From contig NC_042999.1 in NCBI RefSeq assembly GCF_006345805.1, forward strand, positions 35,650,001-35,714,000: DNA of 64,000 bases. The letters run 5' to 3'. The notes beneath the pieces were generated by a model that searched no databases, was not told the DNA's origin, and worked only from the letters and a program-made list of their open reading frames with translations. Shown here piece after piece: positions 1 through 64,000 of the stretch. This stretch comes from Octopus sinensis (Eukaryota). The translations under genes and the position numbers were made by a program. The first letter of the stretch is position 1. Each line of letters starts with the position of its first letter.

Positions 1-198
1 TGTCTGTGTTTGTCCCCCTAGCATTGCTTGACAACCGATGCTGGTGTGTTTACATCCCCGTCACTTAGCAGTTCGGCAAAAGAGACCGATAGAATAAGTA
101 CTGGGCTTACAAAGAATAAGTCCCGGGGTCGATTTGCTCGACTAAAGGTGGTGCTCCAGCATGGCCGTAGTCAAATGACTGAAACAAGTAAAAGAGTA
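1..198 (+). mobile_element. SINE family A, 3' part
   Basis: Matches the 3' half of 10014-10423. Confidence 0.8.
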
Positions 199-315
199 AT
201 CACATCATCAAAAATTTCAAAGCTACAAGATAATGCATGATTAATTAAGAACTATGTGAATAAATAAGCATTACATTTGATAGATTAATCTAAATGCTTA
301 TGGGTTTAGCTGCTG

Positions 316-690
316 ATCATCATCATCATCATCATCATCGTCGTTTAGCGTCCGTTTTCCATGCTAGCATGGGTTGGACGGTTCTACTGGGGTCTGTGAA
401 GCCAGAAGGCTTCAGCAGGCCCAGTCAAATCTGGCAGTGTTTCTACGGCTGGATGCCCTTCCTAACGCCAACCACTCCGTGAGTGTAGTGGGTGCTTTTT
501 ACGTGCCACCCGCACAGGTGCCAGACAGAGCTGGCAAACGGCCACGAACGGATGGTGCTTTTTATGTGCCACCGGCACAAGGGCCAGGCGAGGCTGGCAA
601 TGGACACGAAACGGGGCGGTGCTGGCAACGGTCGCGAAACGGAAGGTTCTCTTACATGCCACTGGCACTGGTAACACATCTGCAATTTCC
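316..690 (-). mobile_element. SINE-like family B ((GAT)n tail, 5' tandem 62-68-nt units)
   Basis: On the minus strand: GGCGTTAGGAAGGGCATCCAG...GACGCTAAACGA(TGA)n. Confidence 0.75.
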
Positions 691-753
691 ATTGATCGAT
701 TTCCATTCTGATCATATGCAGGGTTAATAAATAGTCAGCAGGGAATAGTATTA

Positions 754-1161
754 TACTCTTTACTCTTTTACATGTTTCAGTCATTTGACTGCAGCCATGC
801 TGGAGCACCGCCTTTAGTCGAGGAAATAGACCCCAGGACTTTTTATTTGTTAGTCTAGTACTTATTCTATCGGTCTCTTTTGACGAACTGCTAAGTTACC
901 GGGACGTAAACACACCAGCATTGGTTGTCAAGCGATGTTGAGAGTGGGGTGGGGAGACGAACACAGACACACAAACACACACACATACATATATATACGA
1001 CAGGCTTCTTTCAGTTTCCATCTACCAAATCCACTGACAAGGCTTTGGTCTGCCCGAGGCTATAGTAGAAGACACTTGCCCAAGGTGCCATGCAGTGGGA
1101 GTGAACCTGGAACCATGTGGTTGGTAAGCAAGCTACTTACCACACAACCACTCCTGCACCT
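754..1161 (-). mobile_element. SINE family A (tRNA-like head, internal microsatellite, AAGAGTA tail)
   Basis: Reverse complement of the family A consensus. Confidence 0.85.
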
Positions 1162-1954
1162 ATATTATGCTAATTAATGATGTTTGAAATGAACAGACAA
1201 TCAATTTTAGTTGATAGACAAGACCTTATATTACTGGTTCCAGTTAATGACTTTTAATATGTTGCAGCAAAGTATAAGTTAACATTGAACCTTGTCAACA
1301 ACTTAATTTTTTTTATTCTTGATATTTTTGTATGCACCTGTACAGGTGACACGTAAAAGACACCTGTGCCAGTGGCAATTAAAAGACACCTAGTACACTC
1401 TATGGGGTGGTTGACTTTAAGAAGGGCATCCAGCCATAAAAACCAAACCAAAACAGACTGGAGCCTGGTGCAGCTCACCAGTTCCATCAAACGTTCTTAC
1501 TTATGTCAGCATGAAAAATGGACACTAAATGATGAGTTGTTAATGGCCTTGATTATTATATGAATATACAACTATTTATCCCTCTTACTCAAACTTCTTG
1601 GGCAACATGTCTACTTAGAAACCACTTCAATATATCCTCCTATGGACTTTATGATAGTGTCAGATCAAATCAAGAATATAAGTACTAAAACACATGCACG
1701 TACATGTGTGTGTGTGAATATTTACTTAGTGTTCTCACCCTTGTCATTTCAAGCAATGATTATGTTTATGCATTTACATCCTCCTGTAAACGATATTTCA
1801 TGTAGCTCTGCAGTTTTATTTGATTTGGTGTGTGAAGACTAGTTCAATAAAAATACCTCGCTAATCTAACAGATAAGAGTTGGCAATAGGAAGGACATTG
1901 ACCATAGAGTGCTGTCTCAATAAGACTCTTCTAATCCATGCTAGTATGGAATAA

Positions 1955-2381
1955 GCTTTATATGCACTTTCTGACAAGTTGTGGTGCACCTGAGCACTGT
2001 ATACCATAATTTCATTATTATTAAAATAGAACTCGTTCACTCTTAGAATTACTAGATACCTGGCAGTATTATGGTATACTACCAATTGTGAAAAATAAAA
2101 AGGAAACATTTTTTCATGCTGAGAGTTGCAGAAGCATGGAACAGACTGCCAGCATCAGTTGTTAGTTGTCGGAGCACTGCATCCTTCAAAACTTCCATGC
2201 TTTCTGAAATTCGCCAACACTACACTTGACTTTCTCCCCTCCATATACACACAAGCATGTATCTGACTCATACGTTATTCGCTTTCCAGACATTTGTACA
2301 TTACTGCTTATGCTTTATACGCACTTTCTGACAAGTTGTGGTGCACCTGAGCACTGTATACAATAATTTCATTATTATTAT
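1955..2381 (+). mobile_element. CR1/L2-type LINE 3' ends (two in tandem) with (ATT)n tails
   Basis: FFMLRVAEAWNRLPASVVSCRSTASFKTSM resembles a CR1-like RT C-terminus; the 3' UTR end ...gcactgtatacaataatttc(att)n occurs at about 2020 and 2380. Confidence 0.75.
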
Positions 2382-2493
2382 AAAAAAAAAAAACATGAAT
2401 AAATAAAATTATAGTTTAATTTTGTTCATTAAAACAAATCTTTCTTGTGTCCAAATTATGATGATGATAATTTCAAATCCTGTTTTGTGACAG

Positions 2494-2616
2494 GGCTCAG
2501 CGTAAAGCCAAGTGGGAGCAGGAAAAAGTCGAAAGGGAGCTGATGCAGAAAGAGATGAGAGAGAAGAAGATGCAAGAAAATCAGATGACTGCTGCTGAGA
2601 GAGAAGCTGCACGAAG
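2494..2616 (+). CDS. UBXN4: UBX domain-containing protein 4 (erasin), internal exon (coiled-coil region)
   Basis: cag|G...AG|gtaaat. Translates (R)AQRKAKWEQEKVERELMQKEMREKKMQENQMTAAEREAAR; its phase joins the next exon in frame. Confidence 0.9.
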
Positions 2617-4832
2617 GTAAATATCAAATTTAGAATTAGGTCACATTTTCTTACTATTTTACATATCAAAGAAGGTAAAAAGAGAGAAAATAGAAAGCTT
2701 CTGACAATGCTGATAGTTTTATAAAACCTTTATATTTCGGGCACAAAGCCCATCAGAAGAAGAATGTCTAGTTTATGCAGGTTCTATTAACCCATTCAAA
2801 TCCCCTAGCATTATGTAGCAGTCACTCTCTAAGCATAGGTGTAATTGTGTCAATTACACTGATGCTTGGAGAGTGACTGCTGCATATAAACAAAAGAATG
2901 AATGTTGGTCAGCAAGCTTTTTTAAGAATATTATTTGAAATGTTCTATAAAGATGTTTATGCTTCATCTTTACAGGAAACAGTAACTAATTGGCTGAGTC
3001 ATAAATTCATCAGACAAATTGTTTCATAATATTTTATTCTGGCACCTTGCATTCTAAGTTCAAATCTCACTGGAAGTCAACTGGCTGAATCATAAGTGCA
3101 TCACACAAATTGCTTTGCAGTATTTTATCCTGGTAACTTGCATTCTGAGTTCAAAGCACATTGGTGTCATCCTTCCAATGTCACTAAATAAACTACCAAT
3201 TTAGTCGTGACGGACTGACAGAAATGGTAGAATGTTAGACAGAATACCTTGCTGTATTTGTTTTGACTCTTTGTATTCTGGGTGCAAATCCCATCTTAAT
3301 CTATGTCAGTGGTAGGCTTATTCCACTGTATGATTTTACACTACCACGTGGTACTTCAGTTATCTTTTAGCAGAATCCTCTCATTTGCAAGCATTTGGGT
3401 GAGGTCTCCACATTCAGGATAACCTTCTCCTTTTCTTCTTACAGTCATGGAGGTCTTGTAAGGGATCTTGAGTACTGTAGTCCACCTGTGACTAAGCAAT
3501 AAAAAAAAAAATACAGAAAAGAAACTAGATATGCAGATCAGTTCCTATGGATCAATGTCATTTGAGAAATCCTTCTATCTATTTTTGCCACCCACTATTC
3601 CTCAGTTACCTCCTCCATGAACCAACAATTCAGTGCATCATGTTTATGTGTATATGAAATTTAATTTAATTTATTTTGTTTTCAAAATTTCTAATCTTTT
3701 CGACTTTGTGAATAAGTGGTAATGTTTGAGATTGTTAACATTAACAGCCATTGAATAAATGGTAGCATTTTCAATTGTTAATAGTCCGAAAACCGTTTTT
3801 CTCCTATCTATACAAGTATACCATTTCATTACTGTTATTTTGCAAACCTAGGATGGTATTTTTTTTCCTTTTTAGGATTCCAGTTGGTTACAAACATTTA
3901 CTAATTTAAAATGAGCCCTATGGAGCAGATTTTATCAGAGAAAGGTCCTAGGCACATTTATTGAATAGATTTTTCTATTGTTTAGATAGAAAACTTTGAA
4001 ATGGAAAAGATGTTCTGAATTGTCATGCATGGAATTGTTGTTAGTGAACTGTCACATGGGCAATTATTGGGGTGCCACCTCCTCCATAGAGTTCTGTCAG
4101 AAGCAACTGTCATTACATTTTCCTGCTGGATTCCTAAACATGACCGACTGAAACTATGGATTTATCCAAATGTCTTGTCCTTGGTTTACCCTCAGTTTTC
4201 TGCTGGTTGACTTGGCTTGAAGATTCTGTAAAATAATCCTTTCTACTATGGGTACAAGGCCTGAAATTTTTTTGGTAGGGGGAGTCTAGTCAGTGACATC
4301 AACCCCAGTGTTCAACTAGTACTTATTTTATCAACCCCAGTTCTCAACTGGTACATATTTCATTGACCCTGAAAGGTGAAAGGCAAAGTCAACCTTGGCA
4401 GAATTTGAACTCAGAACACGAAGAAGGATAAAATATTTAGCAGCATTTGTCCCAGTGTGCTAATGATTCTGCCAGCTCATTGTCTTAATTCTGTGAAATA
4501 ATCCTTTCTTATATAGGCACAAAACCTGGAATTAGTGGGAAGGGGGCTAGTCAATTTCATTGACTCTGAAAGGATAAAAGGCAAAGTCAACCTTCGTGGA
4601 ATTCAAACTCAGAACATAAAAACGGACAAAATACTGCTAAGCAATTTGTCCAGCATGCTTAATGATTCTGCCAGCTCACTGCATTAATTCTGTGAAATAT
4701 TAAAATGAAATATCTATTTGGTTGTCACTTTCTGATTATTTTATCTAATTATGAATATGGATTTTATAAAGTGTCTTACTTTCTCATTGTTATGTTTTTA
4801 TATATATATATATACTTTTAAACTATTTCCAG

Positions 4833-4935
4833 AGAAATCTCCCGAATTCAGTTTCGCTTACCAGATGGTTCTGCAATAACGCAACAGTTTAAATCCTCTG
4901 AACCACTTTCAGTAGCCTGCAGTTTTATTTCTCAA
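4833..4935 (+). CDS. UBXN4: UBXN4 exon, N-terminal half of UBX domain
   Basis: ccag|...|gttagt. Translates EISRIQFRLPDGSAITQQFKSSEPLSVACSFISQ, with the UBX RIQFRLPDG motif. Confidence 0.95.
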
Positions 4936-5673
4936 GTTAGTATTGTATTTTTGTCTTACTCTCTGTCTTTTTCTACGTTTGTACAGCTAAGGGCTTTCAT
5001 CTTATTTGTTAAAATCTAACATAAACATTGCCTTCTTTTTTTCTTTTTATCACAGTTTTAGAATAGGTATACAGCATCCCTGCATATTTTAAGAAGCAAC
5101 TAAAATGTTAGACAACAGGAAGAGCATCTGATTGTAAAACATGGCCTTTGAGTATCTGTCAACATGTGCCGAAGGAAAAAAAAACTAACATAAAATGATG
5201 ACGACTATGATTAGAATTTTTTTTCCATATCTGTCTTGTTTAGAATAGCCTTTTACTATAAATGGGTGAAAATATAAAGTTTTCATTTCTGTTTTATATT
5301 TTTGCAATTTTATAAGTTGTAAAATGAAAGGATCAAACTGACAATTTTTAGATTTGTCTTTCATTAATAATGTTGAATAATGCAGTCTAGAGATTAACGC
5401 ATTCAACTGGAGAAAAGAAGTTTGTTTAATCAACATTCATGCTTTGATTTTTTTTCTTTCTTTACATTGAGCATGTTGTCCTGACAGTTTGGGATCATGT
5501 TCTTCTATTTTTAATGTTAAGAGTGATTCAGCTACCACATTTGCTCAAGTAACTATGTCCATACTGATATCTATATGGGAACTAGATATCTGTGCAGCTC
5601 TTAAAAGTTCACCAAGTTTTCTCTATGCTGCATGTCTACCTCAGCAGAGCTGAGTTTGCTAAATAACAACAAG

Positions 5674-6040
5674 TATCCGAATCGTGGCCGATGCCAGCGC
5701 CGCCTCGACTGGCTTCCGTGTCGGTGGCACGTAAAAAGCACCATCCGAATCGTGGCCGAAGCCAGTGCCGCCTCGACTGGCTTCCGTGCAGGTGGCACGT
5801 AAAATGCACCAATCCGACCATGGCCGATGCTAGCCTCGCCTGGCTTCAGTGCGGGTGGCACGTAAAAAGCACCCACTACACTCACGGAGTGGTTGGCGTT
5901 AGGAAGGGCATCCAGCTGTAGAAACATTGCCAGATAAGACCGGAGCCTGGTACAGCCTCCTGGCTTCCCAGATCCCCGGTCGAACCGTCCAACCCATGCT
6001 AGCATGGAGAACGGACGTTAAACGATGATGATGATGATTG
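5674..6040 (+). mobile_element. SINE-like family B
   Basis: About 3 tandem units, then the body and (GAT)n tail. Confidence 0.8.
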
Positions 6041-6139
6041 AGATGCTAGTAGTTTTGATAATTATATACAAGACTTGTGATTTTGTAATTTGTCAAAATT
6101 TTTTTTTTCTCAATGTTGATTTCCTGTTGCATTTTCTAG

Positions 6140-6262
6140 CATGCTGGTTCAAACATCCAGCTGTATACAATGTTCCCAAAGCGAACTTTCACTGCTCAGG
6201 ACATGACTTCAAGTTTATTATCTCTTGAACTTGTACCCAGTGCTGTTATTCTCGTCATACCG
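6140..6262 (+). CDS. UBXN4: UBXN4 exon, C-terminal half of UBX domain
   Basis: tctag|...|gtaagt. Translates HAGSNIQLYTMFPKRTFTAQDMTSSLLSLELVPSAVILVIP (FPR-like loop, LxPS motif). Confidence 0.95.
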
Positions 6263-6452
6263 GTAAGTGGAAAGTGACCATTAGCTTGTACAATTATTGT
6301 ATTTGCACAAAATAACTTGCAAACTTGCTGTAAAGTATGTTGTACATCTTATCTCAGTTTCTCTTTGAAGAAATATACTATTCTCATTTCATTCTATGGT
6401 TAGAAGTTTATTCAGCTCTTAATACTAAAAGTACCAGGTATCTTATTTTTCT

Positions 6453-6835
6453 AGGCACGTAAAAAGCACCATCTGAACGTGGCCGATGCCAGCACCGCCT
6501 AGACTGGCTTCCGTGCCGGCGGCACGTAAAAAGCACTATCCGAATCGTGGCCGATGCCAGCGCCGCCTTGACTGGCTTCCATGCCGGTGGCACGTAAAAT
6601 GCACCAATCCGATCGTGGCCGTTGCCAGCCTCGCCTGGCACCTGTGCAGGTGGCACGTAAAAAGCACCCACTACACTCACGGAGTGGTTGGCGTTAGGAA
6701 GGGCATCCAGCTGTAGAAACACTGCCAGATCAGACTGGAGCCTGGTGCAGCCTTCTGGCTTCCCAGACCCCCGGTCGAACCGTCCAACCCATGCTAGCAT
6801 GGAGAACAGACGTTAAACGATGATGATGATGATGT
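6453..6835 (+). mobile_element. SINE-like family B
   Basis: About 3 tandem units, then the body and tail. Confidence 0.8.
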
Positions 6836-6974
6836 CCAAGTTTTAAGAAAAATCTGTAAAATATCAAATAATGAAATAATAACAAAATATAAAACGACAT
6901 GAAAGCTCAACATGCAAACTTCCATGTGCTTTAGAAACCCTAGAAACTGTTCATCTCATATGGGAATGGATTGT

Positions 6975-7570
6975 CTCTCCACCCTTATCAAGAAACTTAA
7001 CCCTTTAGCATTCATATTCTTTCAAAAGTAATGCTTATTCATTCGCATTGTTTTGAATTATTCATGTATTATCTCACAGCTTTGAGATTTTGAAGAGGTG
7101 GCTGTTAATCTTTAGAATGATATTGTAGAGCTTGTGTGAGAGGCCAGATCTGGCCAGGTGGAATATTTTGTCTGGACATAAACGTTTTAAATGCTAAAGG
7201 GTTTACTCATACAAGCCCCCTCTGTTGACTTCGCCATCTTGCCATTGTACTTGGCAAGTATTTCATCTGTTTTAGTGGCCATCAGCTTCATTACCACTAT
7301 TATAATGAGAAAGAATACAAATAGTACATCTTCCTCTATTTGTATAATCTGGATTTATTATGGCAATTCTCCTTTTGTGTATATTGGTTTTAGCAGATGC
7401 TATCACAATACTTTAACAGATTGTAATGTTGATATCTTTTTTGATCTTAGAGGAAGAGGAAATCCAACACTTTATCAACACCTTTTTTTTTTTGGTTATC
7501 TCAAAGTATATATTTTAATTTTATCTAGATTTGGAATCATTTCCTGCATTTTATCTCATGGCATTTCAAA
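6975..7570 (+). pseudogene. cox1: Nuclear mitochondrial insertion (NUMT) of COX1, degraded, interrupted by a MITE
   Basis: Conceptual translation PPLSSNL/HTSPSVDFAI...AITML-TD...FFD-RGRGNPTLYQHLF-FFG...VYILI matches COX1 helices IV-VII, with frameshifts and stops. Confidence 0.9.
7001..7201. mobile_element. piggyBac-type MITE
   Basis: TTAA|CCCTTTAGCA...TGCTAAAGGG|TTTA (right TSD mutated); same family as 8729, 17024 and 25850. Confidence 0.8.
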
Positions 7571-8174
7571 TACAGGACTGTTAAAATAGTTGTTCTAATA
7601 ATTCATATGCATATATAATACACGTATATACATTATGCATCATATATTATACACAAACCTACAAATCACTGTGGTAACTGAATAGTTAAATATATTGGGT
7701 TTACAGGTCATTATTTCAAAAGCATTTCTTGGGTTTGTATTAGCTCTTTGGATAAGAATGTTCCATTTGTGTTGACTTACTTTACCACAAATAAACCAAT
7801 AATTGTGGTGAGTTGTTGCTGTCGGGATATTCAACTCTAAGAATATTAATCACTGAGCAGCTGATTAGCATTTACATGTTAGGGTAGATAGACAAACAAG
7901 TCCACTTTCAGTTTTATATGCTTACACATACATACAAATATACAGATGTAGATCTACTCAGGTGCATACACATAAACATAATATATGCTTGACCAGATGA
8001 TTTCTTTCAAAATTGGTCCTCACAAAGATTTTTGCATGAGCGGTCTTTTGTTTTTAAATTCAGTGTTGCTAACATCATTTGTAATGACGTAGATGTATGT
8101 GTGTGTGTGTGAGTGTACATATACACCTTTAAGAAATAGATATTGGTCTGTACCCAAAGTTGTCTTATATTTAA

Positions 8175-8471
8175 CTAGCAGTTTCGCCCGGCGTTGCTCG
8201 GGGCTTGTAAGGGAAATAACTATATAAGCATTTTTAGAGAGTTACTTCCCTTATATAATAGCAAAAAAATGCATTAAAAATGGGAAAAAATTATGGTAAA
8301 TTTTTTTTTAAATCGTAGACTCATCATGGACGCGCGCTAATACCCAGAAGGGCTCGATATGAATCACGACTATAAGATACCCGCTTTTGGTTAAACTGCA
8401 CTGCAAAACATGGGAGTAAGGAATCTAAATCGTAGGAGACAGACACACAACTTCACTTTTATATATAAAGA
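8175..8471 (-). mobile_element. Non-autonomous Helitron-like element
   Basis: On the minus strand it runs A|TC...CCCGAGCAACGCCGGG hairpin...CTAG|T; no TSD. Confidence 0.75.
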
Positions 8472-8728
8472 TTACTTATTGGCACAAGCATGGTTGTGTG
8501 GTTGTTAGGCTTTCACTTCCCAACCACATGGCTTCAGGTTCAGTACCACTGCATGGAAATTTGGGCAAGTGTCTTCTACTATAGCTCCTGACCAAAGCCT
8601 TATGAGTGGATTTGATAGATGGAAACTCAAAGAAGCTCATTATGTATGCACCTATACACACACACACACACACACATACATGAAGAAGGGAAAGAAAAGG
8701 GAAAATAGCAAAGCTTACTATGTGTTAA

Positions 8729-8947
8729 CCCTTTAGTGTTCTGATTATTCTATCAAACATAATGCTAATTGATTCACATTGATTTGAATTAATCATGCAT
8801 TATCTCATATCTTCAAGATCTTGATGGTGTAATTACCTAATGTAGATTAACATTGTAGGGTAGGTGTGAGAGCCTGGATCTGGTCAGTTTGAACATAAAA
8901 CAGATTAGATATTTTGGCTGGATATGGCCAGTTTAAATACTAATGGG
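8729..8947. mobile_element. piggyBac-type MITE
   Basis: TTAA TSD on both sides; CCCTTTAG-type TIR. Confidence 0.8.
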
Positions 8948-9096
8948 TTAAGGCCCATCCTCAGAAGCAAATTACAACCCGCGCACACACACACACATAT
9001 ATCATTATCATCTGTCTTCCATGCTAGCATGGGGGTTGATGGGGTAGTGGTGACTGTTGGTGCAGTGTTTTTATTTGTTTTTATTCTTATTTCCAG

Positions 9097-9296
9097 ATAA
9101 AATCAGTTTTGGCTCCAAAAACGTACTCCAACAATTTTCTTGGTATGATACTAGCACCTCTATTTACATTGTTGAACTTTATATATGGAATAATATTTGG
9201 AACTCCAGCCAATCCAAACCCAGGAGATAGTAGAACCACAAATAAAGACAATGAAAACACAGTTCCATCGAGTACAACTTCTCAACGGCCGTCAAC
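9097..9296 (+). CDS. UBXN4: UBXN4 exon, hydrophobic ER-membrane segment
   Basis: ccag|...|gtaagt. Translates IKSVLAPKTYSNNFLGMILAPLFTLLNFIYGIIFGTPANP...; phases fit both neighbours. Confidence 0.9.
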
Positions 9297-9337
9297 GTAA
9301 GTTTATTTTATTTTATTTTATTTTTTACTCTACTAGT

Positions 9338-9474
9338 TCATCATCATCATCATTGTTCGACCGTGGTCGAGACAATGGAATTTACCATGCTACGCCAGAC
9401 TTCACGGTCCATCATGGCATTACGGAGGTCCTGTTGCTGGATGCCTGTATCCCTGGAGATTACATCTGGGTAGT
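9338..9474 (-). mobile_element. RTE-type LINE 3' end
   Basis: PDVISRDTGIQQQDLRNAMMDREVWRSMV...stop followed by an (ATG)n tail. Confidence 0.65.
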
Positions 9475-10013
9475 TAGAATTTCTCATGATTGAGCAAATC
9501 TGATTAAAAGCATGCCAGCCATAACATGACCATCCTGTCTTTTTATATCGCTTGCTACAATGTCTTGATCATTTATTTTTCTGAAGTAGTATTGTGTGTG
9601 ATTTGAGGGAGAGCTGGGTGCTATTTTCCAGCAGGTTGAGGGACCACGTAGAGCCTCACTTGATAGCTTGTTGTTTCAATTGTTGTCAATACAGTGGTTG
9701 GCTTTCAACTTCCAGTATAAGGAGTAGTTAGTTCCTGGGGTCGTCGACTAAAGAAGTAGCTTTGTTCATCTGACCAAAGAGAACAGAATAGCTAGGAATT
9801 AAGCATTGTTGTGTTCATTCCAAAAAAAATCAGCATACAGAAGCTATCATAGAAATTTTAGCTGGTTAAGACAAGTCTGATATTGTGAGTATTAAAAAGA
9901 AATGATAAGACCGGAGCCTGGTGCAGCCTTCTGGCTTCCCAGATCCCCGGTCGAACCGTCCAACCCATGCTAGCATGGAGAACGGACGTTAAACGATGAT
10001 GATGATTATTAAT

Positions 10014-10423
10014 AGGCGCAGGAGTGGCTGTGTGGTAAGTAGCTTGTTTACCAACCACATGGTTCCGGGTTCAGTCCCACTGCGTGGCACCTCGGGCAAG
10101 TGTCTTCTACTATAGCCTCGGGCCAACCAAAGCCTTGTGAGTGAATTTGGTAGACGGAAACTGAAAGAAGCCTGTCGTATATATGTATATATATATATAT
10201 GCGTGTGTGTGTTTGTGTGTCTGTGTTTGTCCCCCTAGCATTGCTAGACGACCGATGCTGATGTGTTTATGTCCCTGTTACTTAGCGGTTCGGCAAAAGA
10301 GACCGATAGAATAAGTACTGGGCTTACAAAAGAATAAGTCCCGGGGTCGAGTTGCTCGACTAAAGGCGGTGCTCCAGCATGGCCGCAGTCAAATGACTGA
10401 AACAAGTAAAAGAGTAAAGAGTA
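10014..10423 (+). mobile_element. SINE family A, full length
   Basis: GGCTGTGTGG and GGTTCAGTCC box-like head, CORE-like CTCGGGCAAGTGTCTT, TA/TG tract, (AAGAGTA)n tail. Confidence 0.88.
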
Positions 10424-10667
10424 ATAAAACAGTGAGAACAAGGATTTTCAGATTTATACTGCATTTTATCATCATCATCACCCACATTTTATGTCTGCTC
10501 CTTCAAGCTGGCAAAACTTGAATGGATTTTCTGAGGTATAGATTTGTGGCTAGGTACCTTTCTTGTCATGAATCTTTCCAGTTAATACTTACAGCATGTA
10601 GGGATGCAGTGAACCCATTCTAAAAGCAGAATACACATCTAGATATACTCTCTCTCTCTCTCTCTTG

Positions 10668-10875
10668 TACTCTTTTACTTGTTTCAGTCATTTGACTGTG
10701 GCCATGCTGGAGCACCGCCTTTTAGTCGAGCAAATCGACCCCAGGACTTATTCTTTGTAAGCCTAGTACTTATTCTATCGGTCTTTTTTGCCGAACCGCT
10801 AAGTTACGGGGACGTAAACACATCAGCATCGGTTGTCAAGCGATGTTGGGAGGACAAACACAGACATACAAACAT

Positions 10876-10907
<32 letters not shown>

Positions 10908-11070
10908 GACGGGCTTCTTTCAGTTTCTGTCTACCAAATCCACTCACAAGGCTTTGGTTGGCTCGAGGCTATAATAGAAGACACTTGCCCAAGGTGCCAT
11001 GCAGTGGGACTGAACCCGGAACCATGTGGTTCATAAGCAAGCTACTTACCACACAACCACTCCTACGCCT
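10668..11070 (-). mobile_element. SINE family A, full length, inverted relative to 10014
   Basis: Reverse complement of the neighbouring copy. Confidence 0.88.
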
Positions 11071-11830
11071 ATATAAAACATTTTCTGAATATTTTCATAG
11101 AATAAAACTGATGCAAATATCACCATTATTATCGTTTTTAACATTTGCTTTCCATGCTGGCATGCAGGAAATTGGCAAGCTACAGGGCTGTGTCAAGCTC
11201 TAGTGTCATCTTTGGCGTGGTTTCTATGGCTGGATGCCCTTCTTAACACCAGCCACTTAAGAGTGTACTGGGTGCTTTTTTACATGCGATCAGCACTAGT
11301 GAGCTTGCCATGTAACTTACAAGATGGCAAAGAACTGGGAAACAACTCTCACTATTAAGAAAACGTATTTGGGAGGGGGGGGGGCTTTGTGCCAGGTGTG
11401 ATAGGAGGGACAAGCACAGGTGTCTTTCTATGGAGGAGATACATGGTGAATATATTTGCAAGAATTAAATTAATCAGTTTGTAGCTTCAGTATCGTAGGT
11501 AAAACTGAAATAGTAGTTATAATATTTGTCTGAGAAAACAGAAGTGGTTTTACCACAGTTTGTAGATAATAGTTATAGTGTTAGAGATTCAGCTGTAATA
11601 TATACTTTGCTAGTCTTTATTTATTTATCTATTAATTAACAATGAAAACAATTATGCTAGAATTGAAGTAGAAACATTTGCAAATTGTTGTTTTAATGTC
11701 TATGTTGATTGACAGTGGTGAATTAAGTATGAAAAGAAGCTTAACTGATTGCATTTTCTTGGTATCGTTGATGAGTTTGTTAGTAGAAATAAGATTTATT
11801 TCGATAATGTAAGCTGTAAAATGAATATAA

Positions 11831-12177
11831 AATGACTTTTACGGATTCCATGGACAGCGAGGCTCACCAATGGAGAAGTTCTTAAGTAGATCAGGCCGAA
11901 AATGTCGCTAGAAGCTAGGATCACCAAGCATAGATTGGCATATTTCGGTCATATTATGCGGAGAAAATCTCTGGAGAAGGACATCATGCTCAGAATGGTC
12001 AGTGGCAAGAGAGGAAGAGGCCGACCAAAAACCCGCTGGCTTGACACCATCAAGAGTGATACCGGAATGGACATAGCCTATCTGAAAGAAGCGGTCCAGG
12101 ATAGAACTGACTGGCGGACACTGATCCAACGAGTAACCGAGAGTCAACTTTGACTGAGCGGATAGATAGATAGATAG
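11831..12177 (+). mobile_element. RTE/BovB-like LINE, 5'-truncated
   Basis: RLAYFGHIMRRKSLEKDIML...RGRGRPKTRWLD; (GATA)n tail; 13-bp TSD AAAATGAATATAA at 11818 and 12178. Confidence 0.9.
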
Positions 12178-12577
12178 AAAATGAATATAATTTATATTTA
12201 TTGGCACAGGCCATGACACATAGAAGGCACCCACTACACTCTTGGAGTGGTTGGCATTAGGAAGGGCATCCTGCCATAGAAACCATGCCAAATCAGACTG
12301 GGACCTGGCTTACCAGTTTCAGTCAGACGATCTAACCCATGCCAGCACTGAAAGTAGACACTAAATGATGATGATGTAGCATGGCTGTCTAGTTAAGAAA
12401 CTCGCTTTTCAACCATGGTCTTAGATGATCCATTGTTAAAATTTAGCTTTAATAGAAAAATATAAATATAGCAAAACTGAAAGCATTGTCATAATAAAAT
12501 GTACCTTTCAAATAAACCTGAATACTTACTTTTCCTTTTTCTTCCCTCTCTTTAAATTTTTTTACTCTCTTCTTCAG

Positions 12578-12701
12578 AGCTTACAAGAGACGTTCATCAC
12601 CGATAAGTCGTCAAGAAGGCAACATCCATAAGTTTACCAGTAGTCAAGATGATGACGACGATCAGTCAACTTGGAATGGGAACTCTACGCAGCAAATGTG
12701 A
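12578..12701 (+). CDS. UBXN4: UBXN4 terminal coding exon
   Basis: ttcag|. Translates AYKRRSSPISRQEGNIHKFTSSQDDDDDQSTWNGNSTQQM-stop; TWNGNSTQQM is the characteristic UBXN4 C-terminus. Confidence 0.97.
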
Positions 12702-13392
12702 TTTCTGTTTCCAAATTTCATCAAATTACACACACACACACAGACACACACTCTCTCTTAACTAAATAACAGGATTATTATTATTATTGAAATACCTTCT
12801 CCATCTCCCTCCCACCCCTCTTTGCTATTCTTAATCACATTAGCTCTGTGACAAGTCTCTCTCTCTTTTGCCATCCTCAGCCCCTCTCAAATGAAATACT
12901 ATGACTACTACTACTACTACTACTACATTCAATAGCTGGCTTTACCACTTAGTTATATTCTCTGTTTTGCTCTTCTTCGTCTTGGTTTCTTGAATTACTC
13001 CATGCTTTCAGACGGTTGCTACTCTTATGTCAGAGGCTTTTTGTTGACTTTTTCAAACCAACCTGGCCCCAGCTCTCCGATTAAACCCTCAACCCTACAC
13101 CCATCTCCTCCCCCCCCCCATCCTCCTCAACCCTCTACTTATTTCTTCAACTTTTTATTTTCGTCTTTGCTTTATTAGCCAGCTTCCTTCATTGGTGAAC
13201 AGATTTACACTTTTACTCTATTTGTATAAAGTAAATATATGGATGTACTCAGGATTGGATCCCTGTGTACAATTAACACTTTTTCTGTGTTTGCTTTTTG
13301 TTTTTGTTTCTTTCTTATATTATATTTTGTTGTGTGTTGTCACACACAAGTTCACACAAAAGACATGGCCTTCCTTTCACTCTGTAATGGCT

Positions 13393-13398
13393 AATAAA
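13393..13398 (+). promoter_or_regulatory. Candidate polyadenylation signal of UBXN4
   Basis: AATAAA about 0.7 kb after the stop, followed by TG-rich sequence; use is not proven. Confidence 0.35.
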
Positions 13399-13476
13399 TA
13401 TTTATATATATGTGTGTGTGTGTGTGTTTGTGTATGTTTGTGTATATAAATGTGTTTGTGTGTATATGTTTGTTTA

Positions 13477-13532
<56 letters not shown>

Positions 13533-14022
13533 TAAATAAAGCATATCCACACGTGGATGCAAACATGGCTGAGTGGTTAAAGAGTTTGCTTTGCAGCCAT
13601 GACATGCCAGGCTGGATCACAATCTATGGATTGTACTTGTAATTGAAAGGTAGGTCCAGCCTTTTTGTGCTGTGCCTTGCTGATTAAACTTGAGGATTGC
13701 ATTAAGGATACACGTGTCTGTGGAATACCCAGCCACTTTGCATGCTAATTCAGTTGATTGAACAATTTGGTGTCATGTGTCAAAAGGGATGGGAGAATCC
13801 ATCATCATATATATGTGTGTGTGTGTGTGTGTGTGTATTTTGCTGCTGTTTGTGTGTAATTATAAAGCATTGTACAATTTTTAATTTTGTACCTGTACAA
13901 ATTATATATGTATATAATATACACATGCACGCGTGCAAACACACACATCTGCCTATTAATATATAGATATGGTATCTGACTCATATCTATATGCTATGAT
14001 GAAAAAGGGGATGTTAACTGAT

Positions 14023-14056
<34 letters not shown>

Positions 14057-14187
14057 CAGGGTGTCCAAAAATTCTGGGTACATGGAATAAATAAATAAAA
14101 TCATAATATAAACAATTAAATATAAGAAATAATAATTTCTTAAAGTATGTGTTAATCCCCATCTACCCAGACTTTGTGGACACCCTG
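14057..14187. mobile_element. Tc1/mariner-type MITE
   Basis: TA|CAGGGTGTCCA...TGGACACCCTG|TA. Confidence 0.75.
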
Positions 14188-15513
14188 TATATCCATATTT
14201 AAATTTGTAGGCAGATGTGTGTTTGTGAGTGTGTGTGTATATATATAGATAAAATATATATAGGTACTATGTAGGTTACATATTTTATATCATACCTTGG
14301 TACTGTGTGGACTGAGATCCCCTGTTAACATGTCCCTGGTATTTGAAAATAGTGTTAATGCTTATGCTATGCAAATTAATTGTTCCAGTTTTCTAAAGTA
14401 AATGTAACTGTTGAGTATATAAACAAATTGGCTGCTTGTTTGTCTGGGATTAATCAAACTGATGTAGATACCTTTGATATGAGTCCAATAAGATTCGAAA
14501 ATCAATTAAGGTTGTTCATCACTTTTTTTTCAATCTATGGAGAAATAGCTAAATTAGCCTTGTTTATATAGGTTATATTTATATATTTTTAACTCTATCT
14601 ATCTATCTATCTATCTATCTATATATATATAGCTAATGATAAAAGGGTAAAATTAATTATTAATTAATAGTTTTACCAAGTAGTGTTCAGTATGTAAAAA
14701 GACCATTTACGGTATATTTAAAACATTACGTTATATAATTAGGGTTCAGTAAAAAAAATTTACTTCACCACACACCAAACTTTTAGAAATAGCAGCCAAA
14801 AAATTTAGCTATTTCCTCTACTATAAGAAAAGTCTCCCAGACAATGTATACTCAAAAATAATTCACGTAGGTATATAGCTAGATAGACTGTCGTAAGTCT
14901 TTATATAATAATGTGTAATTATATACATACACATGCACATAATGTATATATTTATATGTACATGTACAGTTATTTGCGAATTATATAAACATACATACAC
15001 ATGTATTTCACTTTAACCATGGTATTATTTACAGAAATTATGAAGAAGTACTTATAATTATTTGAAATGTTGATATTGAAGTTATGTTTATGTTGTTTGT
15101 ATTCAGAAGATCTATTTTTGTTTTAAACATTGTATAGAGCAAGTCTTTTTACTGTTGAATATCTTCACTTCCATAAACCACATAGCTAGAAATGTTTGAT
15201 GGGACAAGTATAGTAATCTGCTTTGTCTAGGACAGAATATTAATGTTATGGCAGGGTCTGACCACATAACTTAGAGTCTAGGGATTTATTTAAATCCAGA
15301 GCCCTGGGGATTTTTATCTTAAGTTATATGCTGATCTGTCTCTCTTGCTGTATATATTTGTGTAAAGGGAAGTAGGCAGCCAAGTTGTTGATATATTCTG
15401 TTAAATGGAATTAATTAAATTCCTTAAAAATGTACATTAGATTCTTTAAAAGTGTACACATACACAAAGATACACCTCTTTCTCTCTCACTATATATATA
15501 TATATAATGTGTG

Positions 15514-15579
<66 letters not shown>

Positions 15580-17023
15580 CGATATAATATAATACGAGTA
15601 TTTATTTGGACTTTAGGTATATGTTTAGTCATTTCTTTATTACCCACGAGGGACCATCTTTAGGTATATGTTTAGTAGCATGCTGATTAAAGCACTGTCA
15701 TCGTTTAGGCTACCTGATGTTAACCACAGTTATGATATAATAGTTACTGGATCTACGTCAGGAATTCCAGTGTTTGTTGAGTTTATAATGAATGAGGGAA
15801 AGTATAGCCAACATCTTATGGGCGACCACAACATGCCAAGCGAAACTCAGTACATATAGCGAAGTATCTTATTTCAAACGTGACACCTGATGAGATCCAG
15901 CCTGCACTGATGGATGTAACACAACTAGCTGTACAATATCTCACCTGTAAGGGACAGCTGCAGGATGGGTCGAAATGATAGTTGTGTTGAATAAAGATTC
16001 CTCCTAATTCCATTTTCTCTTTCCTTTCATTCATTAATTCATTTTATATATATACACATATATATACACACATATATATATAGCCAACATCATGCAAAAA
16101 TGATTTATTTTAGTGTATAATAAATTATTATATATGTCTGCACTAGGATGTATGCTATAAATTGCATAGTACTATTGTAGATTTTTCAAAACAATACAGA
16201 TATAGAAGGGTAGCTCTTCAGGTCGACAGAATATCATGGTTACATCAATTTTACAACTCTGGTATACACCTACAAAAAAAAATCATTTCAAATATATAAT
16301 GTATGGTACATATAGTGTGTGTGTGTGTATAATTTATATGTAATTGCATCAATAAAAGTAAGTATTAAGTGTTTTAACTACAAAACTAAATTTCATGGTT
16401 ATTCCAGTAATGTTGTTAAATATCTACCAAAACATAGAACTGGTATTTTCTGCAAGTCACATTGCCTCAATAAACTTGACATATATCAACAAAAAATAGT
16501 TACAAACATTATATTCCTCAGCAAAAGACAGATTTTTTATATTAAAACTGCTTTCTACAGTTGAAGGTACTGAAAATTTGATCCAGTGAAAAAGGGTTAA
16601 GTAAAAATAGATCTCTTTTATTTTATTTTTTTAATTCTTGAGTATTCATTTTTTAGTTAGTGTTTGTATATTTTTTTTCATTTACTCTAGTGTGTTAGTG
16701 TAGCATTTATCCATGTGTTTGTGTGTTCATCTTTTGAATGCTTTCTTTGTGACACCACGCACTTAAGTATTACAAAATAAATTTTTTGAATTCTTTTATT
16801 ATTACATTTCATGCCAACATTATTGATGAAATTGATTCTTCACATATTAAACTTGTCTGTTTGTGTATCTATCTATCTACCTACCTACCTATATATATAT
16901 ATATATACATACACACACACATATATAGATAGATAAATCTTTGTTGGTCCTACTGTTTGGCTTCTACTCTGGTGATTTCTCTCCCCATTGTACTGGACTG
17001 ATATCTTCAATTATTTCCTTTAA

Positions 17024-17243
17024 CCCTTTAGTGTTCAAATTAATATGTCAAAAGTAATCCTTATTCATTTACATTTTAAAATATTAATCTGGTATTATCT
17101 TGTAACTTCAAGATTTGAAAAATGTAATTGTTTATTTTTAGAATGACATTGCAGGGTAGGTGTGAGTTGCTGGTTCTGGCCAGTTTGAGCATAAAATGAG
17201 TAGAATATTCGGGCCGGATACAGCCGGTTTAAACACTAAAGAG
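17024..17243. mobile_element. piggyBac-type MITE
   Basis: TTAA|CCCTTTAGTGTT...AACACTAAAGAG|TTAA. Confidence 0.8.
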
Positions 17244-17394
17244 TTAAACCATGAGCACCACCATAAAAGTAGTGATAAGCCATATCCGTGATCTAGTTTT
17301 GATGATCTGTTGGAGTCATTTCACTTATAATTGCTAATGCTTCTGTAAGAAGCATGAATACCAAAGTCACGAGTATGTTGATGGTGTGTAAGAA

Positions 17395-17578
17395 TGTGTG
17401 TGTATATATATATATACATGTATATGTGTATGTATATATACTTTTATATATATGCATGTATATATATAGATATGTGTGTATATATATAGATGTGTGTGTG
17501 TGTATATATATATATATACATATATATATACATGTATGTATATATATATGTATATATACATATATATATACACACATG

Positions 17579-17621
<43 letters not shown>

Positions 17622-17754
17622 CATGTATGTATATATATATCTATATATATATTACACATGTATGTATCTATATATATATATATATATACTGTATGTATAT
17701 ATATATATATATCACATGTATGTATATTATATATATAATATATATATACACATG

Positions 17755-17791
<37 letters not shown>

Positions 17792-17831
17792 GTATGTATA
17801 TATATATATATATATATATATCACATGTATG

Positions 17832-17864
<33 letters not shown>

Positions 17865-17996
17865 TATACACATGTATGTATATATATATTATATATATAT
17901 AATATATATATATATATATAACACATGTATGTATATTATATATATACATACACATGTATGTATATATATATATATATATATATATACATACACATG

Positions 17997-18035
<39 letters not shown>

Positions 18036-18055
18036 GTGTATATATATATATATAG

Positions 18056-18089
<34 letters not shown>

Positions 18090-18090
18090 G

Positions 18091-18149
<59 letters not shown>

Positions 18150-18150
18150 G

Positions 18151-18187
<37 letters not shown>

Positions 18188-18380
18188 CACATATGTATGT
18201 ATATATATATACACATATGTATATATATATACACATATGTATGTATATATATATATATACACATATGTATGTAATATATATATATTACACATATGTATGT
18301 ATATATATATATACACACACATGTATGTATATATATATACACATACATGTATGTATTATATATATATACACACACATGTA

Positions 18381-18412
<32 letters not shown>

Positions 18413-18415
18413 CAC

Positions 18416-18453
<38 letters not shown>

Positions 18454-18620
18454 ATATATATATATATACATGTATATATATATAATATATACACATATGT
18501 ATGTATATATATATATATACACATATGTATGTATATATATATATACACACACATGTATGTATATATATATATGTATATATATATATACACATGTATGTAT
18601 ATGCATATATATGTATAATG
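17395..18620. repeat. Compound (TA)n microsatellite punctuated by CACATGTATG
   Basis: Seen directly. Confidence 0.95.
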
Positions 18621-20324
18621 TAATAGCTTCTCTTTCAAACATATATTGAAGATACACTTACACTCCAGTTTGATCTATTTTGATTTGCATTTTTTTTTCA
18701 TATTTCCTTAACTGGTGAATTATATTTTAGTTGGAAACATTAATATTCCTACATAAGTGGTCTCCCTTCTCAAAATAAGGTTGTCATCCATATAGCTTTG
18801 AAAAATTAACTCTGTAACTGTAGACTTAAATTTCATGGTTATTTATTTCAGTAATGTTGTTAAATATCTATCAAAAAATAGAATTGGTATTTTCTGCAAG
18901 TCTTGTTGCCTCAATAAACTTGACATATCTCAACAAGAAACAGTTCAAACGTGATATTCTACAACAATAGATAGCTTGCTATATAAAAGTGCTTTCCGCA
19001 TTCAAATGTAATGAAATTTTGAGTGGGTGTATCTGATTTGTGTAATAAAAAGACCAAGGGATTTAGGAATACTACAGGCACAGACATAGCTTTATAGTTA
19101 TGAAGTTTGCTTCAGAATCATATGGCTTTGGGCTTGGTCCTATTGCACAGTACCTTGGGCAAGTTTCTTTTATTATGTTGTCCAATGAATTTTGAGTGGT
19201 AGTTGACAAACTGAAAGATGTCCATTGTGAATATGATTGTGTGTTTTTATGAATGTTAACAACTTGTTCTGAGCTATTGTTAGAAATGGTGTTTGTTGAC
19301 ATTTCCTGTCAACCAGTTATCCACTAGCTTTGCACTTTTGAATTAATCTGGAATAAGAAGAAAAAAAATTGAAAAATATTTTATTTGAAAAAACAAGCAA
19401 AAGTTGATGAAAGTTAAGCATTTAGCCACAAAAGTCCTGCTTCAGTTACATCCTGTGTAAGCCATGGTAGCATGGAAAATGAAACGAAGGAACTATCAGT
19501 GTTTTAAACATAAAAGAACTAATAAAGGAAATACAGGGGGGAAAAATCCTTAAATAAAAAAAGAAACTCAAACATAGTTATGCCATCAATACAACATTGC
19601 ATGTGCATACAGACACACACGGTCCAACTTTCATTCCTATAGACAAGTTGCTGCCTCTTATTCATATTAAAGTGGCTTTTAAAATAAATGTTATCTGTGC
19701 AGGTTAACACAAATCTAAGTTTTATTGTCTTCCATCATGACTATTACAATCCTAGATTTATGTGGTGCTTTATCTAAAATAAACAGCAACTTATAAATAA
19801 AATAAAAAACAGCTGAATCGAAAGTTAAGTATCAGCGACCAATCTCTGCATGGCCACGTTTTTATCATTGAGATGCAAATGGCCAGTGCTTTAATTGCCA
19901 ATTGTTATTAATATTTTAATGGATTTACAGCACATTGCTTCTTGTTACATTCTTATCTGATTTTTTTTTTTTTTACCTTTTTTGGTGGTGGGATGCAATT
20001 ATAGTATTCCAGTTCAATAAACTATTGACTTTTGACTTATAAAATCACTTGTATATGAATGCAACAAACTTTGATTTGAATTAAACATTGGTGGATGCAA
20101 TATTCAAGATGTGTGTGTGTGTGTGTATGTGTATGTATGTGCACATGTAATTGTAAGCTGTTGCTGTTCTAGAAAAACACCTGAAGATTGGGTTCAATTT
20201 TCATCTAAGGCAGCTTACACTGCACTTTGTATTAAAACAGATAAGATTGAAGCAATAAATTCCTAACCAATGTTTTTCTGTGATTACTCAGTATTGATTT
20301 CGAGTTCTTGTTTATTCACTTGTT

Positions 20325-20695
20325 TATCTTTTACTTGTTTCAGTCATTAGACTGTGGCCATACTGGGACACTGCCTTGAAGAATTATTGGTCGAATGCAC
20401 TGACCCCAGTATTTTTTTTTTTTTAAGCTTGGTACTTATTCTATCAGTCTCTTTTACTGAACTGCTAAGTTATGGGTACATAAACACAACAACATTGGTT
20501 GTCAAGCAGTGGTTGGGGACAAACATGGATACAAAGACACACAGTTATATACAAGCTTCTTTCAGTTTCCATCTACCAAATCCACTCACAAGGCTTTGGT
20601 CAACCCGAGGTTGTAGTAGAAGCTTGCCCAAAGTGTCATGCAGTGGAACTGAACCTTGGACCATGTGGTTGAGAAGCAAGCTTCTTAACGCATAG
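20325..20695 (-). mobile_element. SINE family A, diverged
   Basis: Similarity to the family consensus; further decayed copies lie near 8480, 19075, 20820, 22060 and 22830. Confidence 0.7.
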
Positions 20696-23063
20696 CCTCT
20701 GGAAAGTTTCATAAAGTTAATAGCAGAGAGGAATTTTATAAAATTAAAGCAATTGATGTAGAATTTAGATTGCAACGTTTAAATGTCTGAGATGATTATA
20801 ATTATTTGAAATATAGGTTAAGGAACAGCTGTCTGGTTTAGATGTTTGTACTTTCAACTTTGGGTTCAGTCCCACTCTGCAGCACCTTGGAGCAAGTGTC
20901 TTCTAATACAGCCTCAGGCCAACTAAAACACAAGTGGATTTGGTTGATGAAAACTGAAAGAAACCCATTGTGTGTGTATGATATATAATTTATGTATGTG
21001 CTTGGGAAACTGAGGATTTGCAACAGGAAGAGCATCTGTCTCTACAAATTTCATCTGACTCCTGCAAGAATGGAAAAGTGGATGATTAAATGATATCCTA
21101 TATCTAAACATAATTGTGTGTGTATGTGTGCATATATATATATATATATATATGAATATTGACATTGTACAGATTTTTTTGTTATCAGCTGTATATCCCT
21201 TGTTGAGATAACTACCAGTTGTTCTACACTTTTAAAGATATGTAGAATTTAAAAAATAACCATTGATAAAGAGGTAAGCAGTGATGACCTGAAAACCATT
21301 TAGTTGGAAAGTTCTGCCTCAAATAGTCTCCTTCCAATCCACCTTGTTAGTATGACTAAATAGAAGTTAAAGGAATTAATTTCATTGTTAAGAATTGGTT
21401 TATTCTCCCATATTCATTGACTGCTTTATATCTGGATGTTTACATAGTAGGCAACTAATTTCAGACAAGGAACATATTTTTGTTTTTGGTTAACTAATTC
21501 AGGAAATAGTGGAGATCAGACATGTGTCATGAATAAATCTCACGATAGGCAGTAGGCATTAATTAAATTGTCAGCAAAAGTTCATATCACACTGGCTCAA
21601 TGTTTAAAAATATTTACTTACAAGCAACAAATGTCTTCATAAACTGGAAAGAATAAAAAGCTTTCTTATCAATTGCAAAAGCTTTACATTCACTGAAGAT
21701 TTTCAATGATTTTTGAAATGTGTAGCAAAGGAGTGTATGTCTCTAATGGATTCAATTTTACAGGATCAGTAGTCATCAAGAAGGGAATGAAATTTAGTAT
21801 GGTCTAAGCAATAATCACTTGTCTTTGTTACCTATAAGAGCTTGTTCGTTATATGAGCATTTTCCCAAGCTAGTATTGGTTGGATGGAAACTTGAGGTAA
21901 CTGGATATCCTTTTTGCCACCAATTCTTAAATGTTTTTCAAGTAAGGGATTTAAAGTTAAAAAAAAAATTTTAATGGGCTTTGAAAAGGCAGAGTGTGAG
22001 TTAAAAACCACATCAATGTTTTTCTTTGGCAGTAACAAAGCCATGAAACATCAACATTTGAGCAACCCAGTATGCATCCATGTGCATGTGTGAGACAGGC
22101 TTCTATATAGTTTCAGTCTATCAGTTCCATTCATAAGGCACCAGTCATCCTGAAGCTGTAGTAGAAGACTAAAGTCCAAGGTGCCCCACTGTGGATTTGA
22201 ACCTGAAAAACCATACCTACACCTCTTTAGGCTGGTAAACTGATAGGTTGAAAAGTTTTTTTGATGATGTATATTGTCAAGTATTTTCATATTTTGATAT
22301 AATTACTGACAAAAGGAAGTAAAGAGAATGTGTTGAAGAAAGTTTGGTGTTTGCCAAGGACAAGAGCCTGGGTCAACAGTTTCAGGTTGATGATTGGAAC
22401 ATTGGTTTTGATGACCATTAAACAACCAAAGAAATAGTCATCGTCATTCAGCCTTGATCAAACTGATCTATGGTTAAGGATGCATTTGGAGATGAAAATT
22501 TTTGCTGTAAAGGAAATCCTTTGAAGCCAGGTAAGTTATTCACTTAGTTTTAGATTTTGCACAGTTTCTGTTTAACAAACTCCATTCATAAAGTATTGAT
22601 TAATCTGAAACTATGTAGAAGATACTTGCCCTACATATGTTTTGTGGGATCAGCTCTGGAACCACACGGTTGCAAAGTGAACTTGTTAACCACACAGACA
22701 TAACTGCAACTGTTATTGGATGCCTGTGCAAGCTGTGATTAATTTGAGATAAACTATTGTGTTAATCACCAAATTCATAAACAGAGCTCAGATCCAAAGG
22801 AAAATTTCAAAGAATTATCTTTTGTTTCAATCATTGGACTGCAGCTATGCTGGGGTACCACCATAAAAGGTTTAGTTGATCAAATTGACCCCGGTAGTTA
22901 TTTTTTAGGACTCTTTTGCTCAGTTGCTTAGTTACAGGGATGTAAAGAAGCCAATACCAGTTGTCAAGCAGTGGGTGGAGTGACAAACATGACATAAACA
23001 CAAAGCTTAAAGACACACACACACACACACACATGTATATATATATATATATATGCTCAGATG

Positions 23064-23230
23064 CACTAACCCTAAATCCTAAATTTTAGCCTTTCGTTTT
23101 TTTTTCTTAATTGTTAAATTAAAATTATTTTCCATTGCTTTCGTTTTTTTTTCTTAATTGTTATCTTTAAATTAATTTAACAATTAAGAAAAAAAAAATG
23201 AAAGGCTAAAATTTAGGGTTAGGGTTAGTG
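23064..23230. repeat. Foldback element with about 59-bp arms and TTAGGG-like ends
   Basis: CACTAACCCTAAATCCTAAATTTTAGCC... versus ...GGCTAAAATTTAGGGTTAGGGTTAGTG, about 3 differences. Confidence 0.7.
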
Positions 23231-24039
23231 ACAGGATGTTGTCTGTTTTAGACGCAGCAAATGATTTTAGCTCAAAAGAGAGCATAGGATTGGTTAAAAT
23301 TCGAAAAATTAAACTACGTTAAACTTACAAATTTCAATTTTCTCAAGAAAGCCAAGAGAAAAAAATGTTTTATTTTGACACATTCTACCAGTATACGAAG
23401 TTTAAAAGTATACGAAGTTTAAAACTAGAAATTGTGTTGAAAACTGCCATTCAAAAGGAAACGATCCAAATTTCAAAACATCACTGTAGTTACGAGTGTT
23501 GTGGTAGAAAGTCAAAATTGAAGAATTGGGGGTGGGGGGTGGAGGGGCGGTGAATTTAACGATGCCGATTTTTGGCAATTTTCCGGAACCTCCGTATCCG
23601 AAAACGGGGGTTTCAGGCCAAAAAAAAAAAAATTAAATTAACAAATTTGGGAGTAAATGGGGGAAGTCACGGAAGTCTTTCCAGTCTTTCATCAAAGGCT
23701 AGCTCATTCAAACCATTGATAACTATAGCGTATTTCTTTTTGTTATTCATGCCACAGAATGCAAAAATTATTTATTTCAAATAAGAACGAAGCAGCCCTT
23801 TTCAATATTTGAATGGTTTATTACTTGAAAAAGCAGCTATTATCGAATATACATATATAGAATGGTTATCACTTTATGGTTGGACGGGAAACGGAAAGGT
23901 TATTCATTTGGAAACAAAAATTCGGATATGAACTGAAGACATTGTGTGTAATAGGAAGGCAGCGAGGTGGCACAAACGGCAGCACGCCGAACAAAATGCG
24001 GACCTAAAGATCCCAAAATGCGGACCTAAAGATCCCAAA

Positions 24040-24405
24040 ATGCTTAGCGGCATTTCTTCTGGTTTTACGTAGTGAGCAAAAATTCCGTCGAGATCGACTT
24101 TGCCTATCACCTTTTCGGGGTCGAAGTAACGGACTAAACTCCTCCAGCAAACTTCCAGGCCTTGTACTTATATTATTTGTTTCTTTATTACCCACAAGGG
24201 GCTAAACATAGAGGGGACGAACAAGGACAGACAAAATGAATTAAGTCGATTACATCGACTCCAGTGCGTAACTGGTACTTAATTTATCGACCCCGAAAGG
24301 ATGAAAGGCAAAGTCGACCTCGGCGGAATTTGAACTCAGAACGTAGCGGCAGACGAAATACGGCTGCGCATTTCGCCCGGAGTGCTAACGTTTCTGCCAG
24401 CTCGC
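24040..24405. mobile_element. Two family C SINE pieces in opposite orientation in the PSMB6 promoter
   Basis: GTCGACTTTGCCTTTCATCCTTTCGGGGTCGA-type core present on both strands. Confidence 0.7.
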
Positions 24406-24497
24406 TAGAAAGGGCAAGAACAAAGGGACATGAAATCTTTGGTTGTTACCAATGAAATCAGAATGGATATTTAAACAAGGGAGCTAACCGCGATTAA

Positions 24498-24536
24498 CCG
24501 GAAACAGTTACATGCTAGTTATTATCCAAGATGGCT
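24498..24536 (+). promoter_or_regulatory. PSMB6 proximal promoter motifs (ETS-like CCGGAA; YY1-like CAAGATGGC over the ATG)
   Basis: Motif matches seen directly; function is inferred from housekeeping-promoter architecture. Confidence 0.4.
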
Positions 24537-24632
24537 TCTGTGATGACTGGCGGTTTGTCTTATTCCAGCATGAGCAATCAGATTTATAGCGACATGGGGA
24601 TGGACTGGATGAACCAAGAACAGACCACAGGG
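24531..24632 (+). CDS. PSMB6: Proteasome subunit beta type-6 (beta1), exon 1 (propeptide)
   Basis: ATG...|gtaagt. Translates MASVMTGGLSYSSMSNQIYSDMGMDWMNQEQTTG and ends at Gly-1, just before catalytic Thr1. Confidence 0.9.
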
Positions 24633-24748
24633 GTAAGTGATGCCATTATCATCTAAAACATATACAGATTCTTTTAGATCTTTATTTAAATCTATAGCTA
24701 TGACTAATCTTCATTGATTCCTTTATCAACATCACATAAGAGCTGTTT

Positions 24749-25140
24749 AATAATAATAATAATAATAATTTTCTTGCATCTTCTTCTCTCTCATCTCTTT
24801 CTGCATCAGCTCCCTTTCGACTTTTTCCTGATCCCACTTGGCTTAACGCTGAGCCCTGTCATGTCACAAAACAGGATTTGAAATTATCATCATCATAATT
24901 TGGACACAAGAAAGATTTGTTTTAATGAACAAAATTAAACTATAATTTCATTTATTCATGTTTTTTTTTTAATAATAATAATGAAATTATTGTATACAGT
25001 GCTCAGGTGCACCACAACTTGTCAGAAAGTGCATATAAAGTGTATGCAGTAATTTAGAAATGTCTGGAAAGTGAACAGAGTATGAGGCAGATACATGCCT
25101 GTGTGTGTATGGAGGGGAGAAAATCAAGTGTAGTGTTTGC
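24749..25140 (-). mobile_element. LINE 3' end plus transduced UBXN4 intron/exon fragment with a new (ATT)7 tail
   Basis: Reverse complement aligns to 2216-2581, including the acceptor AG and 88 nt of exon; no TSD seen. Confidence 0.85.
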
Positions 25141-25322
25141 CTACGGTCAATTCATTAGCTATCTATAATGTAATTAACTGATGTCTGTTTCCTGATTTTC
25201 ATTTTTCTCTAATGAATAACTTTATTTTTCTTATTTATTCTTTTACTAAGAGATTACCGGTACCTTGGTAATCTCGACAATAGCTTTTTTTGTAAGTAAT
25301 AGACACCTGATTTATAGAAATA

Positions 25323-25716
25323 CTAGCAGTATCGCCCGGCGTTGCTCGGGTTTTTAAGGGAAATAACTATATTAGCATTTTTAGAGAGTTATAACCAAAA
25401 GGTAGCAAAAAAATGCATTAAAAATGGAAAAAAAATGATGGTAATTTTTTTTTAAATCGTTGACTCATCGTAGACATTTTTAGAGAGTTACTTCCCTTAT
25501 ATAATAGCGAAAAAAGGCATTGAAATGGAATAAAATGTTAAATTATTTTAAAAATCGTAGACTCATCGTAGACGCGCGCTAATACCCAGAAGGGCTCGAT
25601 ATGAATCACGACTATAAGATACCCGGTTTTGGTTAAACTGCACCGCAAAATGTGGGAGGAGTTAGGAATCTAAATCGTAGGAGACAGACATACAACTTCT
25701 CTGTTATATATAAATA
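25323..25716 (-). mobile_element. Non-autonomous Helitron-like element with internal duplication
   Basis: Same family as 8175-8471; 3' CTAG and hairpin present; an internal segment is repeated. Confidence 0.7.
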
Positions 25717-25849
25717 TATTAACTTTCCATGTCGGCTCGAGTATAAAATTTGCGTTTTTTTTTACTTATGTAATTTTAGTTTTTCTATTTTCTAAACATT
25801 GGTTTGATCTGGAGGAAGCAGTGCTCATGGCCTTTACGTATCCTCTTAA

Positions 25850-26070
25850 CCCTTTAGTGTTTGCATTATTCTGCCAAAATTAATGCCTTTTCATCCACAT
25901 TGTTTTGAACTAATCATGCATTATCTTGTAGCTATGAGATTTTGATGAGGTAGCTGTTAATTTTTCAAACGATATTGTAGGGTTGGTGTGAGAGACCAGA
26001 TCTGACCAGTTTGAACATAAAACAGGCAGAATACTTTTAGCTGGATATGGCCGGTTTAAATGCTAAAGAG
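25850..26070. mobile_element. piggyBac-type MITE
   Basis: TTAA|CCCTTTAGTG...TGCTAAAGAG|TTAA. Confidence 0.8.
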
Positions 26071-26279
26071 TTAAATCAGTGAGATTGATCCTGTTCCTTT
26101 TGTGTTCGCTCGTTCTCTTACAAATGACAGTACCGTCTCATTCAAATCGCACCCTACCGTCTTAACATAAGGTTACTCTGGGCAGTTGTGAACCTAGATA
26201 TTTTGTGTTTGAAAAACAAAAATAGATGGTTTGATTTGCTCGATCAAATTGTCGAAACTAAGCAATAACATAGTCAAGG

Positions 26280-26840
26280 AGGGAATTTCTAAGAGACAAC
26301 TGAGTGAATGATTTTATATCTGAGGGTGTTTGACGGAACAACTTCATTCCAGTCAGTTGGGTGGGCATGTTTTGAATGGTGCCTAGGCTGCCTGTGTGTA
26401 TAGCAGCAGCACTGATTGTTTTAGATACGAGTCTCAATTGAACTTTGTGGAGGATTAGTAGATGTCGAAGGCTGGGTACTACTAGCGAACAGTGGTCCCG
26501 GTGCGCGCACTCGCGCTTCCGCGCTAGCTAGTCGTTACTAGTCGATCCTACAACGACTACGTAGAAAAGTAAATAAAACAAAATAAATAATTTTTGTTAA
26601 ACAACGTAAAACACAAAGTAAATAATTTTTTAAACAAAGTAAATAAAACACAAAAACACAAAGTAAGGATACACTAGTCATGACTAGCTAGCGCGGATGA
26701 TCGAGTACGCGCGTGCGCGCACCGGGACCACTGTTCGCTAGTAGTACCGAAGGCTGAAATACTTCTTCATACAACATTTGTTAGTTGATGTGTCTTGGTC
26801 CGAGAGATCCTCAGTGATGGTGAGGTCTACCATCTGTAAG
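26280..26840 (-). mobile_element. Degraded RTE-like LINE fragment hosting the MITE
   Basis: Weak conceptual translation (LYEE...LHKVQLRLV) with frameshifts. Confidence 0.35.
26475..26748. mobile_element. MITE with 36-bp perfect TIR and 8-bp TSD
   Basis: TIR GGTACTACTAGCGAACAGTGGTCCCGGTGCGCGCAC; TSD GAAGGCTG at 26467 and 26749. Confidence 0.9.
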
Positions 26841-27673
26841 GAAGGGGTTACGGTTTTAGGGCCAGTGTTGCGGAAAAAAGTCAAAATTGAAGAAATTCTG
26901 GGAGGGGGTGGGGGGAATTTTCACTGCCGATTTTCGGCAATTTTCCGGAACCTCCGGCAAAAAAAAGATTGGTGATAGAAAGAGCATCGAACCCTAGAAA
27001 CCATAGCAAAACTGACACTGGAGTTCAGCATAACCTACTGCTTGTCAGATGCTATCAAATCATCCAACCCATGCCAACATGGAAAATAGATTTTAAATGA
27101 TGATGATTTCTAACAAACTGCCCTTCACTGTTACATTTCCACTACTTTAACAGGATGTTGTTTCTTGTTATATTTTTAATTATCATGAAAATAGTAAATG
27201 CTGCCTGAAATATTCATATTAATGTAGAATAATTTTTTTAAAGTGTAGTATTGCATATAACTTCCACATAACTTATTGGGAAAAAAAATGATCCCAAACT
27301 TTTTCAAGCCCTTTCGTTACCAACCTGGCCGAAACTAGCTCTGGTTCTGAGTACAAATGTCTTGTTTTCATAAGTTTTAAATTAAAACCTTCCACCAAAG
27401 CTTAGTCACAATTTATGTTCCTAACACTAGCTGAATGATAACTAAGTTATTTTACTAAATTCTTTGTTATATTTAAAGTAATTGAAAGAAACACAGAGCA
27501 TCTCAAAATAAATACAGTAATGGCGGTGCCCCGGCATAGCCACAGCTTGTGAGCTGAAACTAGATAAAAAAAAAAAAAAAAATGAAAGGGTTAATCAGGC
27601 AATTCAGTTGCATATTTAAATTCAGTGCCCAAGCAGAAAGTAGAACTTAATATTTTATAAATATTTCTTCCAG

Positions 27674-27741
27674 ACTACAATTGCTGCAGTTGAATTTAAT
27701 GGTGGTGTAGTCATTGGGGCTGATTCAAGATCAACAGCAGG
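27674..27741 (+). CDS. PSMB6: PSMB6 exon 2
   Basis: Translates [23 protein letters not shown] (Thr1, Asp17); ag/gt boundaries. Confidence 0.97.
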
Positions 27742-27857
27742 GTAATTCATTATTTGTATTCATCTATTTCTAAATTTGTTTTCTTAAATATTTCCCTACT
27801 TTCTTTTTTTTTTTATTCTAATAAAATGACCCTAATTCTACTTACTTTGTATTTCAG

Positions 27858-27989
27858 AGTTTACATAGCAAATCGAGTAACTGATAAGTTGACAAAGATG
27901 ACTGATTATATTTACTGTTGCCGCTCTGGATCATCAGCTGATACACAAGCTGTTGCAGATATTGTCCACTACCACCTTAACTTTTACAG
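27858..27989 (+). CDS. PSMB6: PSMB6 exon 3
   Basis: Translates [43 protein letters not shown] (Lys33, Arg45). Confidence 0.97.
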
Positions 27990-29129
27990 GTAAGTGATTG
28001 TCTTATAATATTGTCATTGAGGAACAAGGACAGTGTTCGTAGCTACTGTTGGTGGTGAATGTAAACTGTAATTAGTGCAGTTAATATAAAGCTTAAATTG
28101 TTTGAGGTTGGAGTTTAATGGGAATAAGATAAGAACAGACTTCAATAGACTTACTGTCTTAAATAGTGTAGAGTTTGGTGAGTGAGAAACAAAATAATAC
28201 AAATAGGAGTTTGAAAGGTGCGATAAAGGAAGCTCAGTACATGATATAATATTTACCAACGAAGCAGGTAGATCAAACAGAACAATGGTGGATGGTCATA
28301 ATTAAAAAAATTGGCTTTTTTTATAATGTAACTTACCCTCCCTTTCACTGGTTGTTTACCACTCACAGCATTCCACTCCCCTCTACCTCCCACTCTCCTT
28401 TTGCTCTCATGTGAACCTCCTGCCCATTTACCTTGTCCAGTCCTCTACCACTTCACTTAAATATTTACCTTTCTGTACCATGTGGGTACCCTACTACATA
28501 TTCACCTTCCTGTACCTTAAGGATACCCCACTACACATCTTCACTGTCATCTCTCTCTCATCTCTCCTCTCCTTTCTGACTGGGGCAACTATGTTACTCT
28601 CCAACAATACACCTTCCTCAATACCCGTCTGAGTTGAGGGCTCTTTTACTTGCAAGTTCCTTGGTGACCTTGCGAGTGGTGGTGCCATGTAAAATGCCCT
28701 CTGTACACTTTGTAAAGTGGTTGGTATTAGGAAGGGCATCCAGCCATAGAAACCATGTCGAAGCAGACAGTAGAGCTTGGCACAGTCCTCTGGCTTCCAG
28801 TTCCTGTCAAATCGTCCAACTTATGCCAACATGGAAAATGGATGTTAAATGGTGATGATGATGATGATGATAGTCATTTTTTCTAGTAATTGAAGGAGAT
28901 GCATTAATTACTCCAGATTAGAAGAGTAGAAGCCCGCAGTGAAGAGTATTTGGCCCATGGAAAAGCTTTTTGTGGGGGGTCATAGCTTTGAAGACAATAT
29001 CCAATCTATGTCTGGATGTGTAATTTCTGAGAAGCTAATGAGTTGGCTTCATCCAAAACTCTAATGAGGATTATATACCTTGAAAACTGATCTTGACAAA
29101 TTTAGAAAAGGAATTATTGCTATATTCTT

Positions 29130-29505
29130 TATTCTTTTCCTTGTTTCAGTCATTTGACTGTGGCCAAGCTGGAGCACTTCCTTAGAGGGTTTTAGTCGAA
29201 GAAATTGATCCCAGAACTTATTCTTTGTAAGCCTAGTAATTATTCTCTTGGTCTCTTGCTGAACTGCTAAGTTATGGGGATGTAAACACATCAACATCAG
29301 TTATCAAGCGATGGTAGAGGGACAAACATAAACACACACACACACAAATATTTCAGTTTCTGTTTTCCAAATCCACTCACGAAGCTTTGGCTGACCTGAG
29401 GCTATAGTAGAAGATACTTACCAAGGTGCCATGCAGTGGGACTGAACCTGGAACCATGTGGTTGGGAAAGCCATCTTCTTACCACACAGCCATACCTGCA
29501 CCTAT
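29130..29505 (-). mobile_element. SINE family A
   Basis: Similarity to the consensus; in PSMB6 intron 3. Confidence 0.75.
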
Positions 29506-30723
29506 GTATATCAGGAAAATTTCTGGTATGGCATAAGACAAGCATGTTCGACCTTTTTTGAATAAGTAGGCTGCATGAGAGATGGCTCATTATCTGGTGG
29601 GCTGCATTGCTAAAACAAATCAAGGTAATATTTTGTTAAGTGTGCCACATGTTGCTCATGACTGACAAATGAAGTTGAAGTATTCAATTATAGTAATTAA
29701 AGATGTCTTCAATGATGAAGGATAACAATAAGTTAAATTTAGTTTCATCATCATCATCATCGTTTAACGTCCATTGTCCATGCTAGCATGGGTTGGACGG
29801 TTCGACCGGGGATCTGGGAAGCCAGAAGGCTGCACCAGGCTCCAGTCTTATCTGGCCATGTTTCTACAGCTGGATGCCCTTCCTAATGCCAACCACTCCG
29901 TGAGTGTAGTGGGTGCTTTTTTTGATGGTTAATAAATAACATATCTTTTGCCATCTGTGATTGAAATGTGGTTATTGCTGTTGACCAACATTTTTTTTAT
30001 TATAATCAATTTTTTTGTATAATTAATTAATTAACCCTTTTGATACCAACCTGCCTGACACTGCCCCTGAGCCTTTGATACAAACTTTCTGTTGTAAAAT
30101 GATTTCAATTAAAATTTTCCATCAAAACTGCATGTTAATTCACTTCCCAAACACATGCTTAACAATTACAGAATTTTAATAAATTCTTCATTATTGTAAG
30201 AATAAAGTGAAACAAAGACAGCACATCGCAAAAGGGTTGTCTTAAATCTGTGAACGGGGTATTTTAGAGCAGGACTCTTGAGTCAATGTTTGTTGGGAGG
30301 AGATATTGAGACAGATGAGGTCTCTTTTCTAAGGGGCGGAGGCTGATAATAAGAGTAAAAAAGCAAAAAATATATTTTAGGGTCTTCAGCACTAAGAAAT
30401 AATGTTTAAAAAGTTAGTCTTTTCTGCTGTTAGTATAACTTAAGAAATTCTTAGTTGTGTTATGTTATATTTTGTGAAATTGGGTTAATGAGTTCTGATT
30501 AAAATGAAATTATGTTCAGTGAGGAGTGATTGAAGTACTCTATGACCCAATCTATTAGAAATAACTTCTCACTAATGAATGTACAGGGTTGATCACAACA
30601 CATTGCTTAATTTTACTTTATTTCATAACTTCACTACAACATGGCTGTGGGGTTAAGTAGCTTGGGTTCAGTCCTACTACTTGGTACCTTAGGCAAGTGT
30701 CTTCTACTATAGCCTATGTATTT

Positions 30724-31095
30724 CATCATCATCGTTAAACGTCCGTTTTCCGTGCTAGCACGGGTTGGACGGTTCGACCGGGGTCTGGGGAGCCAGAAGG
30801 CTGCACTAGGCTCCAGTCTGATCTGGCAGTGTTTCTACAGCTGGATGCCCTTCCTAACGCCAACCACTCCGCGAGTGTAGTGGGTGCTTTTTACGTGCCA
30901 CCTGCACAGGTGTCAGAGGGGTCTGGCATCAGCCACGTTCGGATGGTGCTTTTATGTGCCACCGGCACAGAGGCCATTCGAGGCAGGGTTGGCATCGGTC
31001 ACGTTCGGATGGTGCTTTTTATGTGCCACCAGCACAGAAGCCAGTGGAGGCTGCACTGGCAACGGCCACGTTCGGATGGTGCTTTTTATGTGTCA
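30724..31095 (-). mobile_element. SINE-like family B
   Basis: Tail, body and about 3 units; shorter copies at 9905, 28680, 29748, 31818 and 39487. Confidence 0.8.
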
Positions 31096-31482
31096 CTAGT
31101 GTGTGTCTGTGTCTTGTGTTTGTCTCCTATCACTGCTTGACATTGGTGGTGGTTTGTTAACGTCCTTGTAACTTAGCAATTTGGTAACAGTGACCTGTAT
31201 AATAAGTACCAGACTTAAAAAATAAATACTGGTGTCGATTTGCTTGACAAAATCCTTCAAGGCAGTGCCCCAGGATGGCTGCAGTTCAGTATCTAAAACA
31301 AGTAAAAGACAAAAGATAACTAGAAGAAATTGTTCTCATTTGCCATGATTGTTAAAAATCTAGTTTAAAAATTTGTTGTATGTTACTTCAAGTATTCACA
31401 CATTATATCTTTCTATTTACATCAGTGTTGATAATTGGATTGCTGAAATAATCTGTAACACATTTTCTTTTTTCTTTTCCAG

Positions 31483-31612
31483 AATGGAAATGGGTGAAGA
31501 GCCTCGAGTCAATGTTGCTGCTAATATATTCAAAGATCTTTGTTACAATTATAGAGACAGCATTACAGCTGGTATTATAGTAGCCGGATGGGATGAACAG
31601 ATGGGAGGTCAG
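31483..31612 (+). CDS. PSMB6: PSMB6 exon 4
   Basis: Translates MEMGEEPRVNVAANIFKDLCYNYRDSITAGIIVAGWDEQMGGQ; ag/gt boundaries. Confidence 0.97.
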
Positions 31613-32610
31613 GTATGTCTTCAAATCATATATGTACACTAAACATGATCTGTATGGTTAAGAAGATTACTTCAGAAGCACAGGATTTTAGAGTTTGTTC
31701 CCATTGTGTAGCAGTGGCAGCTGGTGCTGTGAATTGACCAATGTTTTGGGATTTCATTGATCGGTGGAAACAGTAAAAAGCCCATCATGTTTTGATAATA
31801 TATAAGTATGTATGTATCATCATAATCATCATCATTTAACGTCCGTTTTCCATGCTGGCAAGAGTTGGACGGTTTGACTGGGGTCTGGGAAGCCAGGAGG
31901 CTGCACCAGGTCCCAATCTGATCTGGCAGTATTACTACAGCTTGGTGCCCTTCTTAACGCCAACCACTCCGAGAGTGTAGTGGGTGCTTTTTTCGTATGT
32001 AGATATTTACTTATGTATGTATGCATGTATGGATCTATCTATCTATCTATCTATCTGTCTATTTGTCTCTTTTTATAACTGTATACATTTGTGTGAATGT
32101 ATGTGTGTATATATATGTTTGTGTACAGGCACACACATGGCTTTCTAGGTGCAGGCTTGGCTGTGTGGTAAGAAGCTTGCTTCCCAACCACATTGTTCCA
32201 GGTTCAGTCCCACTGTGTGGCACTTGGGCAAATGTCTCCTACTATATCCTCACTCGAGGCACAGTTCTTGTGGTCAAATTCTTCCCTAGAACTCAAGTCA
32301 ATTTGAGTTGAAGCCTTCAACTGAAACTGCAGCAAAGAACTCGTGTTGGAACAAGAAAAACAAGGAATTTCTTACTTTTCTTGTGTCGGCTTGATAGGAA
32401 GAATGTGAAAGTGGTTAAAATTCAGGAACATAAAGTTTTCTTTATTTTCATTTGCTATACTTGTTTTTCCCTTTGATTTTCTGCAACTTCCTAACATTTG
32501 ATATTACTTCACTGATGTTTTCCTCTATGATGGTAAATGTCCCAAATAACAATTTATGTTTTCAATGATAGCATTTAAGTCCTATTATTTCTTGTTCATT
32601 CTTTTTCCAG

Positions 32611-32755
32611 GTTTACACTATCCCGCTGGGTGGTATGATCAATCGTATGCCGTGTGCCATTTCTGGTTCTGGAAGCATCTATATTTACAGTTATGTTGAC
32701 TCCAACTTCAAACCTAACATGACTAAAGAAGAATGCTTGAAGTTTACAGCTAATT
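32611..32755 (+). CDS. PSMB6: PSMB6 exon 5
   Basis: Translates [48 protein letters not shown] (GSG motif). Confidence 0.97.
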
Positions 32756-33835
32756 GTAAATATATTTTGTCTTTCTACTTCAATATAAGCGATTTAAACA
32801 TTCATAAGTTTGCATATTCTAGTAATAAGTGACCATCTCTGCTTTTGTTTTTACATCACACTCTTTCTCCTTACTGGAATGTGTAGGATGGTTTTGAATA
32901 CGAAGATTTTTACATGTTATTGGTATGTTATTTTATGCATAGGATTCTTCCTACAGCTACTTGACTAGAAGTTATTAATATTTAGTTTCACGTTAGTCCT
33001 GACCAAGCAGTATATGATCAGAGGCATTCTGGTTATGATCACCTCATACTTTCTCTCAGCATAGCATATTGAGGACTACACGATCCAAATGTGTTCTTCC
33101 CATTTCAAGAGAGGAGAGTGTGATATCAGGGAGATTTGGTTGAAATTTCTCATTGGTCTAGCTACCACAAGGAGGTTCTCTCCACATCACTAGGAAGTAG
33201 AAGTATAACCTGTTTATCAGCCAGTCAAATTGAGCCCAGCAGAGTTAAGTACCTTCCTCATAATTGCAACTCATTGGAAAATTTTGGACAAAGGTTTTTT
33301 AATTGTATGAGTTAATTATTTGATTTTGATATGATGGTAGTTGACTGGATAAAGCAGAATAATGTGCTTTAACACAATTTATATAACTTGTTTTGTATTG
33401 GTTCCTCAACATCAGAGGGAGTCATGGAAGTACTTATGTAATAGGGTGTGTTTTGGGTACTTTTAGACATGACAGAGTTGATTACAGCTGATTTCTTCCA
33501 GGTAAAAAGAAAGAGATGGAGAAGAAGTGACCCTTACACAGGGCTGGTATGTCATTTATCAATCTAAAAAAAAACGAAAAGTAAAGCTGACTTTGGTGGT
33601 ATTTGAACTCAAAGCAATTGTTTATTGATTCTGTTAGTTTCCCACCTACAGTTTATATAACAAGATAGCAAAGACTGAAATTGAGATTATAATCAACTTT
33701 TCAATATTGAAATATCACAACTGCTGTCTTAGACATTTATTTTTATTTCCACCTTCCTTTCTATTATTTCATTTTCTCTCACCATCTCTGCTATTAAAAC
33801 AAATTATCATTATCACTAATTATCTTCATTTGCAG

Positions 33836-33963
33836 GTATTTCCTTAGCAATGACCAGAGATGGTAGCAGTGGTGGAGTTATTCGTCTTGCTGCCATTACT
33901 AAGAATGGTGTGGACAGAGTAAATCTGATTGGTGATGAAATACCAAAGTTTAATGATTCTTAA
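33836..33963 (+). CDS. PSMB6: PSMB6 exon 6 (terminal)
   Basis: Translates (C)[41 protein letters not shown]-stop. Spliced CDS is 705 nt = 234 aa; AATAAA at 33968 and 34028. Confidence 0.97.
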
Positions 33964-34179
33964 GTAAAATAAATATATCCTAACTTTTCATTTTCCTAAT
34001 CTATCATAATCATTTCTTTTTTGTTACAATAAAGAAAATAGAATGCAAGATGTTTTTGTCTAATGTTTTACACCTTCATCCTTGTGGTAATCATCAATCA
34101 TCTTCATTTAATGTAGGCATTCCATACTGGCTTGAGTTGGACAGTTTGACAGGGTCTGATATGCTTAAGGACTGCATTG

Positions 34180-34565
34180 TGCCGGTGGCACATAAAAAGC
34201 ACCATCCGAACGTGGCCGATGCCAGCCCCGCCTCGACTGGCTTCTGTGCCGGTGGCACATAAAAAGCACCATCTGAACGTGGCCGATGCCAGCACCGCCT
34301 CGACTGGTATCTGTGCCGGTGGCACATAAAAAGCACCAACCGATCGTGGCCGGTGCCAGACCCCTCTGGCACCTGTGCAGGTGGCACGTAAAAAGCACCC
34401 ACTACACTCGCGGAGTGGTTGGCGTTAGGAAGGGCATCCAGCTGTAGAAACACTGCCAGATCAGACTGGAGCCTAGTGCAACCCCTGGCTTCCCAGACCC
34501 CGGTCGAACCGTCCAACTCGTGCTAGCGCAGAAAACGGACGTTAAACGATGATGATGATGATGAT
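34180..34565 (+). mobile_element. SINE-like family B
   Basis: Unit periods 67, 67 and 62 nt, then the body and (GAT)n tail. Confidence 0.8.
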
Positions 34566-34904
34566 TGTACTCCAGGGACTGCTTTAGCATGATTTCTATG
34601 ACTGGATGCCCTTCCTAATGCTAACCACTTTACAGTATATACTGTGGTAATCATCTTCACCATCATCATAAGTTTAACATCCACTTTTCCATGATTGCAT
34701 AGTTCTGATGGAGTTTGTTGAGGCAGATGTTCTACAGCTGGGTGCTCTTCCTGTTGCCAACCATCACCTGATTCCAAGGAAGGTAATATTTCCCCATGAC
34801 CAGATGTATTTACACAGAACATTGGAAATAAATGACATTCATTTACAACATTATCCGATGTCAAGACAAGAAGACACACGTACATATATATGCATTATAT
34901 TGGT

Positions 34905-35160
34905 GCAGGAATGGCTGTGTGGTAAGAAGCTTGCTTCCCAACCACATAGTTCTGGGTTCGGTCCCACCGCATGGCACCTTGGGCAAGTGTCTTCTACTAT
35001 AGCCTTGGGCTGACCAAAGCCTAGTGAGTGGATTTGGTAGACGGAAACTGAAAGAAGCCGGTCGTATATATATATATGTATGTGTTTGTGTGTCTATTTG
35101 TACCCTCTACTACCGCTTGACGACCGATGCTGGTGTGTTTACGTCCCCGTAACTTAGCAG
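34905..35160 (+). mobile_element. SINE family A, 3'-truncated
   Basis: Head and body match the consensus. Confidence 0.75.
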
Positions 35161-35401
35161 TTTTCTATATATATATATATATATATTCAACAATAATTGA
35201 GGAACGACCACAATAGGCCGTTCGACCCACTAGAAAGAGCAGCCAGGGCTCCAACCGCAAATAGTAGTAATAGTCTCTGACTATTTCCTCTTTCTCACTA
35301 GACCGCTGGTGGCAAAATAATTTCTACCGAACTTTTTGCTACCCCAAATTGATTAATTGAAAAATATATATATATATAAAACAAAAAACTAAATTCTGGA
35401 C

Positions 35402-35462
35402 ATAGAGTGACCAATGGTTTCCACGAAAACTGCAGCTTCGTGGACAGCTCTTCAGACTCTAT
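35402..35462 (-). ncRNA. Hammerhead ribozyme motif in the PLE 3' terminal repeat
   Basis: ATAGAGT-CTGAAGA-stem II-GAAAC-CATTG-GTC-ACTCTAT; 7-bp stem I; 5 nt shorter in stem II than its partner copy. Confidence 0.75.
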
Positions 35463-36231
35463 ACAAAGACAAATTTAACTTACCACCTCGTGGACGTGAG
35501 GGAACGCTAGGATAACGGTCCAGCAGCTGATTTAAAAAAACATTATTGAGGACAGGTTATCTCCCCTGGACCAGAGGATAAAGAGAAGCTGTAATCAAAA
35601 TCTTTACAGTCTCATATTAGCCTAACCAGCAAATGGGGGAGATCCAATTTTCCGGTAGGTAGCGCTTGAAATGAATACATTTTGAGAAACTTTCGTTATG
35701 ATTATATAACACATCAAGCTTCGTATAGTTCTTAAGAATTTCGGTTCTCTCTGTGATGCAGATTTTGCAATGGCCACTCCAATTAATATATGGGCCTGGA
35801 TGTTCGATGATCTTCCACTTGATATCTTATGGGGGCGACGTTTCTTGATCTTTGAGGTGTCACACATGGCTGGCCAGGGACGTGACAAAATGTCTTTCTG
35901 GGACTCTGAAAGATGACTTGTTGTTTGAAAGATGTGCTGGCTGATCCGATATATTTACAAGCTTGGCGGGTGGCTATATTCACACTCCTGCTGTATCTCT
36001 GGTAGGCTCTGGGTCTGGGTCTGTTGTTGGTATCACTGGCGTTGTTGGTGTTATGGTGCAATGATCCGATAGTGTTGGTACATCTGTTATCGCCATGGTT
36101 TTCTTCTCTGATCATATGGTTGGCATTAATGCTGCTAGCTGTAGTGTGGGTGCAGCTGGTGGTAACATGGTGTGAGGCCAGTCACTCCATTGGTCTTGAT
36201 GATAATGGTTTGGTCACCATCTGGGGTCGTT

Positions 36232-36804
36232 AGGACGGCGAGCTGGCAGAAACGTTAGCACGCCGGGCAAAATGTGTAGCCGTATTTCGTCTGCCGTTAC
36301 GTTCTGAGTTCAAATTCCGTCGAGGTCGACTTTGCCTTTCATCCTTTCGGGGTCGATATAATCGACTTAATCCGTTTGTCTGTCCTTGTTTGTCCTCTCT
36401 GTGTTTAGCCCCTTGTGGGTAGTAAAGAAATAGGTATTTCGTCCGTTGTTATGTTTTGAGTTCAAATTCCGCCGAGGTAGACTTTGCCTTTCATCCTTTC
36501 GGGGTCGATTAAATAAGTATCAGTTACGCACTGGGGTCAATATAATCAACTTAATCTGTTTGTCTGCCCTTGTTTGTCCTCTCTGTGTTTAGCCCCTTGT
36601 GGGTAGTAAAGAAATAGGTATTTCGTCCGTCGTTACGTTTTGAGTTCAAATTCCGCCGAGGTCGACTTTGCCTTTCATCCTTTTGGGGTCGATTAAATAA
36701 GTACCTGTTATGCACTGGGGTCGATATAATCGACTTACTCCGTCTGTCTGTCCTTGTTTGTCCTCTATGTGTTTAGCCCCTTGTGGGTAGTAAAGAAATA
36801 GGTA
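36232..36804 (+). mobile_element. SINE family C with tandemly repeated body, inserted in the PLE
   Basis: One head plus three body units; 11-bp TSD CTGGGGTCGTT at 36221 and 36805. Confidence 0.85.
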
Positions 36805-37529
36805 CTGGGGTCGTTGGTTAACTCTTCTGTGTTGCTGGTCCCAGACTGGTCATTATATCTGGCAGTGGCGATTGTACTAGGGTCAATGACATTAGAACTG
36901 GTTAATCTGTTACTGTCATCGCCTTCAATACTATCATTATTGTTGGATGGTACATTGCTGGTAATGCAGATGGCAGGTCTACGTGTCACCATGGTTTCAT
37001 AGATGACTCCTTTGGCGTTGCATTGGCCTCCTATTGGACAATTATTGTATACCCAGCAAGAGCAACCTGCCTCCTCCCTTGTTTTGTGGGTGTTTGTTAA
37101 AATATTTTTTATGTCAGGTGCACAACTAAAGGAGACTCTTAAGTTGTGCCTGTTAAATAAATGTCTATGTGTCTGCGTGAAGTGCTTATCTTTGAATTTG
37201 AGGAAAATCCTTCTCACACAAGTCTTCATGTTGAGTGAGAAGGGTGGGCAAACCAAATGACGTTTCTGCAGCACTTCCTTTCCGGGTGCTAGGGCCTGGC
37301 ATGTAGGAGATGCAGTCCTTAAATCCACTCAATGCCAGTGAGTCGTTGTTGTAGGGGGCAGTGGTGTCGAAGATATCTTGGCTAGAGGATAGTTTTGAGA
37401 TCCTCTTGCTTATACCCATCACTAAGCTTTTGAATACTATAGGGTGGTGGCAGGAGGCTGTGTTAATATAGGGTCTAAAGTAACATCTAGGAAATCTACT
37501 GCGAAGTGGAAAGTTAAATTTGTCTTTGT

Positions 37530-37595
37530 ATAGAGTCTGATAAACTGCCCACAAGGTTGTAGCTTTCATGGATATGAAACCATTGGTCACTCTAT
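37530..37595 (+). ncRNA. Hammerhead ribozyme motif (core G8A) in the inverted PLE terminal repeat
   Basis: ATAGAGT-CTGATAA-32 nt-GAAAC-CATTG-GTC-ACTCTAT. Confidence 0.7.
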
Positions 37596-37829
37596 GCCCA
37601 GTTGATTAATCAGCCGAAATTGCGAGGATGATGCAGTTCTTGACTGAAGATAAAAGGCTTCGAATGACCCATCCTTGTTTTTTTGTATTGTCTATCTGGT
37701 TGTTTTGTTGTCCCTTTTTGTATCACATAGTTGTCCAGGTGTTTTGCATTCTTGTCCCATTTTGTATTTTATTTTATATATATATATAGCGGCATACGTA
37801 CACTTTGTTCTCTTATACACACACAAACA

Positions 37830-37911
37830 CATATATGTATATATGTATGTATGTTTATATGTATGTATTTATATATGTATGTATGTATATATATATATAT
37901 GTATATGTATG

Positions 37912-37942
<31 letters not shown>

Positions 37943-37956
37943 GTATATATATATGT

Positions 37957-38011
<55 letters not shown>

Positions 38012-38019
38012 TATGTATG

Positions 38020-38084
<65 letters not shown>

Positions 38085-38239
38085 GTATGTATATATATGT
38101 ATATATATATATGTATGTATATATATGTATATATATATATGTATATATATATATATGTATGTATGTATATATATATATATGTATATATATATATGTATGT
38201 ATGTATATATATATATGTATGTATGTATATATATATATG

Positions 38240-38270
<31 letters not shown>

Positions 38271-38781
38271 GTATATATTATATATATATGTTATATATAT
38301 ATATATGTATATATATATATGTATGTATGTATATATATATGTATATATATATATGATGTATGTATGTATATATATATATATGTATATATATATATGTATG
38401 TATATATATAATGTATGTATATATATATATGTATATATATGTATGTATGTATATGTATGTATGTATATATATGTATATATATATATGTATATATATGTAT
38501 GTATGTATATATATGTATATTTATATATATGTATGTATATATATATATGTATGTATGTATATATATATGTATGTATGTATGTATATATATATGTATGTAT
38601 GTATATATATATGTATGTATATATATATGTATGTATATATATATGTATGTATATATATATGTATGTATGTATGTATATATGTATATATATATGTATGTAT
38701 GTATGTATGTATATATGTATGTATGTATGTATATATATATGTATGTATGTATATATATATGTATGTATATATATATGTGTG

Positions 38782-38817
<36 letters not shown>

Positions 38818-38840
38818 TATATTGTATATATATATATATA
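37830..38840. repeat. Compound (TA)n/(TATG)n microsatellite
   Basis: Seen directly. Confidence 0.95.
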
Positions 38841-40810
38841 TGATGGGCATCTTGTAGTTTCCATCTACCAAATCCATTCGCAAGGCTTTGGTCAGCCCAG
38901 GGCTATAATACAAGACACTTGCCCCAAGTGCCAGGAGTGGGAATGAACCTGGAACCATATGATTTGGAAGCAAACTTTTTAACCATACAATCTTTCCTAC
39001 ACCATAAACTTCATTGTCATTATTGTTATGAGATGTAGCAGTTTTATGTTTTTTTAATTTTTGTTATGGCTTAGAGGAAGAGGTGTGGTATCCTTAACCA
39101 TTGACATGTCTGTGTTGATATCTTTAGTCAAAAGACCTGGTCTAATTAGTTGCAACGAAGTGGACTGGACTCTAATAAAGTTAGCCAAGGGACAAGTGGC
39201 AGTGTTAAACTGGGCAAGGAATTAGGTCTACCCCATTGAATAAGTACACTTCACTTGATGGCTTTCTATACATTTTCTGTCATTTTAATCTCAATGAATT
39301 CATACACTTCATTAGAAGTTGTGACTTTCACAATAACAAGTCTATTTTATGCCAGACTGTGTCAATAATGAGAAGACACACACACACTCAAGCATATGTA
39401 TACATACATATACTGTTAATGAGATTATCTCTTCAAAAATCAAAAAGTGGATAACCAAAGACAACAGCTTTGAAACCTCCAGCTTATCATCATCGTTTAA
39501 CATCCGTTTTCCATGCTAGCATGGGTTGGACGGTTCGACTGGGGTCTGGGAAGCCAGGAGGCTGCACCAGGCTCCAGTCTGATCTTGCAGTGTTTCTACA
39601 GCTGGATGCCCTTCCTAATGCCAACCACTTCGTGAGTGTAGTGGGTGCTTTTTACATGTCAGGGGAGGTTGGCAGCGGCCACGATTGGTTGGTGTCTTTT
39701 ACGTGCCACCGGCATCAGCCACGTTCAGATGGTGCTTTTTACGTGCCACCGGCACAGGTATCACAACTACAATTTCCATTTGATTTCTTTGATGTTGATG
39801 TACTTGACTCAATAGGTCTCTTCAAGCACAGCAGGTCGCCTTACGATCCAAGGTAAGCACAGCTGGCCGTCCTGTGATCTTATAAATTTACATTTATACC
39901 AATAATGATCGATGCTCTTAGTCTTATGAGTTAATGCTTAAGTGACAATCTGAATAAGCTGGAGTTTTCAGCAACAGAAATCAACCAGCTAATATGCTCA
40001 TTAAAAATATAATTTGTAGGTGGAATGATAAAATTATGCATGAGTTTTCTCAAGTTGAAAATGTGAATTTGTTTTTGCTATCTACATTTCTTCAATGGAA
40101 CTTAGAAACCAGCTCTTTTGTTACCGGTAGATTTCAAATCATTAAAAATAGAAGAGAACACACACGTACACACACACACGTACGCACGCGCACGAGTTTT
40201 CCATCTGCCAATTTCTGTATGTATATATAGTTAATCCATGCATACATATATATATACATATGCTGTAGAAACACTGCAAGATCAGACTGGAGCCTGGTGC
40301 AGCCTCCTGGCTGATTAATCCACTGCGAGGATGATCTGGTTCTTGACTGAGGATAAAAGGCTTCGAATGACCCATCCTTGTTCTTTTGTATCGTCTATCT
40401 GGATGTTTTGTTGTCCCTTTTTGTATCACCTAGTTGTCCAGATGTTTTGCGTTCTTGTCCAATTGGTCAGTCTGAACACCATACAGGAACAAACTCGAAA
40501 TGACATTATTGCTAAGCGATCTCCTTAACCAAACACTGTTGCCTGCTTACTATAATATTGTAGTCATGTTGGTATATATATACATGTTTTACTGGAGTTA
40601 AATGGAAGTCATTGTTTTTAGAGTAGGGTCAATCGAATGATGACAGTTTTTAGTTTATACTTCAACGTTAAAACACAACAGAGTTGTTCCCCTTGCCACT
40701 TAAATGACTATAAATGCTTCAGTTGTGAAGATTATATTTCTCATACATTTCGTTTTGGGATTTGGTTTGCAAGATTCTTTATGTGAGTTTGTGTGTTGAA
40801 GCATATTCTG

Positions 40811-40912
40811 TTGTGTCTGGGGAGAATCATTTTCTTGTTGTGCCTTATAATTTAATACACTCACCAGTAAAATTATAAGGCACAAAAAGAAAATGACTCT
40901 CCCCAGACACAA
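40811..40912. other. Long near-perfect hairpin (43-bp stem, 16-nt loop)
   Basis: Arms 40811-40853 and 40870-40912 have 2 mismatches. Confidence 0.85.
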
Positions 40913-41297
40913 TTTCTCATACTGTTTTCAAATTATTTTGTTCCGTGTTAGTTAAATTTCTTTCTTAGAAAAAGGAAATGCTTTGCTGAAGTCGTTAGAA
41001 CGTATGACTTTCCTGACATAAGGACTTACAATTGTGGAATTAAATTATAGCACCAACCGTTAGACATAAAAGACGGCAGCAAGCCGTTTATTTTATCAAT
41101 ATATAGGCGCAGGAGTGGCTGTGTGATAAGTTGCTTGCTAACAAACCACATGGTTCCGGGTTCAGTCCCACTGCGTGGCATCTTGGGCAAGTGTCTTCTG
41201 CTATAGCCTCGGGCCGACCAATGCCTTGTGAGTGGATTTGGTAGACGGAAACTGAAAGAAGCCTGTCGTATATATGTATATATATATATATATATAA

Positions 41298-41637
41298 AAT
41301 ATTATTAGAGACAAAACCACTATTTTGCAAAACAAACAAGGAAAGACTTAATCAATACATAAAATTTTAATAAATAGTAAAAAAAACCGCCACTACAATT
41401 GTTTCTTGTCTTGGTCGACAATCTTCAGGTGGACTTCCAATAAGTCAGTTTCAAATTATGAAAATTATGAAATTATGAAATTATTAAAATTTTATGTATT
41501 GATTAAGTCTTCCTTGTTTGTTTTGCAAATAGTGGTTTTGTCTCTAATAATATTTTATAATATTTTACTATAAAATTGGATTTAATCCTAAATCTGATTT
41601 TTTCCCTGTAAATTTGGATTTATTCCCTAATATTTAT

Positions 41638-41640
<3 letters not shown>
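41298..41640 (-). mobile_element. Non-coding PLE-derived/retrozyme-like insert with a 75-bp inverted repeat, inside a SINE microsatellite
   Basis: Arms 41298-41373 and 41481-41555 differ by one indel; flanked by (TA)n; splits the SINE at 41105-41905. Confidence 0.65.
41390..41432 (-). ncRNA. Minimal type I hammerhead ribozyme, intact core
   Basis: CCAC-CTGAAGA-TTGTC gaccaa GACAA-GAAA-C aatt G-TA-GTGG; all three stems can form; GUA cleavage triplet. Confidence 0.8.
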
Positions 41641-41688
<48 letters not shown>

Positions 41689-43656
41689 TGTGTGTATGTG
41701 TTTGTGTGTCTGTGTTTGTCCCCCTAGCATTGCTTGACAACCGATGCTGGTGTGTTATGTCCCCGTCACTTAGCGGTTCAGCAAAAGAGACCGATAGAAT
41801 AAGTACTGGGCTTACAAAGAATAAGTGCCGGGGTCGATTTGCTCGACTAAAGGCGGTGCTCCAGCATGGCCGCAGTCAAATAACTGAAACAAGTAAAAGA
41901 GTAAGCTGGTTGAATCGTTGAAGAATCAGAAAAAATGCCTTGTGGTATTTGTTCCAGTCCTTTGAGTTCTGAGTTCTGAGTTCAAGTCACAGCGTGATCA
42001 CCTTTGCATTTCATCCTGTCGGGGTTAATAAAAAAAAAGAAAAAAAAAAGTCAAATACTTCAAAATTTCTGGCCATGTGCCTAAATTAAAAACAGTCGTT
42101 ATTATGTTATTTTTTTAAAATTTTTTATCAATTTTCTTTGTATCAAATTTTTGCCAATATCTTTACAGTTTTCACTGAATCACTGCAAGTAACAAGGTTT
42201 CTAGTCGTTTGTCATTCGCTATATACTTCTTGAGATCACTTGTATACAGAACGAAGTTATTTGCCATTCCAATATCTGTATCCACTCTAATTTAGTATAG
42301 GTGTTAGCGTTACACACAAAATAAATAGAAAGAAAGTGTTCCCCTGGAGTATCCTTTCACAAATAGGAACCGATTTCGTGTTTGCAATTCCCTCTTTTAT
42401 TTATCTGTAAAATTATTTTCCATTAACTCTTGGCATTTTTGATGTTTATCTTTATTATTAGTAGTATCTGACGTATGGCTAATGATTCTGAAAAAAAAAT
42501 GTAGTCGATTCAGTCGATTATATTGATCTCAGAGAAATTATAGAATGTTTAGTGTAACATAATTATTTGCTAGTTTGTTTATTCAATTTAGTTTGGAGTT
42601 CTGAGCTTAATCTACACCTGAATTAGCCTTGTTAATTAGTACAACTAAATCGTTAAGACGAACTATCGTTAGAGTAGAATACATTTATTATTCTGCAGAA
42701 ATTCGTTTTAATTCAGGGAATATGTCATTTCAAGAAGTTTCACATCGCATATAATTCACCGACTGTTCCCTGTTTAATTATTTTTTGTTTTAAATTGTGG
42801 CCTTAAATCAGTTAATGTATTTTAGAAATATTACTTTTCAAGCTAGGAAATTGTTCGCTGAAATTTGTATCCGTAATCACTTTAAATAAGTAAAATAGTT
42901 ACTCATTGTTTCCGAGGTCGCGAATGGCGACGAAAGAACTGTGACGAACCTGATTGATTGGCTGTCAGACCAATTAATCAAACAATCGATTAATTAATTG
43001 GTTAAATGGTTTACTAGTTGATTAATAATCCTTTCTACAATAGGCGTAAGGCCTGAAAGTTTGAGCGAAGGAGCTAGTCAATTACATCGACGCCAGTACT
43101 CAAAAGAAGTGAACTAGAACTAGTGCGTATGTTTATTATTGGCATACTAACCCTCTCGAGATAAAACAAGATATGTTTCAACACACGTTTTAGTATCAAG
43201 AATCTTGCCATCCGAAGATAAAATCGAAATAATTTCTTTACTTTTCCGAACTTATTTTTGGTGCATTTGTGTGTTTAGTTTTTCATGTTTATCATTTTTG
43301 GTAAGCGATCCTCTATGTCAGCAGTTGCGAACCGAATTTACAGTCGGACGTATATAAGCTTTGAAATGAACCACTGCTGGCTACGATTGAGTTGTTTCCT
43401 GTAGAAAAACCAGTTTTCTTGAAGCAGTTGCAGAATTTGATGAGTTGCAATATACGATGTGGTTAAAGATGAACGATAAATATGTATTTATTGAACCTAC
43501 CGATCCAATAATGGAGACGTGCGGTTTGATAGGGTATTGGGATTCTAATGATCGTGGGTTCAATTCGCAGAGCAGATGGCGGGTTGTTGTGTGTTTGAGC
43601 AAGACGTAGTCTGGTACACTCTGTAACTCTGTACTTTGTCTCGTACTCTGTCAATT

Positions 43657-44039
43657 GTGGAGGCGCAATGGCCCAGTGGTTAGGGCAGCGGACTCGCGGT
43701 CATAGGATCGCGGTTTCGATTCCCAGACCGGTCGTTGTGAGTGTTTATTGAGCGAAAACACCTAAAGCTCCACGAGGCTCCGGCAGGGATGGTGGTGATC
43801 CCTGCTGTACTCTTTCACCACAACTTTCTCTCACTCTTACTTCCTGTTTCTGTTGTAGCTGTATTTCAAAGGGCCGGCCTTGTCACTCCCTGTGTCACGC
43901 TGAATATCCCCGAGAACTACGTTAAGGGTACACGTGTCTGTGGAGTGCTCAGCCACTTACACGTTAATTTCACGAGCCGGCTGTTCCGTTGATTCGGATC
44001 AACCGGAACCCTCGTCGTCGTAACCGACGGAATGCTTCC
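43657..44039 (+). mobile_element. Young tRNA-derived SINE family D
   Basis: A box TGGCCCAGTGG, B box GGTTTCGATTCC; 12-bp TSD ACTCTGTCAATT. Confidence 0.9.
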
Positions 44040-44784
44040 ACTCTGTCAATTAGTAAACGTTTTCTCGTTGAGGTTAACCTTCACCGTGTGAGCAATCCTA
44101 TTGATTTAACAAAATGGGAGAATGGAATTTGTGACGTTCATCGCTTTCCCAACACCATTAGTAAATGAAGTGAAGTAACTACAATGCAACGGGTAACTGA
44201 ATTCAAGTGGAAGATTTGGTTCAGAGGCAATTTTCCACCTACGTTGAGACCCTTAACATTCATTGGACTGAATAAATTCGTTTACAACTGTAAGTTAATA
44301 TCAGACGATACTAATAAAAGTAGCTAAATAATATAGGAAAGTAAATATTAATCAGGTCTGTGTCGTTAACCATCTGTTGATATGATAAGCCAGACAATAT
44401 GATAAAGGAGTTGCGATTTGTGTTATTAATCTCACTTAAAACAAGTTAGACAATTTTACTGTAGTACTTTTAAATGTAACCATGTTTCTTAGAGTTCTGA
44501 TGTTCAAGAGAGGCTGTTAAATAAATATGCTGTTTGAATAAGTTTATATTTCATAGCGGTGGTTACTAAGAGTAGCGTAGCTAGAAGAAGAAGAGATAGA
44601 AGGTCCACACTGAGTGACGTTTTTATGGGGGCGACAGTTTTGGGTGTCCTTTATAAGCCTGTTTGGGGCCCCCAAAAAGGTGGTAAACTTGAGGACTGTT
44701 CCTTGGTGGCAAACACTCTAGCTATACCACTGTGTATGCGTTTGCTGGTGTGGGTAAAAACAAAATTACTTTCACGAGTCATGT

Positions 44785-45012
44785 CGATGTATAAGGGCCG
44801 GTTTCCCGGTTTCCATGGCGTATAAAATTCCCTACCTGGACAGGACGCCGGTCTGTCACAGGATTACTCAATTTTGCCAGCTGAGTGGACTGGAGCAACG
44901 TGAAATGATGTGTTTTGCTCAAGAACACAACGCGTCGCGCGGTCCAGGAATCGAAACCCCAATCTTACGATCATGAGTCGAACACCTTAACCACTAAGCC
45001 ATGCGCCTCCAC
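44785..45012 (-). mobile_element. tRNA plus CORE-like SINE, 3' type 1
   Basis: Shares head and CORE-like block with 49710 and 62925; different 3' half. Confidence 0.7.
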
Positions 45013-46089
45013 TGTAGGTGTGGATGTATGTGTCTGTAAAGCATACACGTACACAAGCCTTATGTATCTGCATAAAATACCTAAAAATTTACTGGGGTAC
45101 ATCTACACTTTAGCAAGACATGTTCAGAATAATAGCTTGGTCTCTCAAATCACAAACCAGGAGCATAGGTAGGAGCAGCGAGGGACACGGTCCGCCCTGG
45201 GCGATGCTTTAATGGGGGTGGCACTTTTGCTGTATAAGCTCCTATTAGCTTATGCGTCATAGTGTGGGCAAACTGAAGGGCTATCTCGGGTGGTACATAG
45301 TCTAACTACGCCACAAGCTTTTACATACCAGGTTTTAAGGAGATAAGTACTGGGTATGATTTATTCATCTAAACCCTTCATGGCCGCTGTCAAATGATTG
45401 AAACAAGTAAAAAATAAAAGAATGTTTTGGTGAGAAAGTGAGAATTTACCACCCTAAAAAGAAGGACACATTACATAATGCTGTCCTAGACATTAAAAGA
45501 CCGAATGGGCTAGGGTGTTTTTCATCTTAGGTCTACTCGATCAGACTGACCAAGGGTTAAACAACAACAGCAGCAACATCAATCATAGCAGCAAATATAT
45601 GTCGGTCAAAATGAATTTAAAATGTTCAAACTTTGTATCTGTAAAAGGGATTTTAAAGTGGTGTAAGGAAAACCGCCAGCAGGATGAAATGAAGTGTCGA
45701 AGGTCATCGCATTTAGAATGAAATAAACATTTCCTCTCGAAACTTATTAAAAACATTTATAGTAATCTCATTTATCCTTCCATATGAATGAGAGTCCTTG
45801 CAGAGTGTCTACACAATATTGTTAAAAACTTCAGAATTGTGTCAAGGACAGAGTTGTAACACTAACCGCGTTTCATAGGCATTGCTGAAATGATAGCAAA
45901 CACACATTTGTCGTAATAACAACACAGTTTATAAGCAACACAACAGCCTATGTCATGGGTATGACTTTAAACCTCATCCAGTAGTAGGGCCCTGGTTCGG
46001 AAGTTCTAAGGTTTTGAAGAGAATAGAACCACCCCTTTGCCACTTTGTTCCCAGACCTATTCGGACTCGGAGTATGAGCATCTGTCCAG

Positions 46090-46640
46090 GGTTTCAGCTA
46101 TGTGTTAACTGGCAAATTAGTTGGACAGATGAAGAATGTTAGCTTGGGTGGAGGACAACATATCTAGAAGAAGGAAAACTCTGATTCCAAACCTCTGCTG
46201 CTTTGTGGTCATAAACATCTATGGGATAGGTTTCGGGAGTAAATCCTGAGGATAAATAGGAACTCGATGCTTCTTTAGCAGTTTGAACGGGGTTGTTTAC
46301 AACCTCGTTCTAGCAACTCCTGCAACGGCGCCGGTGCAAACTTGTAGCAGCCATGCCTATCTATTGGATCCATTCGTGACATGGACAGGGGAGACATGCT
46401 GCATGAGCAAGAACCTCTCCTGCATACCATACTGCCCAGGCTTGGATCCTATTGAACACACCGTATATTGGAGAGATAGAACCGATTACAACTCAGACAG
46501 CATCGGGAAGCCTACGAATGCCGATGGTGTGACAGAGACTGCTATTTGCGCATCGGACTGTTCAGCCACATACAATACTGTTTCAGTAGGGCGGACAGCT
46601 AGGATCTTCATCTATAGTTATTAATGACCCACAGAGGCCT
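46090..46640 (+). mobile_element. RTE-type LINE remnant (putative 5' region plus C-terminal zinc-finger end)
   Basis: YECRWCDRDCYLRIGLFSHIQYC resembles the RTE C-terminal CxxC...SRIGLxSH motif; the 5' part is a weaker assignment. Confidence 0.55.
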
Positions 46641-48291
46641 ACAAAATGTTAATATCCAGAGGAACTGAACTTATCATTGGATATGTTAACAACAGCGACA
46701 ACAATTATTGGGAGGATGATACAGAAGGCCAATGATTTGTTGGAGATGGGCATAGTTGATTAAATCTTTGTAGAATATTACTGGTATTTATAGAACCAAC
46801 GAAGGAATATGTATGTTACCATTCAGCCTGTTAGAAATATTAGTCAAATCTCCCTCAAATAATATTCTATAAAGTAAAGGACACATTAGATAAAGTTTTC
46901 CGACTCTAAGATGATGGAATGGTTACGGCTGGGATGCTTTTGGACTATGTTCTATTCCATCAGGGTTGACCTTAATCTAAATAGCAATAACAACAATTGA
47001 TATTTCGTTTGTTTTTAAAATTCTATCTGCTTCCAGAAATCTGTGAAGCAAACTCGACTGGTTAACAGAATCATAAGTGCGTCGGAAAAAATGTCTTAGT
47101 TACGGTCAGTTACGTTTTGAATGTGAGTCCTGCCGAAATCTACTTTGTCCGCCATCCCTCTGGACTCGATAAAATAAAGTATTAATGAAATACTGGGGGC
47201 GATTCATATGATTGATTTTGTGCCTCCATTAGAAATGAATATGATATACTGAATTTAGAGTAGGCAACGTTTTCATTGTGGAAGAGCGTGGCATTGTGGT
47301 TCTGGTGGTACATAGTCTAAGTACGCCACAAGCTTTTACGTACCTGGTTTTAAGGAGATAAGTGAAACAAGTAAAAAATATAGAAAAAAACAAATTTTTG
47401 TTTAAAGAATGTTTTGGCGGGAACGTAAGAATTCACCGCCCTAGAAAGAATCATTATGACGTGGGTTCAAATCTTGGAGATGCAATGGTGTTCTTGAGCA
47501 AGGCACTTCATTTCATGTTGCTTCAATCCATTCGGTTAAAGATGAGTACAAATAACAGTTAGGGGGAAATCTTCTATGGATGGGTGCTGAGCCCAAGAGT
47601 AGTCTTGTACTCTCAGTCGCTTAAATACCTCAAAAATCGAGGTCAGCTCTGGCTAAATAGCTCAACCATTTTTTAAAGCTATGGACTCCTTTAATAACTA
47701 TTTTATTCTGGTAGATCCCCATAGAAACTTCTTTCAAAATTCCTGTCTTGTTTTTGACACATTAACTTATATAGGTTGAACAAGGTAAAATGTCAAAGAA
47801 AACACCTAAACCTTTCTTGCAATACATACCAATACATACAAGACACAACTAAAGCAAAACTTACTTAGGGGCCTTTAAAATACTATTGTGGATCCCCAAT
47901 TTACTATTTTGTTGCGTGGACCCCCAAAATCTTATATGGACTCTCAGCAGCCATAAGAACCCCGGTTGAGAAATACTGGTCTAAAGGATCATGACACGCC
48001 GTTCACATCGAGTGCAAGACGTTGTCGATATTAAGAGCCCTGATAATTGTATTCATCGTTTTGATCCATAATTCTAATGTAGTTTTACTATTAGATATGA
48101 ACATTAGATATGTTAAATGTCTATTGTTGCATCATGAGAGGGCGCTGTGATCGTGTCTAATTGTTAGTTGGTAATTTAAGGTGATACAGAAGTAATTTGT
48201 CTAAAAGGTGTTGTGGCTATCATCAATTTGATGTTGCAGTTATTATTGTTGTTGTTATTAAGGCGGTGAGCTGGCAGAGTTGTTAGCATGC

Positions 48292-48684
48292 TCTCTTTTA
48301 CTCTTTTACTCTTTTACTTGTTTCAGTCATTTGACTGCGGCCATGCTGGAGCACCGCCTTTTAGTCGAGCAAATCGACCCCAGGACTTATTCTATCGGTC
48401 TCTTTTGCCGAACCGATAAGTTATGGGGACGTAAAGCACACCAGTATCGGTTGTCAAGCGATGTTAGGGGGGGGGGTCACACACAGACAGACAAACACAC
48501 GCACATATATATATATACATATATACGACGGGCTTCTTTCAGTTTCCGTCTACCAAATCCACTCACAAGACTTTGGTCGGCCCGAGGCTATAGTAGAAGA
48601 CACTTGCCCAAGGTGCCACGCAGTGGGACTGAACCCGGAACCATGTGGTTGGTAAGCAAGCTACTTACCACACAGCCACTCCTG
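48292..48684 (-). mobile_element. SINE family A nested in a family C SINE (48260-48800)
   Basis: The family C head is interrupted and resumes after 48684. Confidence 0.8.
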
Positions 48685-49176
48685 CTAGGCAAAATTCTTA
48701 GCGGCATTTCGTCCGTCCTTACGTTCTGAGTTCAAATTACGTCGAGATCGACTTTGCATTTCATCCTTTCGGGGTCGATGAAATAAGTATCAGTTACTCA
48801 CTGAAACCCCCTCCCCATAAAATTTCAGGCTTATAGTAGAAAAGATTATTATTGTTGTTGTTTGTATTATTGTTGTTTTTGCTTAGTTCACCTCTTCTAT
48901 TATTGCTTAATCTGAAAGAAGAATAGTATTTGTGATATTTCTAAAGACACCTTTAAAAACAAATTCATTTCAAAATAATCCACACCACCGTAAATACATC
49001 ATTCTTAACGCTTACCCGGTTTGGGAACGTGTCCTGGAATGCGTTTTGAGAAGTAATCTGCTGTTCTCGTTGTTGATTTTCTTCGATTTCTCGTATAGCC
49101 TGAAATCACGCAGGAGGCGACTAGGGAACAAGAGTTATCTCTTACTTATATAAAAAAAACAAACAAAAAAAAACAT

Positions 49177-49585
49177 AGGCGCAGGAGTGGCTGTGTGGCA
49201 AGTAGCTTGCTAAACAACCACATGGTTCCGGGTTCAGTCCCACTGCGTGGCATCTTGGGCAAGTGTCTTCTGCTATAGCCCCGGGCCGACCAATGCCTTG
49301 TGAGTGGATTTGGTAGACGGAAACTGAAAGAAGCCTGTCGTATATGTATATATATATGTATATGTATGTGTGTGTGTGTTTGTGTGTCTGTGTTTGTCCC
49401 CCTAGCATTGCTTAACAACCGATGCTGGTGTGTTTACGTCCCCGTTACTTAGCGGTTCGGCAAAAGAGACCGATAGAATAAGTACTGGGCTTACAAAGAA
49501 TAAGTTCTGGGGTCGATTTGCTCGACTAAAGGCGGTGCTCCAGCATGGCCGCAGTCAAATGACTGAAACAAGTAAAAGAATAAAA
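49177..49585 (+). mobile_element. SINE family A, full length
   Basis: Consensus match. Confidence 0.88.
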
Positions 49586-49707
49586 GAAAGAAAGAATAAA
49601 CATAAAAAAGACATTATGGATAAGAAGTGAAGCGTGAACTGGTGTGATATCATGGTGCAATATTCATCTTTTCTATGTCAATGACCAATAAATATACTGC
49701 TTCACGT

Positions 49708-50030
49708 GAGGGCGCGTGGCTTAGTGGTTAGGGCATTCGGCTCATGATCGTAAGGTTGTGAGTTCGATTCCCGGCGACGCGTTGTGTCCTTGAGCAAGAC
49801 ACTTTATTTCACGTTGCTCCAGTCCACTCAGCTGGCAAAAATGAGTTGTACTTGTACTTCAAAGGGCCAGCCTTGTCACTCTCTGTGTCACGCTGATTAT
49901 CCCCGAGAACTACGTTAAGGGTACACGTGTCTGTGGAATGCTCAGCCATTTGCACGTTAATTTCACGAGCAAGCTGTTCCGTTGATCGTATCAGCTGGGA
50001 CCCTCGTCGTCGTAACCGGCGGAGTCTTTT
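49708..50030 (+). mobile_element. tRNA plus CORE-like SINE with family D 3' half
   Basis: The 3' about 180 nt match 43860-44035. Confidence 0.75.
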
Positions 50031-50137
50031 AGATACTGCTTCACTCAAACGTCTCCAGATAGCCAAGTAAATTTTTTTTCTTAATCTCCTGAAGACGCAG
50101 AACAAACTCATAGTGAACGATGCCCTTTCAAAAGAGA

Positions 50138-50653
<516 letters not shown>

Positions 50654-50714
50654 ATCATATCTTCACATCTGAGCGACTGTAGCTTTATCTTTTTTTTTTC
50701 GCGGCAACGCTGAT

Positions 50715-50890
50715 CCAATCAACTGCTCCAACTGCCTTTTATTCTATCATCGCAGCCGTACATTCACATTTCGCCACGTACCATGACACTCTTGAAGAAA
50801 TTCTCATCAGCATTCGAACGTTCAAACAGCTCCACTCAATGTGACTCGGTTTTCTTTTTGTTCACTTTCCAGGAATCGGCACAAATTTAG
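50715..50890 (-). mobile_element. Degraded mariner transposase fragment
   Basis: KFVP...EQKENRVTLS.LFERSNADENFFKSVMVRGEM-stop-MYGCD, a decayed GDETW region. Confidence 0.6.
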
Positions 50891-51660
50891 TTACAATATC
50901 ATCTTCAAAATTTTTTGATAAAGTATTGGTATTCTAATGATCGTGAGTTCGATTCGCAGACCAGAGATGGCGCATTGTTGTGAGTTCGAGCGAGACGTAG
51001 TCTGGTACTCTCTGTAACTCTGTACTTTGTCTCGTAATCTGTCAATTAGTCAATGGTTGATAATTTTCACCTAGTCAGAAAGCAGGACTTGGAAGCTGTC
51101 GTTTTGTACGTGACTGCACATTTTGGCAAAATCCTGAAATTAGCTTCTGTTGTCAATATTCCGAAAAAGGTACGTGTTTTTATATGAAACTGTAAACAAA
51201 TTAGTTAAAAACTCTTTATTTATTGATTTATGGTGAAAATGATCTTCATGGCATTGATTAGCGAATAAAAGTACATCATTACACTGAATATGAAATCAAT
51301 TCGAAGAGAAATTGAAGAGATTGAAACTTGGTAGCCAAACAGAAAAGATCCACCAAGTGCACTAAATATACGTTCACCAAATCCACATTTCTTCTCGATC
51401 GATGTCTAAAGATCAAGGTCGTCAATACAACGCACCGGCTGGTTGGCTCGCCGTTTCACAAAATCCAGGTATTTTTTAGCGTATTCACACACACACGCTC
51501 GCACGCAAGCACGCACGCGCACATCTATATGAACGCACGCGTGTGTGATTGTGTCTATGCGTAACAGTGTTTACATCAACGTGGGTGTGAACGGTTACCC
51601 TCTAACTAATTTTGCAAATCGTTTTAAGAACATTATCAGTATCTCGCCGATATACCTTGC

Positions 51661-51784
<124 letters not shown>

Positions 51785-51785
51785 G

Positions 51786-51986
51786 TTAATCCAAACATGA
51801 AAACACAACAACGCGAGGACGTGGAACAAATATAGTATTATTGGACGCTCAGGAAGGAAGGGAAGAAGGAATGTTTAACGTTTCGAGCGGAGCTCTTCGT
51901 CAAAAACATAGAGAAAGGCAAGATCCAGAGAAGGGAAGACGGAGGAAAAAAAATCGCCAACGGTACACACGCGGTCACATTCTGAC
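51786..51986 (-). mobile_element. Solo PLE terminal-repeat-like fragment between microsatellites
   Basis: About 200-bp island carrying the hammerhead motif, flanked by (TA)n and (TATG)n. Confidence 0.55.
51871..51909 (-). ncRNA. Minimal type I hammerhead motif (C3U), PLE-terminal-repeat type
   Basis: ATGTTT-TTGACGA-A-GAGC tcc GCTC-GAAAC-GTT-AAACAT; 6-bp stem I; palindromic stem III. Confidence 0.75.
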
Positions 51987-51993
51987 ATGTATG

Positions 51994-52027
<34 letters not shown>

Positions 52028-52051
52028 TGTTTGTGTATATATGTATGTGTG

Positions 52052-52131
<80 letters not shown>

Positions 52132-52137
52132 ATATAT

Positions 52138-52194
<57 letters not shown>

Positions 52195-52210
52195 CATACA
52201 CACACATATA

Positions 52211-53466
52211 CAGAGGTTGGACAAAATAATGGAAGCACCTTAAAATTTCAAACAAATTTATTCTAATTTGGGGTAGGACAGCATTTGGCAGTAATTAAAG
52301 CTTGAATTCTACGAGGTATGGACTCGTACAAAGTCAGAATTGTTCCCAAAGGAATTTTGTCCATTCTTCAGCTAAAACAGTCTCCATTTTGTGTAGTAAT
52401 GATGGTGGAGGATATCGACTCGTTACTTGTTTTTCTAAAATGCACCATAAATGTTCAATAATATTGAGATCTGGGGCCAGATAAGATGTTCAACTTCCTC
52501 ATGTCATTCAGTAACAACTTTAGCTGTGTGAATCGGAGCATTATCATACTGAAAGATTGTGTTTCCCTCCGGAAAAAGTTCCGCAGCCATAGGATGAATT
52601 TGATCAGATAAAATGCTTAAATAGTCTTGACTATTAATTCTGCCATGAAGGGAAACCATGGGCCGGCGGATTTCCAAGATATAGCACACCCCCTCCAGAT
52701 CATCATAGATCCTCCTCTATGTTTAACAGTTGGAAGAAAGCAGTCTGATTCAAATGCTTCTTTTGGCTGTCTCCACACGTATACTCGGCCAGTGGTCGGA
52801 AATAAGGTAAAGAATGACTCGTCCAACAAAATAACATTCTTCCACTGCTCTAGGGACTAATTCTGTAGGTTTTTACTCCACTCTAAACGTTTTACAACGT
52901 TTGTTTTTGAAACTAGTGGTTTTCTTATTGCAGCCCTCCCGTGAAATCCGGCTTTGTGCAACACCCGGCGAACAGTTTTTGTGGAAACTGGGTTCTCGAG
53001 GTGATCATTAAGCTCTGCAGTAATTTTGCGAGCTGTACTTTTGTAATCCTTTCTAACAATTCGCGTAGGAGTCCGACGGTCCCTATCTGAAAGTTTTGGT
53101 TTTCTTCCGGAGTTTTGTTTCGATGAGGAAGTTTTTCCCTCTTTCTCGAAGGCTGAGATTACTTTCGAGACAGTACTTCTTGATACACCAAACATTTCGG
53201 CTGTTTTTCGTTACGCTAGCGCCTGCCACACGATCACCAACAATTTGACCTCTTTGAAAGACCAATAGATCTGTCATTTTAAGGAATTTTAATTACCATT
53301 TTCTGATGATATCTGAAAAGAAACAGCAATTTTAGCAAAACATATTAAGCAACACTAATAATAAATCAAAAAGCATAAAAATAAACAAGCTTTTGACGGT
53401 TGTATAGATATTTCAAAATTATGATGCTATGATGCTAGGTGTTTCCATTATTTTGTCCAACCCTTG
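52211..53466 (-). mobile_element. Near full-length Tc1-family transposon, transposase pseudogene about 53277-52290
   Basis: TA|CAGAGGTTGGACAAAATAATGGAAGCACCT TIR with its partner ending at 53466|TA. HTH region QRGQIVG...SGRKPKL; catalytic region LDESFF and FQYDNAPIH; stops and frameshifts. Confidence 0.92.
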
Positions 53467-53829
53467 TAAATAGATACATGCAAAAATATATACACAGATG
53501 ATACATACATGAGGAAAGATAGTCATATATACATACAAACACATATATATAATCATAAGACATTCATATACACACATGTCGATAACCCTGTAATTTTTGC
53601 CATGTGTTATTCTCTGTTCCTTATATCTGTGCGTGGGAGATTTTGTTGGTATTTTTAGCAACTTGGTTGATAAAGACACCCTCATTTGCCGCTTTATGTG
53701 TATGTGTATGTATGTGTGTATGTATGTGTGCGTGTGCGAGTGTGCGCGTGCGTGCATGCGTGTGTGTGTGTGCATGTGAATGTGTGTCTGTGTGTGTGTG
53801 TGTGTGTGTATAAATTCAGATATGCAAGG

Positions 53830-54130
53830 AATGGCATCGAATACTTTAATATCATTTGCTTGCGCTTGAGATCAAGGCGCTTCCACATTCCCGAGGCTGC
53901 AGCCCATATTGGCACTCAATATCTTGCTCTGGTTCGTCTCCGGATCATGTCAGTCGGATCGAGAGGGTCTGTGAGATACTGTGCAAGCCTTATTGGACCT
54001 ACAGTTTTAGTTAGTGTAATCGCCGGCGAGTGGGCTTTCCGATGGCCGGTCATATAAAAGGGCACTACGGCGAGCATGGAAGCCGCGGGCGCGAAATCGG
54101 GTGAAGCTGACTGCGAATGCAATAGCATCA
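53830..54130 (+). mobile_element. Possible degraded non-LTR RT C-terminal fragment
   Basis: Weak motifs (KAL...EAAAHI...RIERV...NRRRV) spread across frames. Confidence 0.3.
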
Positions 54131-54214
54131 TGCACGAGCATTATTGGCTTTTTCTTGGGCAATGATCAGTTATGGTCTTCCTTGTCACCAGTGGACAGCT
54201 ATCATCATCACGCA

Positions 54215-54890
54215 TGTATGTATGTATGTATGTATGTATGTATGTATGTATGTATGTATGTATGTATGTATGTATATGTATGTATGTATGTGTATGTATG
54301 TATGTATGTATGTGTGTGTGTATGTATGTATGTATGTATGTATGTATGTATGTATGTATGTGTGTATGTATGTATGTATGTATGTATGTGTGTGTGTATG
54401 TACGTATGTATGTATGTATGTGTGTGTATGTATGTATGTATGTATGTATGTATGTATGTGTGTGTATGTATGTATGTATGTATGTATGTGTGTATGTATG
54501 TATGTATGTATGTATGTATGTATGTATGTATGTATGTGTGTATGTGTGTATGTATGTATGTATGTATGTATGTATGTATGTATGTCTGTGTGTATGTATG
54601 TATGTATGTGTGTGTATGTATGTATGTATGTATGCATGCATGTATGTATGTATGTATGTATGTATGTGTGTGTGTGTATGTATGTATGTATGTATGTGCG
54701 TGTGTGTATGTATGTATGTATATATGTATGTATGTGTGTGTGCGTGTATGTATGTAAGTATGTATGTGTGTGTATGTATGTATGTATGTATCTGTGTGTA
54801 TGTATGTATGTATGTATGTATGTGTGTGTGTGTATGTATGTATGTATGTATGTGTGTATGTATGTATGTATGTATGTGCGTATGTATCTA
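54215..54890. repeat. (TATG)n/(TG)n microsatellite
   Basis: Seen directly. Confidence 0.95.
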
Positions 54891-55281
54891 TATTTAGTCA
54901 AAAACACGTACGTGCACGCGCAATTGTATATACTGTTCTTGGACTTCGCAAAGATTTTCAACAAAATCGGTCAGTACAGTCGACCCCAGTACTTGACTGG
55001 TACTTATTTTATCGACCCCGCAAGGATGAAAGGTAAAGCGGCGGAATTTGAACTCAGCTCGCCGCCTTATTTTTATCTCTAATAACAAACTCTCAGAAAT
55101 AAAGCTCATGTCACTTAACGTTGTATTAAGTATAGATATGTCCTATACTTTGCATGTTTATACTTATGCCAGGGTACAAATTCAATTGAGAGGATATTCT
55201 TTGATAAACATCGCCACATGTCAATCTTACAACCCCTCATTTCTTATCTTATCGGAAATTAAAGTTCTAAAATGAATTGTA

Positions 55282-55847
55282 TTAGGTTCTCCAGAAAGTT
55301 CGTGCCGATTTATAGTAGCTTACCTTTCGACTTATTTTAGAACATGGTTGAGTCCATAAAATAGGATTTGACTACATCTCCATTTAGGGCACAGTTTAAG
55401 CTATCTTTTCGTGGAAGAAGGTTTATGTTCCTATAACCTGTGTTAATTTTCTAACCCTTTAAAACGGAAGATAAGAAAATTCATTTCCAGCTGTTGATGT
55501 TTTGGGAACCAGACAAAAATTGCTGCATCTCGGCTGGGATGTGTTACCCCACCCTCCATATTCACCAGATATTCCTCCTTCGGATTTCCACTTATTCAGG
55601 TCTCTGCAGAATAGTCTTAATGGTAAAAATTTCAATTCCTTGGATGACTTAAAAAGATACCTTGATGAATTCTTTGCCATGAAACCACCTCAATTCTGGG
55701 AAAAGGGTATTTTCAAGTTAAAGGAAATATGGAGACGCATTGGGAAACAAAATGGTTCATATTTGGTTCATTAAAAATGTAATGGCAAGTATTTATTGAC
55801 CTTTTTCTTTCCTTTAAAAATCGGCACGAACTTTCCGGACAACCCAA
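55282..55847 (+). mobile_element. Internally deleted mariner element
   Basis: TA-flanked TIRs (TTAGGTTCTCCAGAAAGTTCGTGCCGATTT and partner); C-terminal transposase LPHPPYSPDIPPSDFHLFRSLQN. Confidence 0.9.
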
Positions 55848-56879
55848 TAATAACATTTTAAAAACATTTGCACACGGCAAAAGAATGCATTGTTATGCAG
55901 TAAGTTTCATATTATTAAAAACTAGCGGGTAAACCTATTGGGTTATTTCAGAAAACTTTATCTATAAAACCCCAAAAAACTGAAAGCGTGGCCTGTGCTG
56001 TGTCTGTATGGAAAGATAGTCGCTCATCTGCTACTCATTGAAAAGTGAAGGAATTTGGAATACGATGATTCTTAATGCATCTTATATACACTTTATATAC
56101 TTTATTTACAATTTTATAGACTTAATATGCAGTATTCATAAAATAAATATTCACTCTTTTTTTCCCCATTTTCCCACAAACAAAACAAAAATATCTCGTA
56201 CATATGATACAACCTTTAGTTAAATTGCATATATCTGTCACGTAAATTAGCGTGAATGTTTCACGGAATTGCACTTATACGCATGCGTTAAGTGATAAGT
56301 GATATAAAAAAACTTAATTCAGAAAAACAAAAAAGAAAACACTTTCACTATCCAGTCAACACCACCACCTCCACCTCCACCACTACCTTTCATATTGATA
56401 TCCTTTGTCCTGAGTAAGACATTAAACTACATTCAGCGATGTGACTCCAGCTCGAGATTTCAGGAGTTTTGGGTATGTGAAGTTGCTTTTTAGTCACCAC
56501 TACTCCCAGTTCCATTGTTGCCCGAGATAGCAGTACTTGTAAAGGGCTCAATTATAGGTCAACAAGTAGATGTCCTTGCAGCTGAGCCATGCAAGACTTG
56601 TATGAAGGTTGGACCCGAAGCGTATATGACACAGGTCCATCAGGGTGTTGGCATGTCCTGATGTTACGTGAATGAGTCGTCTAGCTTAAAAGTTAAATAG
56701 GTCTTGTACCTCAAGAGTAACATCGAGAGAACAGGCGGTTAGCAGGATAAATTGCAAAATAAACCGGCAGAGAGCAACGGAACCACTGTTGTGTCTTTTC
56801 CTAAAACTTTATGAATCTTCAGATTTAGCATAGGGGTCCATAATACATAAACGCCCAAGCTTGTAGGCATGGAATACGA

Positions 56880-56970
56880 AGAGGGAGGGAGAGAGAGAGA
56901 GAGAGAGGGAGAGAGAGAGAGGGAGAGAGAGAGAGGAGAGAGAGTGGGAGAGAGAGGGAGAGAGAGGGAG

Positions 56971-57045
<75 letters not shown>

Positions 57046-57068
57046 GTGAAAGAGAGAAAGAGAGAGAG
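56880..57068. repeat. (GA)n plus (GATA)n microsatellite
   Basis: Seen directly. Confidence 0.95.
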
Positions 57069-58237
57069 GTTTATCAACAATGCAATCGCTCGAAAATGCC
57101 AATGATAAACGATATATTTCGTTTTTAAGGAGTACTGGAAGAATATCACACGTAAAAAAAGGTATTCTAAGCAATGCAGCAGGACAGAAAGAGGCTCCAG
57201 CATGGGCAAACTGCAGCTAGCGGGTCTTTCTAAATGGCATGCCTAAACGAAAAATTACCTTGAATTTCTTATTTATGCAGCTCACCTGATGATGATCCAT
57301 TTCTTATGCAGCCCGCTTCTCGAGAAAGGTTGCCCATGCTGCCTACCTTGGTGCTTGATCTTCATGAAATAGCAGTGAAATCTGTCTCAAATGACGGCTG
57401 GTGATCAAAGCATTTGGTTATGGGTGTGCTCAATCAGAGCTGACCAGGGGCTAAACAACAACGACAAATAATTCCGTGAAACTGAAACTGTTCTCTTTGG
57501 TGGAAGAGAGTTATTTTATATGGAAGTCCCATAATCTTAATCAAATTAAGTACATAAGAAAGCATTCATAAATATAGAAATGTTTAAAGACATTTTGAAG
57601 ACGAGTAAGTTAATTCTATCGAGTTGTTGACTGAATTGTAAAGAAGCCATTTTGTTTATTTATAAATTGTGTTTGTATTTCATTGAAAACCCCAACAAAA
57701 GAGAACAAAAGCCCAAACAAACTTTAAGCAATAAAAGCCTCTCTCTCTCTTTCACACACACATATATAGCTACACCACCGGATCCTTCAAATTTTAAAGA
57801 GCACAATACAAGTTCTAAATAAATCAAGAGCACATGACAATTTCTAAATAAATTAAAATCACACATGACAATTTTTGAATAAAGGGTCGAAACAGGTGTC
57901 AAATACAGTAGATACCGGCAGGCAATCCTGCAAATCTTCAATGAAATTTGATGACAAATCGGAAATTTTGTCAGAAAACAAGATAAAGGATATGATAACC
58001 TCTTTATCTGACTTGAGAGAAAGGCAAGTTTTGGACTATAAAAACGCCACATACTCCATATCAGTGCATTTCTGAACGCATTGTGCGTTTCTAAACTTAT
58101 AAATTATTTATTCTGTTGTTTATAACCGATGCCACACAATGTTACCATTGATATTTTTACTCTCTACTGTTTTGCTCGTGGCCCCTGTTCAGGTAAGAGA
58201 AACTTTTTAGTATTTATCTTTATAAACATGCGCACTC

Positions 58238-58625
58238 AAGTGCAAGCGTGGCTGTGTGGTAAGAAGCTTACTTTCCAATCACATGGTTCCGAGTTCAGTC
58301 CCACTGCGTGGCACCTTGGGCAAGTATCTCCTTCTATAGCTTCGGGCTGACCAAAACCTAGTGAGTGGATTTGATGGATGGAGAGTGAAAGAAGCCCTTC
58401 GTATATATTTATGTATGTATTTATGCGTGTATGTCTTTGACACCCCACCATCGCTTGACAACCGATGTTGGTGTGTTTATGTCCCCGTAACTTAGCGGTT
58501 CAGTAAAATAGACCAATAGAATAAATACTAGTCTTGATGTCGATTTGTTCGACTAAACCCTTCAAGGCGGTGCTCCGACATGGCCGCAGTCAAATGGCTG
58601 AAACAAGTAAAGGAATAAAAGAATA
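58238..58625 (+). mobile_element. SINE family A, diverged
   Basis: Consensus match. Confidence 0.75.
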
Positions 58626-59006
58626 CATATATACAAACAAACATACATATAGTTTATGATGTGCTTTTCTACGACACTTTACCATTTGTATCAGAGTTCC
58701 ATATTTACGGCACACTAGACTTATAATCCGATACTGCTCACTTAACCAAATATGATGTTGCATATATTTACAGTTAGGCAATAACGAAAGGTAAAGTTCT
58801 CATTGCGTGTGCACCTCAATGACCTCTTAGAGTTGAACCAGCAGAGTGCAAGCTCATGTTTGGACCTCCCGAGCAGGGCAGGTCGAAAGATAGAGGCCAG
58901 ATTAATATGAACCACCTCTTCTCAGAGGTAAAAAATGGCTTGCGTAGGGCTAACATCCTCAACTGGAAGAAAAAGCAAAGTTGTAAATGTGTTTTTTTTT
59001 TAATGT

Positions 59007-59390
59007 GTGGAAGCACTCCGTCGGTTACGACGATGAGGGTTCCGGTTGATCCGAATCAACGGAACAGCCTGCTCGTGAAATTAACGTGTAAGTGGCTGAG
59101 CACTCCACAGACACGTGTACCCTCAACGTAGTTCTCGGGGATATTCAGCGTGACACAGAGAGTGACAAGGCCGGCCCTTTGAAATACAGGTACAACAGAA
59201 ACAGGAAGTAAGAGTGAGAGAAAGTTGTGGTGAAAGAGTACAGCAGGGATCACCACCATCCCCTGCCGGAGCCTCGTGGAGCTTTAGGTGTTTTCGCTCA
59301 ATAAACACTCACAACGCCCGGTCTGGGAATCGAAACCGCGATCCTATGACCGCGAGTCCGCTGCCCTAACCACTGGGCCATTGCGCCCAC
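59007..59390 (-). mobile_element. SINE family D
   Basis: Near-identical reverse complement of 43657-44039; TTTTTTTAATGT-like flanks. Confidence 0.9.
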
Positions 59391-59575
59391 ACTTTTTTTA
59401 ATGTACGGTGAGATATAAAGCATAAACACAGTTAGACGTTAGCGGAAGGATCACCCCACACATTTAAGTATAAAATTTACTTTTACAAAAAAATGGTCGA
59501 CAGTGATTGCGAAGGCTAAAAATTTCACAGGATGATGCAGAGTCACTACTAAGCCTTTTTCTTGAAGCACACACA

Positions 59576-59608
<33 letters not shown>

Positions 59609-59836
59609 CGCGCGCGCATGCACGCACGCACGCACGCAATATAATGAATGCCCATATTATAATGAACTGCTGAAAAATGTTCTCCGGACGGTTTTTCTGA
59701 TCGTACTTATAAACCTGCTATCTCTTCTTCCATTCATAGCCAAAACCAATTCACAACTTGAATGAACCTCATCTTAAAGCGGCCAAACGTATCGGATTCC
59801 TCGAAGGTAAGCACTCTGAAACATATTGCACAGGCA

Positions 59837-61956
59837 TTGCTCTAGGACAGTTGCGTACTGGACATTTGTGCACCGTACAGCTACGTACCAGGCAATTGCG
59901 TCCCTGGACATTTGCGTCCCTAGACAAATGCGTCTCTGGACAGTTGTGTTCTTGTATTATTTTGAAATTTTACTTATCATATTTTCAGGTATATTTTTTG
60001 TTTATTAGGAACAGTTGATTATCAAAGCTAATTGTAAATAAACACATTTAATAACTCTAAACAAAAGAGTAGGTAATAATAAATGTTTAAAAAAGGATAA
60101 AAAAGAAATAAAACAGTTTAAAATTTACAAGTTTATTTTGGTTTAAAAAACGAAAGCTGATTAACAATACAAAAAAATATTTCAAGATTTAAAAAATCAT
60201 TGTAGTTTCCCAAATAAATCAAAAGGTGTGAATGTTGTGAGCTATTCTTTTCAAAAAATTTATCTTGTTTTCAGGAGTGTACTTATCTAATAACACCACG
60301 GTTCTCTTAGTTGCAGTTTTATTTTTTTGCTGCACTAGAATTCCTCTTTGAAAGTCCCATTTTTTCTTTAAGGCGCTTCCTCCTTTTTCAGTGCTTCAAT
60401 CAATTTCCAAATAGAAGGGTGTTGACACAATAAAGAATATTGCAAAGCGTTGTGTAATCCCTCTAAGATGTTATTAGATCTAGGAAACTGATTTATAACC
60501 CTTTCTCGAACATTCCAATACTCGATAGAAAGAATAGGTTCCATCCTTATCCCTCTCCGGCCTCTTGCTTGACCAATGTATGTCATTTCAAAATAGGCAA
60601 ATCACAGTTATCAGACAAGTCAATAAAACCGTCGACAACGTCAATTAAAGGAAGAAATGATAATGCGGAAAAACATCTAATTTCCCAATTGAATACTTCA
60701 TCTTCTCTATACTGTTGTCTTAACCCTAGGCCACAGATTTTCTTAAAAATAGACGCAGACAAATGAAAGAGACATGAACTTATTGTTACTTCTGGAAACT
60801 TTTCTGCAAAACCTTTCTGAGCTCCTATTTCAAAGTCTGTCAACAAAGATTTTGGATTAAGTTGCGGTTTGAGCTGCAACAAATATGTGAATAGACAAAC
60901 ATATGTTTCCTTTGTCTTACCTGGAAGAAGGGAAAAATCTCTGGGAATGTTAAATGTATCTTCTTGGATATGGATACAATATAGCTGATAATATACTGAC
61001 TTTAAAGGTACCATCTGCTGCCCAGTTGGGAAAATTTATCAAATCTTCTAAGTCATCTTCCGTCGCAAATATTACAATTCTATCCTTGTCATCGGTGCCA
61101 GAATCAAATGCAAGGAACTTCTCTCCAGTTGCAAGAAAACAGTAGGACTCCGGTATCTCAAAATTATTCCTTTGCTGTGGCATTGGTGGCGCGTTGTGTG
61201 ATTTTTGTCTCCATCGACGTACGTTTTTTACCCATTGATGATAATGAGGGCATGTGGGTAATTGAAAACTGATCTTCATTAGCGATCGTAGCTCCAGTAA
61301 GACTTCTTGCTGTTTCGCATACAGAAACTGAAGTAGTTTTTAACTCGGATATAACTTCTTGTGCTCTAACTTTAGCAGCTGAGGATCCATGGTTATGGTC
61401 ATTACATTGTGTCGTGATTGAGGCATTCACTATATGTATTCTTGCTTTGCAAGATCGCTCTACACATCTCCAGTAGGTTTCTGTTTCATTAGCGTTTTTC
61501 TAATGATAGTGGTAGTTGTAATTTTCCTCGTCAACAAATATCTTTCCACCTGTGCTAGATTTTCTAAACCTATCCATGGGTTTCAAATAAAACTTTGAAT
61601 TATAAAATCCAGAATGTATTAGACGTTTACATCTCGCACTGCTCGATTTAACTAAAACTGCTAGCTTAAATTTCTTTTGCTTTAAACAAGAATATACCTT
61701 TTGTGTTGGTGTACAATTATGGTAACGAACTATAACGAACTATAACGAGCAACTGTTGGAAAGTAAACCCCTGAAAAAATAAGTGTATTAAAAAAAGTAA
61801 ACATGTAAAACATTTTTTTAATGACAATAAATTACCAGTAACACATTTATTTGTCCAAGGATGCATTTGTCCAGGGACGCAAATGTCCAGGGATGCAATT
61901 GTCTGGTACGCAGTTGTCCGGGACGCAAATGTCTAGTACGCAGCTGTCCGTCCACC
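59837..61956 (-). mobile_element. FLYWCH-MULE (Mutator-like) transposon, transposase pseudogene about 61577-60368
   Basis: YWRCVERSCKARIH...HNH (FLYWCH); ADGTFK, TDFE, CLFH and RSNNILEGLHN motifs; about 100-bp TIRs built of GGACA..TGCGT repeats; 8-bp flanking repeat CACAGGCA. Confidence 0.9.
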
Positions 61957-62109
61957 CACAGGCAAACACATGAGCCAACACAGACAAAATGTGAACATGT
62001 AAACGATATAGTTACAATGAATTATATTACTAAATATTAGTTTCGAATCTTAGCTGAAGGCCAATAAGTTCGGTGGGGTGGAGTGGGGTGGGGTAAGTTG
62101 ATTAATATT

Positions 62110-62500
62110 AACTCCAGTGTTCAACTGATACTCATTTTATTGATTCCGGAAGGATGAAAGACAAAAGCCGACCTCGGCGGAATTTGAACTCAGAATGTGA
62201 AGACGGACGAAATACCTATTTCTTTATTACCCACAAGGGGCTAAACACAGAAGGGACAAACAAGGACAGACATAGGTATTAAGTCGATTACATCGACCCC
62301 CAGTGCATAACTGGTACTTAATTTATCGACCCCGAAAGGATGAAAGGCAAAGTCGACCTCGGCGGAATTTGAACTCACAACGTAATGCAGACGAAATACC
62401 GCTAAGCATTTCGCCCGGCGTGCTAACGTTTCTGCCAGCTCGACGAAATACCGCCAAGCATTTTGTCCAGCATGCTAACGGTTCTGCCAGCTCGCCGCCT
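62110..62500 (-). mobile_element. SINE family C, tandem body
   Basis: Same core; other copies at 4225-4690 and 54968-55068. Confidence 0.8.
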
Positions 62501-62924
62501 TGTATGGCACTATATGCTGAGGCAGCTATATTGGCTTTGGCAAATACAGTCAAATTAGAGAAATAAAGATGCAATAGATGAATGTAAGTTATTTGAAGAG
62601 CGTGCTAATATACCTCCTTCTCTCCCTCTTGTTATACCGACAATCAGACTTTCTAATATTTACATAGGTGATAGCAGTAACTCGATTTCGGGCAATGCTA
62701 TCGCTTGACTGTTCTCTTAAACATGAGCGGCACAGATATGGCTTTATAGTCCTGCCAGGGATCTACGCTCTTTGACACAGATGTAGTAATAATAGTCACC
62801 GCTAACAGCAGGTGTTCAGAGACTTACCACTCTCGCCGACACATGACTTCATTCCATCATCGAATTTTTCAGTGTTTTACCTTTTTCGGTTATGACCAGC
62901 CATAGTATGCAACGCATTTTATTT

Positions 62925-63260
62925 TTAAAGTCCCCTTTCAGTCATGAATGACCATGGGATTGCACCTAGAAAGTTCCCTTCCGAGGCACAGGTCCGAGCA
63001 AAGTTGTTTATGGAAGACCAGCAGTCGCCCATGCATACCAGCCTTCCCTCTCCACGTCACCAATTGTTATCCAAGGGAAAGGCAAAGGCTGATACAGTTT
63101 AGCACCAGAGACATCGCAACTCATTTCTACAGCTGAGTGAACTGGAGCAACGTGAAATAAAGTGCCTTGCTCAAGAACACAAAACACAGTCCAGTCCGGG
63201 ATCGAACTCACTACCTCATGATTGTAAGCCAGACGCTCTAACCACTGAGCCATGCGCAAC
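62925..63260 (-). mobile_element. tRNA plus CORE-like SINE, 3' type 3
   Basis: Shared head and CORE-like block; distinct tail. Confidence 0.7.
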
Positions 63261-63664
63261 ACATAGAGATATTAAAAATCAAGCGAGGCTCGTGCCCGAA
63301 GCTCTATAAATGGAGGTCTTACACAGAGCCAATCCCGCTCTCTAAACAACGTAAGCATTTGCCTGAAAAGAAGAACTAATCACTACATCACTGGATGTAA
63401 ATGAAGCCACGAGTGTAACACCAGTTTTCTTTCACTTAGGTTGTTTCTCATCCTCGGCCTTTGGATGGCCATTGACTCTACAGAGTTCGTATGCCCCGTG
63501 ACAGACTTTGTTTTGCGTCCTGCTGCGCCTCCAATGTAAACTACCCTCCTTACCAAGCAAACTTGGTAGGGTTGCCAATTCAGTAGCCGATGGCCCAACC
63601 ATGCAAAAGGTTGTCCCGAGTTACAATATTACCAGTAGCATTAAGAGCGACCTGACAAATTTAT

Positions 63665-64000
63665 TTACATGCATACATACATGCATACATATATACATGC
63701 ATGCATACATACATGAATGCATACATGCATACATACATGAATGCATACATGAATGCATACATACATGAATGCATACATGCGTGCATGCATACATACACGA
63801 ATGCATACATACATGAATGCATACATACATACATACATGCATACATGCATACAAACATGAATGCATACATACATGCATACATACACGAATGCATACATAC
63901 ATGAATGCATACATGCATACATACATGCATGCATACATACATGAATGCATACATACATGCATACATGCATACATACATGAATGCATACATACATGAATGC
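63665..64000. repeat. ATGC/ATAC-based minisatellite (ATGAATGCATAC-like units)
   Basis: Seen directly; runs off the window end. Confidence 0.9.

What the first reader, a model, noticed from the sequence alone, without database searches (positions are those of the whole stretch)
24749..25140. LINE-mediated 3' transduction of a UBXN4 exon fragment, antisense inside PSMB6 intron 1
Seen: on the minus strand this segment is the LINE 3' UTR plus (ATT)n, then about 110 nt of UBXN4 intron, the acceptor AG and the first 88 nt of the 2494-2616 exon, then a second (ATT)7 tail that is absent at the source. The host part differs from 2384-2581 by 3 substitutions and one 5-nt insertion. There is no TSD. Known: 3' transduction is well described for L1 but much less for CR1/L2-type elements, which use short-repeat tails and often lack TSDs. 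Inference: an unspliced read-through RNA was retroposed about 22 kb away. PSMB6 pre-mRNA would therefore carry near-perfect antisense to UBXN4 mRNA, potentially forming dsRNA (ADAR or siRNA substrate) between two genes of the same p97-proteasome pathway.
Basis: partly seen in the sequence, partly recalled or inferred. Interest (0 to 1): 0.75.

Follow-up and report, generated by a model that had tools for sequence, protein, structure and literature searches.

The report
Chimeric LINE insert carrying UBXN4 exon piece
A 392-base insert in the first intron of the octopus proteasome gene PSMB6 joins a LINE retrotransposon tail to an inverted copy of a UBXN4 intron-exon piece from 22 kb away. It is real and recent, but its LINE half does not come from the LINE next to UBXN4, so it is not a simple 3' transduction.

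Summary
Window 24768-25140 is the reverse complement of 2213-2581 (349/374 identical). It is bounded by (AAT)7 at 24749-24769. The window is Octopus sinensis. PSMB6 and UBXN4 are correctly identified. The insert is present with the same structure in O. vulgaris. It is cleanly absent from the orthologous site in O. bimaculoides, which has no (AAT)n there. So it is a real, lineage-specific insertion and not an assembly artefact.

Divergence from the source is bimodal: 4 substitutions in 261 bp (host part plus the last 50 nt of the LINE and its tail) against 14 in 108 bp (upstream LINE 3'UTR), Fisher p = 2e-5. Other family copies show that source and insert each carry at least 4 private changes there. 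The insert's LINE part therefore comes from a different element, here called LINE X.

My best reading (about 0.4) has two steps. An ordinary 5'-truncated CR1-like LINE X inserted first. A break in its (ATT)n tail was then repaired by copying about 200 nt from the homologous LINE 22 kb away and rejoining to the remaining (ATT)7. Reverse-transcriptase template switching (about 0.3) and true transduction followed by gene conversion (about 0.1) remain possible. The antisense complementarity to UBXN4 (86/88 nt) is real, but any function is untested.

The parts
24749..24769 (-). Distal (ATT)7 tail of the insert, (AAT)7 on the plus strand. It is absent from the source and from the O. bimaculoides empty site. 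Its last 2 nt (AT) overlap the exon homology as microhomology.
24768..24855 (-). Copy of the first 88 nt of the UBXN4 exon 2494-2616, 86/88 identical. One change makes a stop codon (AAA>TAA). It is antisense to PSMB6 transcription.
24856..24960 (-). Copy of the last 100 nt of the UBXN4 intron (2394-2493), including the acceptor AG. It has 1 substitution and a 5-nt TGACA tandem duplication.
24961..24982 (-). Internal junction, A10 followed (towards the LINE) by (ATT)4. The source has (ATT)3AT + A12. This shows that the LINE tail and the host flank were copied as one contiguous block from the source locus.
24983..25032 (-). Last 50 nt of the LINE 3'UTR, identical to the source. It is also identical or nearly so in all close family copies, so its origin (LINE X or source) cannot be assigned. 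The breakpoint of the chimera lies here or in the adjacent tail.
25033..25140 (-). 5'-truncated LINE 3'UTR from a different element (LINE X). There are 14 substitutions in 108 bp against the source LINE, shared by O. sinensis and O. vulgaris. It lacks the source's private changes.
2101..2381 (+). Source-locus LINE copy in the UBXN4 intron: CR1-like ORF C-terminus ending at 2229, 3'UTR, and (ATT)3AT tail at 2371-2381.
2382..2581 (+). Donor of the host part: A12, the last 100 nt of the intron, and the first 88 nt of the UBXN4 exon 2494-2616. No AATAAA or ATTAAA lies before the end point at 2581.
24531..24632 (+). PSMB6 exon 1. Intron 1 runs from 24633 to 27673 and contains the insert.

Best explanation
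The insert arose in two steps at the DNA level, after the split from O. bimaculoides and before the O. sinensis / O. vulgaris split.

1. An ordinary 5'-truncated copy of a CR1-like LINE (LINE X, about 160 nt of 3'UTR plus an (ATT)n tail of roughly 11 units) inserted antisense into PSMB6 intron 1. This step is inferred.
2. A double-strand break in its (ATT)n tail was repaired by synthesis-dependent strand annealing.
   - The LINE-side end invaded the homologous LINE copy 22 kb upstream in the UBXN4 intron. The two share 50 nt of 3'UTR plus the tail, all identical.
   - The new strand then dissociated and was joined to the other broken end, the remaining (ATT)7, through 2 nt of microhomology (AT).

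Shown here: the chimeric origin, the contiguous copying from the source locus, the derived state, the timing and the junction sequences. Inferred: the order of events, the break, and the repair pathway.

The product is a neutral-looking intronic insert. It places 86/88 nt of perfect-strand antisense to UBXN4 in the PSMB6 pre-mRNA.
For: - Chimerism. There are 14 substitutions in 108 bp over 2213-2320 against 4 in 261 bp over 2321-2581 (Fisher p = 1.8e-5). The likelihood change point is at 2320.
- Polarity. At 2230, 2246, 2275 and 2308 the source alone is derived. At 2215, 2254, 2266 and 2311 the insert alone is derived.
- Homology for invasion. The last roughly 50 nt plus the tail are identical in all four close copies and well conserved in more distant ones.
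- The internal junction (ATT)n-A(n)-CATGAAT is the source's own genomic junction. The event was therefore guided by LINE homology and was not an independent insertion.
- The second (ATT)7 is explained without new assumptions, as the rest of LINE X's own tail. Another family copy has at least 8 units (L005).
- The one tail substitution (A>T) completes a fourth ATT unit. This is expected if the LINE X / source junction lies in the tail.
- Donor and recipient are 22 kb apart on one chromosome. Homology search in break repair favours nearby sequence, whereas retroposition has no known local bias.
- A tract of about 200 nt matches the 'several hundred nucleotides' typical of SDSA before D-loop dissociation, and ectopic repeats are known donors (PMC7407515).
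- CR1-type LINEs are thought to need a 3' hairpin plus microsatellite at the RNA end (PMC8665684; PMC3747384). This argues against priming 200 nt downstream of them.
Against: - No intermediate allele (LINE X plus tail, without the host fragment) was seen. Only three species could be compared.
- The final structure is equally what a reverse transcriptase that switches templates at (AUU)n repeats would give.
- The orthologous source locus in O. vulgaris and O. bimaculoides could not be fetched. A later change of the source LINE is therefore excluded only by parsimony.
- Extension from an invading end with a terminal mismatch (T opposite the source's A) is required if the junction is exactly at (ATT)4|A10.
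- Detection was conditional on both copies lying in one 64-kb window. This weakens the proximity argument.
Confidence: 0.4

Rival explanations
1. A single retrotransposition event with template switching. Target-primed reverse transcription started normally on the (AUU)n tail of a LINE X RNA and made (ATT)7. The reverse transcriptase then switched to nascent, unspliced UBXN4 pre-mRNA at an AU microhomology (position 2581). It copied the exon, the intron and A12. On reaching the (AUU)3 tail of the intronic LINE it realigned onto the LINE X RNA tail, finished the 3'UTR, and was 5'-truncated.
For: - It gives the same final structure as the DNA-level model, including the chimeric LINE part and the (ATT)4 unit.
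- Both switch points lie at AU or ATT sequences.
- Reverse transcriptases of LINEs with repeat tails are thought to slip on those repeats (PMC3747384).
- A nascent transcript of a gene 12-22 kb away would be physically close, which would explain the proximity.
- The 5' truncation and the weak or absent TSD fit target-primed reverse transcription.
Against: - It needs two switches in one event, the first supported by only 2 nt of homology and landing at an internal site of a foreign RNA.
- From my own knowledge, LINE reverse-transcriptase template jumps are mostly end-to-end.
- No second example could be looked for with the sequence on hand, about 150 kb of octopus DNA.
Confidence: 0.3
2. A read-through or pre-mRNA-derived RNA containing the 2.2-kb LINE 3' end, the intron and 88 nt of exon was retroposed as a unit (true 3' transduction). 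Afterwards the upstream LINE part of either the source or the insert was overwritten by gene conversion from a third family member.
For: - The contiguous copy of LINE tail plus flank.
- A LINE-type tail at the new 3' end.
- The 5' truncation.
- The empty site in O. bimaculoides.
Against: - It needs an extra conversion whose boundary happens to fall at the conserved 3' segment.
- Both copies carry at least 4 private changes in the 108 bp.
- No polyadenylation signal lies before 2581, and there is no template for a de novo (ATT)7.
- CR1/L2-type elements are held to need their hairpin and repeat at the RNA 3' end.
- The chance of a retrocopy landing within 22 kb of its source in a genome of 2-3 Gb (size from my own knowledge, not measured here) is about 1e-5, before allowing for detection bias.
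Confidence: 0.1
3. A replication-based or other DNA-level inverted duplication of the whole 2213-2581 block (for example fork stalling and template switching) with no LINE X, in which (AAT)7 arose by slippage at the junction. Alternatively, an assembly artefact.
For: The orientation is inverted and the distance is short.
Against: - It does not explain the bimodal divergence.
- It does not explain why one end coincides with a LINE-type tail in the LINE's own orientation.
- An artefact is excluded. The same structure, 99% identical, is present in the independent O. vulgaris assembly GCA_951406725.2.
Confidence: 0.05

Closest known systems
L1 3' transduction (Moran 1999; Goodier 2000; Pickeral 2000, as cited in PMC3812793)
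   Same: The LINE 3' end, its own tail, contiguous downstream genomic sequence and a second tail lie in one insert. The insert is 5'-truncated and absent at the orthologous site of a relative. It moves an exon fragment into another gene.
   Different: - The LINE part is not derived from the LINE next to the transduced sequence.
- The element is CR1-like with an (ATT)n tail, not poly(A).
- There is no downstream poly(A) signal and no clear TSD.
- Donor and target are only 22 kb apart.
Ectopic, repeat-primed break repair (SDSA ended by end joining; templated insertions), reviewed in PMC7407515
   Same: There is one-sided homology supplied by a dispersed repeat. A few hundred nt of donor flank were copied and the donor is unchanged. 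The far junction has 2 nt of microhomology. Donor and recipient lie in cis, and small slippage errors are present (the TGACA duplication and the A-run length).
   Different: The break and the pre-insertion allele are inferred, not observed. The break would lie in a LINE microsatellite tail. I did not find this described for such elements in the papers searched.
Chimeric retrocopies made by LINE reverse-transcriptase template switching (for example U6-L1 chimeras; from my own knowledge)
   Same: Two RNA-derived parts from different loci are joined within one insertion that carries a LINE tail.
   Different: In the known chimeras the LINE or mRNA is the 3' part and the captured RNA is the 5' part, after one end-to-end jump. 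Here the captured RNA is internal, between the tail and the 3'UTR of the LINE, which needs two switches.
CR1 / L2 'stringent-type' LINEs with a 3' hairpin and microsatellite tail (PMC8665684, PMC3747384)
   Same: - A conserved 3'-terminal segment of about 50 nt followed by a short-repeat tail in six of seven copies (degenerate in L004).
- From memory, the ORF C-terminus (…VQRRATR…FFxxRxxxxWNxLP…FK…) resembles the chicken CR1 C-terminus.
   Different: The repeat unit is ATT, not the avian 8-mer. The hairpin prediction is weak and shows no covariation. No full-length element was examined.

Membership tests
LINE 3' transduction | The transduced segment is the genomic sequence directly 3' of a LINE copy, copied contiguously with that LINE's tail. 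| tested here: met
   The junction (ATT)n-A(n)-CATGAAT… is shared by the source (2371-2400) and the insert (24955-24982).
LINE 3' transduction | The LINE part of the offspring derives from that same source element and shares its private substitutions. | tested here: not met
   There are 14 differences in 108 bp against 4 in 261 bp (p = 1.8e-5). The insert lacks the source-private states at 2230, 2246, 2275 and 2308.
LINE 3' transduction | A new LINE-type tail follows the transduced segment. | tested here: met
   (ATT)7 at 24749-24769, absent from the source and from the empty site.
LINE 3' transduction | A target-site duplication flanks the whole insert. | tested here: inconclusive
   Only a 5-bp TGTTT at 24744-24748 and 25134-25138. 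It overlaps homology to the LINE (source TGTTG). O. bimaculoides has TGTGT once.
LINE 3' transduction | The transcript ends at a downstream polyadenylation or termination signal. | tested here: not met
   No AATAAA or ATTAAA lies in the 40 nt before 2581. This may not apply to CR1-type elements.
LINE 3' transduction | The insert is absent at the orthologous site of a relative. | tested here: met
   In O. bimaculoides L003 the flanks abut at positions 10210-10212.
CR1/L2-type LINE | A conserved 3'-terminal element followed by a short tandem-repeat tail. | tested here: met
   Seven copies were aligned. The last roughly 50 nt are conserved, and (ATT)3 to (ATT)8 or more follows in six of them (degenerate in L004).
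CR1/L2-type LINE | A stable 3' hairpin supported by covariation. | tested here: inconclusive
   RNAalifold predicts 13 pairs at -7.7 kcal/mol with no compensatory changes.
CR1/L2-type LINE | An ORF2 with APE endonuclease, reverse transcriptase and a CR1-type C-terminal domain. | tested here: inconclusive
   Only the C-terminal 45 aa lie in the window. Relatives P0126-P0131 (E down to 3e-13) carry a C-terminus that I recognise from memory as CR1-like. Pfam has no model for it. The endonuclease and reverse-transcriptase domains were not examined.
SDSA / templated insertion at a break | Donor and recipient share homology on one side of the inserted tract. | tested here: met
   The LINE 3' end plus tail is identical over 61 nt (2321-2381), and the similarity upstream is about 87%.
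SDSA / templated insertion at a break | A microhomology or blunt junction on the other side, with the donor left unchanged. | tested here: met
   There are 2 nt (AT) at 24768-24769. The source exon is intact and in frame.
SDSA / templated insertion at a break | The recipient existed before the event without the tract (here, a LINE-X-only allele). | not testable with these tools
   Only O. sinensis, O. vulgaris (both filled) and O. bimaculoides (empty) could be fetched. ORF-based look-ups of other assemblies found nothing.
Natural antisense / dsRNA regulatory pair | Extended complementarity between two transcripts. | tested here: met
   86/88 nt over the exon, predicted duplex -165.6 kcal/mol. 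The full 373-nt insert segment and the 369-nt source segment cofold at -580 kcal/mol.
Natural antisense / dsRNA regulatory pair | Co-expression plus editing, small RNAs or an expression effect. | not testable with these tools
   No RNA data are available here. There is no excess conservation of the insert between O. sinensis and O. vulgaris (2 in 392 bp against 11 in 908 bp).

The most novel reading that the evidence does not exclude
A CR1-like reverse transcriptase, while integrating at PSMB6 intron 1, switched templates at its (AUU)n tail. It captured nascent, unspliced pre-mRNA of the neighbouring UBXN4 gene and then returned to its own RNA. This would be a route to exon-fragment shuffling in a non-L1, 'stringent' LINE, one that I did not find described in the papers searched. 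A further and less likely step is that the resulting intronic antisense is an ADAR or siRNA substrate coupling two genes of the p97-proteasome pathway in an animal known for heavy RNA editing.
Probability: 0.25. Interest if true: 0.55.

Novelty: new member of a known kind. Interest (0 to 1): 0.3.

Why it matters
This is a clean, datable case with an empty site in O. bimaculoides and a filled site in O. sinensis and O. vulgaris. A dispersed LINE copy guided the movement of an intron-exon fragment into a neighbouring gene.

It also shows that a structure which looks like textbook 3' transduction can be a chimera. The test is to compare the LINE part of the insert with the presumed source element. 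If the DNA-repair reading is right, LINE microsatellite tails act as break and repair sites that shuffle nearby sequence. If the template-switch reading is right, CR1-type elements can capture host RNA despite their strict 3'-end requirement.

The functional consequence is untested. The insert places 88 nt of antisense to UBXN4, and a polypyrimidine tract followed by AG, in the PSMB6 pre-mRNA. It is probably neutral.

Tried and rejected
- (AAT)n already present at the target. Rejected: the O. bimaculoides empty site reads AAGAGCTATGTGTCCTTACAG with no AAT repeat.
- Assembly artefact. Rejected: the same insert is in the independent O. vulgaris assembly at 99% identity with no gaps.
- ADAR hyper-editing of an RNA intermediate as the cause of the divergent LINE part. 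Rejected: the 14 differences include 6 transversions and run in both directions.
- A (TAA)n-targeting Dong/R4 element, considered because Dong-R4 has the most recently active LINE insertions in O. vulgaris (PMC13282606). Rejected: there is no repeat at the 5' flank or at the empty site, and the ORF C-terminus is CR1-like.
- Fetching the orthologous UBXN4 source locus. This failed. Two protein searches with UBXN4 exon peptides did not return the octopus protein. ORF-based look-ups and two metagenome DNA scans found nothing.
- Rfam scan of the whole window: no hit.
- More copies of the LINE in the window and the orthologous loci. Only three were found in the window. Four more 3' ends, plus partial copies, came from loci fetched through LINE ORF fragments. 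Only one of them (L004) is a close relative.

Full report
**1. What is there**

A self-comparison of the window shows that 24768-25140 is the reverse complement of 2213-2581, with 349 of 374 positions identical and E = 5e-161.

Read on the minus strand, the insert consists of these parts:
- a 5'-truncated LINE 3'UTR, 25140 down to 24983;
- (ATT)4, 24982-24971;
- A10, 24970-24961;
- the last 100 nt of a UBXN4 intron plus a 5-nt TGACA tandem duplication, 24960-24856;
- the first 88 nt of the exon 2494-2616, 24855-24768, 86/88 identical;
- (ATT)7, 24769-24749.

At the source the exon continues as GAAAAT|CAGATG. There is no ATT repeat there and no AATAAA or ATTAAA upstream of the end point.

**2. 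Genes and organism**

- The six PSMB6 exons, spliced by hand, give a protein 100% identical to O. sinensis proteasome subunit beta type-6.
- The window is identical to CM016861.1 of GCA_006345805.1.
- Intron 1 runs from 24633 to 27673. The insert starts 116 bp into it and is antisense to PSMB6.
- Upstream, on the same strand, exons at 2494-2616, 4832-4933, 6139-6261, 9096-9290 and 12577-12698 encode a protein with a UBX domain.
  - Its best PDB matches are UBXD2/UBXN4, E about 1e-17, far ahead of FAF1.
  - It aligns end to end with a UBX-domain homologue (P0124, unnamed in the database) that ends in the same motif TWNGNSTQQM.
  - The copied exon is the one directly before the UBX-domain exon.

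**3. The insert is real and derived**

- The O. vulgaris PSMB6 locus (L002, an independent assembly) has the same structure. It is 99.0% identical over 1300 bp with no gaps.
- In O. bimaculoides (L003) the two flanks abut: AAGAGCT-A-TGTGTCCTTACAGTCAATTC. The flanks are 90% and 94% identical to O. sinensis, and there is no AAT repeat.
- The insertion therefore happened after the O. bimaculoides split and before the O. sinensis / O. vulgaris split.
- The (ATT)7 did not pre-exist at the target.
- A 5-bp TGTTT occurs at both ends, and O. bimaculoides has TGTGT once. It overlaps sequence that also matches the LINE (TGTTG in the source), so a TSD is neither shown nor excluded.

**4. The key new result: the insert is a chimera**

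I used O. vulgaris to remove lineage-specific changes. After that, the ancestral insert differs from the source as follows:
- at 14 of 108 positions in 2213-2320 (13%);
- at 4 of 261 positions in 2321-2581 (1.5%).

Fisher's test gives p = 1.8e-5. A likelihood change point falls at 2320, with LRT = 19. The 1.5% is about what the 1.0% divergence between O. sinensis and O. vulgaris predicts for a duplication slightly older than that split. The 13% exceeds even the divergence from O. bimaculoides.

To polarise the 14 sites I fetched further family copies. I found them through LINE ORF fragments returned by a profile-free search with the 45-aa ORF end.
- In the alignments the source alone is derived at 2230, 2246, 2275 and 2308.
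- The insert alone is derived at 2215, 2254, 2266 and 2311.
- The remaining sites are ambiguous.
- The closest relative (L004, O. vulgaris, another chromosome) agrees with the source at 8 sites, with the insert at 5, and with neither at 1.

So the two LINE segments are independent family members. The upstream LINE part of the insert was not copied from the LINE that sits next to the UBXN4 exon.

The last roughly 50 nt of the 3'UTR plus the tail are identical in the four close copies and well conserved in more distant ones. The breakpoint therefore lies somewhere in 24971-25032 and cannot be placed more exactly.

The differences include 6 transversions and go in both directions. ADAR hyper-editing of an RNA intermediate does not explain them.

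**5. The LINE**

- The ORF end at 2092-2226 (…FFMLRVAEAWNRLPASVVSCRSTASFKTS…) has relatives with E down to 3e-13.
- Their longer C-termini (for example P0127: …VRPHLEFASPVWNP…LEAVQRRATR…FFTLRIAETWNKLP…) look, from my memory of chicken CR1, like the CR1/L2-group C-terminal domain. Pfam has no model for it.
- Six of the seven aligned copies end in (ATT)3 to (ATT)8 or more; the L004 tail is degenerate.
- A hairpin is predicted in the conserved end, but it has no covariation support.
- CR1 elements are recently active in O. vulgaris (PMC13282606).
- CR1 and other 'stringent' LINEs are thought to need their 3' hairpin and repeat as the recognition and priming site of the reverse transcriptase (PMC8665684; PMC3747384).

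**6. Mechanism**

Any model has to explain five things:
- (a) contiguous copying of LINE tail plus flank from the source locus;
- (b) a LINE 5' part of different origin;
- (c) a second (ATT)7 that was neither at the target nor at the source;
- (d) a 2-nt AT overlap at the exon/(ATT)7 junction;
- (e) a distance of only 22 kb, in inverted orientation.

I favour a two-step DNA-level history (confidence about 0.4).
- First came an ordinary insertion of LINE X with an (ATT)n tail of about 11 units.
- Then a break in that tail was repaired by strand invasion into the homologous LINE end 22 kb away.
- About 200 nt of repair synthesis ran into the UBXN4 intron and exon.
- The strand dissociated and was joined to the remaining (ATT)7.

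This uses known steps. SDSA tracts run to several hundred nucleotides, and dispersed repeats act as ectopic donors (PMC7407515). The model explains (c) and (e) without extra assumptions. It also fits the small detail that the only substitution in the tail region turns (ATT)3AT-A into (ATT)4.

The main rival (about 0.3) is a single retrotransposition event. In it the reverse transcriptase switched from the LINE X tail to nascent UBXN4 pre-mRNA and back again at the ATT repeats. The end product would be identical.

It also conflicts with the presumed 3'-end requirement of CR1-type elements.

I could not separate the first two models. The orthologous source locus and species that might carry an intermediate allele could not be fetched.

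**7. Consequences**

- On the PSMB6 sense strand the insert supplies 86/88 nt of antisense to the UBXN4 exon, with a predicted duplex energy of -165.6 kcal/mol.
- Complementarity to the UBXN4 pre-mRNA extends over about 370 nt.
- The exon fragment has a stop codon and no coding potential.
- There is no sign of constraint. Between O. sinensis and O. vulgaris there are 2 differences in 392 bp of insert against 11 in 908 bp of flank.
- The dsRNA, ADAR or siRNA idea is possible in principle but has no support here.

**8. Verdict**

This is a genuine, recent, LINE-guided duplication of a UBXN4 intron-exon fragment into PSMB6 intron 1. It is chimeric and is not a simple 3' transduction. It is a new instance of known kinds of event, either repeat-primed templated repair or a chimeric retrocopy. 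Interest is moderate to low unless a genome-wide survey shows that CR1-type elements do this regularly.

Noticed in passing
window 1943-2025 (+): A third, severely 5'-truncated tail fragment of the same LINE family, with (ATT)3. It lies only about 75 bp upstream of the 5' end (about 2101) of the source LINE copy, in the same orientation. It is 67/68 identical to the insert over the conserved end.
   Followed up: partly
window 25323-25580; also 8174-8331; L002 3975-4356: Another repeat family with an internal tandem duplication of about 100 bp (25375-25475 and 25475-25573). It starts 180 bp from the insert. It has no match anywhere in the O. bimaculoides locus L003, so it is a second lineage-specific insertion in PSMB6 intron 1.
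   Followed up: partly
window 24770-24812 (+): On the PSMB6 sense strand the antisense exon fragment reads as a pyrimidine-rich tract of about 40 nt followed by CAG (…TCTTTCTGCATCAG|CTCCC). This is a potential cryptic 3' splice site in intron 1.
   Followed up: no
window 24300-24410: A SINE-like repeat (…GGAATTTGAACTCAGAACGTAGCGGCAGACGAAATAC…) directly upstream of the PSMB6 start codon region. Similar SINE-derived ORFs recur throughout the window.
   Followed up: no
window 17300-18700, 37700-39000, 54100-55000: Kilobase-long TA/CA-rich low-complexity arrays. They generate the longest spurious ORFs in the window.
   Followed up: no
L003 1-5273 (-): The O. bimaculoides annotation places a DAGAT-family gene 4.7-10 kb upstream of PSMB6. 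No gene is called in the corresponding O. sinensis or O. vulgaris flanks (L001, L002).
   Followed up: no
window 2382-2393; L008 about 5720-5735: In two of the seven LINE copies the (ATT)n tail is followed directly by an A-run of 9-12 nt. This may reflect an A-rich target preference or polyadenylated templates.
   Followed up: no
protein database: Word-indexed searches with UBXN4 exon peptides did not return any octopus UBXN4 protein, although PSMB6 from three Octopus species is present. The gene model may be missing from, or different in, the collection.
   Followed up: partly
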